DNA of 64,000 nt from Candidatus Bathyarchaeota archaeon (GTDB taxonomy: Archaea > Thermoproteota > Bathyarchaeia > Bathyarchaeales > Bathycorpusculaceae), in assembly GCA_963767735.1 (NCBI GenBank), contig CAVYES010000004.1:448001-512000 (forward strand). The letters run 5' to 3'. Within the stretch, counting starts at the first letter, position 1, and every line of letters starts with the position of its first letter. Both the position numbers and the translations under genes were made by a program. Shown piece after piece: positions 1-64,000 of this stretch. The notes below the pieces were generated by a model. It did not search any database. It was given only the letters and a program-made list of their open reading frames with translations, and was not told where the DNA came from.

Positions 1-662
1 TGGCAAATTTAGGGGATCAATATAGATGTCCAATGGGTCGCTGCGGCAGGTTAGTTGCCACAATGATGAATCAGCATCATGAACCGCTTACGCTTTGGGG
101 ATTAACAAAGATAACTGTTAGACAAGACTTTGTAATTTTGGATGTTGGTTGTGGAGGTGGCAAAACAATTAGCAAATTAGCCCAGCTGGCACCCCAAGGA
201 AAAGTCTTCGGTATCGACTATTCAGCCGACATGGTGAAATTCTCCCAAAAAATTAACAAAACACTGATTGCTCAAAACCGAGTAGAAATAATCGAAGGGT
301 CGGTTGAAAAAATGTCTTTTAAAGATGACTTCTTTGATTTGGTGACTGCTTTTGAAACTTACTATTTTTGGACCAAATTTCCTGATGCCTTAAAAGAAAT
401 TAAACGCGTGCTAAAACCAGGCGGGAAACTGCTTTTAGTTAATGAACTAATATATGGAGCTACCCCTGAAAAACTGATTGAGGAAACGCATGTGAAACTT
501 TGGCCTCTGGCGGAAATCCGAAATGTTATGAAGTCGGTTGGTTTTGTTTGTATCCAAATATTAACTGAAGCTGAATCGCCTTGGAACGCAATTCTCGCCC
601 AAAAACAGACAGACAGATTTCTTGAAGGCTTTAAAAACAGTGGAAATTTCAGTTTTAAGTAG
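1..662 (+). CDS. class I SAM-dependent methyltransferase (5' end probably cut by window edge)
   Basis: VILDVGCGGG motif I, GIDYS, FDLV..RVLKPGG; frame is open upstream of ATG 33 to the window start. Confidence 0.85.
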   Translation, partial: ANLGDQYRCPMGRCGRLVATMMNQHHEPLTLWGLTKITVRQDFVILDVGCGGGKTISKLAQLAPQGKVFGIDYSADMVKFSQKINKTLIAQNRVEIIEGSVEKMSFKDDFFDLVTAFETYYFWTKFPDALKEIKRVLKPGGKLLLVNELIYGATPEKLIEETHVKLWPLAEIRNVMKSVGFVCIQILTEAESPWNAILAQKQTDRFLEGFKNSGNFSFK

Positions 663-884
663 CTTTATTCTTCTTTCGCGATCTGTGGGCGACAAAAATA
701 TTTAGCGCCGCGTTAAATCGAGTTTTTCATCGACGGATAGTACGGTATGATTATTTTCACCGTCTTATCTTCGGTTTTTTCCACTTGTTTTTTTATAGGT
801 AATAAAAGTTCTTCAGAATTTCGAACTTGAATATTTTGTAAGGAGCACACGACAGTTCCCTTTGAAGCTTGGGTATTTTAGGTT

Positions 885-1715
885 TTATGAATTATTAGTC
901 CACTTGAGTGCTATCATTTGCCATTTATCGCCAATTATTATTGACGAAGTATTTTTGAGTTGATTCCGTCGAACTCCACTGTTTTTTCCTGACCGGTTTT
1001 CGAATTTACAAACTTGACTTTGTAAATAGGGTAGTAAACTGCTGTTTATATCTTTTGGGCGTTTCACTGTTCTTTCTTTTATAACATCCACGTCTAGGTT
1101 TTGGGCAAGTTCTTTTAATCCGAATTCTGCAATTATTTCTTGGGGGGAATTCTCGGATGGCGCGTAACAAAGCATATTCGCGTTGACTTCTTTGCCTTCA
1201 CTGTTTAAGACAAGGAAGACTTTGTTTTCCATTATAATGTGCTCTTCTCCTTCGAGTTTAATGTTGGGTTTTGCTGTTATGCTTGCTTGTTGTTCGGGCA
1301 AAAACTGTTTGTCCAATAAAATGACTTCTCTAACTGTCGAGTCAACTGGGATTGAATAGGCTGACTTGCGATAATAATCAATCGCGTATTTTCCGTAAAC
1401 CGCATTGTATAGCTGGTAGTACTTTTCAATGGAAGCAAACTGAATTTCTTCAGGTTTGGGCTTTAGAAAGCCATATCTTATGAAAAGTTGTTGTTTGATT
1501 CTACTGCTTGCTTCTCTTATCGCTGCGTCATCAATAACAGTTGCGTAAACGATAGTTTTCCTTGGGGCAATATTTTCCTTCGAAACATCATTTTCAGCCG
1601 GCTTCGCTGTTATTTGTTCCGTTTTTTCTGTAGCAGGTTCTGTTATTTGTTCAGATTTTTCCGCTGTTGAGTCGATAAGCACAATTGTCTGCTCAGGAGA
1701 TGTAGTCTCGGTCAA
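885..1715 (-). CDS. conserved hypothetical protein, frameshifted near 3' end
   Basis: 276-aa ORF; after ...RPKDIN (~1045) a protein-like C-terminus AVYYPIYKVKFVNSKTGQEKTVEFDGINSKILRQ* continues in another frame, ending at 938. Confidence 0.55.
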   Translation of the reverse strand: MTETTSPEQTIVLIDSTAEKSEQITEPATEKTEQITAKPAENDVSKENIAPRKTIVYATVIDDAAIREASSRIKQQLFIRYGFLKPKPEEIQFASIEKYYQLYNAVYGKYAIDYYRKSAYSIPVDSTVREVILLDKQFLPEQQASITAKPNIKLEGEEHIIMENKVFLVLNSEGKEVNANMLCYAPSENSPQEIIAEFGLKELAQNLDVDVIKERTVKRPKDINSSLLPYLQSQVCKFENRSGKNSGVRRNQLKNTSSIIIGDKWQMIALKWTNNS

Positions 1716-2017
1716 ACTGATACCTCTTATGTAAAGTATGTCTGTAGTAGTGTGATATAAGATTTATGTTCGCCTCAGCTGAAAAACCGCGAGATGCCTC
1801 GCCGCTTACACATTACACTATTGGACCAAGTTGGCTTCAAGTGGGTGCGGGATTAAATTTTGATCTCAAACAGCTATGCAAAACCGAGGCATCCGTTTTC
1901 TGGCGCCCGCCGCGTTCCCATCGGCTTTATCTGTGGTCGGGAACCTGCCTGCTTTTTATTCTGCCCTGAAACGCATCCATTAGGCATGAATAACGCAGAA
2001 TCCGAGTTAGAAAATAA

Positions 2018-2069
2018 AAATAAACATAAATGAACAATAATAAGTAGAAATAAACAGTTATGAACAATA
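2018..2069. repeat. imperfect direct repeat AAATAAACAnnnATGAACAATA x2, 30-bp period, upstream of the dockerin-protein gene
   Basis: Copies at 2018-2039 and 2048-2069. Confidence 0.5.
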
Positions 2070-2132
2070 TTATACGAAAATAGGCTCAGAAACGCTTTTA
2101 TTTAACTTACAGAATCTTGAGAGTTCAGAAAC

Positions 2133-3023
2133 TTGATGATCAAAATGAAAACTATCATTAAAAATAAAACAATGATTGCCGCAATTCTCCTAACCGCAAT
2201 CGCAGTAATAGGCCTAAGTTTTACAGGAGCATTCGCAAGTACAGTATCTACGGCTGTTTCACCTATACCTACATCTTCAGCTACACCTGGACCTTCAACT
2301 ACGCCCACTTGTTCACCTGTATCAACGGTACTTCCAGTCGTAATTCCCATTCGAAGTAACTGGGTAAGAATAGATGGCAACATTACCTCGTGGGGAACCC
2401 AAGTGGCTCCGGTAGTTAAAGGCGCTCTCACGGTAATGGCTGCAACCACAAGCAGAACCGGTGTTCCAACAAACTGGTTCGACTCAGCCACTGCGCTTTG
2501 GACTAACACAACCAAAACCAGCCTAGATGGTACCGCCACCTACAATTATTATGCAGCAAGACTTGTAAAAGCCAGCTTCACCGCGACCAACTTCCAAGGA
2601 AACGACTTCTACATGAACGGTACATGGAGCGTTGCCAACATCACAATCACCCGAACAGTAACCAAAACAGACGGCTCAATCAACATCCAATCAAACACCA
2701 ACATCACCCCTATTGAAGTCAGAGTGTACGGAGAACTGAACGTAACTGGATCTTGGACTAAGTTCACTCTGGACATCACTGGAATACCTCTGCTTGACGG
2801 CACAGTCAACCGATCAATAGAAAGACAGACGGTGTTTAACAGGTTCGATATAGTTAACGCAGGACAAGACACCACAATTACACGAGCCGACCTAACTACC
2901 ATTGAACACGACTACGGCGCAGTACCTGGCAACTCAAACTACGACGAAAACATGGACTTCCACGGCACATACCAAATAGACATATGCGATGTGGCAACCG
3001 TAGCAGCCAACGTGCAATCATAA
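2133..3023 (+). CDS. secreted protein with C-terminal dockerin-like duplicated Ca-binding module
   Basis: Signal peptide ending AFA, S/T/P linker, C-terminal FDIVNAGQD..ITRADL...MDFHGTYQIDICDV. Confidence 0.7.
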   Translation: MMIKMKTIIKNKTMIAAILLTAIAVIGLSFTGAFASTVSTAVSPIPTSSATPGPSTTPTCSPVSTVLPVVIPIRSNWVRIDGNITSWGTQVAPVVKGALTVMAATTSRTGVPTNWFDSATALWTNTTKTSLDGTATYNYYAARLVKASFTATNFQGNDFYMNGTWSVANITITRTVTKTDGSINIQSNTNITPIEVRVYGELNVTGSWTKFTLDITGIPLLDGTVNRSIERQTVFNRFDIVNAGQDTTITRADLTTIEHDYGAVPGNSNYDENMDFHGTYQIDICDVATVAANVQS

Positions 3024-3185
3024 ATTTCTCATCCACTTTTATTTTTTTCAACAAATCCACATATAGAATAATCCGAGAGCCTTAACAAAATTACTTTTCA
3101 GCCTAAACCATGCATAATCATTATGCTTCTTTCTGAATGCTATATCAGATCATGTGATTTTCCCAGCGCTATAATCTGAGTAATT

Positions 3186-3773
3186 TTAGGATTTTATTGT
3201 TTTTAGCCATTCAAGAAAAGTTTCTCTCATTTTTTGCAGGTTTTCCAGTACATGCACGTCTTCCATGTTTTCGAGTTTCCGGACTTGGTCAGCTTCTTCT
3301 TTGCGTACTCTTAGCTTCATTTCTTTACCATTTGGAAGCTTCGTGTAAACGATGCTTTCTTTGAAATCAGTTGGCAGTATGTAAACGGGGACAAAGGCTT
3401 TCAAACTCATAATAGCCGAGTTCGTAATCAACGTGTCACCTATGCCACTGACGATTTTAGCAACCGTATTTGACGTTGCTGGGGCTATGAGCAAAAACTC
3501 GTATTTGCGCATTTGCAGCCAAGCGGCGAGAAAAGGAGAATTAGAATTAAGCTCAACCTGTACTTTCGGAAAATTCCTCTTCAAGTCATCCTCAAGCAGA
3601 TAAAACTTCAGCACAGTATCAGCGGCTTTCGAAACAAAAACCTCAATCTCCACAACATCTTCCGACTGCTTCTTTAGATCCTTCATAACTTCCAATATTT
3701 CCGCTATTTTATCGCCGGCACCAGTAATTCCCCAAGCAACCTTACGCTTCTTAACCCTAACACTTTCAACCAT
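3186..3773 (-). CDS. afpA: archaeoflavoprotein AfpA (HFCD flavoprotein family)
   Basis: VAWGITGAG, APATSNTVAKI..GIGDTL, SNSPFLA motifs. Confidence 0.85.
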   Translation of the reverse strand: MVESVRVKKRKVAWGITGAGDKIAEILEVMKDLKKQSEDVVEIEVFVSKAADTVLKFYLLEDDLKRNFPKVQVELNSNSPFLAAWLQMRKYEFLLIAPATSNTVAKIVSGIGDTLITNSAIMSLKAFVPVYILPTDFKESIVYTKLPNGKEMKLRVRKEEADQVRKLENMEDVHVLENLQKMRETFLEWLKTIKS

Positions 3774-3785
3774 AATGACCCGCCG

Positions 3786-4382
3786 TTATTTTTCCCCATA
3801 CTTCTCCATGAAATCTGCAAAACGCTTGACCGTCTTCTTTAAACTCCTAAAACCCTCTTCATCCAACTTGACACCCTCTAAAGTGTCCTTACTCCAGAAG
3901 GTTGCGCCTAAATTAGCGCCAAAAAATCCTCCACCTACAGGTATCATTCCGTTTATAATGTAGAAGGTGTGAATCTGCATAAGTGCGAATTCTTGGCCGC
4001 CGTTTCTGTCTCCTCCCGTGACTATGCCCATGCCGATTTTGCCTTTGAAAACATTTTTGTCGGCAGCAACTACTGCGCGGGTTCTATCCATCACTGCTTT
4101 CAATTGAGCACTTACGCCGCCGTTGTACACCGGTGTTGCAAAAATAACTCCTTTTGCCTCAGTAAGTAACGCATAAGCATTCTGCACGTCATCTTGAAAA
4201 AAGCATTCCTTGTTACTGAGGCAATAATCACAATGTATGCAAAACTCGATCCATTTCCCCTGAACCGTCCACAACTGCGTTTCAAAACCTTTCTCGTTGA
4301 GCATCCGCAACGCTTCCTTCAAAACGTAATCAGTTGCTTGTTCTCTTGGGCTACCACAAATTCCAACTATCATAATCTTCAC
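3786..4382 (-). CDS. iron-sulfur flavoprotein (Isf, flavodoxin-fold)
   Basis: GSPR; CIHCDYC-x5-C; ATPVYNG; GGQE. Confidence 0.85.
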   Translation of the reverse strand: MKIMIVGICGSPREQATDYVLKEALRMLNEKGFETQLWTVQGKWIEFCIHCDYCLSNKECFFQDDVQNAYALLTEAKGVIFATPVYNGGVSAQLKAVMDRTRAVVAADKNVFKGKIGMGIVTGGDRNGGQEFALMQIHTFYIINGMIPVGGGFFGANLGATFWSKDTLEGVKLDEEGFRSLKKTVKRFADFMEKYGEK

Positions 4383-4426
4383 TAAAACCTTAACTGTTAA
4401 TCTGAATTAAAGCATTACTCCAAACT

Positions 4427-5098
4427 CTAGCCCGCTAATATTATGTAGATTCCAATGGCAGCGATAATAAAGCCCACAATGGAGTCGTTATATTTCTCCG
4501 GGACATGCTCGAACGTTTTGGCAAGTCCTTTAGCTCCAACTTGAACCAGAACCAATTGAGCCAGAATCGAAGTTACTACAAAGATGATTAGAAGATCGAC
4601 CGCGAACATTACGCCAACCGTGATAGACGCAAGGAATATCGGAGCGATGCTTAAATCTGGAGATAGGGCTGCGCCAAGGACGGCAAAGTAACCAATTCCA
4701 TTGAGTTTTGATGCGTTCTTTTTTTCCTTCTCAAGCAATTTTTCTCCAGGGGTAACCTCTTCCTTCTTTTTTGAAACAAGAGCCCTAACGCCGATGAAAA
4801 GCCCCACTCCAAGCATTACTAATCCGACAGCATACGAAATATAGGAAGAGATCAACCTTGAGAACAATAGACCTACTATGGCGATTCCAAATCCTAAAGC
4901 CGCTGAAACGGCAGCGTGACCCGATGCAGTTGCAAATGATACACCAAATAATTTTTTACTATTCCAACCCGACTCTCGGCTCAGAATGCAAAGAGTAACC
5001 CAGTGGTCTGGAGCTGCCATGTGCAAAACTCCAACAAGCGCTGCCCCAATCAACAAAGGTGTAAGGTCAGTCATATGAAACGAATCAACCTTGCGCAA
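4427..5098 (-). CDS. nickel/cobalt transporter-like membrane protein (NiCoT/UreH/RcnA superfamily)
   Basis: LHMAAPDHW motif in TM1, SGH motif, multiple TM helices. Confidence 0.7.
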   Translation of the reverse strand: MRKVDSFHMTDLTPLLIGAALVGVLHMAAPDHWVTLCILSRESGWNSKKLFGVSFATASGHAAVSAALGFGIAIVGLLFSRLISSYISYAVGLVMLGVGLFIGVRALVSKKKEEVTPGEKLLEKEKKNASKLNGIGYFAVLGAALSPDLSIAPIFLASITVGVMFAVDLLIIFVVTSILAQLVLVQVGAKGLAKTFEHVPEKYNDSIVGFIIAAIGIYIILAG

Positions 5099-5296
5099 CT
5101 CACGTTTTAGGTCTTTGGCTGTTCTTCAAAGTTTTTTGAAAGCTCATGTTCATAGTTGACAACCTACCCATATTTTTACCCATAATGATTGGACGTGTGT
5201 TGGTCAAAACAGTTTTTCTCCGCTTTTAACACAGCTTACAGCCTACTTAATCAGCAGTTCCTCATTATTCTTGAGTCCTTTCACTGTTTTTTCACG

Positions 5297-6367
5297 TTAA
5301 CAGGGGATAGCATCGATCTTTGATTTAATCTTGACCTTGTACACAGCATAGGAAACGATAAACGTTGAAACAAACGTAATTATAATTCCCACTCCGACGT
5401 AACCCCAGTATTGACCACTTACCACATTTATGGCACCCCAGAAGGGCCCTCCCAAGTTCAGTTGAGATCCCACCAAACCGATAGTTTCGATACTTGCAGC
5501 TATTAGCGCCACCAACACAGACACTGTCGTCATAGTAATATTATACCACAGTTTTTTCAGAGTTCCTCTAAATGCCCAACCGTAAGCAAAGTTCATAAAA
5601 AAGCCATCAGTACTGTCGGTAAGAATCATTCCAGCGGCAAAGAGAAACGGAAAAATAAATAGAGTGTAGAACGGAATGTTTAGAACCAAACTTCCCACAG
5701 TTACAGATATCGCGAGAAGCGCCACTTGTGTGGCAGTGTCAAAGCTTAATCCAAACAAAAATCCTATTGGTAGCATGTAATATTGTTGATCGACAATTTT
5801 GAGTAGCCGGGCTATGTACTTGTTCATGAATCCTTTGGTCGCAAGCATATTGTCTACTTCAGAGTCTGAACACTGTTTTTTCTCCATTCTTTTGAATACG
5901 CCCCAGAGATGAAAAACAATTTGAACATTCAAAATGGCGATTATAAAAAGAAAAACTGCGCTAACTAACGAGCCTACAATTGAAAGCGCGGGGACGAAAG
6001 AAGTCAGATATTTTGCGGCTAATATCAGCCCGAAAGCAAAAATAAAGACTGCTCCAGAGTGCCCCAAGCTAAAGAAAGTGCCTGTGAAGGTTGAGGGTTT
6101 CTTTTCCTGCATTAATTTTCGAGTCGTGTTGTCGATTGCTGCTAAATGGTCTGCATCGAGCCCGTGTGATAATCCAAGGATCCACGCTAGCGTGCCTAAC
6201 GCTACGAAGGTTGCAAATTCTTCTACACTGCCTGTATGAACATTGAATTTTATATTCCCTGTGGAGGTTGTAAGATCGTACAACCATAGGAAAAGTGCTG
6301 CGGTTATAGCTATTTCTATTGCGTAGAAGAGTATAATGGATTTTTTTGAGCCTAAATTTTTAAGCAT
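5297..6367 (-). CDS. HoxN/HupN/NixA-family high-affinity Ni/Co transporter
   Basis: HGLDADHLAAIDN, FSLGHS, GFLFGLSFDTAT signatures. Confidence 0.92.
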   Translation of the reverse strand: MLKNLGSKKSIILFYAIEIAITAALFLWLYDLTTSTGNIKFNVHTGSVEEFATFVALGTLAWILGLSHGLDADHLAAIDNTTRKLMQEKKPSTFTGTFFSLGHSGAVFIFAFGLILAAKYLTSFVPALSIVGSLVSAVFLFIIAILNVQIVFHLWGVFKRMEKKQCSDSEVDNMLATKGFMNKYIARLLKIVDQQYYMLPIGFLFGLSFDTATQVALLAISVTVGSLVLNIPFYTLFIFPFLFAAGMILTDSTDGFFMNFAYGWAFRGTLKKLWYNITMTTVSVLVALIAASIETIGLVGSQLNLGGPFWGAINVVSGQYWGYVGVGIIITFVSTFIVSYAVYKVKIKSKIDAIPC

Positions 6368-6400
6368 GCGCTTTGTCGCCCTGTTTGCTTTTTCTTCTAC

Positions 6401-6417
6401 CTGGATGATTCATCCAG
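6401..6417. promoter_or_regulatory. palindromic operator CTGGATGA-T-TCATCCAG
   Basis: Perfect inverted repeat in the divergent NiCoT/regulator promoter; near copy at 8224-8238. Confidence 0.7.
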
Positions 6418-6460
6418 CTGAATACTTATTAACTTTCGCTTAACTAAAGTTAAGTACAGG

Positions 6461-7325
6461 TTGAATAACTTGCCCAGAAAAAACCAAAACCTCCTCCTGC
6501 AAAACAAAGGTGAATTCACCAAATTCCAAATCCTCCTCGAAGTCATGCACAACCAACCCCATGTAAAACAAAAAGAAATCGCCGATACAATGGGAATCAC
6601 TATTCAAGCCATCTCAAAATACTTCAAAAAACTCACAAAAGAAGGGCTCATTGAAGCGGGTTCAGGACGCGCAGATTATCACTTAACCCCAAAAGGGAAA
6701 GGTAAACTTCATGATGACCTAAAGAGTTTGGAGCGTTACGTTGCCTCCATCAGAAATGAGATTAAAATTGAGCATGCTTGGCCAGCCATAGCTACCCAAC
6801 CCGTCAAAGCAGGGCAAACTAGTTGCCTTAATCGTCAAAGAAGGCGTCATGTACACTGTTGACCCAAACAGTCCAGTTGCGGAATTAAAAGGTGTAGCCA
6901 TGGCAGACGCTGCAGTGGGAGAAGATTTGGGGCTAAGAAACCTACAGGGCAAAATGAACCTTAAACATGGCAAAATCCTCATCGTCAAGTTGCCTAGCAT
7001 AAGACAAGGTGGCTCAAGGTCAGTAGACATAGCAAAAGTCCAAGCTCTTTATGAGGAGTTCAAGCCAGACAGAATAGCGGTCATGGGGGCGGTTGGCAGA
7101 GCCGTTCTAAACAAACTGAAGCTGAAAGCAGACATCGAATTCGGCATTAGCCACGCCGTCGCCATTGCAGCTTCAAGAGGTCTTAACGTTTTTGTGCTTG
7201 TTGTGGGCAGAATGACCAACCGCATGACGCAGGAAATAGAAAATGTTAACATGAAAAATGCAGCCAACATAAGCTACGAAGTAAGGGACGCGAAAAACTT
7301 TAACCCAACGGATGCTGCGAAATGA
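6461..7325 (+). CDS. winged-helix transcriptional regulator with C-terminal domain (COG1497-like); one frameshift ~6820
   Basis: TKFQILLE..QKEIADTMGITIQAIS HTH; PSIRQGGSR motif; ORFs 6461-6862 and 6849-7325 join on removal of one base. Confidence 0.75.
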
Positions 7326-7419
7326 GTATTTTGGCAAATTATAAAAACCTAACATCACTTAGTTAGAACATGTAAAATATCGAATCATCTTAAAAAAATA
7401 CATACGGGAACTGAACTAC

Positions 7420-8055
7420 ATGTCGAAAGACGAAACGATGATAGAATCCCTTGATTTTATTAGAGAGCAGGCGTTAGAATTGGGCGCTGTAGACGCAAAG
7501 ATTATCCCCGTTGAAAAAATCGTGATTGAAGACCGTGTTGTTTTCAAATGCCAGCTGGGCTGCGAAAAATATGGAAAGACGTTGGCATGCCCCCCTTATG
7601 CTCCTTCGCCAGAGATGTTTCGAAAAATCGTTAGCGAGTATCGCTATGCATTGTTCATGAAATTTAAATCACAGGCCGAAGGGGACGCAGAACTGATAAA
7701 GTATCTCACAAAATCAAATGATCCCGCCGTTCCAGAAGAGATGAAGGCAAAAGTGGAAAGCTTTTGGTCTGCGTGGAAGGATGATATGAAAAAATTGCTT
7801 AACACAGTCATAGAACTCGAAAAAGCGGCTGCTGGAAGAGGGTATCTGCTCGCTATTGGGCTGGTTTCTGGGTCTTGTCAGTTGTGTGAAAAATGCAACG
7901 TGGAAAAAGGACTTTGCGTGCATCCCACAATGAAACGATATTCCGAAGAAGGGGTTGGAGTGAACGTGAAAGCGACCGCGGAGAAAGCTGGCTTAAAATT
8001 TACTTTACCCTTTGAGAAAAACCCTGAAACATATGCTCTGCTCTTAATAGATTAG
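7420..8055 (+). CDS. DUF2284 metal-binding protein
   Basis: KCQLGCEKYG..CPP, GSCQLCEKC..C.HP, EGVGVNV. Confidence 0.85.
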   Translation: MSKDETMIESLDFIREQALELGAVDAKIIPVEKIVIEDRVVFKCQLGCEKYGKTLACPPYAPSPEMFRKIVSEYRYALFMKFKSQAEGDAELIKYLTKSNDPAVPEEMKAKVESFWSAWKDDMKKLLNTVIELEKAAAGRGYLLAIGLVSGSCQLCEKCNVEKGLCVHPTMKRYSEEGVGVNVKATAEKAGLKFTLPFEKNPETYALLLID

Positions 8056-8223
8056 CTTTTCCCAAAATTTCGTCTTCTCAGATGTTTAGGAATCATTTTT
8101 TTTGAAACGCCTCAATGTGAATCTTTGATATTTGGGCGGATGCTCGGCGTTCGTTATGTGTTTTGCAGCTTAGTTTCTCAACTTGCCATTAACTTAGGTT
8201 GAAACAAAGCTTATATAGCGAGT

Positions 8224-8238
8224 TGGATAATCCATCCA
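8224..8238. promoter_or_regulatory. operator TGGAT-N5-ATCCA just downstream of the btuF TATA box
   Basis: TGGATAATCCATCCA, 13/15 identical to 6402-6416; TTATATA at 8211-8217. Confidence 0.65.
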
Positions 8239-8263
8239 CAGGGAAAGGGGGATTTAAGGAAAG

Positions 8264-9256
8264 ATGAAAAATAAATATGTTATTTATATTGCCGCCATTA
8301 TAACAATCGCTGCAATTCTTTCTTCCGCTTTAATTTACGTTAATTATTCGGGACAGAATAGCACCCTGAAATCTCAAAATTCCAATATCTCATTGGTAGA
8401 TGATGAAGGTTACGTAACCACTTTAACCTCAGTTCCTCAGAGGATTGTTTCGCTGGCGCCGAGTTGTACGCAGATCTTGTTTGCTATAGGTGTGGGCGAC
8501 AAGGTTGTTGGCGTTACAACCTATGATGATTACCCGTACAATTTTTCGGCGTGGGCTGCAGCTGGCAACATTACGATTGATGGAGGCTATGGGACTCCCA
8601 ACATGGAAGCTATCGCTTCGCTTCGTCCCGATTTAATCCTGACCGACAACATCAACGATGGTGTCGCTCTTTCAAGCATGAGATCTTTAGGATACAAAGT
8701 TTTAGTGCTCAATCCAACAACCATCACAGGCATTTACCAAGACATTTCCTTAGTTGGCAGAGCGACAGGCGCTGAAACTCAGGCAACGGCAGTGATTGAA
8801 AACATAACCAACTCAATCAACGCGATAACCACGAAAATTGCAGACGCAAACATCACAACTCCACTGAAAGTTTACTACGAAGTCTGGGGACCTCCACAAG
8901 GCGCATTTATGAGTTCAGGCTCAACAACTTGGATAAACGATGTTATCAGCAAGGCTGGAGGCGTTAACATTTTTGCCAACGAAACCCAAGAATACCCAAC
9001 TGTTTCCTCTGAAACTATCGTGGCGCTTAACCCCGATGCAATATTCTTACCTACAGAAATGGGAATCTCCCCGTTCTACGGTAGCGTTGCTCAAGTCGAG
9101 TCAACACCAGGATGGAACACAATCAGTGCAGTGCAAAACAACAGAGTTTACGTAATCGATGGAGATTTGTTTGCTGAAGCCGGTCCAAGAGTAGCCGACT
9201 GCGTCTATGCTGTCGCCGCAGACTTGTACCCGCAGCTTTTTAATTCCACTTCCTAA
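8264..9256 (+). CDS. btuF: cobalamin ABC transporter substrate-binding protein
   Basis: PQRIVSLAPS, VVGVT.YDDYP, PGWN.I.AV.N.RVY, GPR; operon with cbiZ. Confidence 0.85.
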   Translation: MKNKYVIYIAAIITIAAILSSALIYVNYSGQNSTLKSQNSNISLVDDEGYVTTLTSVPQRIVSLAPSCTQILFAIGVGDKVVGVTTYDDYPYNFSAWAAAGNITIDGGYGTPNMEAIASLRPDLILTDNINDGVALSSMRSLGYKVLVLNPTTITGIYQDISLVGRATGAETQATAVIENITNSINAITTKIADANITTPLKVYYEVWGPPQGAFMSSGSTTWINDVISKAGGVNIFANETQEYPTVSSETIVALNPDAIFLPTEMGISPFYGSVAQVESTPGWNTISAVQNNRVYVIDGDLFAEAGPRVADCVYAVAADLYPQLFNSTS

Positions 9257-9276
9257 TTTTTTGTTTGTGAAACAAA

Positions 9277-10356
9277 ATGAGCACAGACAAACTTGAAGGC
9301 ACATACATTAAACGTTCTTCACGTTGGAAACTAATCTTAGTCACACTAATAGTTGCTCTTGTTGTAACCATAATTGTATCACTCAATATTGGTTACGCTT
9401 CCATTTCCTTTTCACAAATCTTAGACATTTTAGGCAAACAAATTCCGTTTTTAAACGGCTCAATCAATTCAGCTTCAATATCGCCAGCCAGCCAAGCAAT
9501 AATTATTCAAATCCGACTTCCACGTATACTCGCAGCAGCTCTAGTTGGCGCGGGATTAGCCGCGGCAGGTGTAATTTACCAAGGCGTCTTTAGAAATCCC
9601 ATGGCTGATTCATACTTGTTGGGAGCATCTGCAGGTGCATCGGTAGGTTACACCGTTGCCGTCCTGTACGTCACCTCAGCCCTAACGGTCGTAGGCTTGG
9701 GAACGGCGCAAGCTTTCGCGTTCATTTTTGCTTTATTGACTGTATTTTTGGTCTTGCTCATTTCAAGAGTTGGAACCAAAATTCCGACAACAACTTTACT
9801 GCTTTCCGGCATAGTTGTAAACATTTTTCTGCTGGCTATTGAAACGCTGATGGAGCTTCGTTCTGGCCAAGCCCTCACGGGAATAGTAGCGTGGCTAGCG
9901 GGCGGATTCTCTGATATCGTATGGTTACAGGTGTGGACAATAATGCCTTTCGTTTTTATAGGCATCGCCGTCACCTATTTCTTTACACGTGATTTAAACA
10001 TGCTCTCTATGGGCGATGACACAGCACAGCATTTAGGGGTAAATACGGAAAGAGTACGGATATTTCTACTTGCTATAGCTTCCCTGATAACAGCAGCAGC
10101 AGTAGCCATCAGCGGAGTAATAGGCTTCGTGGGTTTGATAATTCCTCACATGACCCGACTGGTAATTGGACCTGACCACAGGATTCTCCTGCCTGCCTCC
10201 GCGATAACTGGAGCCATGTTTTTAGTGATTTGTGATGCAGTTGCACGGGTCGCAACAGGTGCTGCTGAGCTACCAGTAGGAGTAATAACTGCCCTTGTGG
10301 GCACGCCTTTCTTCATATATCTGCTTAGAAGAAGAAAAACGAGCTATTCGCTTTGA
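9277..10356 (+). CDS. btuC: FecCD/BtuC-family ABC permease
   Basis: RLPR, FRNPMAD..LG, A..LGVN, IGFVGLIIPH, ELPVG. Confidence 0.9.
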   Translation: MSTDKLEGTYIKRSSRWKLILVTLIVALVVTIIVSLNIGYASISFSQILDILGKQIPFLNGSINSASISPASQAIIIQIRLPRILAAALVGAGLAAAGVIYQGVFRNPMADSYLLGASAGASVGYTVAVLYVTSALTVVGLGTAQAFAFIFALLTVFLVLLISRVGTKIPTTTLLLSGIVVNIFLLAIETLMELRSGQALTGIVAWLAGGFSDIVWLQVWTIMPFVFIGIAVTYFFTRDLNMLSMGDDTAQHLGVNTERVRIFLLAIASLITAAAVAISGVIGFVGLIIPHMTRLVIGPDHRILLPASAITGAMFLVICDAVARVATGAAELPVGVITALVGTPFFIYLLRRRKTSYSL

Positions 10357-10370
10357 GGTGACTGCGGTAC

Positions 10371-11726
10371 ATGGTTTTGTTAAATGTTGACGGCGTCGAA
10401 TGCTGCTACGGCTCAATCAAAATCTTGGAGAACGTAAATATATCGGTGAAGGAAGGTGACTTCGTGGGGATCATCGGGCCAAACGGATCAGGAAAAAGCA
10501 CGCTTCTTAAAAGCATAAGCAGGACACTCAAACCCCACAAGGGCGCCATTCTGCTGGACAATAAGGACATTTACTCCATCAAAAGCGTGGATTTGGCAAA
10601 GCAAATGGCCGTAGTTCCACAGGATAACAGCATCAGCTTCAGCTTTACAGCCTTAGAGGTTGTTTTGATGGGGCGCAGTCCACATATGTCAAGGTTCCAG
10701 ATGGAAACTGAGAATGATATGGCTATTGCACGAAAGGCAATGGATTTGACGAATACGTGGCATCTTGCCACACGATTCGTAAACGAGTTAAGCGGAGGCG
10801 AAAGGCAACGGGTAATTATCGCACGTGCGTTAGCACAGAAACCTAAAATTTTGCTTCTGGATGAACCGCTCACGTATCTGGACATTATCAATCAGCTGGA
10901 AATTATGGATCTGGTGAAGTCGCTTTGCGTAAAAGAAGGCATTATTGTTATGGCTGCTATTCACGACCTTAATTTGGCGGCCCGCTACTGCAATTCTGCC
11001 ATACTGCTGAACAAAGGGAAGATTTTTTCTGCTGGACGCATAGATGAAGTTTTAACCAGTGAAAACATCAAAAGCGTGTTCAGAGTAGACGCTATAGTCA
11101 AAAAGAATCTCGTCACAAACTCTCTCTACATTATTCCATTGTCACCTCCAAAATCTTCACCGCTAAAAAACTGCGCAATTCATTTGATTTGCGGGGCTGG
11201 CACGGGAACCGCACTCATGAAGATTCTCTTGGAAGAAGGCTACAGCGTCTCGGCGGGGGTGCTAAACGTGTTAGACACTGATTTTGAGACTGCGCAATTT
11301 CTGAATATACCCGTTGCAAGCGAAGCACCATTTTCATCCACAACCGAGAAGACTCGGAAAGACAACACAGCCATGATCAGCAAAGCGAGCACCGTTGTGG
11401 TGACTTCAGTCCCGTTCGGTCATGGGAACTTGCAGAATTTGGAAGCCGCGAAAGAAGCCCTCATGAGAGGAATTCCAGTTTTCGTTATTGACGAGGTGCC
11501 TATTGAAAGCAGAGATTTCACTAAGGGACAAGCGACAGCATTGTTTGAAAGTTTAAAAAGCATGGGGGCGGTTTTCGTTAAGAACCAAGAAGAGCTTTTG
11601 CACACGCTTAATGTGTCTGAGGAAAAGTTGAAAATGGCAAAGAATGTGCCGTCGAGCATTGCTGATCACTTGAAAGCTGCGCGAGTTTCTCAGGAAAGCC
11701 AGATAAGTGATAAAAGCGAAACTTGA
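10371..11726 (+). CDS. btuD: cobalamin ABC transporter ATPase with C-terminal extra domain
   Basis: GPNGSGKS, LSGGERQR, LLLDEP, HDLNLA; extension beginning HLICGAGTG. Confidence 0.88.
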   Translation: MVLLNVDGVECCYGSIKILENVNISVKEGDFVGIIGPNGSGKSTLLKSISRTLKPHKGAILLDNKDIYSIKSVDLAKQMAVVPQDNSISFSFTALEVVLMGRSPHMSRFQMETENDMAIARKAMDLTNTWHLATRFVNELSGGERQRVIIARALAQKPKILLLDEPLTYLDIINQLEIMDLVKSLCVKEGIIVMAAIHDLNLAARYCNSAILLNKGKIFSAGRIDEVLTSENIKSVFRVDAIVKKNLVTNSLYIIPLSPPKSSPLKNCAIHLICGAGTGTALMKILLEEGYSVSAGVLNVLDTDFETAQFLNIPVASEAPFSSTTEKTRKDNTAMISKASTVVVTSVPFGHGNLQNLEAAKEALMRGIPVFVIDEVPIESRDFTKGQATALFESLKSMGAVFVKNQEELLHTLNVSEEKLKMAKNVPSSIADHLKAARVSQESQISDKSET

Positions 11727-11761
11727 AAAATAAGTTGACTTGATCATCGGCGGCGGGGAAT

Positions 11762-12523
11762 ATGAAGGAAAATGTCACTAAATATAAAGAAAACAAGTTG
11801 GACCTCGAATTAAAAGGAATAGATGCACGAGTCATTTACCATCAATATGACGGTGTTGAGCTTAACACCGCGCTTGTCTCGTTTGGTGAAAAACGTAAAG
11901 TACTTTCAACGGTAGACGGGCTTAAACAAGTCAAATTTGTCGCGAACACGTATGTTCCGCTGGTCTTGGCAAACAGCACCATGACGATAAAAAAACATCA
12001 GAAGTTTATGCGACGATTACCTTACAATTTAGGAATCAACCCGAAAGACGTTACTTTCATTGCCACTGCAGTGAACATGGAAAAAATGGCTATCTGCGAG
12101 AAGTCTTATCAAGATTTCAAGGTATGCTGCCTCGCCACTGGAGGGGCCAAGGACAACGCTTTGAGAATGGGCGTGGACGTTGGGAACTGGGTTGAGAAAA
12201 AAACATGTTTTCAATCTGCATCGGGCACAATAAATATAATTATTCTGACAAATGTCGTTTTAACTGTCGGCGCCATGGCTCGAGCTATCATGACAGCTAC
12301 AGAAGCTAAGACGGCTGCCCTTGAAGATAGAGGTGTGAAAAGCACAGCGTCTCCTCAACTGCAAGCAACCGGCACAGGAACTGACAGCATGATTGTCGTT
12401 TCCGGAGTAGACACTGATACGGTAATCCGACATACAGGGGGTCACACCAAAATGGGTGAATTAATAGCTGTCTCAACCAAAATAGCCGTCAGCGAAGCGC
12501 TAAAGAACCATGATGGCCCCTAA
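11762..12523 (+). CDS. cbiZ: adenosylcobinamide amidohydrolase
   Basis: TAVNM, GTINII, TATEAK.AAL, ATGTGTD, GGHTKMGELI. Confidence 0.9.
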   Translation: MKENVTKYKENKLDLELKGIDARVIYHQYDGVELNTALVSFGEKRKVLSTVDGLKQVKFVANTYVPLVLANSTMTIKKHQKFMRRLPYNLGINPKDVTFIATAVNMEKMAICEKSYQDFKVCCLATGGAKDNALRMGVDVGNWVEKKTCFQSASGTINIIILTNVVLTVGAMARAIMTATEAKTAALEDRGVKSTASPQLQATGTGTDSMIVVSGVDTDTVIRHTGGHTKMGELIAVSTKIAVSEALKNHDGP

Positions 12524-12568
12524 GTAGGTTAAAGAAAGAACAGACGAAAACGCAAGAGGACTAAAGCC

Positions 12569-13282
12569 TTGGCAAAACTCTACATAGTCGGCGCGGGTCC
12601 CGGATCGCCAGATTACGTTACCCCAGCGGCTAGAAAAGCAGTGCAGGAAGCGCAAATGGTGATAGGCGCGGATTGTGTTCTGGATCTTTTTCGAGAAGAC
12701 ATCAAAGGCCAAACTTTGACGTTAACGTGTGAAAACATATACGAGGCATTAAAATGCGCTTTGGATTCAGTCGAAAGCGGAAAAACCGTGGCGGTTATTT
12801 CTACTGGTGACCCAGGATTCTCGGGGATGCTCGGTTCTGTTTTGCGGAGGCCTTTAGGGAAAAGCGTTGAAGTTAATGTCGTGCCAGGAATAAGTTCTAT
12901 GCTCGCCTGCGCGGCTAAACTTCGCATGCCGTGGGATGATGCTGTTCTGATAACTTTTCATAAGGGGGCAACCATGGAGAGGAAGCGTGAGTTTGAAGAT
13001 GCTGTTAAAGCTGGGAAAACAGTTATGCTCCTTCCCGACCCAGCTGCTTTTACTCCCAGCGAAATTTCAGAATATCTCCTCAAAGCCGGCGTGAACAAAG
13101 AGACCAGCGTCGCAGTCTGTGAGAATTTAACCTTAGCTAATGAGAAAATAGTTGAAACAACATTAGAGGGAGCAATAAATTGCAGTTTCGATCCCACATG
13201 TGTTGTGGTAATTAAAGGTGACCTGAAAAAGTTATCACGGAAGTCGCTCGTGGTGCCATTTGTCGAAAATAAAGAAGAATGA
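12569..13282 (+). CDS. cbiE: cobalt-precorrin-7 C5-methyltransferase-like tetrapyrrole methylase
   Basis: IVGAGPGSPDYVT, STGDPGFSG, VPGISS, VCENL. Confidence 0.82.
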   Translation: MAKLYIVGAGPGSPDYVTPAARKAVQEAQMVIGADCVLDLFREDIKGQTLTLTCENIYEALKCALDSVESGKTVAVISTGDPGFSGMLGSVLRRPLGKSVEVNVVPGISSMLACAAKLRMPWDDAVLITFHKGATMERKREFEDAVKAGKTVMLLPDPAAFTPSEISEYLLKAGVNKETSVAVCENLTLANEKIVETTLEGAINCSFDPTCVVVIKGDLKKLSRKSLVVPFVENKEE

Positions 13283-13292
13283 TGCAGCAAGA

Positions 13293-14173
13293 TTGGTGGA
13301 GCAATCACTCGTTTTGCCTGATGGGCGACGTCTTGGGTATCTCATTGTTGGCGAGGGCAAACCTGTCGTGTATTTCCACGGCACTGCCAGTAGCCGTTTA
13401 GAAGTTAGGCTCCTGACCGAGCTGGCTCACAGGGCAAAGTTGCAGATAATCAGAGCATAGATCGCCCAGGCTACGGCTTATCAACTTTTTTGCCCCCGAA
13501 AAGCCTTTGTGATTTTGCATGGGACGTTAATTTCTTGGTTGACCATTTAGGTATCGAACGATTTGGGGTTATCGGGTGGTCCGGAGGCGGCGCCTTCGCA
13601 CTTGCTTACGCGGCGCGTTTTCCCGAACGCATAACTCAAGCTTTGATTGTTGGCGCGCCTGCCCTGCCTTTTGACGTATCAACCGCACATAACATGCCGT
13701 TTGCTCGTTACGTCATGAAACTGCCATTTCTGGGTATGTTGGCTTTGCAGAGAATGCAGGCTCAAGCGTTAAAGGCCAACGGTGATATCGGGGCTTTTTT
13801 AGCGTCGGGCGAAGGAAGAAGAATGCTTAAAGGGTTGCCTAAAGAAGACGCAAAATTTTTTTCCAGTAAGGAGTGGGCTGATTTGATGTGTGGGTCTATG
13901 GCTGAAGCTTTTCGTCAAGGCTACATAGGTGTTAAAACGGTGTTTTTGGAGCATCAGCTTTTCATGAAGCCTTGGCCTGTTTCCTTTTCAAAAATTCCTG
14001 CGGGAAAAGTTTTCGTCTGGCAAGGCGCCCAGGACAAAACCTGTAGGGTGGATAACGCCTACCGAATTGCACGCGTTGTTCCTGGGGCGCGGTTGGAAAT
14101 TTTTGCTGACCGAGGGCATTGCGTCATGTTTGATAACTTCGATAAATTAAGTGAAGTTTTTCGTTCCTGCTAA
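13293..14173 (+). CDS. alpha/beta hydrolase; frameshift ~13455
   Basis: LPDGRRLGY, YFHG, DRPGYG, GWSGG nucleophile elbow, terminal GH; an extra AG splits the ORF. Confidence 0.85.
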
Positions 14174-14294
14174 TTATGTTGATTTCTTGTTTAAAACAGG
14201 TTCCAAAAATAACCCGCGGGAAATTCAAGTGAAAAAGGATGGTTTAAATGGCTAATTCGGTAATTCGAATAATCTATCCAACCCAAAAGAGGGC

Positions 14295-15397
14295 ATGAAA
14301 AACGCTTTCGAATAAACCAACCAGCGAGAAACACGAGAACAGATTAGACCATTTTATTTGGTCTTGCACAAGAGCGTTCCCAGTGAGGCACGCTTATTCA
14401 CTCGGCGACGGGAAACCATTGCCTGGGGAACTCACCACTAAAGAAGCTAAATTGCTCATCGACAAAGCAGCAGATTTCGGCGCTGACAACATGTTCATTA
14501 CAGGTGCAGGTTGGACTGGGGAACCCTTGATGCGGAAAGACTTCTTGGAAATAATTCGTTACACTGCAGAGTTCAATTTGGCTCCCTACGTGAAGGTTAC
14601 GGGTTGGCATTTCGACGGCGCGGTCGCTAAAGAACTTGCTTCGGGGAATTGTAAGGCAATTATCAGTCTTGCCGGCCTCAAAGAGGTCGACGGCTTTCTC
14701 CGCGGGAAGGGCGCATTCGAAGACAGCATTACCGCTGCCCGACTCTGTAAGGAATATGGGGTGCCCTTTGCGATTAGTGTGATAAACACAAAATACGTTG
14801 CAGACCAAGTTAGCGATTTAGTGAAGCTTTCATTGGATCTATGCGCAAAAGGCTTCCATTTAGCATCTCTTATTCCACAGCCAATTTGCGTAGAAGAACA
14901 ACTTGCCAAGTTGGGAGCCGATGGAACCCACTCCCGAAGCCCGCGAGAAACAACTAAATGAAATTTACGAATTGAACAAGACGGTGCGCGACAAAATCTT
15001 AATTGTACCCTACGAAATGTTCAACAACCGCGTTTTGAAAACTAAAGAACCCGCTCGCGAACTCCATAGCATGTGCAGCCTCTGCGATAACCTGACAAAA
15101 TATGAATGGCTCGAAATACTTGATGACGGAAAAGCATACGGCTGCGCCCCGCTAAATCTAGTCTTTGGAGACATTAGAAAAGACAGCGTCAAAGAAATCA
15201 TGGATCGAATGCGCACCTCAGAAGCAATTGAAAAGTTGGCTGACCGCAAAAACCTTAAAGGAAAATGCGGGATATGCGAATTCAAAAATATCTGCGGCGG
15301 CTGCCGTGCAAGAGCCTACATCTACTCAAAAGACCCGCTTAACCAAGATCCAGCTTGCGCTTATCGCCCCAAAAACCAAAAAACAAAACAAACCTAA
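14295..15397 (+). CDS. radical SAM/SPASM-like protein (Ahb/NirJ-type) lacking CxxxCxxC; two probable indels
   Basis: ELTTKEAK, GEPLMRKD, SPASM KCGICEFKNICGGCRARAY..DPAC; cluster segment reads WSCTRAFPVRHAY. Confidence 0.75.
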
Positions 15398-16171
15398 CAA
15401 ACCGCTTGTTTGTTTCCGACAATTATGATGTTTGCGCTTTCAAGATCCCGAAACTCCGCAAACTCAAAATTCCCATAAGTTCTCAAATTCTTAAACCCCG
15501 CTTTCATCATCAAAGAAGAAAGCTTTTTCGGAAATTGGGTTATAATCTACAGAATTAACTTCAAATTTTGGAAGCCCATCACTTTCAATGTATGAGACAA
15601 CGTTGAAGGTCACTTTTGAGGGATAAGAATCTAAAACGTAAAAGAACAGTTTCAAATCTCCGTTCGGTTCCTTATGATGGTGAACTGGAAAAATCTTCGT
15701 CTTATCCCTGATTAATTTGGGTATGTTTCTTATTTGAACTATCACCACGCCCTCCTCGTTCAAGACGTGATAAATGCTTTCCAAAGCCGATGATACACCT
15801 TGCTTTTCCAGTTCATGGGTTAAAGAGTTGCCAACGCAGACGACGCAGTCAAATTTCCGATTGAACGCCTCCGTTAGTTTTTTAAAATCCGCCTGAACAA
15901 AATTTACCTCAACCCCTAAAGCAACTGCATTTATCTTTGCGCACTGTACCATTTCAGAACTTAAATCGCAACCTTCAGCATCGAAGCCTAACTGTGAAAA
16001 AGCTATCACGTGCTTCCCAGTTCCACAGGCGCAGTCAAGAATAGATTTCACCCTGCTTTCGTCAAAAATCTTTTTGAAAAAGGGAATAATCTTCTGATAC
16101 CGCTCATTGGAAAGCATTACATCATATTTTGACGCAAACGCTTCATAAAACTGCGGTGAATTATTGTTCAG
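15394..16171 (-). CDS. class I SAM-dependent methyltransferase (glycine/sarcosine N-methyltransferase-like); indel near 3' end
   Basis: ILDCACGTG, FDCVVCVGNSLTH; frame open upstream (FYEAFASKYD); C-terminus KAGFKNLRTYGNF in a shifted frame. Confidence 0.75.
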
Positions 16172-16888
16172 GGTTATTCTTCCTATTCTTATTCAAAGGC
16201 GTTAGCTTGTACGAGAAATAGGTCCAGCCAGCCCTGTCGTTTTTCAATAATTGTTTTCTTCTAAATCCGTGTTTTCTGATCAGATGCTTCAAATAAGCGA
16301 TGTCTCCGGAGGTTCCGAAGGCGATCAGCATTCTTCCCTCAGGATTCAAGTATTCTTTTGCCTGCTTAAAGAACCGTTGCAGAGACGCATAATCCTTGTC
16401 CGCACTGCTTCTTTCCCATGCATCTCTTGGTTCAGACCACCTGAATGGCGGGTCAAAAAGTATTAAGTCAAACTTTCCATGAACATTCCCAAACAAATCG
16501 CTTTCGAAGCCTTCACTTGAGAACATAATTTGTTTAGTTTAACGTTCCTCTCTGAAAGCTTTACGGCAAAAGGGTTCACGTCAACTGCGGTCACGCTAGT
16601 TGATTTGGAAGCTGCGAGAATCGCTTGTACTCCGCTTCCAGTGCCCATATCCAAAACCCTGTCTGTTTCCTTAACTTCTTTCAAAACTGATTTTGCCAGC
16701 AGATTATGATCAAATGGAACGGGAGCAAAAACGTCTCTTGACACAAGGATTTTCCTGCCAGCAAAATTAATGGATGTACTCTGTTTTCCGTTTAAATGCA
16801 TTTCGTAAACTCTGTTTTGCCAATCAAGCCTTCTAGCAGCTTCGACTTCTGACATCATAGGTTTGTGTACCATAATGCTGGTTAACAT
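16161..16888 (-). CDS. HemK-like methyltransferase; frameshift ~16510
   Basis: VLDMGTGSG, AVDVNP, ESDLF, FDLILFDPPF across two ORFs. Confidence 0.8.
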
Positions 16889-16979
16889 TGTTTAGCTTTT
16901 AACATTTTCCTGTTTAGGGCATATACCAAGCAACACCAGCATCGCCTGCATACTCAAATATAAAAACGCAAGCTTCAAT

Positions 16980-17777
16980 TCAAACCCTGTTATAAGGGTA
17001 AATCCGATTTTTCTCAAGGTAAGACAGCGACTGCTTTGTTTTCTCTAATGTGACTTGTTCCAGAACGATTTCCGGGCTCATTTGATGTTTTTCAATAACT
17101 TTTGTGAACTCTTGCCAGTCAATTTTGCCTTGACCAACTTCTAAATGCTCGTCTTTTTCTCCACAGTTATCGCTTATGTGCACATAAGACATCTTGTCGC
17201 CAAGTGCATCAGCCCATTCACGAAAGGGCATTTTAGAGTAAACATTCAAGTGACCGACATCAACGCAAACCTTTAGTCTGGGTGAACTGAGTTCGTCGAG
17301 TAGTTCTTTGAACATTTCGGGGGTCGGTTCCCAAGTATTTTCCAAAAGGATCGTAACATCGTATTTCTCAAGAACTTCCTTCCAGAAAACAAGGTTTCTT
17401 TCCACCCAGTTTTTCCTGAAATAATTGTCCTTCACAAGTGGATTGAAGTTCCCATGGAAAACGACTTGAGTTGCCTTCAGCGTCTTAGCCGCTTTCAAGC
17501 TGTCTAAAACCCGTTCTTTCGAGGATTCTGCTATTTTCTTGTCGCTGCTGTGGACAAGAACGTCTTGGAATACGCCGTGGAATGAGATTTTTCCTTTGAA
17601 CGCAAAAAGTCTCGCCTTATGCTCACGAAGAATTTTGTGCCAATCGGTATCATATACGTTTGCATAAGCAAAAGTCGCGATTTCCAAGTTGAACTTGTTG
17701 TCGTCTGCGAAATCAACGAAATCTGAAAAGGTATCGTGGACTAAAGGTTGCACGTAGATCTTAGACATAAGCGCCAC
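16980..17777 (-). CDS. sugar phosphate isomerase/epimerase (AP endonuclease 2-type TIM barrel)
   Basis: LEN, DVGH, HISDN.G..D.HL..G.G.IDW. Confidence 0.85.
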   Translation of the reverse strand: MALMSKIYVQPLVHDTFSDFVDFADDNKFNLEIATFAYANVYDTDWHKILREHKARLFAFKGKISFHGVFQDVLVHSSDKKIAESSKERVLDSLKAAKTLKATQVVFHGNFNPLVKDNYFRKNWVERNLVFWKEVLEKYDVTILLENTWEPTPEMFKELLDELSSPRLKVCVDVGHLNVYSKMPFREWADALGDKMSYVHISDNCGEKDEHLEVGQGKIDWQEFTKVIEKHQMSPEIVLEQVTLEKTKQSLSYLEKNRIYPYNRV

Positions 17778-17863
17778 TTTCCATAATTCATCATCAGAGC
17801 TCTATCAAAGTTTTCGTTATTCTCCCTTCCGTTTATTGATTTGCTTCAGGCGTTAATTTTCAG

Positions 17864-18625
17864 TTATGATGCCATTTTCTCAAGTGACCTCAACGCCCAC
17901 AGGAACACGAGGATTGCAAGTACGATGATGACTACAAATCCCTCTAAAATTCCGATGCTGTGAAAGTTCCCTGCAAATAATGCGCGTGCAGCGTTAACTG
18001 AGTACGAGAATGGGTTAATCTTAGCTAGGTCCTGAAGCCACAGAGGTGCAAACGCGAGGGGAAGGATGATGCCTGAAAGCAGAGAAAGAGGCAGCGTTAT
18101 TGTATTCAAGGTGGGGGCGAGGGAGTCTTCAATTTTGAAGATAAGAGCGAAACCGTATGAAATAGATGCCATTGTAATTCCGATTAAAGCGTACAGCAGC
18201 AGAGAAAGCGAAAACCCGTAGATGTTTACGCTTAAACCAAACGGAATAGCAACCAATGTAATTAAAACGCATTGAAGCAGAAGAACAACTGCGTCTCTCA
18301 GAACCCTGCCTAAAAGAATCGCTGGGCGATTCACTGGGCTAACTAAAAAGCGTTCTATAACTCCAGATCGGATATCGTCAATAAGTGAGAACCCAACAAA
18401 CGCCGTGCCGAATAGGGCTTGCAGAACCAAAAGTCCAGGAATGAAAACGTTAACCGTTATTCCCTGGGAAAAACCGGGAACGGCGCCTAGACCTTTGAGA
18501 AGCGGCATAAAGAGAAGCAGATACATGAGTGGCTGGAACATGCTTGCAAAAACGAAAACAGGGCTTCGGAGTGTATGCTGCATGTTACGAATGAACATCA
18601 ACTTTGTGTCATGCAACATTTTCAT
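17864..18625 (-). CDS. ABC-2 type exporter permease (DrrB-like)
   Basis: QPLMYLLLF, six TMs, P.WL..LAKINPFSY.V. Confidence 0.9.
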   Translation of the reverse strand: MKMLHDTKLMFIRNMQHTLRSPVFVFASMFQPLMYLLLFMPLLKGLGAVPGFSQGITVNVFIPGLLVLQALFGTAFVGFSLIDDIRSGVIERFLVSPVNRPAILLGRVLRDAVVLLLQCVLITLVAIPFGLSVNIYGFSLSLLLYALIGITMASISYGFALIFKIEDSLAPTLNTITLPLSLLSGIILPLAFAPLWLQDLAKINPFSYSVNAARALFAGNFHSIGILEGFVVIIVLAILVFLWALRSLEKMAS

Positions 18626-19629
18626 TTTGCAACATCCTCCCTTAGTGATCGGCCTGTGTACTTTAGAAAGACATCATCTAGGCTGGGTCGGGATAACGTT
18701 ACGGTTTGCGCCTCCAAGTTTCTTGCGTCCAATGAACGCAAAAGGTCAGGCATCTTTTTCTCTCCGTCTTTAAGGGTTAAATGGACTGAATTGTCCGTAG
18801 TTTGAATTCTCTCTACCTTGATCTTCTCATTTAACATGGTTTCAGCATTGCGAGCGGTTTCCTCTGTTAGAAAACTAAAAACTATCGTGTCGCCGCCAAC
18901 AGAGCTTTTTAACTCCCCAGGCGTTCCAGTCACAATAATTTTTCCGTTATCTATAATTGCGATTGTGTCACAGAGTTTGTCGGCTTCATCCATGTATTGA
19001 GTGGTTAAAAAGATGGTGATGCCGTCAGCTTTCAGTTTTTTTATTTCTCCCCACAGATAGGCTCTACTTTGGGGATCAAGACCTGTTGTCGGCTCATCAA
19101 GAAGAAGCAGTTGCGGATGGTGAATCATCCCAAGCGCAATATCCAAACGGCGTTTTTGTCCACCAGAATAGGACTGAGCTGGTCTCTCTATGAATGTGTT
19201 CATCTGGAGACGCTCAACGAATTCAGCCGCGGATTTCTTTGCAGCCAAAGCATCTATACCGTACAGTTGAGCTTGCAGGACTAGGTTTTGAAAACCCGTC
19301 GAATACAAGTCTGCTCCACCTGCTTGACTCACGCATCCAATGTTCTGTCTAATCTGTTCCTGCTGTTTTGCTAAGTCATATCCAAGAACCTTGGCTTCTC
19401 CACCGGTCGGACACAGCAGTGTTGAGAGCATTTTCTGCGTGGTAGATTTGCCGGCGCCGTTTGGACCAAGAAAACCGAAGATTTCCCCTTTCCTAACAGT
19501 AAGATCTATACCTTTAACTGCCTCTACCTCTTTTTTTGCTCCCCTCTCTTTAGAAACGAAAGTCTTTCGAAGCCCCTTAGTCTCGATTACCAAATCTCCA
19601 ATCATGTTGAAACACCATGAATAATACAT
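18622..19629 (-). CDS. ABC exporter ATP-binding protein (DrrA-like)
   Basis: GPNGAGKST, YSGGQKRR, LDEPTTGLDP; H-loop reads TTQYM. Confidence 0.9.
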   Translation of the reverse strand: MYYSWCFNMIGDLVIETKGLRKTFVSKERGAKKEVEAVKGIDLTVRKGEIFGFLGPNGAGKSTTQKMLSTLLCPTGGEAKVLGYDLAKQQEQIRQNIGCVSQAGGADLYSTGFQNLVLQAQLYGIDALAAKKSAAEFVERLQMNTFIERPAQSYSGGQKRRLDIALGMIHHPQLLLLDEPTTGLDPQSRAYLWGEIKKLKADGITIFLTTQYMDEADKLCDTIAIIDNGKIIVTGTPGELKSSVGGDTIVFSFLTEETARNAETMLNEKIKVERIQTTDNSVHLTLKDGEKKMPDLLRSLDARNLEAQTVTLSRPSLDDVFLKYTGRSLREDVAK

Positions 19630-19922
19630 TTAACTTCATAACCGTGAAAAAAGATAAACTCACCTTTCAGAAGTCGCCTGATCGATATTGAACTATGCCG
19701 TCTATTTGCCAAAACCTAAAACCTTCTAAACCCCCTTACAAAGAGAGCTATATAAGAATTTTTACGAGTAATAGCACCAAAACACACCGCTCATCAACCA
19801 ACTAATGCACTAAACAGTTAAAGCCTGAACGCGAGAGACATTATTGGAAAAGATTAACACAGTTATTTTTAACTGAAACAACAAAGCGTATTTGCTTGCC
19901 AGTTTTGGACGACTCAATTCAT

Positions 19923-20066
19923 TTATCTGCAGCTTAACGAGATTGTGTCCGGCACAAATATTTCAATCGTTTCAGCGCTAGTTTTTTTCGTTTGTTTTTT
20001 TCTTTGCTGCAAATGTTCTTCCAAATCTCGAGTTTGATAATTTAGTAAAGAGCACATGATTGTCAT
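19923..20066 (-). CDS. possible small protein (47 aa)
   Basis: MTIMCSLLNYQTRDLEEHLQQRKKQTKKTSAETIEIFVPDTISLSCR; no recognisable motif. Confidence 0.2.
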   Translation of the reverse strand: MTIMCSLLNYQTRDLEEHLQQRKKQTKKTSAETIEIFVPDTISLSCR

Positions 20067-20376
20067 TTCAGTTTTACGTTATTAGGTTTTATGAATTGCC
20101 GGTTCATAAAAAGGCGGTCGCTTAAGGCTAATTAAAATCCCAAATCCAAAAAACCAACTTAAATAAGCTCTGAACCGAGCTTATCTATAAATCTCTACTA
20201 TTTGTGAAGAAAAATTGGCTCAAAAACAAACTAAAAACAAGCCCGTCAGGAAGATGGGGAAGAAGAGGGGCTATTTACCGTTGAAATAACCCTGTTAAAG
20301 GCATAATGGCAACTATTTGGAATAAAGCGTCAGATAACTACATTAGAAATTAGGAAAAGGGAGAGGGATAGATTGT

Positions 20377-22595
20377 TTATTCTTTCTCGAAGTATTCTTC
20401 TGGTTTTGGCGGGACTGGTGGTAAACCTCTGCGTTCGCGAATCTTCTTTATTGTATCAGCTTGCATCTGCTCTGGAACTGGTGCCCAACGACTAAACTGT
20501 GTTGCCCAGAAAGCTCTGCCTGAAGTTGAACCTCGCAGTTCATCAGCGATGCCGAAGCTTTCGGAAACTGGCATTTCAGCTTTTACAGTGATCATGTCTT
20601 CTTCAGATGGCATGTCAAGGATTTTTCCTCGTCTTTTGTTAAGCATTGTGATTACTGCGCTGACGAATTCGCTTGGAACTTTACATTCGAAACTCATGAG
20701 TGGTTCAAGCAGTTTTGGATCGCTCAGCAGTATACAGCAGTATATTGGTCTCCAAGTCATTGGGATAGCTTGTGCTGGTCCCCTGTGGACTGGGTCTTCA
20801 TGCAGGACTATGTCTTCAAGGTTGATTTTCAAGCCGTAAGCTGGTTCTTTAGCTAATGGCGATGTATGGACTGCTTCGCGGAACCCACCTTTAATGTGGT
20901 CTAAAATTTCCTCAACATATTGTCTTCCACGAATACGGTTGACAAGAATGCAGTTTTCTTCTACAGCTACTGCGCCTTTTGCTTCATCTGCTTCCCATCC
21001 TAAAGCCCGCAAGGTTTTCGTTCGTTCATCTTTGCTTTGCATATCATTAATTTTATCAGACTTTATTGCTTCAATCACTTCATCTGACAGCTTCTCAATA
21101 GTTATCCAAAGTTTGTTATGTTTGTTGGGGCTTTTACCCATGATTGCTGGACCGCGGTAATCGTGACTGATGGTTTCTCGGTAGATGACGATTGGCTTGC
21201 TAAGTTTTACTTTTAAGCCTGCTTCCTGCATTCGGTAAGCGGTGATTTCAAGGTGAAGTTCACCCATGCCTGATAGGAGAAATTCGCCGCTTTCTTTATT
21301 CATAACAAAGTGCAGGTTAGGGTCTTCCGTTGTAAGTTTATGCATGACTTTATCGAATAAAGGTAGGTCTTTGACGTCTTCAGGTTCGACAGCTACGGTT
21401 ACGACTGGGTCAGAAACATATCTTAAGCCTTCAAACGAATGTACATCTGCGCCTTCTTCTGCAATAGTTTCGCCGACATGTATTGATGGTAAACCTGAGA
21501 TTGCTCCAATGTTGCCTGCTGGAACACGGTCAATAAGAACACGGTCAGTTGCCATACTCATGAAAACCTGTTGAATAGTGCCTTTCTGGTTACTGCTTAA
21601 AAGTTGGACTGTTTTTCCTCGCTCAACTGAACCGCTGAAAATTCTGCCGATTGCAACTGTTCCGCTGTGTGGGTCAACTTCAATTGTTGATATGCACATG
21701 AGCAAAGGTGCTTTAGGATCAACTTTTGCCATGCCTTGACCTGTTGGACTATTAACGTCTCCTGGCCAAATCTGTGGCTGCCTGTATGGTTGTGCTTCGT
21801 ATGGGTTAGGTAAGTGTTTGACAGAACATATCCAGAATTGGTTCTGGTAACGGTGCTCTTTTACTTAGTTCATCAACTTTTCTTCCCACTTCTATCGGGT
21901 CGCCTGAGTATGCGTCGATAATGTCTTGGAAAGTGACTTTCTTCATTTTCATGTGATCAAGATTTAAACCCCATTTGTGCAGTGCGGAACCGAATGCAAC
22001 ACGGCTATCTTCTATTTTGACTTGCCAGTCTTGTTTATGTTCTGCAGGCGCATACCTCTCAATTAAACTGTTTACTCTCATGAGAATCTTTGCAAATTTC
22101 TTTTGAATCTCTTCAGGTGTGAGTTTGATTTCTTTTATTAGTCGGTCAACTTTATTGATGAATAGAATTGGTTTAACACGTTCTCGAAGAGCTTGCATCA
22201 AAACGGTTTCTGTTTGAGTCATGGGTCCTTCAACAGCATCCACAACCACAAGTGCACCGTCGACTGCTCTGAGGCTTCTTGTTACGGCACCTGAAAAGTC
22301 AATGTGTCCAGGGGTGTCGATGAGGTTGATGAGGTAATCTTGATTATTGTAAGTGTGAACTAAGCTAACGTTTGAGGCGAAAACGGTCATTTGACGTTTC
22401 TGCTCAAGATCCCACGAATCGAGGAAACAGTTTTTGCCCAGCAGTTTGGGTGCTGATGATTCCTGCTGCTGCAAGTAAACTGTCGGCTAGTGTGGTTTTT
22501 CCGTGGTCAACATGAGCAATAATACTGGTATTTCTGATGAATGTTGGAGTTTCCATCAGTTTGACTATTTCGTCAGTTTGCCTATAACGCGCCAT
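20377..22595 (-). CDS. fusA: archaeal translation elongation factor 2 (split by two +1 indels at ~22425 and ~21820)
   Basis: [25 protein letters not shown], diphthamide motif [11 protein letters not shown]. Confidence 0.93.
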
Positions 22596-22874
22596 AACTA
22601 TACATTCTCCATTTTTTGAGGATATTTATTACGTGAAACTACTTGAAAAGTGAATTTGTAGCCTATTAACTTTATGGCAAAGTTTATTTGAAATACTTGG
22701 AAAAATTTTACACCTGAATAATCGAGCGCAAGCATGTTAAACCAAACAATTTGGCAATAAAATCAACCAGTTTTTACGTCCGCAGCTAACAAGGGGGTTA
22801 ATTATTGGCCGTTAGGCATATGCCTTTCTTGATAATCCTGTAAAGGTTTTTATTAGCTCTTCGGCAATGTAGGT

Positions 22875-23762
22875 TTGATGTCTGGTAAACAATTTTTCGT
22901 AGATCGCTATGAAGAACTTGGCTGGGAATATTCGGAGGTTCAGCTAAGGCAATCGATACGAATAAACCAGATGAATGCTAAAACCAAAAAACTCGCTGAA
23001 AGACTCAATAGTTTAGGCGTTACACTCGAGAAGATAACTTTTTTGCCAAATGGATATTGGATAGCAAAATCCAAAGTTTCTGCCGGTGCCACAGCTGAAT
23101 ACCTGCTTGGCTTGTACTCGATTCAGGAAGCAGCTGCCCAAATTCCAGCAACTCTCTTCACCGCCTTAAAAGGTAAAATCGTGTTGGATGCTTCAGCAGC
23201 TCCCGGTGGGAAAACCGTTCAACTTGCTGATTTAATGGAAAACAGCGGTGCAATAATAGCTTTAGATGCGAGTAAGCAGAGGCTGGTGGCGATGGCGAAT
23301 CATTTGGAGCGTTGCCACGTCAGCAACACAATCGTCTATAACTTGGATGCACGGCAAGCCGGAACTCTGAACCGCATCTTTGACCACATACTTTTGGACG
23401 TTCCTTGCTCCGGAAACTTTGCCGCTGATAGTCAATGGCTTTATCGAAGAACCCTCGCCGACATAGAGCGCAACTCGAAGATACAACGGGAAATTCTAAC
23501 TGAAGCCGTAAAATGTTTATCACAAAATGGCGAAATGGTTTATTCCACCTGTTCATTGGAGCCCGAGGAAGACGAGTTAAATATGGATTGGGCAGTCAAA
23601 AACTTGGGGCTGCAGATTCAACCGATTAACTGCCTTGGGGTAAATGGGTTAACTGAGGTTTTTAGGAGAAAACTTGCCTCGCAGGTTGCCAATTGCAGAA
23701 GAATCTGGCCTGAAAAAACACAGGGTTTCTTCGTATGTAAGCTAAAAAAGGTGCTCTCCTAA
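22875..23762 (+). CDS. RsmB/NOL1/NOP2-family RNA m5C methyltransferase
   Basis: AAPGGKT, LLDVPCSG, YSTCSL.PEE. Confidence 0.92.
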   Translation: MMSGKQFFVDRYEELGWEYSEVQLRQSIRINQMNAKTKKLAERLNSLGVTLEKITFLPNGYWIAKSKVSAGATAEYLLGLYSIQEAAAQIPATLFTALKGKIVLDASAAPGGKTVQLADLMENSGAIIALDASKQRLVAMANHLERCHVSNTIVYNLDARQAGTLNRIFDHILLDVPCSGNFAADSQWLYRRTLADIERNSKIQREILTEAVKCLSQNGEMVYSTCSLEPEEDELNMDWAVKNLGLQIQPINCLGVNGLTEVFRRKLASQVANCRRIWPEKTQGFFVCKLKKVLS

Positions 23763-24241
23763 TGAGACCGTATGAAGTTTTTGCTTCGCGTTTTGGAGCC
23801 AGAGTTGCCTTTGACCCTCAGTTTATACTTGAAAAGAGCCAACGGTATTATCTTTTGAATCCGCGCCTTAAAAAAGTTGGGCAAGAGGACTTTTTTTATG
23901 CTGGCTTGTACCTGGGTAAAGTGGGCAAGAATGGCGGTTTCTTTCCAAGCTTTAACCTTTTAAATATGCTTGTGGATGTTGCTTCGAATAAGATTGTGGT
24001 TGACGGAAAAGCGGCTTGGCTTTTCATCTGCGGAAGAGATGTTTTTCGAGCTGGCTTAGTGAAGGTGATGGGGTCTAAGCATAAGGATGATGCCACTTTG
24101 GTCCTTAATGAGTTCGGTGAATGTCTTGGCTTTGGCACGATAATGGATAATTTAAATGAGACAGAAGGCAAGGTTGCTGTTAAGAACGTACTGGATGTTG
24201 GGGATTTTCTGCGAAGGGAGAGATGGGAAAATTCGATCTAG
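23762..24241 (+). CDS. NIP7-like PUA-domain protein
   Basis: AGLYLG, AWLFICGRD, GECLGFG, DVGDFLRRE. Confidence 0.8.
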   Translation: MRPYEVFASRFGARVAFDPQFILEKSQRYYLLNPRLKKVGQEDFFYAGLYLGKVGKNGGFFPSFNLLNMLVDVASNKIVVDGKAAWLFICGRDVFRAGLVKVMGSKHKDDATLVLNEFGECLGFGTIMDNLNETEGKVAVKNVLDVGDFLRRERWENSI

Positions 24242-24397
24242 CTATTCAAAGTTTTTAGTTTGTTTGGTGCATCTAATTTTTAATTAATGTTTTTGCCTCA
24301 GAAACTTTTTTTGCATAGTGAACGTTTATTCAATCAATCAAGGGATAAACTTATATACGTTTATGTTTTAAGTGGATTCTCAAACATATGATTTAAT

Positions 24398-25870
24398 ATG
24401 GTGAAAGTCATGGATGAACAAGTAAAGAAAGCAATTGAAACTCTTAAATCAAATAATATTCGATGGGTGCACAGCGCATTCGTCGATGTAAGAGGAATAC
24501 TCCAAGACATGGTTCTACCAGCCCGAGAATACATTAACGGCTCAGCATTCACAGACGGCATCGGCTTCGACGGATCTTCAGTACGCGGCTTCAAATCAAT
24601 CGAAGAATCCGACATGATCTTCATGCCTGACGCCAAAACCTTATCGATAATGCCCTGGGTAACTGATGAAGCGCAGAAAAGCGCAATCGTACTTGGCGAC
24701 GCATTGGAAGCTTCAGGGGCAAAAGAACCCTCCGTTACCTGCCCAAGAGGCTACGTAGCGAAACGAGCCATAAAAGCAGCAAAAGACATGGGTTACACTG
24801 GAATTTTCGCTCCTGAACTTGAACACTTCGTATTCACCTCAATTGACCCAACTAAAATGACCTGGGATCTTTGGGCAGCTCCCAAAAGCGGCGAAGGAGA
24901 TGCATGGGGAGCACCAAGGGTTGTGCCAAATTCTCCCGAAGTAACTCCCGGCGGCTTCATTCTAAGACCTAAAGAAGCCTACTATCGAACTCCGCCTGAA
25001 GACACAACAGTGGAGTACCGAAACGAAGTTTCGCAGGTGCTGGAAGATAACTTTGGCTTAACAATCGAGAAGCATCACCACGAAGTAGCTACCGTCGGAC
25101 AAGTAGAAATCGATTACAAATACGGCGAACTGCTTGAAACTGCTGACCGAGCACTCTTCTTCAAGTTCGTCGCCAAAAATATCGCCAAGAAACGCGGCTT
25201 AATCGCCACTTTCATGCCTAAACCCATCTACCTTGACAACGCCAGCGGTATGCATGTTCACTCAAGCATATGGAAGGACGGCAAAAACGCAATGTACGAC
25301 GCGGAAGATGACTATTGCGAACTTAGCCAAACCGGCAGATACTACGTTGGAGGCATACTTACCCACGCTAAAGCCTTAACTGCAGTGTGTTGTCCAACTG
25401 TCAGCAGCTACAAACGGCTTGTACCAGGCTTCGAAGCTCCAATATACGTCATGTGGTCCAGAGCTAACCGCTCAGCACTCGCACGCATCCCCATGTACTA
25501 TAAAGGTCCTTCACATCAAGCACAAAAACGTGTTGAATACCGAGGCGTAGATCCATCATGCAATCCGTACTTAGCATTTGCGTGCATTATGATGGCTGGC
25601 TTTGACGGAATCAAAAAGAAACTTGATCCAGGCGACCCAGTTGACGAAGACGTTTATAAACTCAGCAAAGCAAAACGCAAAGAACTAGGCATAAAAGAAC
25701 TCCCAACGACACTCAAAGGAGCATTAGATGAAATGGAAAACGACGACGTCATAAAAGAAACATTAGGTACCCACGTTTTCGACGCATTCATTGAACTGAA
25801 AACCAACGATTGGAACCAATACTGCTTATACGTTTCGCCTTGGGAAATAATGAAGTACCTCGACTATTGA
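24398..25870 (+). CDS. glnA: glutamine synthetase type I
   Basis: FDGSS, ESDM, HHEVA, TFMPKP, SGMHVH, KRLVPGFEAP, NRS, NPYLAF. Confidence 0.96.
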   Translation: MVKVMDEQVKKAIETLKSNNIRWVHSAFVDVRGILQDMVLPAREYINGSAFTDGIGFDGSSVRGFKSIEESDMIFMPDAKTLSIMPWVTDEAQKSAIVLGDALEASGAKEPSVTCPRGYVAKRAIKAAKDMGYTGIFAPELEHFVFTSIDPTKMTWDLWAAPKSGEGDAWGAPRVVPNSPEVTPGGFILRPKEAYYRTPPEDTTVEYRNEVSQVLEDNFGLTIEKHHHEVATVGQVEIDYKYGELLETADRALFFKFVAKNIAKKRGLIATFMPKPIYLDNASGMHVHSSIWKDGKNAMYDAEDDYCELSQTGRYYVGGILTHAKALTAVCCPTVSSYKRLVPGFEAPIYVMWSRANRSALARIPMYYKGPSHQAQKRVEYRGVDPSCNPYLAFACIMMAGFDGIKKKLDPGDPVDEDVYKLSKAKRKELGIKELPTTLKGALDEMENDDVIKETLGTHVFDAFIELKTNDWNQYCLYVSPWEIMKYLDY

Positions 25871-25963
25871 GTCGGGAAATTGAACCTTTCCTTATTTTTT
25901 CCATTTTTTTAGACATTTTCAATCTCCAAGCACATGCACGACAATTTAAGTAATAAGTTTTAT

Positions 25964-26503
25964 AAAAAACCTAGCAGAATACCTGCCGCGTTAGCGGCAG
26001 GATGAATGCGTCCAACCCGCAGTTCTATTAGTTCTACCAAACGATAGGTCTGTCACCATTGGATAAGGAGGTGATAGACCTGGAGAAAGCAAGATCGTGT
26101 GCTTACCAAGCCAACTACCACCTTATCTGGGCCACTAAATACCGGCGCAAGGTACTTCTAGGCTCAGTTGAGGTTAGGTTGGAGGAGGTACTTAAGACGA
26201 CTGCTAGTCAAAGTGGTTTTCAGCTGCTTGCTGCTAAGGTTCATCGTGGTGATCATGTGCATGTGTTTGTTTCAGCTCCGCCGAAAGTATGTATACCTGA
26301 GATGGTGCGTGTTTTGAGGTGCAATTCAGCGAAGTTGCTTTTTGAAGAGTTTCCGGTGCTGGAGGAGAAGCTTTGGGGTGGACATTTGTGGTCGGAGGGA
26401 TACGCTGTTAGAACTGCAGGTGTTGTGACTAGCACGAAAATCGAGGAATACATCAATAGGTCGTAATTAGGGATGCTCGCCCCGTAAGGGGCGAGTAGTT
26501 CAC
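25964..26503 (+). mobile_element. IS200/IS605-family insertion sequence, tnpA only
   Basis: Left hairpin CCTGCCGC-GTTA-GCGGCAGG (25982-26001), right hairpin CTCGCCCC-GTAA-GGGGCGAG (26476-26495) ending ..TTCAC; left boundary inferred after TTTAT. Confidence 0.85.
26059..26466 (+). CDS. tnpA: IS200/IS605 Y1 transposase
   Basis: YHLIWATKYRR, HUH motif DHVH, LWGGHLWS, EEYI. Confidence 0.93.
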   Translation: MDKEVIDLEKARSCAYQANYHLIWATKYRRKVLLGSVEVRLEEVLKTTASQSGFQLLAAKVHRGDHVHVFVSAPPKVCIPEMVRVLRCNSAKLLFEEFPVLEEKLWGGHLWSEGYAVRTAGVVTSTKIEEYINRS

Positions 26504-26645
26504 TTTTCTCTATAGATTGTTTTAGCAATACTATAATTTTTTTTTGTTCTTTTATGTCTAAAACTTCTCTTGGAACCAATCCACATAAAAACCATTCATA
26601 AAATTTTAATTTTCCATGTTTTCCTATTTCTATTGAATACATTTT

Positions 26646-27647
26646 TTAACCCTCTATTATGTTTTCGTTGTCTTTGAAGACTTGTTCAGAAGAACTTAGA
26701 GTTTCCTCAACCAGATTGTAGAGTTCATTCAGAAGCAAAGCCAACTTTTCGCCTTTAGCAGTCAGGCAGTAGGCTTTAGGCATTTTTCTCATGAACACCA
26801 GCTTCTTTCCCTTCAGTATTCTCAGGTACTTGTAGGTTGTCCTTGTTGTAAGTCCTGTTTTTTCGGCGAGTTTTTGGGCGGAAATTCTCCCGTTAGGTAC
26901 GCCGTTGTAAACCTTGCTTTCGGTGGAGGATAACGTTTCCTTTGCAGGGTCGCGTTTTGATTTGAAGAAGAATATGTACGCTCTTTCCTTGGGAGTTTCT
27001 GCCAGCTCCACCTTTTTCAGTCTCCTTAGGATTCGCGAGACAATATTTTCGGGGAGAAGCCCGTTTATGTCTTCAAAGGTTTTGGGTCCGCTGAGCAAAG
27101 CTTTGAGTACAGTTTCTTCATAGCACTCGGAATGCACTGGCAGAAAGTTCAGTATTTTAGCTGAACCTTCGATCAATTCTGTAAGTCTGCCACCGAACGT
27201 TGTCGCGTAGTACCCGTCTTGAGCCTCAACGGCAAGCCCAACTTCCACCAATGGCCGCAAGTACTCTTTAACTATGGTGTCTTGACTGTGTGAGTGACCC
27301 GCCTTTCTGAGTTCTTGTTGAAGCTTGCGCACTGAATAGTGGCCTTTAGCATTCGTCATGAGAATGTGTAGTCGCGTGTCGCTTTTGAGTACGTTCATTA
27401 GGTCTTTCATGAAGTCTGGGTTTTCAATGGTCTTGTGGAGTCTTCTAAGCTCGTTCTTCATCTTCCAGGTTTTGCAGCGTGAGATGCATTCAAGCGGAGT
27501 TAGTGGAGTGCACTTCCGGCATTCATCATCCAAGATTCTGAGCATTGCTGGGAAATCACGGTTTTTTTCCACGCTTCTGGTCGGTGCCAGTATGTTTTGA
27601 GCCTTCATTTGGCTTTTACCTTTTCGGCGACGAGAAATAGTGTGCAT
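26646..27647 (-). CDS. Cys-motif, multi-winged-helix protein
   Basis: CRKC-x7-C-x3-C near N-terminus; several wHTH-like segments (YLRPL..VGL..YY.TTFG; LAEKTGL..RTTYKYL..L..KKLV). Confidence 0.65.
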   Translation of the reverse strand: MHTISRRRKGKSQMKAQNILAPTRSVEKNRDFPAMLRILDDECRKCTPLTPLECISRCKTWKMKNELRRLHKTIENPDFMKDLMNVLKSDTRLHILMTNAKGHYSVRKLQQELRKAGHSHSQDTIVKEYLRPLVEVGLAVEAQDGYYATTFGGRLTELIEGSAKILNFLPVHSECYEETVLKALLSGPKTFEDINGLLPENIVSRILRRLKKVELAETPKERAYIFFFKSKRDPAKETLSSTESKVYNGVPNGRISAQKLAEKTGLTTRTTYKYLRILKGKKLVFMRKMPKAYCLTAKGEKLALLLNELYNLVEETLSSSEQVFKDNENIIEG

Positions 27648-27691
27648 ATGCTACAATTCCTCTTGCAGATTTTTTGAAAAGAGAGGCTGTT

Positions 27692-27793
27692 TTAGTTACT
27701 GGTTGATTGTTGAAGAGCGGGCACCGCATTTGCTTGTGAAAAGAACAACACGGTAACTACAGTAGCTATCGCTAGGATCTTCCTCCTTTTCAT
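27692..27793 (-). CDS. 33-aa ORF consisting of a signal peptide plus a 10-aa tail
   Basis: MKRRKILAIATVVTVLFFSQANAVPALQQSTSN; below the ORF-track size cutoff. Confidence 0.5.
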   Translation of the reverse strand: MKRRKILAIATVVTVLFFSQANAVPALQQSTSN

Positions 27794-27992
27794 ATCATCT
27801 GTAAAAATGTAAAACACACGTTTATTAAACGGTTTTTCAGAATTATACCCAACTTTGTTCCTAATCTTTTTGGTTTGCGCTCATATTAGAAAGTGATAAT
27901 TACTGTGGAAAACTAGGAGAGAATGCCTCAAATAGGATAATAGGAATTGAGCCGAACCTGAAATTGCATTAAGGAAATGAGATCAATTGTAA

Positions 27993-28450
27993 AGGCTCTA
28001 AACGCGCTGGTTTGTCCCGAAATTGAAAGCTTATTTTGAGAAGCGGGGTCTCGTATCAAATGAGTTACGTCCAAGCTTAGGAGGTATATCCTAGCGGGAC
28101 AAGATGAACACGAGACCATAGAAACCCTCTTCAGAAACTTAGACTTAAGTTTTGCTAAAGCAGCAGTCATAGGTTGATTTCACAGTAGTGGACCCGGTAG
28201 GCATCCCAGAAACCCACTCGGCGTTTTCAGAACTTTCATCGTAATGCGTATGAAGGGCGCTCGCAGCCTAAGAGAAATGACAAGACTTCTTGACGTTGAC
28301 CAAAGATACAGAAGGCTTTGTTTGCTTAAGACGGGCGAGGCGGCTTATTCTAGAAGCGTTCTCAGCAGGTTCACTCGAAAAATTGGAGAAGACAACCTTG
28401 TCAGAATAATCGAGGAAAAAGTCGTTAGACTTTTGAAACGGAACGGTGTT
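27993..28450 (+). pseudogene. truncated DDE transposase (IS5/IS1182-like N-terminal part)
   Basis: GPGRHPRNPLG..SLRE...RRLC...SVLSRF; in-frame TGA at 28175; no catalytic domain; GGCTCT end-like sequence ~27994. Confidence 0.65.
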
Positions 28451-28848
28451 TACTTGTTCTCAGTTGATTGCTCTGTCTCAGTCTTCGATAAAACCAGAGC
28501 GCCTCCGATTACCCCAAGAAGCAGCCCCACAAGGTAGCCGCCCCCTGTGAAAATACTCAAAGCCGAAAAAGCAATCACAGTAACAGCCCCTTGCCTTTCA
28601 TTCTTTGAGTTACACAAGAGCCAAGCACCCAAAATGACTATTAAACCCAGAACCACAGTTAGCACTCCTAAAATGCCAAACTCCCTCGCGTCGAGTGAAT
28701 GTCTTCGGATCGCCCCAAGGCCCAATTCTAGAATCAATCGACTCCGAATCACGAGAAACACACCTTGGAGAACTATCAGAACTCCAGAAAGCAAAGAGAG
28801 CACAAAACCAAAGGCATGAGTATGACTGATATCATCAGTATGGTTCAT
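28450..28848 (-). CDS. membrane protein (DUF6114-like)
   Basis: Four TMs, FSALSIF.GGG...G.LLGVIGGAL. Confidence 0.65.
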   Translation of the reverse strand: MNHTDDISHTHAFGFVLSLLSGVLIVLQGVFLVIRSRLILELGLGAIRRHSLDAREFGILGVLTVVLGLIVILGAWLLCNSKNERQGAVTVIAFSALSIFTGGGYLVGLLLGVIGGALVLSKTETEQSTENK

Positions 28849-29201
28849 TATATATGTCGCCTAACCCTCTCAGAATCTACACGTATAATCCAAGGCACAG
28901 CTGAAAGAAGAATAATAATGCCTACTACAGGATAAAGGAAGAGGTGTACACCAGGGACAACCTTTCCAACGCAAAATCCTAGAACAAGTAATGTGAGACC
29001 ACATAGTAACCGCCAACCAAATTGTAAGATAGAAAAAGCCCGATAATTCATCCCGCTGGCACCGGCAACGGACCAGTTGAACGAGTTGACGTTAAAGATT
29101 GCTCCAATTTCTCTTGAAGAAAATCGTCGAAACTTTCTCATCTCCTTTATTTGGAATGCTTTTAACAATATTGAAACTGGAACTCCTAAATTTGTTCTCA
29201 A
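28848..29201 (-). CDS. small membrane protein (true start probably at MNYRAF)
   Basis: Two hydrophobic helices in the C-terminal half; stop overlaps the next start. Confidence 0.4.
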   Translation of the reverse strand: MRTNLGVPVSILLKAFQIKEMRKFRRFSSREIGAIFNVNSFNWSVAGASGMNYRAFSILQFGWRLLCGLTLLVLGFCVGKVVPGVHLFLYPVVGIIILLSAVPWIIRVDSERVRRHI

Positions 29202-29304
29202 TGGCAGTTCTTATTTCTGGAGTATGCACTTCTATAATGCAGAACTCGATTCTTCGGAGAACTTCTGCAGGAACGCTTACTAGACTAATTTCTGCGCCTT
29301 CACA
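29092..29304 (-). pseudogene. C-terminal remnant of an FkbM-type methyltransferase
   Basis: Startless frame CEGAEISLVSVPAEVLRRIEFCIIEVH...NWSNL* resembles the KxDCEGxE..EVH motif. Confidence 0.5.
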
Positions 29305-29361
29305 ATTGAACGAGCGCGCGTGTTCCTTCTGGCAAGCAATCGCTGAGAATTGAAAGTGTTG

Positions 29362-30825
29362 TTAGTATTTTATGATTAGAGTTGTGCCATTTTCGTTTGT
29401 CAATGTATAGATAATGGCTATTTTGTTGGGCAGGTCAGTTCCAGGAATGGCTTGTAATGTTTTAGGAGTGATGTATTCTGCTTGGTTTTGATTAAAGTTA
29501 GACGGCTGGTTTAGCGACGCTGGATTAGATGGTGAAATAATTTGCGGGTTTGCGTTTTGAAAACTGAATATTTGACTGGGCATTGAGTTAAAAGTCAGGT
29601 TAGAATCAATTAATATTATGTGGGTGCCAATCGAATCAGTACTGACGCCTTTAACGTAGGCTGAGGCTGTTAGTGCCAGTTTAGGAGTGACGTACCCAGA
29701 TTGGATATTGACTAAGGCGTAAGTAGCAGTGGCGCCAGCTACAATTATTATGCATGTTAGAAAAATCGCAACTATCCGCTTGCTGGGTTCAAGTCCCCTA
29801 GGTTTTATCATGGTTAGTTGGTTTATGTTCCTTAGCCTCAAGTCTATTTTCGGATGACCAGAAAGTATTTGCGGTCTATGAATGATTGGCGATGTTACTA
29901 AAAGATTTGAGGTTATTCGGATTAATCTACCTTCACCCGGTAGGTTTTGTAGTGCCGCAGTAATTTTTGTTAATGCGTTTGCCAAGCTGTCGGGTTTTTG
30001 TAGGAGTTTTGCTCCGTTTTCGTCCGCCAGCATTTCCCTTTCTCTTTGGCTGTTGAAGAATGCAAAGTATGCCAGAGGGTTGAAGAATGACACAGCCGTT
30101 AAAGCGTTAGACATGGTCTTAAAGAAGAAATCGTGATTTTTGACGTGGGCAAGTTCATGGGACGCTACTGCCAATATTTCTTCTTTATCTAAAATATTTA
30201 GAAGCCCTAAGGTGAAGACAAGTTTCGTTTTGCGGCCACTTCCCATTGTGAAAGCATTGGGACGCAAGTCTTCAACGAGCGCCACTTGTGGAGTTGAAAT
30301 GGATAGTTTCTTGGAGATTTTAGCTATTTCTGTTTGAAGCCAGCCATACTCATTTGAGTCGAGGTTGATTACATGCAGGAGCCTAGAAGCTATCCAATCT
30401 CCCATCACAATAGTTGTAACAGCGTAAATCCCTCCGAATGCTAAGCCGGCTAAGCAGATAATTCCTGTTATTGAAAGAACCTGACTTGTTGAAAGTGCCA
30501 TGAGCGTAACCATTGTTTGCGATAAAGGCGGCCGTATTAGATGGGAGGGGCTAAAAAGCATAGGCCCTTGAGGAACGCTGAAGGAACCGATTAAATGGTA
30601 AGAGACTGCTTGTATCAAAATTTTAGGCGGAAATGAAAGCATAACAAAGAGTGGCGCAACTATAGGGAGTAGGTAAATCAGGCTTTTGGTTTTGCTGCTC
30701 ATGAACGGGCAACACTTTACTACTATTTTTATGCAAACAAACGATATGACCAAAACTATAATGGAATAGTAAAAGTAAGGTTGAAAGACCTGAACTAGCA
30801 CATCTTCAAAGTTCAATTCAACCAC
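29362..30825 (-). CDS. BlaR1-like membrane zinc peptidase (M56/M48)
   Basis: N-terminal TMs, PNAFT, HELAH, FFNP, REREMLAD, HP; C-terminal TM plus extracellular tail. Confidence 0.85.
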   Translation of the reverse strand: MVELNFEDVLVQVFQPYFYYSIIVLVISFVCIKIVVKCCPFMSSKTKSLIYLLPIVAPLFVMLSFPPKILIQAVSYHLIGSFSVPQGPMLFSPSHLIRPPLSQTMVTLMALSTSQVLSITGIICLAGLAFGGIYAVTTIVMGDWIASRLLHVINLDSNEYGWLQTEIAKISKKLSISTPQVALVEDLRPNAFTMGSGRKTKLVFTLGLLNILDKEEILAVASHELAHVKNHDFFFKTMSNALTAVSFFNPLAYFAFFNSQREREMLADENGAKLLQKPDSLANALTKITAALQNLPGEGRLIRITSNLLVTSPIIHRPQILSGHPKIDLRLRNINQLTMIKPRGLEPSKRIVAIFLTCIIIVAGATATYALVNIQSGYVTPKLALTASAYVKGVSTDSIGTHIILIDSNLTFNSMPSQIFSFQNANPQIISPSNPASLNQPSNFNQNQAEYITPKTLQAIPGTDLPNKIAIIYTLTNENGTTLIIKY

Positions 30826-30843
30826 CTCTTCAGAGTTGCCTTA

Positions 30844-31293
30844 TTATTTTTTATTCCTTTTTATTTTACTGAGTTGTTCTCGTAGCGCTTTGCGTTCTCC
30901 TTCTTCCATGTTGGTTTCTTCGATTAGGAAGCTGGTAACGGCTTCGCCGAAATTGCCGATCAAGCTTGCGAGAACCTCGCGGACGGCCGATTTTTGAAAA
31001 TTTTGTTTTCCAAGTTTAGGCCAGTAAACATAGTAGAGTCCGCCTCTTCCCTTTTCTATTTTTCTGTCCAGTAAGCTTTTCTCGAAGAGTCTATCCATGG
31101 TAGACATGACGGTTGTGTAGGCTATTTTCTTGGTCTTATTTAGGGCTGCTTGGATTTCTCTGACTGTTATGGGTGTTTTTTTGGAGCCCCATATTGCCTC
31201 CATGATGTTGGATTCCAGTGGGCCTAGAAAGGCTTCTAATGCTTTGCCTTCTATGTTGTATTGTGAGAATCCTGGTTTTTTCTCTTCAATCAT
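30844..31293 (-). CDS. BlaI/MecI/CopY-family repressor
   Basis: LGPLE..IME.IW, TVREI, AYTTVMSTMDRL; start placed at MIEEKK, downstream of the operator. Confidence 0.9.
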   Translation of the reverse strand: MIEEKKPGFSQYNIEGKALEAFLGPLESNIMEAIWGSKKTPITVREIQAALNKTKKIAYTTVMSTMDRLFEKSLLDRKIEKGRGGLYYVYWPKLGKQNFQKSAVREVLASLIGNFGEAVTSFLIEETNMEEGERKALREQLSKIKRNKK

Positions 31294-31308
31294 AGCTTGA
31301 GACCACAT

Positions 31309-31325
31309 TACTATCGTGACTAGTA
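31309..31325. promoter_or_regulatory. BlaI-type operator 1, TACTA-N7-TAGTA
   Basis: TACTATCGTGACTAGTA between the TATA-like element and the blaI start. Confidence 0.75.
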
Positions 31326-31407
31326 GCTCTTTAAGCTTTCGAAACAAAGATTACTTTTTTCACTTTTCAGTTTCAAAAAAAGAAAGGTGAGGAGCTTGCC
31401 ATTTCTA

Positions 31408-32643
31408 TTAAGAGGTTCCTGAACTGGTAGGGGCAGGTCGTGCGCCTAGTACCAATGAAATGTTCATGCTTTGGTTGTTTCGTATAATTGTCAGACTAAT
31501 GGTTTGTCCCGGTAGCGTATATTCTTCGAGGTACGTCGATAGGTCGTCCGAGTTTCTGATTCTTGACCCGTTAGTGGCTATTATGATGTCGCCGCCTATG
31601 TATAAGTTGTTGCCGTCTATTGTGGCTTGAGTCGTGCCTGCTTTGAGACCGGCATTGGCCGCGGGTCCACCGCTTGTTACTTCCTGGACTAGGACGCCGT
31701 ACGTGACAGATACTCCCATTTGTTGCGCGATATCATAAGTCATGTCTACGGTTTCTATGCCCAAGTACGGGTGTTGAGTGTATGTACCAGTAGTTGCTAA
31801 GTCTTGGACTTCTCTCAGTATGGTGCCTGAGGGTATGGCGAAACCTAAGCCTTGTGAGTCGCTAACTATGGCCGTTGTCATGCCGATAACCTGGCCTTGA
31901 TCGTTGAGTAGGGGTCCGCCTGAGTTGCCTGGGTTTATGGCGGTGCTTGTTTGGATGATGTCAGCTATGGCGTATCCGTTTGTGGTGTCTTCGGTGATTG
32001 TTCTGCCCAATGCGCTGACTATTCCTGTGGTCATTGAGCCAGTTAATCCGTAGGGAGTGCCGATTGCTATTACTTCGTCTCCGACTTGTAGGCTTGATGA
32101 GTTGGTTATTGTTAGTGGGACTAGTTCGGATTGTGGGGCGTTAGTTGAAAGTACAGCTAGGTCTGAGTAGGGGTCTGAGCCTAGTACCGTGGCGGTATAA
32201 GTATTGCCGTCTTGGAAGGTAACTGTGATGTTTACGCCGGTGTTTACCACGTGGTCGTTTGTGATTATGATGTCTTGGCCGTTGAGGTCGTAAGTAAATC
32301 CGGAACCGAGGACTTGTTCATAGGTGGGTTGGTTGAATATGGTTGTTGTTGGTTGGAAGTCTTCGACGACTACGACTGAGGGTGACACCTGCTGGTATAT
32401 TTGTGAAAGTGTCGCATTGTCAGGTAAAGTGGCGTCGGTTTGAGCGGTGGAGGTGGTTGCGGCGGTTGAGGTAGATGAGGTGGAAGTGGTTTGGGCTTGG
32501 TTTTGTTGATTGTTGTTAGTGGAGGTGGTTGGGTGGCCTATGTAGTAGCCAGCTACTCCGCCTGTTAAGGTGGCTACGATGAGTATGGTGACTACGAAAA
32601 TGGCAAGTTTGGTTTTTTTGGGCTTTATCGTTGGGTTTTCCGT
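31408..32643 (-). CDS. membrane-anchored HtrA/DegP serine protease with PDZ domain
   Basis: TNDHVV, DLAVL, GNSGGP, PDZ; probable start at ACG 32643 after GAGGAG (ORF track extends to 32721). Confidence 0.9.
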   Translation of the reverse strand, partial: TENPTIKPKKTKLAIFVVTILIVATLTGGVAGYYIGHPTTSTNNNQQNQAQTTSTSSTSTAATTSTAQTDATLPDNATLSQIYQQVSPSVVVVEDFQPTTTIFNQPTYEQVLGSGFTYDLNGQDIIITNDHVVNTGVNITVTFQDGNTYTATVLGSDPYSDLAVLSTNAPQSELVPLTITNSSSLQVGDEVIAIGTPYGLTGSMTTGIVSALGRTITEDTTNGYAIADIIQTSTAINPGNSGGPLLNDQGQVIGMTTAIVSDSQGLGFAIPSGTILREVQDLATTGTYTQHPYLGIETVDMTYDIAQQMGVSVTYGVLVQEVTSGGPAANAGLKAGTTQATIDGNNLYIGGDIIIATNGSRIRNSDDLSTYLEEYTLPGQTISLTIIRNNQSMNISLVLGARPAPTSSGTS

Positions 32644-32673
32644 TGGTTTTGTCTCCTCGCGAATGTTTCGCGC

Positions 32674-32690
32674 TACTAGCGTTGGTAGTA
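32674..32690. promoter_or_regulatory. BlaI-type operator 2
   Basis: gcTACTAGCGTTGGTAGTAgc downstream of TTTATAT (minus strand) of htrA. Confidence 0.75.
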
Positions 32691-32811
32691 GCTTAGCGAT
32701 ATAAACCTTATTCCAATTCACACCCGATTTATTCTATTTGAGGCCGCAATTGTGCCAAATGATGCAGAAAATAAGCGGGCGGTATTTGCGGTTCTATTTT
32801 CCCATAGCAGC

Positions 32812-32828
32812 TACTACCTTAAATAGTA
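32812..32828. promoter_or_regulatory. BlaI-type operator 3
   Basis: gcTACTACCTTAAATAGTAgc overlapping the TATA-like TTAAATA of the wHTH gene. Confidence 0.75.
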
Positions 32829-32850
32829 GCACTGTGTAATTGGTTAAACA

Positions 32851-33207
32851 GTGAAAAACTGGCAGGCAACCAACATGATAAACAGCAATCTACCCATAAG
32901 GCAATTACTAGGATGGCTAATCACGGGAACGAAAGGCGGCAAAACCCGAGCCCACATAATCAAGACCCTAAAAAAATCCCCCCGAAACTCAAACCAACTA
33001 GCCATGCTCCTCAAAGTAAACTACAGAACGATTAGACATCACATCACAATTTTAGAGAAAAACAAATTAATCATCTCCGCAGGAGACCACCACTACTCTG
33101 CCGCATACTTCCTCACGGAATTAATGGAAATAAACTATGGCTTATTCGAAGAAATAACAAGCACAATGAATGATACTAAGAAAAGGGCAATTAAAGTGGC
33201 ACAATAA
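32851..33207 (+). CDS. ArsR-like winged-helix transcriptional regulator
   Basis: WLITGTKGG.TR..II, P.N.NQLA..L.VNYRTIRHH. Confidence 0.85.
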   Translation: MKNWQATNMINSNLPIRQLLGWLITGTKGGKTRAHIIKTLKKSPRNSNQLAMLLKVNYRTIRHHITILEKNKLIISAGDHHYSAAYFLTELMEINYGLFEEITSTMNDTKKRAIKVAQ

Positions 33208-33721
33208 TAACTAACTTATGCGCCACAATCTTAATCTCGTCCTTACCATACCTCTTGCGCTTACAAGCATCCTCAAACACCCCGGGAGTTACCGTTTTCC
33301 AAACCATAATTTCTAACAAACTTACTCTTTTTAGCAAACTAATTGACTATGATGGATTTGAACCCCTAACGCAGCGAAGATATCACCCCAATTCCGCCTT
33401 TTTCTCAACAGTGATCTTAGTTCGTGATGTTGAGAAACACATGACTTCAAAACGTAAAGAAGCAACGTCTTTCTCTCATTGCAATGTCTATCGCTTGATC
33501 AAATCTGTAATAATTTGGGGTCAAATCTGGATATACTTGGGGTCAATATTGAAAAATCATTTAACAAGTCTTCAACAGTATGGAGGGAAAGGGCAATCAA
33601 GAAGAGAAGAGAAAATAGAAAAACAAGGCCATAAGCCCAATAACCGCCTAAATAAAATATCCCCTCAATTCTCTTTTTGATTGCCTTTTTTACAATAAAA
33701 AAATGAAAGGTGTAAAATATT

Positions 33722-35161
33722 ATGGGAATAGTAAGTAGAGCGGTAAGAAATATTTCGAGAAGAAAAATGCGCGCGTTACTAGTAATTATCGCATTAGGTT
33801 TTGCTTTGTCAATCATGATTTCAATTCCTGCAGGTGTTTTGGCTAATGAGAAGACAGCAAACACGGTTTCATCAAGCCTAAGCAACATTATTAGCCAAAC
33901 TGGAGCAACAATTAACCAAACTTTAACTCAAATAGACTGCAGTCTTGCGTCAAGCAATTCAGGGTTCGGTTTTTCTCCACCAAGCGGCACGTCTGGCAGC
34001 AGCGGTTTTTCTCCACCAAGCGGCACGTCTGGCAGCAGCGGAGGCTTTACGCCTGGTCAATTCGGCGGTGGCACTGTAATTGGTCAGTTCGGTGGCGGTG
34101 CATTTGGTGGTGGCCAAGCAAGCCCTATGAACGAGAGCCTATACAATGATATCAACACTACCATCTCTGGAATTGCAGATGTTGAGCCAATACTGCAAGC
34201 TTCTGAAGGAAACAACGTAACAAGAAATTTGGATTTTAATGGGTACACGCGAACCATCACGATTCTCGATGTCACGTACGAGATTGAAGGGGTTCCGCTG
34301 ACTGCCGATCTTGTCAACAACTATCCGATTCTGCCAACAAATATAACTGCTGGAAGTAACTTGCAGGCAGGCGATAGCGGAGATGTCTTGCTTAGCGAAA
34401 ACAACTCTGCGTACTTTGGAGCAGGAGTAGGCGACTCAGTTAGCATTTTAGGTCAGAGCTTTACGGTGGTAGGTATCTACAGTCCATCATCAGTTTCGGA
34501 CACGCAAACGTTATACATGAGTCTATCCGACGCTCAAGCAGTAACTAACAATACAGGATACATAACTAGCCTTACAGTCTTTGCCCAAAACAGTGGTGAT
34601 GTTTCGTCGGTAGCTAGCGCCATAAGTACATTGCATCCAGAGCTTACGGTTACGACAGCCCAAGATCGCGAAAGCACGCTGTCAACTGAGGAATCGGGTT
34701 ATACTACTGCACTGGCAACTGCGAATGCATCTGATAGCAAAACAAATTCAACTGCAATTGAAGAAATTGTCGTGGTGGTTTTAGCAACAAGCTTGATAGT
34801 GTTATTTGTCATGCTCTACACTGTCAAGGAAAGAACCAAAGAGATTGGCACGCTTAAAGCAATAGGCTTTAGCAACTCTACAGTCATGAGCCAATTTATG
34901 CTCGAAGGCATCCTCTTAAGTGTGATTGCGGGCGTAGTTGGTATTGCAATAGGCAGCATAGCAGCACCCACGATTTCATCACTTCTGCTTCCGAGCGTTT
35001 CAGGCACTACGAGATTTGGCGGATTAGCAGTAGCATCGTTGACTCCTGAGCTTGTATTGTTGGGTTTCGGTGTAGCTATCCTGCTTGGAACATTAGGCAG
35101 CCTGTATCCAGCGTGGAGAGCAGCAAAAATAAGACCAGCAGAGGCAATGAGATATGAGTAA
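33722..35161 (+). CDS. MacB/FtsX-family ABC permease
   Basis: RAVRNI.RRK.R, large extracellular domain, [30 protein letters not shown]. Confidence 0.92.
   Translation: MGIVSRAVRNISRRKMRALLVIIALGFALSIMISIPAGVLANEKTANTVSSSLSNIISQTGATINQTLTQIDCSLASSNSGFGFSPPSGTSGSSGFSPPSGTSGSSGGFTPGQFGGGTVIGQFGGGAFGGGQASPMNESLYNDINTTISGIADVEPILQASEGNNVTRNLDFNGYTRTITILDVTYEIEGVPLTADLVNNYPILPTNITAGSNLQAGDSGDVLLSENNSAYFGAGVGDSVSILGQSFTVVGIYSPSSVSDTQTLYMSLSDAQAVTNNTGYITSLTVFAQNSGDVSSVASAISTLHPELTVTTAQDRESTLSTEESGYTTALATANASDSKTNSTAIEEIVVVVLATSLIVLFVMLYTVKERTKEIGTLKAIGFSNSTVMSQFMLEGILLSVIAGVVGIAIGSIAAPTISSLLLPSVSGTTRFGGLAVASLTPELVLLGFGVAILLGTLGSLYPAWRAAKIRPAEAMRYE
33967..34038 (+). repeat. perfect 36-bp tandem duplication (GFSPPSGTSGSS x2)
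   Basis: cggtttttctccaccaagcggcacgtctggcagcag twice. Confidence 0.95.
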
Positions 35162-35963
35162 ACCAGTACTGCAATTACAGAACCTGAGCAAGACATATGC
35201 ACTTGGCAAACGCGACGTTCCAGCCTTAGCAAATTTGAATCTTACGGTAAACGCTGGTGAATTTGTGGCCATCATGGGTCCCTCAGGCTCCGGCAAAACC
35301 ACACTGCTAAACGTTATTGGCTGCATTGATAAGCCAACCAAAGGTAAAGTTTTACTGGACGGCATTAATGCATCAGAGCTCCCGGAAAACCAGCTATACA
35401 AGATTAGAAGAGACAAGATGGGTTTTGTATTTCAAACCTTCAATCTTCTGCCATATCTAAACGCTAGAGAAAACGTCGAGTTACCCATGGAAGGACGAGG
35501 CAAACCAAAAAGCGAACAAACAAAAAAAGCAAAAGAACTCTTAGCAATGGTTGGATTGTCAGGAAGGGAAGAGCATAGACCTCAGCGTCTCAGCGCTGGA
35601 GAGCAGCAACGGGTAGCAATTGCACGAGCGTTAGCAAATGACCCCGCTATAATTCTTGCTGATGAACCTACAGGAAACTTAGACAGCCAAAATAAGCAGG
35701 GAATCATAAAGCTGCTTGCAAACCTCAACCTCACGCAAGGCACCACAATAATCATGGTAACCCATGATAGTCAAGCTGCACGCAACACAGAACGAATGCT
35801 TCTGCTCAAAGACGGAAAAATAGTTAAAGAAATGCAAGGCCTGCATGCAAATAAAAAGAACCAGACATGCCCACACTGCGGAAGCCGCATACAAACCACT
35901 GACGATAAATGTCCCACATGCAAAAAACCCATCTACGCAAGCGATGACCTCTTCTCATCCTAA
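35154..35963 (+). CDS. LolD/MacB-type ABC ATPase with C-terminal zinc ribbon
   Basis: [26 protein letters not shown]; CPHC..CPTC tail. Confidence 0.92.
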
Positions 35964-36016
35964 AATGCAAAGACAACAAACCTCCACAAAACTTTTTTAA
36001 ATTTTTGAGGATTTTT

Positions 36017-37231
36017 ATGGAAACTCCAACTATCCCAACTATTCCTTCATCTCCGCTGCCTCAAAAAACTAAGCGTTTTTCAGTCGTTATTATAGTGGTT
36101 CTTCTGGTCGTAGGCTTGGTTGCAGGAGGTTTAATCGGGTACGCGGTAACTTATTCAAATTTTAACGGGAAACTCAATAACATACAAGCTCAATTGCAAG
36201 ATTATTCTCAAAATGCCACAACTTATCCAAACGCATCATTCGTATTAGGCAATAATGTTTCGCTTTCAAACCTATACCAACAAATTCAACCGTCAGTGGT
36301 TGTAATCACAGATCTCTTACCCGTAACAAGTTTCTTTGGTACTAGTTACGATGAACTGCAGGGCTCAGGATTCATAGCTTCGGTGGACAATCAATTGGTC
36401 ATTGTCACCAACGACCACGTAGTGCAGGGTACAACTAATATAACTGTAAGCTTCGCAGATGGAGACAGCTACACCGCACAATTATTAGGTTCAGACCAAC
36501 TAGCTGACCTTGCAGTTTTAACGATAACTCCCATGCCTAGCGGTTTAACACCTTTGACGCTTGTTAGCTCCAGCACTTTACAGGTTGGAGAACCCGTCGT
36601 CGCGGTAGGTTCACCTTACGGCTTATCGGGAACGCTAACCACAGGTGTAATCAGCGCGTTGGGAAGAGTAATAACTGAAACGACTGAAACCGGAGCTACA
36701 GGTCCAACAATCCCTGACATAATCCAGACAAGCACCGCCATAAACGCAGGCAACTCAGGCGGACCCCTACTCAATTATGCAGGCGAAGTCGTTGGCATAA
36801 CGACAGCTGCTGTGAGTGATTCTCAGGGTTTAGGGTTTGCAATTCCATCAGATACCATAATGCGCGAACTCAGCTCACTGGTGACAACTGGTTCATACAA
36901 TCAGCATCCCTCCATTGACGCCACACTAACAGACATGAACCTTCAGATTGCTCAAGCCATGGGAACCAGCGTTACCTATGGATCGCTCGTCGAAAGCGTT
37001 TCAACACAGAACGGCCTTAAAGGCGGCTCAACCCAAGTTACAACTTTAGGCTCAACCGTAACCATCGGCGGCGACATAATAATAGCCATCAACGGAACAA
37101 GAATAACCAACACTGACTCACTACTTACCTACCTAGAACAAAATATGCTACCAGGACAAACCTTTAATTTCACAGTCATACGTAACAACCAAACGCAAAC
37201 AATTGCAGTCACAATCGGAAAACTCTCCTAA
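36017..37231 (+). CDS. second HtrA/DegP serine protease with PDZ domain
   Basis: TNDHVV, DLAVL, GNSGGP; ATG 36017 after GAGG. Confidence 0.9.
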   Translation: METPTIPTIPSSPLPQKTKRFSVVIIVVLLVVGLVAGGLIGYAVTYSNFNGKLNNIQAQLQDYSQNATTYPNASFVLGNNVSLSNLYQQIQPSVVVITDLLPVTSFFGTSYDELQGSGFIASVDNQLVIVTNDHVVQGTTNITVSFADGDSYTAQLLGSDQLADLAVLTITPMPSGLTPLTLVSSSTLQVGEPVVAVGSPYGLSGTLTTGVISALGRVITETTETGATGPTIPDIIQTSTAINAGNSGGPLLNYAGEVVGITTAAVSDSQGLGFAIPSDTIMRELSSLVTTGSYNQHPSIDATLTDMNLQIAQAMGTSVTYGSLVESVSTQNGLKGGSTQVTTLGSTVTIGGDIIIAINGTRITNTDSLLTYLEQNMLPGQTFNFTVIRNNQTQTIAVTIGKLS

Positions 37232-37260
37232 ACCCCGATTTCCCCCAACGTCGTTATCTC

Positions 37261-37370
37261 CAATACCTTATAACTAATATCGCCATTCTTCAAGAAATTA
37301 GCCTTGCCGTCGCCGCGGCCATTCTAATAGATATTACCGTGGTCATCCTTTTCTTTGTGCCCTCGCTAGC
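37261..37370 (+). pseudogene. short remnant of an MMPL/RND transporter C-terminal TM region
   Basis: ILQEISLAVAAAILIDITVVILFFVPSL, no start codon. Confidence 0.5.
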
Positions 37371-37724
37371 GCGGGCCGTGAGCAGCTCTTCAGACTAAGG
37401 GACATACTCAATGAGCTAAAATGCAAACAGGTGATTACAGTTTCCCACGAAGCGGAATTGGAAAGCTTTGTAGATAAAATTTTTAGGATAACAAAGGTTA
37501 ATGGTGAATCTACAATTTCGGCGGTTTAGAGGTTAAGGGATTCTGCCGTCAGCTTAACATTAACTGTTATTCAGTAGATGTAGTTCCAAAACTTCCTTGC
37601 AAATTAACCGGGTAACCACTGCCTAACTCTGCAATTGTTACATCGACGTGTTTCTTGAAAACTTTGGCTATACATGCGTGCTCAGGCGATAACTTAGAAA
37701 GTTTTCGCTTTTAAGCAGCCCACT

Positions 37725-38078
37725 TTGCCGTTTTCAAGATTTAAAAGGCTCCAGAATATTTCATGGGGACGTAAAATGACAAAACAAGCAGAACCAGAAA
37801 AAACCGTTACGTTGACCTTTGACGAATTTGAGAACGCGCTCTTAAAGGTGTCACGATGTCTAACCATTGAGCAAAAACGAGTTCAAGAAGAACTTGAGAA
37901 GGCGTTTACCCAATATGGGCGAGCGTTACTTTATGCGAAGCATAATCTGAATGAGCCGTCGGTTCAAGTCAGGAGAGAACTTGTAGACAACCCGAGTGCA
38001 CAACTGAATCTCTTAAACTCAATTTCAAAGGCTATTCAACAAAGTATTTTCTATTCCATTGAAAAATATTCCACCTGA
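37725..38078 (+). CDS. hypothetical protein
   Basis: 117-aa ORF, probable start at MTKQAE. Confidence 0.5.
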   Translation: MPFSRFKRLQNISWGRKMTKQAEPEKTVTLTFDEFENALLKVSRCLTIEQKRVQEELEKAFTQYGRALLYAKHNLNEPSVQVRRELVDNPSAQLNLLNSISKAIQQSIFYSIEKYST

Positions 38079-38104
38079 CACCTGAGCTTTACTAAATAGC
38101 CTGA

Positions 38105-38215
38105 ATGGATTTATGGGCTTCTCCGACACATTTTTTTGGTGAGTCGGGCTGAACTTAGACTTACTTTTCTTAAACCCGGCTCCCTTTGGAAACAATGAAG
38201 TACCTTGACTATTAA
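38105..38215 (+). pseudogene. scar of a deleted glnA paralog
   Basis: 38183-38215 is 29/33 nt identical to the 3' end of glnA (PLETMKYLDY* vs PWEIMKYLDY*); DLWASP at 38108 vs DLWAAP in glnA. Confidence 0.7.
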
Positions 38216-38600
38216 GTTGTGGTATTTCATACCAAAAAACCGTCTATAAAGTTGGGGTATTACCATATACTTTTCTTTTTCCATTTAGTTTACCAGACTG
38301 TAGTTAGGCTGATGCGACCATAAGTGCGTTTTGTAGACCAAAAGGCTCGCTCACTAAAAGAATGAAGTGGGAATTGTTCACTTTCACTAAACCCTCACCT
38401 GTTCTAAACCGTCGTTTCGGCATTGGACTTTTAACAGGTGTTTACACTGCTCCAGCGCGCTTTGACGATAAATAACTTTGGACTGGAGGTCTACAGACAC
38501 AAGATTGTTAATTTTTCGAGGGTTTTCTGTTGACCTGTTGTACAGTTCCTTTTAAGCCAAATAAATGTTTGAAATTATTAGTTTTAAAGATCTATTTTAC

Positions 38601-38745
38601 ATATTGACATGTTCTTATGTTCGACAACTAGGGGTTCTCAGTGTGATTTGATATGCTTGTGTTATGTATGAGGGTTTATCTAATGGTTTATGCATTATTA
38701 AGACATGACAAATGTGTCTTAAAAAGACATATCGTACATATGTAG
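38601..38745. promoter_or_regulatory. cluster of ACAT/ATGT half-sites and palindromes upstream of the PadR gene
   Basis: AGACA-N9-TGTCT, TGTCTT-AAA-AAGACA, TACATATGTA. Confidence 0.4.
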
Positions 38746-38776
38746 AACAAAACTACACAAACAGAAGGAACAAAAA

Positions 38777-39178
38777 ATGATTAACAACCACCCCAAAGAA
38801 ATCCAAACCAAACTCACCAAAGGCTTACTCGACATGATCATACTTCAATTTCTCGAACAGCAACCCATGCACGGCTACCAGGTAATCACCAACATCCGTA
38901 AAAGCTTTGGCGTCTACTTCGGTCCCAGCACAATCTACCCCCTCCTCAACACACTTGAAAAAAAAGGCTACGTCAAAAGCCAATGGAACATGCTCACCGA
39001 ACGACCCAGAAAAGTTTATAGTCTTACACATGAAGGAAAAACTGTATTGAATTTCACCGAAGGATCACTGACTCTAATATGCAAAACCATGTCTTCTGAG
39101 AACAAAGTAAGAATAGAAGCGTCACCACTCCAAGCAAAAAGGTCCGAGTTCCCACCATTAGGAATTCATGCGAGATAA
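38777..39178 (+). CDS. PadR-family transcriptional regulator
   Basis: PMHGYQ, GPSTIYPLL..LEKKGY, RKVYSLT.EG. Confidence 0.92.
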   Translation: MINNHPKEIQTKLTKGLLDMIILQFLEQQPMHGYQVITNIRKSFGVYFGPSTIYPLLNTLEKKGYVKSQWNMLTERPRKVYSLTHEGKTVLNFTEGSLTLICKTMSSENKVRIEASPLQAKRSEFPPLGIHAR

Positions 39179-39371
39179 AAGCGACTAACGCGCGGTGAAT
39201 TCCTGAAAAAGTTAAGGGTTGTGAGTATTTTCAAATGGGAAGGACTATGGCAAGCGCTACACAATCCCTCACCATCTTATAATTAAACAATACGTAACAA
39301 AAGATTTTTCCACAATTCGATACAAACTTCATAAGGGTAGAATAGCGCGCTGCTTATTATCTAAAAAAATA

Positions 39372-39761
39372 TCAGGAAAGCGCGCGTTCTGACGCATTCA
39401 TCAGAATTTTTAACGCTTTAACTTCGTCTCGCAATGCATTAACTTCACTTTCTAAAACAGTAGACTTTGCCTCAGCTGTTTTTTTGAGTTCGTCAATTTC
39501 AAGTAAAAGGCTTTTCTGTTCGGTTTTTAGATTTTTTATTTTTTCAATTGCGTTTTTGGGGGCGCTCATCTCTGCGGTTAAATCAACCTCTAATCCCTTA
39601 TTATTTTCCTCTAAACTTGAAAGTGAAAAAGATCTATAATATCTCTCTTCATCTACTCGCCGCTGCAGGAAAACTCTAATATGTCTCAAGAATTCGGTTT
39701 TTTGAGATTTAGAAAGCATGCGCAGATCAACTATTGTTTTTTCCATGTTTACTTTACCCAA
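39372..39761 (-). CDS. small coiled-coil hypothetical protein (start possibly at MSAPKN)
   Basis: Heptad-rich C-terminal 65 aa. Confidence 0.45.
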   Translation of the reverse strand: MGKVNMEKTIVDLRMLSKSQKTEFLRHIRVFLQRRVDEERYYRSFSLSSLEENNKGLEVDLTAEMSAPKNAIEKIKNLKTEQKSLLLEIDELKKTAEAKSTVLESEVNALRDEVKALKILMNASERALS

Positions 39762-39909
39762 GTTTAAGAAATCTTATTTCTTAATAAATAGCTTATTTCA
39801 AAAGCAAACATATGTCCCAATTGGGTACGCGCGCGGTTTTGGGAATATTACGTGAACTGGCTCATAATTATTATATATTAATACTTGACATGTACTCAAG
39901 GTGAAACGG

Positions 39910-40551
39910 ATGGTTGACGTATTCAAAAAAAGAAACAGACCTGAATCCAATAAAACAGAGCTATATTCAAATGAAGAAAAAATGACTCAAAGACCTATTA
40001 GCAACACGACAAACTCCTCGAAGAAATTTATCCTAATACATCAAATAACTTGAGTAATGGCAATGCACAAAGAAAACGAAAGCATCTACTTGTTTATAAT
40101 AGAAGAAGAATACAAAAGAAACAAAACAAACCAAAATGCCCACGAGGACTTGTTAGGAAAAGCAGAGCTGTCAATCTTAACCGAACAAAATCATGCATCT
40201 GTTCTTCAAGAATTAGAAAAGATGCATCCAACCTGCGAAGTAATTCAAGAACCCAAACGGCGTCAAAGACCTAAAAGACACAAACAAACAGTTCCAACCC
40301 AAATTGCAGAACCGCCAAACACACCTGACGACTTGGACCTTTTGGAATCTTGTCCAAAAAATAAAAGCAGAAGAAAGAGAACTGCTCGAACAAAAACAAG
40401 ACCCATTAACAACACACAACTCCTCTACAACAAACTCATCGAGGAAACTGAGAAAAAGAAGACAGCAATCAATAACTTGAAAACAGAAATCAACAGATGC
40501 AAAGAACTCACACAATCGCTCGAATCCTCGTCAACAATTAGCGTGTTGTAG
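39910..40551 (+). CDS. hypothetical coiled-coil protein, interrupted by in-frame TGA at 40051
   Basis: ATG 39910 after AGGTGA is in frame with ORF 40057-40551. Confidence 0.4.
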
Positions 40552-40881
40552 AAAAGTTTCTTCATTGTTTGTATCGTCAAGCTTCTTTGACACTCAACTT
40601 TTTCGATTCAGTATTCACGACAAGCAACAACATTCTCCTTCTCGAGTAAACTCAAGCTATAATTAACGCCATAACTCTTGTAATAGCTAAGAAGTATATG
40701 CCTAAAAACTTGTAAATGGTGTCTATGTACCTGAGAATGACCCATGTTAAAGTTAACACGTGCTTGGCAAGGTGGGCGAGAAATAAAATAAAGAACACAA
40801 AGTTAGACATTTTGCAAATTAACAGATTTGTCGCAACATTCCGGACTCCACTAATTACAGAAACGCGCGCTAACCGCCACA

Positions 40882-41115
40882 TTAACTGTGTAGTTGTGTT
40901 TTTATTATTTCTGCGTTTATTTTTGGGATTGTTATTCGTCCCTCTTTGTTCATTTTTGTGTATAGGTTTTCTTGGATTCCGCGTTCGAACAGTCGGACGG
41001 ATACTGTTAGGAGTTGGGTGGGTTCTAATTTGAATTCCCATCTGATGAGGGTGGGGATTTGTATTCGGTTTCTTTTGCCTATGGCTGCTTTGAAGCGTAC
41101 TGAACGCGTTAGGGC
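40882..41115 (-). pseudogene. tandem AbrB/MazE-like (swapped-hairpin) DNA-binding protein, start codon lost
   Basis: ALTRSVRFKAAIGKRNRIQIPTLIRWEFKLEP...KMNKEGRITIPK; two RI.IP motifs; absent from the ORF track. Confidence 0.65.
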
Positions 41116-41130
41116 TTAACCCTTTTCCTG

Positions 41131-41202
41131 CCAAATACAACCGTTTTAAACCAGACTTAACCATTACTAACGGTTACTAACCATTTTTAACCGTAGCCTA
41201 AC
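41131..41202. repeat. 10-bp-phased array of (T)AACC motifs, 7 units
   Basis: ccaaatacaa/ccgttttaaa/ccagacttaa/ccattactaa/cggttactaa/ccatttttaa/ccgtagccta. Confidence 0.75.
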
Positions 41203-41344
41203 TTTGATTTAAGACTTGTTCCAAAAAAGCAACCCATTTCACTAAGAAAAAATTCCCGAGGCGAAAATAGTCGTTTAATTTTAAAGTTATTAGGCTATAT
41301 TCTAAACGTCTCGTTTCTTGAGGAGGGCAAAATAAATAAAAAGT

Positions 41345-41680
41345 TTAGGTTGGTGCCTCTTTGAAGAGGTCCTCTGTTTCTTGCGTTTCTTTTTCCTTTT
41401 CTGGGGTTGCTTCTTGTTCGGGTTGTGGTTCTGTTTCTTTTTTGGCTTCTGATTTTGTTGAGAATAAGCTAAGGGCTAATACTATGAATGAGAGAACAGC
41501 GAAGGCTAGGAACGGTAGCATTGCTTGAAAGATGGTGTAATCAATGAAGCTCGCAGGAGCAGATGACGAATACAATAACCTATCTATCTTGAAATTTACG
41601 TATCCAGCTATCACCATAAAGGCTATAAATACTATGCCTGACGCGAGGGCAAATTTAGTTATGTTTCTCCAGTTAACCAT
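41345..41680 (-). CDS. two-TM membrane protein with acidic tail
   Basis: Two hydrophobic segments, E/K/P-rich C-terminus. Confidence 0.6.
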   Translation of the reverse strand: MVNWRNITKFALASGIVFIAFMVIAGYVNFKIDRLLYSSSAPASFIDYTIFQAMLPFLAFAVLSFIVLALSLFSTKSEAKKETEPQPEQEATPEKEKETQETEDLFKEAPT

Positions 41681-41975
41681 TTGTTTCGCCAGTGCTCTGT
41701 TTTACATCTTCTTTACTTTTAAACTATTGCTATTTCAATTTAAAACTGTTCTATCTTAAAGACCGTTGCCTTCAAGTAGACTGAATTAGGCGTGGATGGG
41801 TTTGAGGATTTCAGAACGGAAGTCGATTGAGGTTAATTATGAATTTTATCTGTTGCATAAATTTAAATAATAAAACAATTTCCACACAAGGTTTCATTAA
41901 ACGTTAAATATATTTATGCTTAAACAACTATTAAATAAACAGTTAATCACACGCTAAATAAAAGGTGAAAGATAA

Positions 41976-43345
41976 ATGAGAAACTTCAAAGATGCGTCTT
42001 GGAAAGAAAACGTAACAAAGGTAATTCAAGCAAATACAGTGAACAAGAAATTAAATTCATTCGACTTCAATTCACAGACATTAACGGTATGTTAAAGAAT
42101 TTGGCTGTAAGCTCAAAAAACATTGAGTCAATATTTGAAAACGGCCAATCTTTCGACGGATCCTCCATAACAGGCTACAGGCCTATTGAAGAATCAGACA
42201 TGGTGCTGTACCCTGACCCAACAACCTTCGCGGTTCTGCCTTGGCGACCAAAAGAAAAATCATCTGCGCGGCTGATCTGCGACATTTACACTCCCCAAAA
42301 CAAACGTTTCGAAGGAGACCCACGGTACGTTCTTGAACGAGTCAGTCGATAAAGCGTCCAAAGCAGGCTACACATTCATGTGTGCTCCAGAACTGGAATT
42401 TTTCATAGTGAAAGAAAGCGAAACTGGAGGTTTGCCGACGCCGATAGACATGGCGGGTTACTTTGATTTTCATCCTGGCGACTTAACGGACGATTTGAGA
42501 CGTGAAATCGCTGACACTGCTGAAGCTTTCGGCATAGAAATAGAGATTTCTCATCATGAAGTTGCACTTGGGGCAAAACGAAATTGACTTCAAATATGAC
42601 GAAGCCTTGAAAACGGCTGACCGAACTATTACTATGAAAATGTGCGGGAAAGTGGTTGGCGCAAGAAACGGCTACATAACCACGTATATGCCTAAACCCT
42701 TCTCAGGCATAAACGGTTCAGGAATGCACACTCACCAAAGCCTCTGGAACAAAAACGTGTCGCAAAACCTCTTTTACGCAGACGATGAGAAAAACGGTTT
42801 CCTCTCAGACTTAGCAAGAAACTTTATCGGCGGGCAACTGGCTCACGGACGCAAAATGTGCGCAATCCTAGACTCATGGCCAAACAGCTTCAAACGATTA
42901 GTCCCAGGCTACGAAGCACCAGTATATCTTGCTTGGGCACACAAAAACCGTTCCCCGCTTATCCGCGTACCAAACTTTGGCGGAAGAAAAAACGCTGCCC
43001 GATGCGAAATCCGCTGCCCAGACGGCGCAGGAAACCCATATCTGCAGTTTGCAGTGCTTCTCGCGACTGGTTTAGACGGCATCAAAAACAGGATTGACCC
43101 AGGCGACCCAGTGGAATTAAACGTTTACCAAATGACCTATGAAGAACGCAAAGAACGAAACATCGTTTCCCTGCCAGAATCCCTGCAAGAAGCCCTAGAC
43201 GAGCTGGAAACCAGCGATTTAATGCGTGAAACACTAGGCGAAACCGCATTCGACAAACTTCCTGAGTGAAAAACGCAGAGAATGGGACCTCTACCGCACA
43301 CAAGTCACCGAGTGGGAAGTCAACCGCTACATCAAACGACTCTAA
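41976..43345 (+). CDS. glnA: second type I glutamine synthetase (GSI-alpha-like), about four indels
   Basis: FIRLQFTD, FDGSS, HHEVA, YMPKP, NGSGMH, KRLVPGYEAP, NPYL, QVTEWE across consecutive frames. Confidence 0.88.
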
Positions 43346-43456
43346 GCCAAAACGGCTTATTTTTCTTTCTTTTAATTGTTTTTGTTGTGTCAATGTTGTA
43401 GTCACAATTTCTTATTTTTAGGTCTAAGTAACTGTGTGACTAGAGGTGATTCATTT

Positions 43457-43762
43457 ATGGAAATGAACCAGAAAGCGGACCCTTTGGTGTCGGCTAAAAA
43501 CGTTTACAAGTTCATAAATGAAAATGACCGAATGCGCGTTCTCAAAGTAACTTTCAAACCTGGCGATACAGCTAAAATGCATCATCATCCTCAACACATG
43601 GTTTATGTTTTGAAAGGTGGAAAACTAAAACTTATCTCAGAAGGCAAAACCCAAGAGATGGATTTGAAGGAAGGCTCCGCTGTTTTCTTAGATGCCCAGA
43701 ACCATGAAGCAACAAACATTGGCGACACAGTGATTGATTTGTTAGTTGTAGAATTGAAATAA
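43457..43762 (+). CDS. cupin-domain protein
   Basis: ENDRMRVL, MHHHP..VYVL.GG, HEATNIG; ATG after GAGGTGA. Confidence 0.85.
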   Translation: MEMNQKADPLVSAKNVYKFINENDRMRVLKVTFKPGDTAKMHHHPQHMVYVLKGGKLKLISEGKTQEMDLKEGSAVFLDAQNHEATNIGDTVIDLLVVELK

Positions 43763-43806
43763 TAGCTACTATTGTGCTTGCTTTCAACTCTTATTTTTGT
43801 TATTTT

Positions 43807-45080
43807 TTAGTCCTTGATTTTTTCAGTCAACTCTTTAATTGGACGGTTGTTTGTTCCCGTTTAGCTAAATTCTTTAGCATCACAGCACCCTCTTTCAATT
43901 CTCGCTCGCCAACGATCACGGCGTAATCAACTTTGCGTTTGTCCGCATCCTCCAAAGCCTTACCCATCTTGCGTCCCATAATCTCAAACTCAACAATAAC
44001 TCCTGAAGTTCTGAGCATCTGCAGCAATTTTTAATGCTTCAACTTTCAAGGCATCATTTACTGCCAGAACAAGAACCCTTTTCTCAACCTTACCTCCTAA
44101 CGTTGCTTTTTGAGTTTGCAAAGCAAGCGCAACCCTGTCAATTCCATGTGCACACCCAACCGCTGGCGTGGGTTCGCCGCCGAACAATTCAATAAGCCTA
44201 TCGTATCTGCCTCCGCCGCCCAAAGCAATGTCCAACTCGGGAATGTAGATTTCAAAAATCATGCCAGTGTAATACTCTAAGCCTCGTGCGAACGCAGGCT
44301 CCACAACTTGAACTGGGCACCCGCTCTCTACAATGAGCTTAAGGATTTCGCCGAGGTTTTCTGCTGCCGCCTTAGCTTTCTCGCAACCAGCCACATAAGC
44401 TTTGATTTTTTCAACCGTTTCAAAACAGTCGTTGCTTTTCAGATTCAGTAATCCTTCCAGCATGCTGCGGCACTTATCTGTTGGCGCCAGCTTGAAAGCT
44501 TCCTCATACTCTTTCTTGTCCATGCGCTGCAAAATGGCGTTCTGAGTTTTTTCATCCACGCCTTCTTGGCTGAGAATGCCCCGTATGACGCCTATATGCC
44601 CGATTTTGAATGCGTAACCCTGCAAACCCAACGCTTTCATCAAACTGTTAGTTAGCAAAACAATTTCGGCGTCTGCCTCTGGCTTGGCTGAACCCATGAG
44701 TTCAAAGTTTGACTGCCAAAACTCCCGTAACGCCCCCGCTGTGGCTCATCATAACGGTAAACACTGCCCACAGAGAAAAGCCTAAGAGGTTTAGGCTCGT
44801 TTTTCAGCGCTGTCGTGGCTAAGCGTGCGATTGAGGCAGTGAATTCTGGGCGTAACGCCACTTGGCGCTCGCCGAGGTCTTTGAAGATGAACATGCGTTG
44901 GCGAATTTCCTCACCCGACTTCGCGCTTAAAAGCTCAAGCGGTTCAACTACTGGCGTTATGACTTCTTTGTAACCATAAAGCGCCGCTGTTTCTCGGGCT
45001 TTAGCGATGATGTATGTGAAGGTTTGTGCTTCTTCACCGAGTAAATCTCTCATTCCACGGACAGTTTGGAAAGTGGGCAT
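43807..45080 (-). CDS. hisS: histidyl-tRNA synthetase (split by indels)
   Basis: RGMRD, LRPEFTA, YRYDEPQ.GR, RGLEYYTG, GGGRYD, anticodon-binding domain. Confidence 0.95.
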
Positions 45081-45217
45081 AACGTTTTCTCCTTACCTGT
45101 AAACTTGCAGTGAAAATGTGCAATTGTTTGTATTTAGCTCTTGGCTTTCGAGTAGGGCACAAGCATCAATCGTGGCTTTCTGTGAAAGAAAAAGACATAA
45201 AATAGTGTGTAAGTTCG

Positions 45218-45832
45218 TTAAGGCTGCCTTATACCCAGGGCGTCCTTTGTTTCTTTAACTGTTTGTTCAAATTCGCTGTGTTCCATTGACTCTTTTATTT
45301 CATTTACCATGTGGTAGCTTCCCTGTTCAACTATGTTTTCTAAGAAGCTGAGGTCCGCAGCATCTGGCGTCAGTTCCCATTTATACTGGCGCACATCGCA
45401 TACAGCGCAATATTCAAAATCGAATTCAAAAGGTTCAGAAATTTTGCTTTCATCAAAGGCGGGTTTAAACTCAGTTCCTTTGTTCTCACCCACATCACTT
45501 AAAACTACGTGGGTTGACCGCATAACGTGTTCTCTGCATTCAATTTCAGCCAAAAGATTCTCTAAATTATCAATCTCTTTACCTGAAGGCGTTTGATCTG
45601 AATACTCGACTAGGGCTTTCCTTAAAGCATGTTTAGACGCTACTGATAAATCATCAAACGCCCATTCAGTATCATAAAAAAACTCTCTGTTCTCCGGATA
45701 TTTATCCAACAACAAATCCCTAATCTCAGAGGGCACACTGCAGCTTTCCAGCGCATTTCTAATAGTTTTAACTTCACTAAAATCCAGAAAGTTGTCTTCT
45801 TTTTCAACGTTGCTCATTCGTTTATTCCTCAA
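45218..45832 (-). CDS. acidic hypothetical protein
   Basis: 204-aa ORF, no recognised motif. Confidence 0.55.
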   Translation of the reverse strand: MRNKRMSNVEKEDNFLDFSEVKTIRNALESCSVPSEIRDLLLDKYPENREFFYDTEWAFDDLSVASKHALRKALVEYSDQTPSGKEIDNLENLLAEIECREHVMRSTHVVLSDVGENKGTEFKPAFDESKISEPFEFDFEYCAVCDVRQYKWELTPDAADLSFLENIVEQGSYHMVNEIKESMEHSEFEQTVKETKDALGIRQP

Positions 45833-46037
45833 TTAAACGGTTGTTATGCAGATTAAAAAATTTTCCTAAACTTGAATTTTGCAATCGCGATAACGGGTGG
45901 GGTTAATTTTGAAAAGGGGCTCCATGATTTTTCGTTTACTTCTTTTAATCTGCGCTTTTTGATTGCCTCAGCCAAAAGAACCCCAGTTTGAAAGTTCAGG
46001 CGAACCACAAAGAGATCCAGATAAGTTGCCTGTGAAG

Positions 46038-46793
46038 TTAATTAAGGCGGGCAATGGGGCTTCGTATCTTGTGCGAGCCTTGTCTTGACTGCCTTAATAC
46101 CATAACTGCAGAGGATACAGATACCGCAATCATTAACGTCAGAATTGCCAATATCCAAGGAAACTCTGGAACCGTAGGGGTCGACGTAGATTTTGGAGTT
46201 GGTGAAGGCGAAGATACAATTTGGAAAACCGTAGTTGCAAAACTATGGGAACCATCATGCGTATTGGCGTAGACCGTTACTGTATGGTTTCCATCAGGGA
46301 TTTCGGTAAAGTTCACAGTTATTGAAGCATTAAGCGCGTCAACATAGTTTGGCTGAACGCCCAAAACTTGGTGAATCCCCTCAATCCAATTTGCCTCATA
46401 ATAAACACTGTCAATCACCCAAAAATACGAAGCTACGTTTACATTTAATGAAAAGTTACCTGTTTGCAATACAGTTTGATTTTCAGGAGATACTATTTCA
46501 CAGATTGGAGGTATATCTGCCTCGCGGATGGCTGGTGGCTGTATAACAGTCAAATTTGTATTCCAAGGAGTAAAAGAAACAGTTGGTTCTGGAATTGTTG
46601 GAGTTGAAACAGGTGAAGAAGTGGGTGTTGGAGTAAAGGTAGGTAAGGCGGTAGGTGTTAGAGCTAAAGCTGTGTTTGGACGTTTTAGTTCGGTAGGTAA
46701 ATCAACAGCAAAAAAAGCTACGCTAATCAAGACGGCCATAATTAAGGCTTTTATTCTTCTATCCAACATCCTCACCAGCATTAAAGTAAGCAA
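46038..46793 (-). CDS. cell-surface protein with Ig-like domain and PEF-CTERM-like sorting signal
   Basis: Signal/TM, P/T linkers, PDGNHTVTVYAN, VPEFP + TM + basic tail. Confidence 0.75.
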   Translation of the reverse strand: MLTLMLVRMLDRRIKALIMAVLISVAFFAVDLPTELKRPNTALALTPTALPTFTPTPTSSPVSTPTIPEPTVSFTPWNTNLTVIQPPAIREADIPPICEIVSPENQTVLQTGNFSLNVNVASYFWVIDSVYYEANWIEGIHQVLGVQPNYVDALNASITVNFTEIPDGNHTVTVYANTHDGSHSFATTVFQIVSSPSPTPKSTSTPTVPEFPWILAILTLMIAVSVSSAVMVLRQSRQGSHKIRSPIARLN

Positions 46794-46867
46794 AAGGTCA
46801 TTTTTAACTCTCCCCTAAGAACAATCTGTTCCGCTAAAAGAACAGCAAGTTTCTTGACCAACCATCG

Positions 46868-47188
46868 TTGAGCGAACAAAAGCGGGAAGTTATGCTGGAG
46901 ATATATTCAGATGCGGTTAACGCCGTTATGGCAGTTAAAAGCTTCCAAGCGGCTGTTGTGGATCCCAACATCAAATTTTCTACCTGGCTATTTGTCAACT
47001 CAGGCAATCCCAACACTTGCAAAAAATGCGACAATTACAGCGGCGACGAATATGAGCTTGAGGACCCTGACGATTTACTGGATATCTTCCCATACGGGAC
47101 CTTTGTTGCAGAGGACACTTTCGCCTGTAACGTTCACCCGAATTGTCTGTGCTATTGTGTTGAGCAGTCGGATTATAGGAAAACTTGA
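46868..47188 (+). CDS. phage Mu F/SPP1 gp7-like minor head protein domain
   Basis: TCKKC...HPNCLC motif. Confidence 0.55.
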   Translation: MSEQKREVMLEIYSDAVNAVMAVKSFQAAVVDPNIKFSTWLFVNSGNPNTCKKCDNYSGDEYELEDPDDLLDIFPYGTFVAEDTFACNVHPNCLCYCVEQSDYRKT

Positions 47189-47228
47189 TCTCAATGATGC
47201 TGTCCGCTTGCTAGGCTTTAACGCAGAG

Positions 47229-47696
47229 TTATGAAAGCGTAGCTTCAGTATAGTACAATGCTTGTGGCGTTGAAACGCAAATCGCCATAATTGATTCTGA
47301 AGCGTAGTTCGAGCCGGGTACTATGAGGTTAGCTTGGAGGATATCGCCGCTTTTTAGGTCATAATTAAGAGACGTTGCCGCATTAACGATAGTACCATTT
47401 AAGTAAATGGTTAAGCCTGCGACGTTTTCTTGGCTTACTTGGTTAACAAGAAACTTATCTAATTGGGTAGGGACAGCCGCTGTATTCGTAATTGATAATG
47501 AGACATTGTAAAATCCGTTATTTTCTGAAATACCCTGCATATTTAGGCTTAAACTTTCAGGTGGCATTCTAATGCTAATTGGCGGATTTGTTATAGCTGA
47601 AATTTGTGGGGTTAATACTATGAACAATAGGCAGGCTACTCCAAGTGCTATAATACATATTGAAATGATATTCGTCGCTGTAGACTTTTTCACCAT
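47229..47696 (-). CDS. membrane-anchored/secreted beta-rich protein
   Basis: N-terminal TM, SITNT..P..LD. Confidence 0.6.
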   Translation of the reverse strand: MVKKSTATNIISICIIALGVACLLFIVLTPQISAITNPPISIRMPPESLSLNMQGISENNGFYNVSLSITNTAAVPTQLDKFLVNQVSQENVAGLTIYLNGTIVNAATSLNYDLKSGDILQANLIVPGSNYASESIMAICVSTPQALYYTEATLS

Positions 47697-47815
47697 TAAG
47701 CGCCTGCTACTTCATAAGATAATTTCCTTAAGATTATGATATGTACGTCTTAGCGGTCTCAGACACTCGGAAAAAATCCCGTATAAAACATAGAATTTAG
47801 CTGGAGAACTGCTCT

Positions 47816-48030
47816 TTGGAATTGATTTATGATGTCGATGTAAAAGCCAGCCTTGATGACCTAAGGAAAACAGGCATGGAAAGGTACGCGATTGATTTTT
47901 CAGTTAACAAAAACCGCTGGCAAGTACCCGACACGAACATCGACTATTTTGCTTCTATGCTACAGGAGACGCAGATTCGGGTTAATCGCCGAGAAAAAGT
48001 TGAGACCATTAAAGGTGATAATAATATTTC
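47816..48030 (+). pseudogene. truncated viral prohead-protease-like N-terminus
   Basis: YAIDFSVNKNRWQVP...QIRVN; frame runs into the convergent gene. Confidence 0.35.
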
Positions 48031-48031
48031 T

Positions 48032-48832
48032 TTACGGTTTGTATGCTTCTGCTTCTATGCGCATCATGCTTACATGAACTGTGCTATCAGCGTCTGGAGA
48101 GTGATTATTTAGATAGCGGTTAACGATTTGTTCAACGAATTTTGGTTTAAGTTCAGTTGGAAGTTTGTCTGTGAAGGGCAGCCATGTGTTTCGTATCCAC
48201 CCAGCTAAGCCTTCTGCGCCGTTAAACTTCATGTCTTTTGGAAAAAGCTCCACCTGCTCAGGCTCCAAACCCGCCTGCTTCAGGAAACTCTTGTACTCTT
48301 CTGGGTCGTAGAAGCCGTAGGGAAACGCCATTTTATGGAAATACCCTGTCCAAGGCTCCATATCCACAAGCTCGTAAATGATGTCGAGAATGTCTTTGGC
48401 GTTGCCTTTGCCCGCCATCTGAAACAGCAGCCTGCCGCCTGGCTTTAAGCTCCTCTGTACGCCCTCGAGCACGGCTTTTTGGTCCACAATCCAATGCAAT
48501 GCAGCATTAGAAAACACTACGTCAAATTGCGATTGAAAAGCCAGTTTCCTTGCATCCATCACCTGAAAAGTCAGGTTCGGGTAATCTTTTTGCGGGAAAG
48601 AGTTTTGTGCCAGGTTTATCATTTTTTCTGAGCTGTCAACGCCAACTGCCCAGCCCTCGGGTAGGCTCCGTGCGAGCTCAGCCGTGATTTTGCCGTCGCC
48701 GCAGCCGATGTCGAGTAGCGCTTCGTTTCCTTTGAGTTTTAGTTTGGGAAAAAGTTCTCTTGCCCATTGCTGCTGGTTTGCGCTGTTTTTGGCGTAGTCC
48801 TGTGCATTCCAGTTGTAAGGGGAGTTTGCCAT
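48032..48832 (-). CDS. class I methyltransferase (Tam-like)
   Basis: WNAQDY, LLDIGCGDG, FDVVFSNAALHW, LKPGG; start at MANSP. Confidence 0.88.
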   Translation of the reverse strand: MANSPYNWNAQDYAKNSANQQQWARELFPKLKLKGNEALLDIGCGDGKITAELARSLPEGWAVGVDSSEKMINLAQNSFPQKDYPNLTFQVMDARKLAFQSQFDVVFSNAALHWIVDQKAVLEGVQRSLKPGGRLLFQMAGKGNAKDILDIIYELVDMEPWTGYFHKMAFPYGFYDPEEYKSFLKQAGLEPEQVELFPKDMKFNGAEGLAGWIRNTWLPFTDKLPTELKPKFVEQIVNRYLNNHSPDADSTVHVSMMRIEAEAYKP

Positions 48833-48843
48833 GTTTTCACTGG

Positions 48844-49413
48844 CTATTTGAATGTTAGTTGTGAGACGGAGTAGTAGACTATTTCGCCTCGGCGGTTCAT
48901 GACTGCTAGGGTTAGTTCTTTCTTTTGGTTTTGGCACTGCTGCATGGCTTCGGCTAATTCATCTATGCCGAGCGGTTTGCCCTCTTGCGTGCTCATTACC
49001 AGATAGGGCGCGGTGTCTTTGCCGTATTCGCCTCGTTCGTACATGCGAAAATCTGTTCCAGCGCCAAACCCTTCCCGCGCCACGTAACCGCGGCTTCTCA
49101 GGTCACGGTAGACAAGGTAGCTGACCCAGCCGTTCTCGTTTTTGGCTTCGTAGCAGTGCAGGAGCATTTGGAAATCCGCCACTTTGCCGCTTTCATCTTT
49201 GACTTCAAGCATCCCCTTATCCACAAGATACAATGCTTCAAAAAAGGTAAGCGTGAAAACCTTGTCCTCTAATGTGCCATACCCCCGCGAAGTAAGCGCG
49301 TCTATGCTGCTCTGCTCAGCGACCACAACGCCTTTTTTTGCAAAGGCGCCGTTTGTTCTAAATTCCGGGGGCTGCACCTTTTTGTTTTCGCTCATTTTGC
49401 TCTTTTCCTTCAT
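48844..49413 (-). CDS. endA: tRNA splicing endonuclease subunit (probably non-catalytic)
   Basis: EALYL, VYRDLRSRGY, DFR.YERG; catalytic Tyr and His positions substituted. Confidence 0.85.
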   Translation of the reverse strand: MKEKSKMSENKKVQPPEFRTNGAFAKKGVVVAEQSSIDALTSRGYGTLEDKVFTLTFFEALYLVDKGMLEVKDESGKVADFQMLLHCYEAKNENGWVSYLVYRDLRSRGYVAREGFGAGTDFRMYERGEYGKDTAPYLVMSTQEGKPLGIDELAEAMQQCQNQKKELTLAVMNRRGEIVYYSVSQLTFK

Positions 49414-50422
49414 TCTTGAACTTGCTAAAATCTTTACTGTAGTAAACTTGGGTTTCGCATATGATTGCTGACACGTATTTTAACGGGGTGATGTCGAAGG
49501 CTGGGTTCATGACGTTGACGCCTTCGGGAGCAATTTGCTGGAAACAGATCTGCGTGACTTCTTCTGGTCTGCGTTCCTCAATAATTACATCTGACGCTTT
49601 ATGCTGCAGGTCGAAGGTGGATTTTGGCGCCGCCACATAAAACGGTATGCCATGCTCATGCGCAAGAATCGCCACCGAGTAAGTTCCAATCTTGTTAACC
49701 ACGGCGTCTTGGACGATGCGGTCGGCGCCCACAATAACCTTGTTAACGAGGCCTTTGCTCATAACGTAACCCGCCATATTATCCGTAATCAAAGTAACAG
49801 GAATGCCATCGCGCTTCAGCTCATAAACCGTAAGCCTCGCACCCTGCAGCAAAGGACGGGTTTCGTCGGCGATAACCTTGATTTTTTTGCCCTCTTCCCA
49901 AGCCGCCCGAATAACACCCAAAGCGGTGCCGTACTCGACTGTTGCCAACTCACCCGCGTTACAATGGGTCAAAATAGTGTCGCCGTCCTCAATGAGCACT
50001 GCTCCGTTTTTGCCAATTGCACGGTTCTGCCTCGCATCTTCATCCGCAATTTTCTGCGCCTCCTCAATCACCGCTGCCTTTAGTTCTTCAACATTTCCTG
50101 AAAAGCCCCTTGCGACGTTTAAGACACGGTCTACGCCCCAAAACAGGTTTACGGCAGTTGGACGTTGATGTTTAATAATTGCGCCCGCGTTCTCCAGTTC
50201 AATTAACAATTTTTCTTTACTCTGCGCTTTTGAGTGGCAAACTGCTAACGCAACTCCGAATCCTGCAGCTGCACCCAACAACGGGGCGCCCCTGACGCGC
50301 AGGGTTTTTATGGCTTCAGCCATCTGCTCAACAGTTTTGATCTCTAAAGTGACTTCTTGAAGGGGGAGTTTGGTTTGGTCAATTGTAATGACCGTTCCAT
50401 CGCGCCACTGTATCATTCGCAT
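49358..50422 (-). CDS. mtnA: S-methyl-5-thioribose-1-phosphate isomerase (eIF-2B alpha-like)
   Basis: DQTKLP, VRGAP, RPTAVNL, THCNAG.LAT..YGTA, ETRP, GADRI, NPAFD. Confidence 0.92.
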   Translation of the reverse strand: MRMIQWRDGTVITIDQTKLPLQEVTLEIKTVEQMAEAIKTLRVRGAPLLGAAAGFGVALAVCHSKAQSKEKLLIELENAGAIIKHQRPTAVNLFWGVDRVLNVARGFSGNVEELKAAVIEEAQKIADEDARQNRAIGKNGAVLIEDGDTILTHCNAGELATVEYGTALGVIRAAWEEGKKIKVIADETRPLLQGARLTVYELKRDGIPVTLITDNMAGYVMSKGLVNKVIVGADRIVQDAVVNKIGTYSVAILAHEHGIPFYVAAPKSTFDLQHKASDVIIEERRPEEVTQICFQQIAPEGVNVMNPAFDITPLKYVSAIICETQVYYSKDFSKFKNEGKEQNERKQKGAAPGI

Positions 50423-50711
50423 TTTCCATGAACCTCGAACTGATTGTATTAATGCTTAGTTGAAAGCCGTTCTGTTTAAGATTTCGGAAAAAACCTTCAA
50501 TTAAATCTCGTAAGATTAACAAAATATTTGGCTTGGCAAAATTCAAAGATCCAAAAAACCTAAGTCAATGCCTATAATTTTTGTTTTTTTATCTGTGCGA
50601 ATTTTAAATAAAATATTGATTCATTTAAAATAAAAAGAGCACATGCGTCAACATAATTGACAAATATTTAGCGTAAGTGATAAATATTAACGAAAACCAT
50701 ACGAGTGGTAA

Positions 50712-52064
50712 ATGGAAACACAACGCATGTTCGACAGACTGAAGCTTGAGCTAACAGGCGACCAAGAAGGCAAATACAGAGAATTTCATCTTCGCAAAGA
50801 CATAAAGCAAGCCAGAATAGCAATACTACTTTTTGCGGTTCCTTTAATCGGTTTTGCCTTTAATGATTACCAGTTTTTCGGATTATCCCAAGAATTCTAC
50901 GGTCTCGTTGCGCTTAGATTGGGTGTGTTATTGTACACTGTTTTTGTGTTGTTTCGAATAGGGAAGGAGACGAGTTATAGGAAGTACGACCGATCCATTA
51001 CCGCATTCACTCTGATTGTTTTGATTTGTAGCGGAATCATAAATGCGACAAGACCGCAGAACTTTATTGCGCAGGTCATAATCACCATTATTGCTTTATT
51101 TGTGATATGCATGGTTGCTCCTAATCGGTTTGTTAACCAAATTGTCTTGTCATCAATCGCGGCGGTAGGTGAGGCAGCAATTGTAATATGGGTTCTGCAG
51201 CCTTCTTCCATAACCTACGTTTTCACGATATTTCTCGGTTTAATTCTAGCGTACGTTATTGCCCTATCAGGCTCATGGCAACTACACGTCTACCGCCGAA
51301 AAAGCTTCCAAGACCTAACAAAAAACATTGAACTCAAAAACGAACTCAAAAAGCATTCAGAAAACCTGGAGAAGCTGGTCGAGGAAAAAACCGTGGAACT
51401 GCGAAAATCAGAGAGGATGGCTACCATTGGGCAATTAGCCGGGATGGTGGGGCATGATTTGAGAAATCCTCTCACAAGCATAGCTGGCGCAGTCTATTAC
51501 CTAAAGAAGAAAGCTGGTCCAAAATTAAATGAAAAAGAGAAGGAGATGATAGCTACAATCGAGAGATCAGTGGATAATTCTAACAAAATAATAAGCGAAC
51601 TTCTTGACTACTCTAGGGAAATAAATCTGAATCGAAGCGAAACAGATCCACAGTCACTTTTGGAGGAGACCTTGACTTCACTCGAAGTTCCAGAAAAAAT
51701 CACTCTCGTGAACAACACAGAAAAAGAACCAACTTTCGCAGTAGATAAAGACAAGATGCAAAGGGTTTTTGTTAATTTGATCAGAAACGCGTTTGACGCC
51801 ATGCCTAACGGCGGAACATTGACAATCAGAAGTGAAAGAGTTGAAAACAAGGTTGCTTTTAGTTTCGCAGATACGGGCGAGGGAATGAGCGAAGATACTT
51901 TGCAGAAGCTTTGGACACCGCTTTTCACAACCAAAAGCGGAGGAATGGGTTTAGGGCTGCCAATATGCAAACGCTTCGTAGAAGCCCATAACGGAACCAT
52001 TGCCGTCAGCAGCATACCAAACCAAGGATGCACATTCGTTGTGAATTTGCCTATCCAAAACTGA
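50712..52064 (+). CDS. membrane-bound sensor histidine kinase
   Basis: Multiple TMs, HDLRNPL, NLIRNA, DTGEG, FTTK, GMGLGL. Confidence 0.93.
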   Translation: METQRMFDRLKLELTGDQEGKYREFHLRKDIKQARIAILLFAVPLIGFAFNDYQFFGLSQEFYGLVALRLGVLLYTVFVLFRIGKETSYRKYDRSITAFTLIVLICSGIINATRPQNFIAQVIITIIALFVICMVAPNRFVNQIVLSSIAAVGEAAIVIWVLQPSSITYVFTIFLGLILAYVIALSGSWQLHVYRRKSFQDLTKNIELKNELKKHSENLEKLVEEKTVELRKSERMATIGQLAGMVGHDLRNPLTSIAGAVYYLKKKAGPKLNEKEKEMIATIERSVDNSNKIISELLDYSREINLNRSETDPQSLLEETLTSLEVPEKITLVNNTEKEPTFAVDKDKMQRVFVNLIRNAFDAMPNGGTLTIRSERVENKVAFSFADTGEGMSEDTLQKLWTPLFTTKSGGMGLGLPICKRFVEAHNGTIAVSSIPNQGCTFVVNLPIQN

Positions 52065-52138
52065 AATCGGCTGAATATAGTCAAGTTTCTAACTAAATGC
52101 TAGCGCCGTTCTCCCCAAAAATAAAAAAAGCGGGAAAA

Positions 52139-52528
52139 TCAATCCTTGCTTCGTTGAATTAGGTCAATTAGGTTACCATAGAGGTCTTCGAAAACAACTT
52201 CAACGCCATAAGGCTGCTCTGCCGGTTCTCCGTAGAATTTTATTCCTTTAGCCTTCATTTCATTGTAGTCTCTTTGGCAGTTATCGGTTTCCAAAGTTAG
52301 AAACACATGGTCTCCCGCCTGCTTTCCCACCGCTTTAAGCTTGTCTTCGCTGTCTGCCTTCACAAAAGTTAACTCAAGGTCCGGCTGGTCTTGTGGCGAA
52401 ACAGTAACCCACCGCATATTTTCTCCAAAATAAGTGTCCTGTCGCTTTTGGAATCCAAGCTTTTCAATATAAAACTTGGCTGCTTGGTCTTGATCTTTGA
52501 CGAGGAGGGTGATATGGTCTATCTTCAT
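52139..52528 (-). CDS. VOC/glyoxalase family protein
   Basis: V.DQD.A.KFY...LGF, RWVTV, FEDLYGN. Confidence 0.9.
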   Translation of the reverse strand: MKIDHITLLVKDQDQAAKFYIEKLGFQKRQDTYFGENMRWVTVSPQDQPDLELTFVKADSEDKLKAVGKQAGDHVFLTLETDNCQRDYNEMKAKGIKFYGEPAEQPYGVEVVFEDLYGNLIDLIQRSKD

Positions 52529-52591
52529 TTAAGTCCGCTCACTAAGGAGTAATTGGTAACTGAAAAGAAAAATGTTATCCCAAGCTTGCAT

Positions 52592-53380
52592 TTAGGTGGA
52601 GCGGTCAAAGGGTGATTTTAGGGCTGTGACAACTTCCACCGGGGAGTCTTCGCCTGATTTTAGCCGTTTCTTCCATTCCTCTCCCACAGAGATAAGCGAG
52701 AAGATGCCTGAAACTTCAGCCTTTGATTTCTTGACGAGGGTTACGAGCGCTTCTTGTGTTTCTCCGCTTTTAATCATATCGTCAACGATCAGTACGCTGT
52801 CGCGTTTTTTGATTGCTTCTTTTGGAATGTAGAGCGTCACGGTTACGCCTGAATCTCTCCCTAAAATGTACGTTTCGTCCAGGAAGGCTTTAACGCCGAC
52901 TTCCTTGTTGCGCTTTGCAACGATAAGGTTCACGCCTAACGCGTTGGCAACCATGGTGGCTAAGGGAATGCCGTCAACGGCTGCTGTTAAAACTTTTGTT
53001 ACTCGTTTTCCGGCAAAATTTGCAAGTGCATGGTTTGCCGCTTGCTGCAAAATGTTGTAGTCGCCGACAATTTCTGTGTTATCGAAGTAACCTGCGTCGT
53101 CAAATTTTATTCTGCTGCGCAATTCGGCTTCTAAACCAACAATCTTGTTTAGAACTCGCCACAATTGCTTGGCTCTTGTTGTGTTCGGCAGCACGTGGCC
53201 TTTTGCGTAGCGGCTCAGCACGGTGACTGGTAAATCGGTTTTTGAGGCTAATTCGCGGTAAGTGATGTTGCGCTTGTATTTCGCTGTTCTCAACAGTTCG
53301 ATTGTCATTAAGCGAAGTTTCAAATCTTCTGCATGAGTGCTCAATTTTACCATGTCCCCTTTTTCACATTTATAAGTCAA
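52592..53380 (-). CDS. HTH-fused purine phosphoribosyltransferase-family protein
   Basis: TYRELAS.T.LP.TVLSRY..GHVLP HTH; VLIVDDMIKSGET PRPP motif. Confidence 0.88.
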   Translation of the reverse strand: MTYKCEKGDMVKLSTHAEDLKLRLMTIELLRTAKYKRNITYRELASKTDLPVTVLSRYAKGHVLPNTTRAKQLWRVLNKIVGLEAELRSRIKFDDAGYFDNTEIVGDYNILQQAANHALANFAGKRVTKVLTAAVDGIPLATMVANALGVNLIVAKRNKEVGVKAFLDETYILGRDSGVTVTLYIPKEAIKKRDSVLIVDDMIKSGETQEALVTLVKKSKAEVSGIFSLISVGEEWKKRLKSGEDSPVEVVTALKSPFDRST

Positions 53381-53535
53381 ATATAAGCTATTTATTTAAT
53401 ATTGTATCTTGCCAATTTATGCTTTTCTGTTTAAAATAATCAAGGCTCATCAAAGTTGTAGCAAGACTCAATCGTTCACTGTTTTACATTAAACTTTTTA
53501 AACAGTAAAGGAACTCGTATATCAAAAGGGGGTAT

Positions 53536-54087
53536 ATGACGCAGAGACTTAGCCAATTATTCTTAATAGCGCTTTTCGGCTCAATAATATTTGTCGTCAA
53601 CATGTTTCTGCCAGCCCCCTTAAACTATGTCCTAATAATCGTTGAAGCAGTTCTTCTCGCCCTCAGCAGCTTATTCATCAAAAAGTTAGGCGCCACCTAC
53701 GTAGGAGCAGTTGGCGGACTCTTGACAGCATTGGGAAGCCCCGCTTTGGGACCATTCACCTTCCTCTTCACGTTTCTCTTCGGCGTTTTAGTCGACGCGT
53801 TCTTGTTTATTTTCAGAATCAAAGGATCCCACGAAGGCGTAAACCGCAATAGGCTAATGGCTGCGATGGCGTTTAGCACAATGCTAATTGGCTTAATCAG
53901 CTATTCCGCATTTGCTTTTTTTCCACAGTTTATTCCCTTTGCGAAAGAGTTTTCCGTCGGCTTATTTATCCAAAGAAGCACCATGCTTGATGCGCTGGTA
54001 TTGTTCATGGGTCCAGTCACAGGTGTAACGGCTGGTTATGCCGCATCTTACTTGTGGAATAAATACCTGCGACACATCTGCCTCTAA
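53536..54087 (+). CDS. membrane protein, ECF S-component-like
   Basis: About five TMs, ALFG, GATY.G..GGLL. Confidence 0.55.
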   Translation: MTQRLSQLFLIALFGSIIFVVNMFLPAPLNYVLIIVEAVLLALSSLFIKKLGATYVGAVGGLLTALGSPALGPFTFLFTFLFGVLVDAFLFIFRIKGSHEGVNRNRLMAAMAFSTMLIGLISYSAFAFFPQFIPFAKEFSVGLFIQRSTMLDALVLFMGPVTGVTAGYAASYLWNKYLRHICL

Positions 54088-54368
54088 AATCGAAGCTGCT
54101 TGATTTTTTCATCAACTAATTTTGCAATCATCAAATTGGAAATAAAAACGCATTTGACACCCATTAATTCAGCAAGTTCGGCTGGCTTTTGGTCCTGAGT
54201 TACAAGGATTAAATCGTGTTTGCCCGCGTACTCCACGATTTCCCGGTCTTTAGCGCTTTTCAACCCGGCTTCCTGAGCAGTCAATACTTCATAACCTAAA
54301 GTTTCAAAGTACTCCTTTAAACCAGCATACATCTCGTCAAGCAGAATCTTCATGAATTCACTTTCCAC
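54084..54368 (-). CDS. DUF5615 PIN-like protein
   Basis: KILLDE, D.EI..YA, LVTQD. Confidence 0.8.
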   Translation of the reverse strand: MESEFMKILLDEMYAGLKEYFETLGYEVLTAQEAGLKSAKDREIVEYAGKHDLILVTQDQKPAELAELMGVKCVFISNLMIAKLVDEKIKQLRF

Positions 54369-54411
54369 TTTTGCAGTTAAATTATTTGAGCTTTACCTTG
54401 GCTGAAGCCAT

Positions 54412-55056
54412 TTAATCTATAAGCAGCAGCGCGAAAGATTCGGGATTTTTGGAAAAGGGAAAATTAACTTGGATTCCAGCGTTGCTTGCGGTTTTTCTTA
54501 CATTTACTCCAACTGCATCCTCGGACCATCGCGCCAAGTTTGGATGAGCGCAAATCCGTGTTTCAGTGTTGCATTTTTCGCACAGTTGGCATGTTCCTGA
54601 AACGAACGCCACGGCTAGGCTATAGCCTTTGTTCATTGCTGCTTTTTCCAAATCAACCACGCTTTGGAGCATTTTCTTTTTGTCGTCTTTCCATTCTGCC
54701 CAAAACTTCGTCGCTTTCTCTTTTACTTCTTTTGGAACCGTGGGGTCGGTTTCAGCTACCGTAAGCTGCTTATACACTTCGGGGTCAGCTTGGGCTTTGG
54801 ACTTGAACTTCATGAACATTGCATAATTATATTCGCTTACGATTTTTCTAAATTCTTCAGCTGAGGGTGTGTAAGGTGGGCAAGCCAATGTTTTGCCGTA
54901 GTTGTTGCAGCCGATTTTGCACTTGAGCACCACCCGGTCTTCAACCACGACTTTTTCTGCAGGGATGATTTTGGCGTCGGCAGCACCCTTATCCAACGCT
55001 AACTTTACGAGAAACTGGTATTTTTCAGCGCCATTTTGCAGTGTCATTTTTTTCAC
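54412..55056 (-). CDS. DUF2284 metal-binding protein (paralog of 7420-8055)
   Basis: Same Cys motifs and FMKFKS segment. Confidence 0.85.
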   Translation of the reverse strand: MKKMTLQNGAEKYQFLVKLALDKGAADAKIIPAEKVVVEDRVVLKCKIGCNNYGKTLACPPYTPSAEEFRKIVSEYNYAMFMKFKSKAQADPEVYKQLTVAETDPTVPKEVKEKATKFWAEWKDDKKKMLQSVVDLEKAAMNKGYSLAVAFVSGTCQLCEKCNTETRICAHPNLARWSEDAVGVNVRKTASNAGIQVNFPFSKNPESFALLLID

Positions 55057-55239
55057 TACTCCTCTGCGTGACGGCTTCTTTTGATATAAATATTTAGGGG
55101 AACTGTTGAGAAACCTTTGCTACAGAATCGTTAGCAGTTAAGCAGTTAATTGAATAGTTGGCGTTTTTACATGCTTGCAAGCGCAAGGATAATATAGAGA
55201 TTCATTAAATCATGTCTTTGAACTGAAGGTGCGGTAGCC

Positions 55240-56394
55240 ATCAAAAGCAAAATTAGCAGCGTCGGGTACGTCAACAAAATTCAGGAAAATATTTTAAGCA
55301 TCAAACGAAAAGAGCTCTCACCGTTATTTGATGAACTTAAAGCGGCTGACTGCGTAATCTGCGGAGGATCAGGCAGATCTCTGTACTCTTTGAATGCTGC
55401 ACTAAGCCAAATTGCGTTGAGCCAAGCTGGCTGGAGAAACAAGGTTGTTTTAACTCCAGATGACCCAGGTTTTCCAGGCAAAAGCATGTATGATGCAGCA
55501 GCTGACCTTGCCAGGCGTTACAAGAAAACCCTGCTTTTGATAAATTCCGGCAGCGGCTACTCCGATGACCCGCTAGTGATGGCTCAAGACCTAGCCAAAT
55601 ATATTGAAGAAAAAAAATCAAACAAGTTCACCATGGGCCTTTTTACTTCCGCTGTTGAATCACCTCTAGGGGAAATAGTCGGTAAATACGGTAATGTTGT
55701 TGAACTTAAGGGACGCGGCAAATCTAAGCCAGGCACTGAATACAGCGAAACTGGCATGATGGGCGACATATTCGAGTTAGGAACCCTTGAACTTCTGAAC
55801 AGCATGGTTGAAGCTGTATTCCGTAACCTTGAAGTTGATGATGTGTTTTCGCTTTGCGTTGAAGAATTCGAGAAAATCGGCGAAATGATCGACTCCAACG
55901 TTAACTCTGAAACCTACACACAACTCGTCAACTTACTTGAAAAACGCACAAACGTGTTTCTGGGCGGAAAAGGCACCGCAAACGAAATCGCCAAAATGAC
56001 GGGTGTGAGACTTTTCCACATCAAAAGTTTTCTGGGCGACAACGTCTACATAACACGAGGCGTTAACACTCCACATCCAAGAGCAGGCGACCTCGAAATC
56101 CTCCTCTCATACTCAGGCGAAACAAGACCCGTCATCATCTGGGCTGACGTAATCAAAAAATTCGCTGGAACCGTATTTGCAATAACAACCTCACCAGACT
56201 CAACTCTGGCAAAGAAAGCAGACTTAAAAATCATCCTTCCAGAAGAAGCTAAGCCAATGACGCCAAGACGCTTCTACACAAGAGCTGCCTACGTGCTAAG
56301 CCCAATTCCAGTAAAACTCGCTGAGCGACTGGGTCAAAGAGGACTTAACCTGCCTGAATACATAATCAGCTGGTACCACTCCGTAACACAATAA
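55240..56394 (+). CDS. tandem SIS-domain protein (6-phospho-3-hexuloisomerase-like)
   Basis: GGSGRS (upstream of the ORF-track start), NSGSG, SYSGET, S.LAKKAD; frame open back to ATC 55240 after AAGGTG. Confidence 0.75.
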   Translation: MKSKISSVGYVNKIQENILSIKRKELSPLFDELKAADCVICGGSGRSLYSLNAALSQIALSQAGWRNKVVLTPDDPGFPGKSMYDAAADLARRYKKTLLLINSGSGYSDDPLVMAQDLAKYIEEKKSNKFTMGLFTSAVESPLGEIVGKYGNVVELKGRGKSKPGTEYSETGMMGDIFELGTLELLNSMVEAVFRNLEVDDVFSLCVEEFEKIGEMIDSNVNSETYTQLVNLLEKRTNVFLGGKGTANEIAKMTGVRLFHIKSFLGDNVYITRGVNTPHPRAGDLEILLSYSGETRPVIIWADVIKKFAGTVFAITTSPDSTLAKKADLKIILPEEAKPMTPRRFYTRAAYVLSPIPVKLAERLGQRGLNLPEYIISWYHSVTQ

Positions 56395-56402
56395 ACACGT
56401 GT

Positions 56403-57002
56403 TCACGGGTGCCCTGTTTTTTGAAGCATAACAATCCTCGCGTCCATGGAACCTTCAACAGAGAGGAGTGGTATCGGCAGCACTGGGCCTCTTTTGAATT
56501 TGGACCTGGAGAAATATTTGTCGATGGCTTCTTCGGTTATAGCATTGAATTGGTCATGGGGTGATTCCCCGCTCGCCCCTCTTATCAGGGCGTGTCCCCC
56601 ATTTTTCAATACCCGAAAAAGCTCTGAAGCATAGTGAGGTCTGTCATGGTCTTCTATGAGATGAAATAGACCGCGGTCGGTTATGAAATCGATAGACGCG
56701 TCGACTATGGGGAGCTCCAAGACGTTTCCCCTGAACCAATCCACTTCAACATGGGCTTTTTTCGCTCTTTTTTCTGCGATTGTAAGAGCGGCGGAACTGA
56801 TATCGACGCCTATGACTCTAAATCCTTGTTGCGCCATGAAAATAGAGTCGGTTCCGCCGCCTGAGCCAACGTCGAGAACTCTCGCATTTCTCTGAGGTAC
56901 GCCTGCGGCTGCAAGAGCTATAAGCTCGGGAGAGGGGTAATTGAACTCCCAGTGCTTGTATTCCCCGCTTTCATAAGCACTTTCCCAATAATCATTAGTC
57001 AC
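56403..57002 (-). CDS. class I SAM-dependent methyltransferase
   Basis: VLDVGSGGG, GVDIS, DRGLFH. Confidence 0.88.
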   Translation of the reverse strand: MTNDYWESAYESGEYKHWEFNYPSPELIALAAAGVPQRNARVLDVGSGGGTDSIFMAQQGFRVIGVDISSAALTIAEKRAKKAHVEVDWFRGNVLELPIVDASIDFITDRGLFHLIEDHDRPHYASELFRVLKNGGHALIRGASGESPHDQFNAITEEAIDKYFSRSKFKRGPVLPIPLLSVEGSMDARIVMLQKTGHP

Positions 57003-57063
57003 GGTTCATCCCAGGTAAGGTGCGATTCCTTTTGTGCGGTAAAAGATGTTAAAGATGCCCTCT

Positions 57064-57840
57064 TCAAAACTTGCCATTTGGATTTTTCCATTCTTCACGC
57101 GGGGGTATTACTTGGATAGTGTCCCAGTGTTCAGCAATTTTCCCATTTTGGATTCGATATAAGTCATAATACGATGATAGCTTGTCACCGAAGTTGCCCT
57201 CCGAAACCACGAGTACGAAGTTTCCTTCTCCCAAAATTTTATGAACCTTGGTGTACTTCACAGCCAACCCCTGTGTAGCCAAAGCCTGCAATCCAGCTAC
57301 CAGTCCTGAAAGATCATCAGCAACCAGAGGATTATGTTGTATATAGTTGTCTCCATCAAAATAGCCTGCGAACTTCTCTTTGCGGCCATTAAGCAGGTCC
57401 TCCATATAAGTTCGCATAAGCTCTTTATTCGCTTCTGTCTTGTCAAGCCCCCAAGCAAATGTAGGTCCATCTATCATAGTGTGCCCGCTCGGGTTTGATT
57501 TCTCAGCTTTAGGCTGAAAGTTATCCCAGTGTTCCACAATCTTTCCATCTTCAAATCGGTAGATATCAAAACCAATCAAAGAAACGTTTGGGACGTTGAA
57601 CTCTGAGTGCAAAAATACGAAATTACCATCCTGAAAGGCGCGTACTGGATTGACTTTAAACGAGATCTTCTGATTAATTGCCCTACGCTCGATTAATCCT
57701 TGAATACCGTCTTTCAATGTAAGATTGTGCTGAACAAATTTATCTGAGTTTATGTAAGAAAGCGGTCCGTTATCCCCTGTCTCACCACTTTTAAATAATT
57801 CCAACGCCTGTTGCTTATAATTTTCCATAAAAATTACCAT
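57064..57840 (-). CDS. tandem SnoaL/NTF2-like protein
   Basis: Duplicated QHN..DG, D.YR...GKI.EHWD. Confidence 0.88.
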   Translation of the reverse strand: MVIFMENYKQQALELFKSGETGDNGPLSYINSDKFVQHNLTLKDGIQGLIERRAINQKISFKVNPVRAFQDGNFVFLHSEFNVPNVSLIGFDIYRFEDGKIVEHWDNFQPKAEKSNPSGHTMIDGPTFAWGLDKTEANKELMRTYMEDLLNGRKEKFAGYFDGDNYIQHNPLVADDLSGLVAGLQALATQGLAVKYTKVHKILGEGNFVLVVSEGNFGDKLSSYYDLYRIQNGKIAEHWDTIQVIPPREEWKNPNGKF

Positions 57841-57992
57841 ATTTCAACTAGTATTGGTGATTCTTATTGCTTTCCATCACACCCTATTGCAAAGTTTCTA
57901 CTTTCAATTTTGCTTGAGAAATTCCGTTGCTAAATTGATCCCCTATCCCGCGTCAACTGTTGCTTACAACAAAGACATAGATTCTCAAAAAA

Positions 57993-59414
57993 TCAGCAGA
58001 TTTTGTCAGATTTTAGCCAAAAAGGTTTGCCTTCAAGAAAATCTGTTAAGAACTCGGCAAAATCGCTGTTCTCAAGGTACAATTCAGAAATTTCATCGTT
58101 AACTAGAATTTTGTGGTTTTTTAGGATTGATTTTGCAATGAGTTCTGCGACGCCTGCAGTTTTGCCTCCATCTGCCAGCTGCTCTTTTAAGAGTGCAACT
58201 GCATCGGTCGTTTTGCGGTTTACTTCAATTATCCAGCGTCCATCCGCAATGTAGGGTCCAGAAATAACGTTCTCGTTACAAGCATATTTAGCTAAGAAAC
58301 GTTCGCACTCTGCTTCTCGCTCCAGCGGTGGGCCGAGATGCTTTTTGATGTTTGGCAAAACGTGCTTTTCAAGCTCAAATATGTATATGCTGATGGTTGT
58401 TTCGTTGCTCCAAACCGTGTCTTTTAGGATTTTGTAATTGTTTAACTCTATTAATCTGTGGAGTGAGCGTTTTGTTCTGTATAGTTGTCCCCATAAGACG
58501 TCGGGAACAGCGCCTACTTGGTCTAAAGCCAGAAATACAGTTGATGAGCCGCGGCTGGCAAGCTGGCTTTTTAAGGTGGCAACGGGTAGCGCTTGAGTTT
58601 TTGGAGGATAAAAGAATGATTCATCGGACTTTTTCTGGAAAGCTCTAGCTGCGCCAACAAAACTGTAAAGCTTCTCTGGTTGCACGGCTGAAGCCACGTT
58701 TCTTCCTTTGTCAACGGGGTCAATGATCACTAATGGTTCTGGGAAGAGTAGGGAAAGCTCGTTTTGTCTGTTTTCGTAATAGTTTTCGATGTCTATTATT
58801 ACTCGTCTGTTGTATCGTGCGAAGGCTTGTATTGTTTCAGCGAACGAGCGGTATTTCATTATCAATAGTTCGCAGAGGTAGCCGCTGAATCCGCCGACTT
58901 TTATTTCCGCACCATAAACGCTTGTGCCCTGCATGAACCTTTTAAGAAGCCTAACTTCCCCACGCAGCTCCGTGGTTAAGTGTTTTTTGATGTAGTCTGT
59001 GTGGTAGGGTGTTCTGTCAGTTGCGCTCTGCCATTCGCCAGGTTTGGCATTATAGCAAGGGACAATGTCCACTCGGTAACCGTCAACGATTATTTGTAGG
59101 TAAGGGTGCTCAGCGAAACGTTCAATCTGCTCGTAATCGCCAGCCGCTTTTTTAGCAACCTTTAAGCCGATGTCCCCAAGGTCTTTTCGCGGAATCGATG
59201 TTGGCAGCCGCATGAAAATGTCAATGTCCGGGTTTTCCCGAAGCCACGTGTCTTTGGCAACTGAACCTTCAACACGCACAATTGCGCCAACCCCTTCCTG
59301 CTTGCAAGCCAAAGCTACCTTCTGCTCAATCTCGCCGGTGATAGCATAAACTTTTGCTCGGTCCTCTTTTGTGGGAGTAATTTTCTGGAGAACCTGCTCT
59401 GTTATTTCCTGCAT
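57993..59414 (-). CDS. cca: archaeal CCA-adding enzyme
   Basis: GSVAKDTWL..DIDIF, AEHPY, DRTPYH, YGAE..GGFSGYLCELL, DPVD..RNVA. Confidence 0.96.
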   Translation of the reverse strand: MQEITEQVLQKITPTKEDRAKVYAITGEIEQKVALACKQEGVGAIVRVEGSVAKDTWLRENPDIDIFMRLPTSIPRKDLGDIGLKVAKKAAGDYEQIERFAEHPYLQIIVDGYRVDIVPCYNAKPGEWQSATDRTPYHTDYIKKHLTTELRGEVRLLKRFMQGTSVYGAEIKVGGFSGYLCELLIMKYRSFAETIQAFARYNRRVIIDIENYYENRQNELSLLFPEPLVIIDPVDKGRNVASAVQPEKLYSFVGAARAFQKKSDESFFYPPKTQALPVATLKSQLASRGSSTVFLALDQVGAVPDVLWGQLYRTKRSLHRLIELNNYKILKDTVWSNETTISIYIFELEKHVLPNIKKHLGPPLEREAECERFLAKYACNENVISGPYIADGRWIIEVNRKTTDAVALLKEQLADGGKTAGVAELIAKSILKNHKILVNDEISELYLENSDFAEFLTDFLEGKPFWLKSDKIC

Positions 59415-59418
59415 GGCT

Positions 59419-60000
59419 TCATTTTTGCTCCATTGGCGGGCAGACTTCTCTGAGCGTTGTGTAAGTTGGACCTTTAGGTGATAATTGGCTTCTTTTCAGC
59501 CTAAGGCAGTCGGCTTTGATTATGCCAAATTCGTAATCAGCTTTCTTCGTTACAAACTCAGCTAGGCGCTCTTTGTCTCTGCCTGATCTTACCCGCGCAA
59601 TGGTCAAGTGCGGGCTAAACCCATAAGCATCCGCCGCAAACCCCAAGGCGCGAATCTGTGGTTCAAGCTGAGTGAAAATGCTTTTGAGTTGCTCGACGCC
59701 ATCAGTCATCCCCGCCCAAACAACTCGGGGATAATTGAGGCTTGGAAAAACGCCTAAACCGCAGAGTTTAATATTGAAAGGGGTAAATTTGACGTTTTTC
59801 ATCGCCTCGTAAACCTTGTCAACCATGCCCGGGTTGATGTCACCCAAAAATCTGGTCGTTATATGGATGTTTTGCGTCGCTACAGGTCTGAGGTCTGCAC
59901 CTGTTTCAACCAGAAGCTTCTGGGCGGCAGCTAGCCGACTGAGAACCTGCTCGTTTTGCATGTCAAATGCAATGAAGCTCCTTATCTGTTCAGACATCAC
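59419..60000 (-). CDS. thpR: RNA 2',3'-cyclic phosphodiesterase (2H family)
   Basis: HIT..FLG and PHLTIAR motifs, PRVVWAG. Confidence 0.93.
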   Translation of the reverse strand: MMSEQIRSFIAFDMQNEQVLSRLAAAQKLLVETGADLRPVATQNIHITTRFLGDINPGMVDKVYEAMKNVKFTPFNIKLCGLGVFPSLNYPRVVWAGMTDGVEQLKSIFTQLEPQIRALGFAADAYGFSPHLTIARVRSGRDKERLAEFVTKKADYEFGIIKADCLRLKRSQLSPKGPTYTTLREVCPPMEQK

Positions 60001-60172
60001 GTGTTCCTTCAGCTATTTTTAACACTTACCCTCATAAATGCTTTTAACACGAAGGATGCAGCCCGAGTGGTTCAAATTAACCAAAGGATTCGGATTAGCT
60101 GTCGGTGACCTCCTTATATAAAACATTTTTAATTATCACTAAAGAATTGAAGCTGAATCGCGGGCTAATAGC

Positions 60173-61096
60173 ATGATTGAGACTGAGAACCTTACAAGGA
60201 AGTTCGGTAACCTGACTGCGGTCGACAACCTAACTCTTCGCGTAGACAAGGGCGAAGTCTTCGGTTTCCTTGGACCAAACGGGGCAGGAAAGACCACCAC
60301 AGTCAGAATGCTCTGTTGCCTGATATCCAAGACAAGCGGCAAAGCCCGAATTGGCGATTACGAGATTGGCAACCAAGAAGCTGCCCTGAAGATCAGGAAG
60401 ATCATCGGGCTTGTCCCTGACAACGTGGGCCTCTACGAGTCGCTGACCGCCTATGAGAACCTGGACTACTACGGAACGCTTTACAGACGCAGTGACTCAG
60501 AGCGAAAGGAGAGCAACGAGTACTTCCTCAAGCTGCTTGGGCTCTGGGAAAAAAGAGATGCTCTTGCGGGGTCGTTCTCGAAAGGGATGAAACAGAAGCT
60601 CGCCATAGCACGCGCGCTTGTCCATGACCCTGAAGTTCTTTTCATGGATGAACCAACCGCAAACCTAGACCCTGAAGCCGCAAAAGCGGTGAGGGAGTTC
60701 ATCCTTGATTTGAAAAAGGAGAAAAAAACCATCTTCATCAATACGCACAACCTTGATGAGGCTCAGAGGATCTGTGACAGGATCGGCATTTTGAATACTC
60801 GGCTGATGGCTGTCGGTACCCCTGAAGAGATCAAGCGGACGATACGAGGAAGAAAGACTGTGATTCAGCTGATACAGGTGAACGAAGCAATTTTGATCGC
60901 GTTGAAGAGACTCCAGGTCAAGAACATGGTCAGGGACGGCAACAAGCTCTATGTCGATGTAGAGAACTCTGAGGAAGAGAATCCTGACATTATAAACGCG
61001 ATTGCCGCAGCAGGCGGACGCATCGAGACAGTTACAGTGATTGGCAGCTCGCTCGAAGACGCTTACCTAAAACTCGTGAGGGAGAACGCACAATGA
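60173..61096 (+). CDS. ABC exporter ATP-binding protein
   Basis: GPNGAGKT, FSKGMKQK, DEPT. Confidence 0.92.
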   Translation: MIETENLTRKFGNLTAVDNLTLRVDKGEVFGFLGPNGAGKTTTVRMLCCLISKTSGKARIGDYEIGNQEAALKIRKIIGLVPDNVGLYESLTAYENLDYYGTLYRRSDSERKESNEYFLKLLGLWEKRDALAGSFSKGMKQKLAIARALVHDPEVLFMDEPTANLDPEAAKAVREFILDLKKEKKTIFINTHNLDEAQRICDRIGILNTRLMAVGTPEEIKRTIRGRKTVIQLIQVNEAILIALKRLQVKNMVRDGNKLYVDVENSEEENPDIINAIAAAGGRIETVTVIGSSLEDAYLKLVRENAQ

Positions 61097-61830
61097 CCGC
61101 TTGGATGCCGTGGAAGATAGCGCGCAAGGAGTTGAAGGTGATCAGCAGAAAAAAGAGCATAATGTTCTATACCATTGCGCTTCCCCTTCTTATGGCCGTT
61201 CTTTTTTCACTCGTCATCAGAAATCAAGTAGCCTCTGGAATTCCCACGGCGCAACAACTACAACTTGGTGCAGAATCAATCATTTACTTGTACGTTGTTT
61301 TAGCCGCTGCTCTGCCTAGTACGATTGCAGCCTACAGTATAGTGGGCGAAAAGATTGAGAAGACGTTGGAACCTTTGCTCGCGACCCCCACGACTGACGG
61401 CGAAATTCTTCTTGGGAAAAGCATCGCAGCGTTCTTGCCGCCTTTGCTCTCGACGTGGGCCGGAGTGTCAATCTTCATGGCGGCATCGGACTACATACTG
61501 CACAACGCGGGGTTAGGCTACTATTATTTTCCCAATTGGAACGCGGGGGTTATGCTGTTAATCCTCGTGCCTCTCGCAGCAGTTTTCAGCGTTGAAGTAG
61601 GCGTGATTGCTTCATCCCGCGTGAGCGATGTACGAGGCGCAAACCAGATCTCGGGCCTGATGTTTATTCCGTTCATGGCTGTCTTTCTTGCGGGAGTAGA
61701 AGGAATCATTACACTAAGCATCAATACCCTACTGGTCTTCGCCGTCGGCGTGCTCATTGTCGATTTAGCTTTATATTTCGTGAGCACAGGCACTTTTAAG
61801 CGAGAAGAAATACTTACAAAGTGGAAATGA
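61093..61830 (+). CDS. ABC-2 type permease
   Basis: SIVGEK..KTLEPLLATP, ILLGK. Confidence 0.88.
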   Translation: MTAWMPWKIARKELKVISRKKSIMFYTIALPLLMAVLFSLVIRNQVASGIPTAQQLQLGAESIIYLYVVLAAALPSTIAAYSIVGEKIEKTLEPLLATPTTDGEILLGKSIAAFLPPLLSTWAGVSIFMAASDYILHNAGLGYYYFPNWNAGVMLLILVPLAAVFSVEVGVIASSRVSDVRGANQISGLMFIPFMAVFLAGVEGIITLSINTLLVFAVGVLIVDLALYFVSTGTFKREEILTKWK

Positions 61831-61931
61831 GGCAAGATCGATTGTGCGAGAAGGCCCACATGAACTCAACCATTGGGCACGTCAATTGTTTCAACAAAGT
61901 TTAAAAATCCCATTAAGAATGATTTGAAATC

Positions 61932-61994
61932 ATGGCGGGTGAGTGGACCTCCATCCGTTCCGCCATAATAAAACCCGGAGTAGGAGGAAAAAAT
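61932..61994 (+). promoter_or_regulatory. structured 5' UTR, candidate translational riboswitch
   Basis: TTTAAAAA TATA at 61900; stem 61932-61938/61960-61966; loop CCTCC complementary to SD GGAGG 61983-61987. Confidence 0.5.
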
Positions 61995-62114
61995 TTGAAA
62001 ACCATAAAAACAAAAATAGCCATATTGAGTAATTTAGCCATTTTATATGTGGCGTTAACCCAAATTTTAACCATGCAGTCTTTTCATTCTTCCCCTTGTG
62101 AGGTGAAAGTATGA
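61995..62114 (+). pseudogene. N-terminal remnant of a QueT-like transporter
   Basis: MKTIKTKIAILSNLAILYVALTQIL resembles QueT TM1 (..ALYVALT); strong SD; stop overlaps the queC start. Confidence 0.5.
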
Positions 62115-62874
62115 GGAAAGCGGTAGTGATGTGCAGCGGAGGCGTTGATTCCGTAACAGCTCTCTATTACGTTGCTAAAATTATTCGGGCTAACCCAATC
62201 TTGGTCATTAACGCCGATTACGGTCAACGGATGGTTAAGGAAGAGCGTTGGTGCGTCAAGAAAGCCGTTGAAGATTTAGAAAAACAAGGCTTCAAAAGCT
62301 CATACAAAGAAATTGATATTTCATGGATGAAAGAGCTTTCCACAAGCTTACTGGTCCAAGAGAACGTTCCCGTGCCAGAGACGCCTCAAGAAGACATCTG
62401 GGACGCAGGAAAAAGCAAAAAACAGAATCCTCAGATGGTGGGATGTCGTTCGCAACACAATGTTGCTGACTATCGGTTTGGCTCATGCAGAACACTTTGA
62501 CTTAGACAGCTACATCAAAACAAAAGAACGCGACATCTACGACGTTTACATAGGAATCAGAAGAGAAGGACCCGTCGCGATGAAAGACAACACCCCCGAA
62601 TTCGTCGCAGAGATGAATCGTCTTGTTGAGCATGCAACCCACTTTGGCGGATACAAAATCTCAGCGCCCCTGCTTGAACGTCGACAAAGACGGCGTGGTC
62701 GCACTAGGAAAAGCGTTGGGCGTAAACTACCTTTACACTTACAGTTGCTATCAAGGATGGGACTGGACAGACAAAGGCGAACCCGTTCACTGCGGATTCT
62801 GCAGCAACTGCCGACGAAGAAAAGAAGCGTTTGCGCTCGCAGGAATACAGGATCCAAGTAAATACGCTCGGTGA
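62111..62874 (+). CDS. queC: 7-cyano-7-deazaguanine synthase-like protein (two indels)
   Basis: SGGVDS PP-loop, DYGQR, TYSCY, HCGFCSNCRRR. Confidence 0.85.
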
Positions 62875-62928
62875 AAAAGATGAAGACAAAAACCATCGCT
62901 TTAGCAGCCGAGTGGCAGTGAGTTCTTT

Positions 62929-63303
62929 ATGGGGAACCTGAGAATGTATCGTTTAAGAGTTGAATCGACCTTTGACGCAGCCCACAAACTCGTTGGCTTC
63001 GTTGGAAAATGCTCTAACCTTCATGGACACACTTGGAAAGCCGAAATCTTCGTCGTAGGAAATGAACTGGACAAAATTGGAATGCTCGTAGACTTTGGAT
63101 TGCTAAAAGAAAAACTGCGCGAAATAACAGATAAACTTGACCATAGCTTTCTCAACGACTTCGATGAAATAGGCAATCCCACATCCGAAAACATTGCAAA
63201 ATACATCTTCCAAAACCTCAAAGACCTGCCGAAAAACGTAGTCTTGGAAAAAGTCAGGGTCTGGGAGAGCTCCCAAAGCTGGAGCGAATACTTTGAAAAC
63301 TGA
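62929..63303 (+). CDS. queD: 6-carboxy-5,6,7,8-tetrahydropterin synthase
   Basis: FDAAH, C.NLHGH, LDH..LN, PTSEN, VWES. Confidence 0.95.
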   Translation: MGNLRMYRLRVESTFDAAHKLVGFVGKCSNLHGHTWKAEIFVVGNELDKIGMLVDFGLLKEKLREITDKLDHSFLNDFDEIGNPTSENIAKYIFQNLKDLPKNVVLEKVRVWESSQSWSEYFEN

Positions 63304-63313
63304 ACAAGTAAAG

Positions 63314-63421
63314 ATGAGAATAGGTTTGCTTAAAGGTGGCGCAGATTCCACTAAGCGCGTACAAGAATCAAGCATCGAAGAACCGCCTATTTTGAGGTTG
63401 AAAAAAGAGGGTAAAATGTGA
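63314..63421 (+). pseudogene. 35-aa ORF, possible internally deleted second queC
   Basis: MRIGLLKGGADST resembles the PP-loop LSGGxDST; SIEEP resembles the QueC tail GIxDP; stop overlaps the queE start. Confidence 0.4.
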
Positions 63422-64000
63422 GAATCTCAGAGATTTTTTACTCCGTCGAAGGGGAAGGCATTGAGATTGGCAGAGTAGAAGTCTTTGTTAGGCTTTCGAA
63501 TTGCAACCTTAATTGCAAATGGTGCGACACAAAATATGCTGAGCAAGATGGCAGAGAAATGGAAATACAAGAGGTCCTTTCAGAAATTGAGAAGTACCCC
63601 TGCAAAAACATTTCCATAACTGGTGGAGAACCGCTCTGCCAAAGCAGTCAATTGCTTGACCTATTAAGCCAGCTAAAGAGTTTGGGTTATTGGGTGCAGA
63701 TTAATACAAACGGCACATTGTTCGACCGAAGGATTTTTGAATTAGTAGATTTGGTAAGCATGGACTGCAAGTGTCCATCTTCGGGCGAGGAAAGTAACAT
63801 GGCGGTTATAGAAAAAACCAGAGCGTTGTTTGATCATAAGACTCAACTTAAATTTGTGGTTTCAGACAAAACAGACTTAGATTACGCCAAACGCGTAATT
63901 AAAAAATTAAACCCGACCAACTCCATTATCCAACCCGAATGGACACACAGAAAATTTGCGAGTAAAATAGTGGATTCAGTTAAAAAAGACGGGTTGAACT
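63418..64000 (+). CDS. queE: 7-carboxy-7-deazaguanine synthase (radical SAM), truncated by window end
   Basis: VRISEIFYSVEGEG, FVRLSNCNLNCKWCDTKY, ITGGEPL, NTNGT. Confidence 0.93.
   Translation, partial: MRISEIFYSVEGEGIEIGRVEVFVRLSNCNLNCKWCDTKYAEQDGREMEIQEVLSEIEKYPCKNISITGGEPLCQSSQLLDLLSQLKSLGYWVQINTNGTLFDRRIFELVDLVSMDCKCPSSGEESNMAVIEKTRALFDHKTQLKFVVSDKTDLDYAKRVIKKLNPTNSIIQPEWTHRKFASKIVDSVKKDGLN

Follow-up and report, generated by a model that had tools for sequence, protein, structure and literature searches.

Does the spacer ahead of the que genes in this bathyarchaeal contig carry an RNA switch and, if so, of what kind and for which compound? In the 64,000-nt stretch of DNA that was analyzed (hereafter, the window), an ABC-2 permease gene recognized by Pfam (61093–61830) is followed by a 164-nt spacer and then by the que genes. 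An earlier note, made from the sequence alone, had proposed that this spacer contains an archaeal riboswitch in which a pseudoknot masks the Shine–Dalgarno (SD) sequence ahead of queT'-queC-queD-queE. The reading that we prefer, and consider fairly probable from comparative sequence analysis, is that the leader belongs to an undescribed class of translational OFF riboswitch, folded as an H-type pseudoknot and most likely sensing preQ0.

The leader and the genes behind it in the window

Every leader feature that had been described was present in the sequence at the position given for it, including the A-rich tail behind the stem (AATAAAA, 61967–61973), and the gene labels held on alignment, Pfam and NCBIfam evidence, with queE scoring below cut-offs. 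The features are listed below; the score of the whole element comes from covariance model R1, which was built from 20 sequences.

61893–61907, forward strand: predicted archaeal promoter with an A-rich stretch ahead of the TATA box TTTAAAAA (61900–61907)
61930–61991, forward strand: whole conserved RNA element (R1, 71.9 bits, E = 1.2e-17)
61932–61938, forward strand: 5' strand of helix P1, AUGGCGG, complementary to CCGCCAU, with its core GGCGG at 61934–61938
61939–61947, forward strand: L1, GUGAGUGGA, with a near-invariant GUGAG and then the G-rich 5' strand of hairpin P2 (GUGG, 61943–61946)
61948–61952, forward strand: anti-SD CCUCC, 5' strand of the distal pseudoknot helix, complementary to GGAGG
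61954–61959, forward strand: UCCG (61954–61957), 5' strand of the proximal pseudoknot helix, and the invariant UU before P1
61960–61966, forward strand: 3' strand of P1, CCGCCAU, on the same basis as the 5' strand
61967–61979, forward strand: linker L3, A-rich AAUAAAA and then invariant CCCGG, with CGG(A) at 61976–61979 pairing with UCCG
61983–61987, forward strand: SD sequence GGAGG, 3' strand of the distal pseudoknot helix
61995–62114, forward strand: queT' remnant of 39 codons with a TTG start, aligning to QueT proteins over their first ~37 residues
62111–62874, forward strand: queC (Pfam QueC; profile positions 1–82, 82–168 and 152–208 in three frames)
62929–63303, forward strand: queD, 6-carboxytetrahydropterin synthase (NCBIfam TIGR03367, 102.6 bits, above the cut-off of 89.25; Pfam PTPS)
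63418–64000, forward strand: queE, 7-carboxy-7-deazaguanine synthase (best NCBIfam matches are QueE models, at 140 bits and below cut-offs for a protein cut by the window end; Pfam Radical_SAM)

The element was the sole strong R1 match in the window's own 3.04-Mb genome, and the TTG start at 61995 lies 7 nt past the SD sequence. Folded as a single sequence, the leader was not above chance (minimum free energy (MFE) −18.4 kcal/mol, z = −0.88; 34 of 200 shuffles folded as well), and a 221-nt stretch around it was likewise not significant (z = −0.53). Since the lone fold is no better than that of shuffled sequences, the case for the element rests on comparison.

The 39-aa ORF directly behind the leader is a QueT remnant and not a QueT gene: it had no Pfam match, short of the full-length S-component (PF06177) by which QueT is recognized, and no PF06177 match was found anywhere in the window's genome (94.9% complete). 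Its stop codon (TGA, 62112–62114) overlaps the ATG of queC (62111–62113) within the sequence ATGA (62111–62114), with GAGGUGA just upstream. This arrangement, from the leader through the remnant to the start of queC, is matched colinearly by short-read contigs of other public runs (X2 records 6 and 7, X1 record 3 and X7 record 13), so the deletion of queT is real. The frame of queC itself is broken near 62406–62408 and 62677–62679, in both cases beside homopolymers. All contigs covering either break, from four public runs (X1, X2 and X9 at the first site; X2, X7 and X9 at the second), lack one base there, so the breaks are single-base assembly insertions, the gene is intact in the population and a queC pseudogene is ruled out.

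Conservation, distribution and downstream genes

When 291 nt around the leader were compared by blastn with 40 related genomes, only the segment from 61933 to about 62000 matched, at 73–89% identity in 26 of the 40 relatives (E ≤ 5e-5). These relatives came from the window's genus and from several other families of the order, and the intergenic region outside this segment was not conserved among the 40. Of the roughly 60 nt of the element, about 35 are invariant or nearly so, and many of these lie outside helices. Two alignments (A1 and A2) revealed the invariant blocks GGCGGGUGAGU, C..C.A.CCGUUCCGCC and A.AAA.CCCGG, with a G-rich SD sequence further downstream; CCG and GUU were invariant in the segment at 61954–61959.

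Among 151 genomes sampled from the class of the window, model R1 detected the element in 93, representing 53 of 79 genera; for high-quality class genomes the figure was 72 of 95. A draw at the level of the phylum gave 27 positive genomes among 151, with 15 of the 27 lying outside the window's class (15 of the 131 same-phylum genomes outside the class). An Asgard-labelled phylum, that of a Hodarchaeota-titled record, also contained the element, with 16 positive genomes among 121. A strict degenerate DNA pattern, searched against bacterial and archaeal genomes with one per species, identified at least 120 stretches; among the 80 match titles listed, 60 were Bathyarchaeota or Bathyarchaeia, 11 carried Nitrososphaerota-type labels, 3 were Methanomethylicota or Methanomethylicus, 3 Promethearchaeota or Hodarchaeota, 2 'archaeon' and 1 Spirochaetales. 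The class label Bathyarchaeia was taken from these record titles. The Spirochaetales match (L112) is a chance hit, located inside an ORF with a 37-nt first gap and neither QueT nor QueE behind it; it was left out of all structure counts and kept in the total of 182 instances. A low-scoring subgroup (L066–L070) contains no CGG at all.

The genes behind the element were highly consistent. Across the 182 instances (170 unique), a QueT-like ORF came next in 173, as judged with a hidden Markov model (HMM) built from these ORFs, and 141 of the 142 complete downstream ORFs matched Pfam QueT (PF06177). In three further instances the contig ends after a QueT-like start (judged by eye), and in four a radical-SAM protein is encoded directly behind the element, with best NCBIfam matches that were all QueE models, below the curated cut-offs; queC lies further downstream in three of these four. 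The remaining two instances are the chance match L112 and this window. All 13 loci fetched from the Asgard phylum had a QueT-like ORF behind the element. In the window's congeners the element is followed by queT (about 170 aa) and then by queC, and neither queD nor queE is adjacent. The start codon comes 2–11 nt after the end of the pseudoknot's 3' strand, most commonly 6–8 nt; these starts are TTG in 68 of 161 cases and apparently near-cognate in about 29 of 161.

Upstream regions were similarly uniform. In 170 unique sequences an A-rich signal occupies −40 to −36 and a T/A box −34 to −28 relative to the first base of P1, and the TATA box of the window starts at −34. Given the fixed distance of the TATA box and the typical archaeal TATA-to-start spacing, the transcription start is predicted at about 61927–61931, a few bases 5' of P1. 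Contigs from RNA libraries (X7 and X9) include portions of the leader, queT', queC and queD, with X7 record 13 spanning 61944–62099; such contigs carry no information on transcript start, strand or level, the libraries can contain DNA, and the contigs were not counted as proof of expression.

Pairing and covariation

The stem and the pairing of the anti-SD with the SD sequence, both central to the earlier note, were conserved and covaried in orthologous leaders according to pair counts and alignments. Helix P1 was 99% paired over 62 model-derived sequences, with G-C in 45 and A-U in 15 at the first pair and G-C in 60 and C-G in 2 at the fifth. Over the 170 unique sequences the first pair was 98% paired (GC 131, AU 25, GU 6 and CG 3), and one sequence had a U-A first pair (UGCGG/CCGCA). 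Positions 2–5 are uninformative in the pattern-derived loci because the search pattern fixed them. Model R2, which carries two pseudoknot segments and gave the window element 58.1 bits, does not include P1, yet P1 was still 99% paired.

For the pseudoknot we used an alignment-free measure, namely the best uninterrupted helix that the loop can form with the 22 nt downstream of CCCGG. Of 169 unique loop/tail combinations, 168 gave 5 bp or more, and 62 helix types were represented. Loops scored 17.0 with their own tail versus 15.49 ± 0.17 with permuted tails (0 of 2,000 permutations as high), and 12.4 with their own tail shuffled; such shuffle tests, here and below, overstate significance because relatives are not independent. 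The CUCC/GGAG core was present in 146 of 169 combinations. Flanking this core in the 146 sequences, the pair at offset −1 was CG in 113, UG in 15 and UA in 11, offset −2 was 73% paired with four pair types and offset +1 was 63% paired; for each of the three, 0 of 2,000 shuffles reached as high. Among the remaining 23, fully compensated helices that do not resemble an SD sequence included UCCGAC/GUCGGA, CCGAC/GUCGG, ACAUCUC/GAGAUGU, GUCUCU/AGAGAC, CUUCC/GGAAG and GCCCCC/GGGGGC. A loop–tail helix of 9 bp (UUCACCUCC/GGAGGUGAA) occurs in one member, and the Asgard phylum contributed CCUCGC/GCGAGG and UUCGCA/UGCGAA.

Model R2 also yielded two alignments, A6 from 62 model-derived loci and A7 from 100 pattern-derived loci, both of which lean towards the pseudoknot because they were fitted to it. 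In A6, scored for P1 and the pseudoknot, 94.5% of cells were paired versus 88.2% after shuffling and 47–66% with the partner slid, and 69 cells were changed on both sides where shuffles predicted 21.8. The values for A7, scored for the pseudoknot only, were 92.3%, 83.2% and 48–68%, with 93 cells changed on both sides and 24.4 expected. The distal helix was 95% paired, with both-side changes in 5 of 7 pairs in A6 and 7 of 7 in A7.

Support for the second proposed pairing of loop and tail, TCCG with CGGA, was partial. Its CCG:CGG portion is invariant and, since it never varies, gives no covariation, and the fourth pair is formed in only about half of the sequences. At this fourth position (Y before CCG, R after CGG), U was accompanied by A in 15 of 21 sequences, compared with A in 37 of 144 otherwise (Fisher P = 7e-5, uncorrected for relatedness). 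Part of the CCUCC/GGAGG complementarity could also reflect two independently useful sequences, as the ribosome constrains the SD sequence too. The existence of compensated variants weakens this explanation, though they are a minority (23 of 169 combinations are without the core).

Two competing helices had been pointed out, and they fared differently. The first, GUGG with CCAU, is conserved as hairpin P2 (GUGG(G)/(C)CCAC), the pairs of which were 94% paired; most changes were between G-C and G-U, with a U-A to C-G exchange in two sequences, and one pair on the model-fitted alignment was UA in 46, GC in 7 and CG in 2. Covariation of P2 is modest. P2 and the anti-SD pairing are mutually exclusive because C61951 and C61952 also belong to the 3' strand of P2, which is present in the MFE fold of the window leader. 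RNAalifold applied to the first MAFFT alignment returned a nested hairpin only, with one covarying pair, because it is blind to pseudoknots. In the window the hairpin (about −18 kcal/mol) and the alternative of P1 (−10) plus the tail duplex (−11 to −14) have comparable energies, in a rough comparison in which the tail-duplex sum carries no pseudoknot penalty. The second competing helix, CGGGU with ACCCG, was rejected as a feature of the family: both strands are invariant, hence no covariation, and the P1 variant of locus L044 (GGCGC/GCGCC) keeps P1 and would disrupt CGGGU/ACCCG. A third helix between the G-rich part of L1 and the CCC of the linker was also discarded, as L1 is absent or A-rich in L011, L019, L088, L098 and L136, among others; a mutual-information scan revealed no pair between these two segments.

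Known classes, proposed mechanism and rival explanations

The suggestion that the leader could represent a new class is in keeping with the result from Infernal, which found no match to preQ1-I, preQ1-II, preQ1-III or any other relevant model of Rfam. No family of Rfam 15 matched the element in the window at the gathering score. At E ≤ 10, nothing relevant appeared in window positions 61500–62500 or in 20 other element loci; the sole overlap was a 19.5-bit chance match to a viral stem–loop. The preQ1-I model (Rfam family PreQ1) gave no match in the window and the 20 loci even at this threshold, and the preQ1-II and preQ1-III models gave none in the same set. A search of the accessible literature, in main texts, found no archaeal preQ1 or preQ0 riboswitch and no queT-leader motif.

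In preQ1-I riboswitches an A-rich strand comes directly after a P1 of 5 bp, and the 3' part of the P1 loop is paired with the 3' tail. In its structure the archaeal element resembles preQ1-I in topology only, as an H-type pseudoknot with the same succession of 5-bp P1, A-rich strand and loop-pairing tail; like preQ1-I it would sequester the SD sequence and stands ahead of que biosynthesis and transporter genes, and OFF logic would be expected. It differs from preQ1-I in its length, which is about double, its long conserved L1 (GUGAG...), its invariant bases, its bipartite second helix (CCG:CGG plus an anti-SD:SD part of 5–9 bp), its archaeal hosts and its probable ligand, preQ0 rather than preQ1. 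The preQ1-II and preQ1-III classes, which are found upstream of queT in some bacteria and to our knowledge are restricted to certain bacteria, share the queT association and a ribosome-binding site inside a pseudoknot helix, but differ in helix order and conserved bases, and the archaeal element is without their embedded extra hairpin. The SAM-II and SAM-V types of riboswitch offer an analogy only, in which a ligand stabilizes a classic pseudoknot with the SD sequence in its 3' strand; in sequence, ligand and genes they are unrelated.

That the leader is a conserved, pseudoknotted, cis-regulatory RNA appears close to certain, and the earlier reading of it was supported by every computational test available. 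The analysis found two general traits of riboswitches, a conserved structured element with covarying helices in a predicted 5' mRNA leader and its consistent association with a single pathway (QueT in 173 and QueE in 4 of the 182 instances). We consider it very likely that this RNA is a metabolite riboswitch turning translation off.

The proposed switch would act in cis at the 5' end of the mRNA, with the RNA alternating between two folds. In the first, a long hairpin of P1 and P2 would partly bury CCUCC in P2 and leave the SD sequence free, allowing translation. In the second, P1 (GGCGG/CCGCC) would be retained within an H-type pseudoknot in which the 3' half of the loop (CCUCC...YCCG) pairs with the downstream tail (CGGR...GGAGG) and the A-rich linker crosses P1; the SD sequence would then be sequestered 2–11 nt before the start codon, shutting translation off. 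The invariant unpaired GUGAG, UU and AUAAA-N-CCC may form a pocket for the ligand where P1 meets the pseudoknot. Binding of the ligand, presumably preQ0 (7-cyano-7-deazaguanine) or a close 7-deazaguanine, would lock this second fold and so shut off the importer subunit QueT or the genes for preQ0 synthesis. In the window, where queT is cut to 39 codons with a stop overlapping the queC start, the switch would now act on queC-queD-queE, perhaps partly through translational coupling.

The alternative that survives best, though we judge it unlikely, is that the pseudoknot masks the SD sequence in answer to something other than a metabolite. The RNA could serve as the operator for an RNA-binding protein, such as one from the archaeosine pathway, or its fold could, independently of any ligand, hold translation at a low or temperature-dependent rate. 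Conservation, the covariation of P1 and the pseudoknot, and the gene association are equally compatible with a protein operator, and the weak start codons (TTG and near-cognate) fit a gene kept at low translation. Against an operator stand the roughly 35 invariant bases in a 60-nt RNA, many outside helices, and the occurrence of the element, unchanged across two phyla, before both a transporter gene and an unrelated radical-SAM enzyme of one pathway, which is the usual signature of a metabolite aptamer. In addition, no conserved protein gene besides the targets accompanies the element in the neighborhoods examined, and no k-turn-like G-A pairs could be drawn by eye.

A riboswitch for a different ligand seems somewhat less probable again. 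Candidates are guanine, preQ1, 7-carboxy-7-deazaguanine, the archaeosine or queuine base, or another purine or 7-deazapurine, and the gene association indicates a pathway rather than a compound. The window's own genome encodes queC, queD, queE and one TGT gene of ArcTGT size (a 551-codon open frame) and, at 94.9% completeness, revealed no QueF match, so preQ1 is not expected to be produced. We infer preQ0 from the gene association and this pathway: queC, queD and queE with a TGT and without QueF make preQ0 the last free base. On this basis preQ0 or a very close relative is a reasonably likely metabolite. In line with this general logic, one study (PMC5372724) describes queT and qrtT as predicted transporters of precursors, in bacteria sometimes controlled by preQ1 riboswitches, and regards a preQ0 salvage route in archaea as likely. 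The same study treats queT as a predicted preQ1 transporter whose transport activity was at that time without experimental verification (PMC5372724).

The weakest alternative, set beforehand against the riboswitch reading, is that the conserved sequence is a small leader peptide or a leaderless ORF from AUG 61932; in the window this ATG does open a 60-codon frame running into queT', but we give the idea almost no credence, as ATG occupies this position in only 10 of 170 unique sequences and one of the stops TAG, TGA and TAA in 18, 139 of the 170 frames end within 40 codons, and loop plus linker lengths are evenly spread modulo 3 (58/57/55).

Returning to the preQ0 riboswitch, we lean towards the view that it is the first essentially archaeal riboswitch class and a fourth, structurally distinct class for queuosine and archaeosine precursors, sensing preQ0, either ancient or spread between lineages, and controlling import by QueT and synthesis by QueE and QueC through sequestration of the SD sequence. 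As part of the same view, the proposed class would be common to Bathyarchaeia, other Thermoproteota (of the Methanomethylicus type) and Asgard archaea. In a 2017 survey (PMC5473149), Euryarchaeota accounted for 79 representatives, Crenarchaeota for six, and Korarchaeota and Thaumarchaeota for one each, a picture that a widespread, almost exclusively archaeal class would alter. If the reading is correct, it would also back the idea that archaeal QueT imports preQ0, provide a handle on how precursors of tRNA modification are regulated in uncultured Bathyarchaeia and Asgard archaea, and extend the aptamers for 7-deazaguanines by a new, small fold that is immediately amenable to work in vitro as a 60-nt RNA. 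The window would then be an example of the re-use of a switch, in which the original gene was deleted and the leader, with a 39-codon remnant, now sits directly on queC.

Leader and importer remnant in the window's own genome

Behind the leader RNA of the window, the predicted precursor importer gene queT has been cut down to a remnant of 39 codons (61995–62114), and no second QueT gene was found elsewhere when the whole of this genome (94.9% complete) was searched. The importer has apparently been lost from this organism, with the candidate switch retained ahead of the synthesis genes.

The queC gene behind it contains two apparent frameshifts (62400–62410 and 62670–62680), both adjoining homopolymer runs. 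Contigs from four public sequencing runs each have one base fewer there than the window assembly, so the latter carries single-base insertions; such single-base errors may also account for other broken genes in the same assembly. Contigs of run X2 (95–99% alike) are 15 bases shorter upstream of the promoter (61844–61860) and lack a total of 12 bases where queD begins (62933–62945); these length differences are strain-level variation.

Variant and additional copies of the element

One low-scoring subgroup departs from the two blocks that are usually near-invariant, with CCCCAAAA replacing CCCGG and either CCGCU or CCGAU replacing CCGUU, and it carries an additional UGAC 3′ of the outer stem, P1.

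Low-scoring subgroup: loci L066–L070, genomes G084, G100, G033, G105 and G114

P1, the covarying loop-to-SD helix and the QueT gene are all retained, and these loci may represent either a version of the element whose specificity has changed or one that is decaying. A different pattern was found in a subgroup from Asgard-phylum genomes (L207–L212), where CCGUGCU or CCGAGUU replaces CCGUU ahead of P1, P1 comprises 6 bp (GAGCGG/CCGCUC) and the SD partners are of the GCGAGG type.

Some genomes contain the element two or three times, with three matches in G154 and two each in G091, G099 and G129. Where retrieved, the genes downstream of extra copies (L055, L059 and L072) were also QueT-like; the third G154 copy (L065) is a degenerate one whose P1 is weakened.

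Start codons behind the element

Among 161 unique QueT loci, TTG was the commonest regular start (68), and approximately 29 had no in-frame ATG, GTG or TTG at the usual spacing downstream of the SD. Near-cognate codons occupied that position in these:

ACG: 10 loci, for example L123, L124, L153 and L156
CTG: 9 loci, for example L100, L106, L170 and L176
ATA: 4 loci, for example L180 and L183
Others: the remaining loci

Part of these cases are possibly artefacts of the distance rule used, as in L012, L016 and L119, where an ATG lies slightly upstream.
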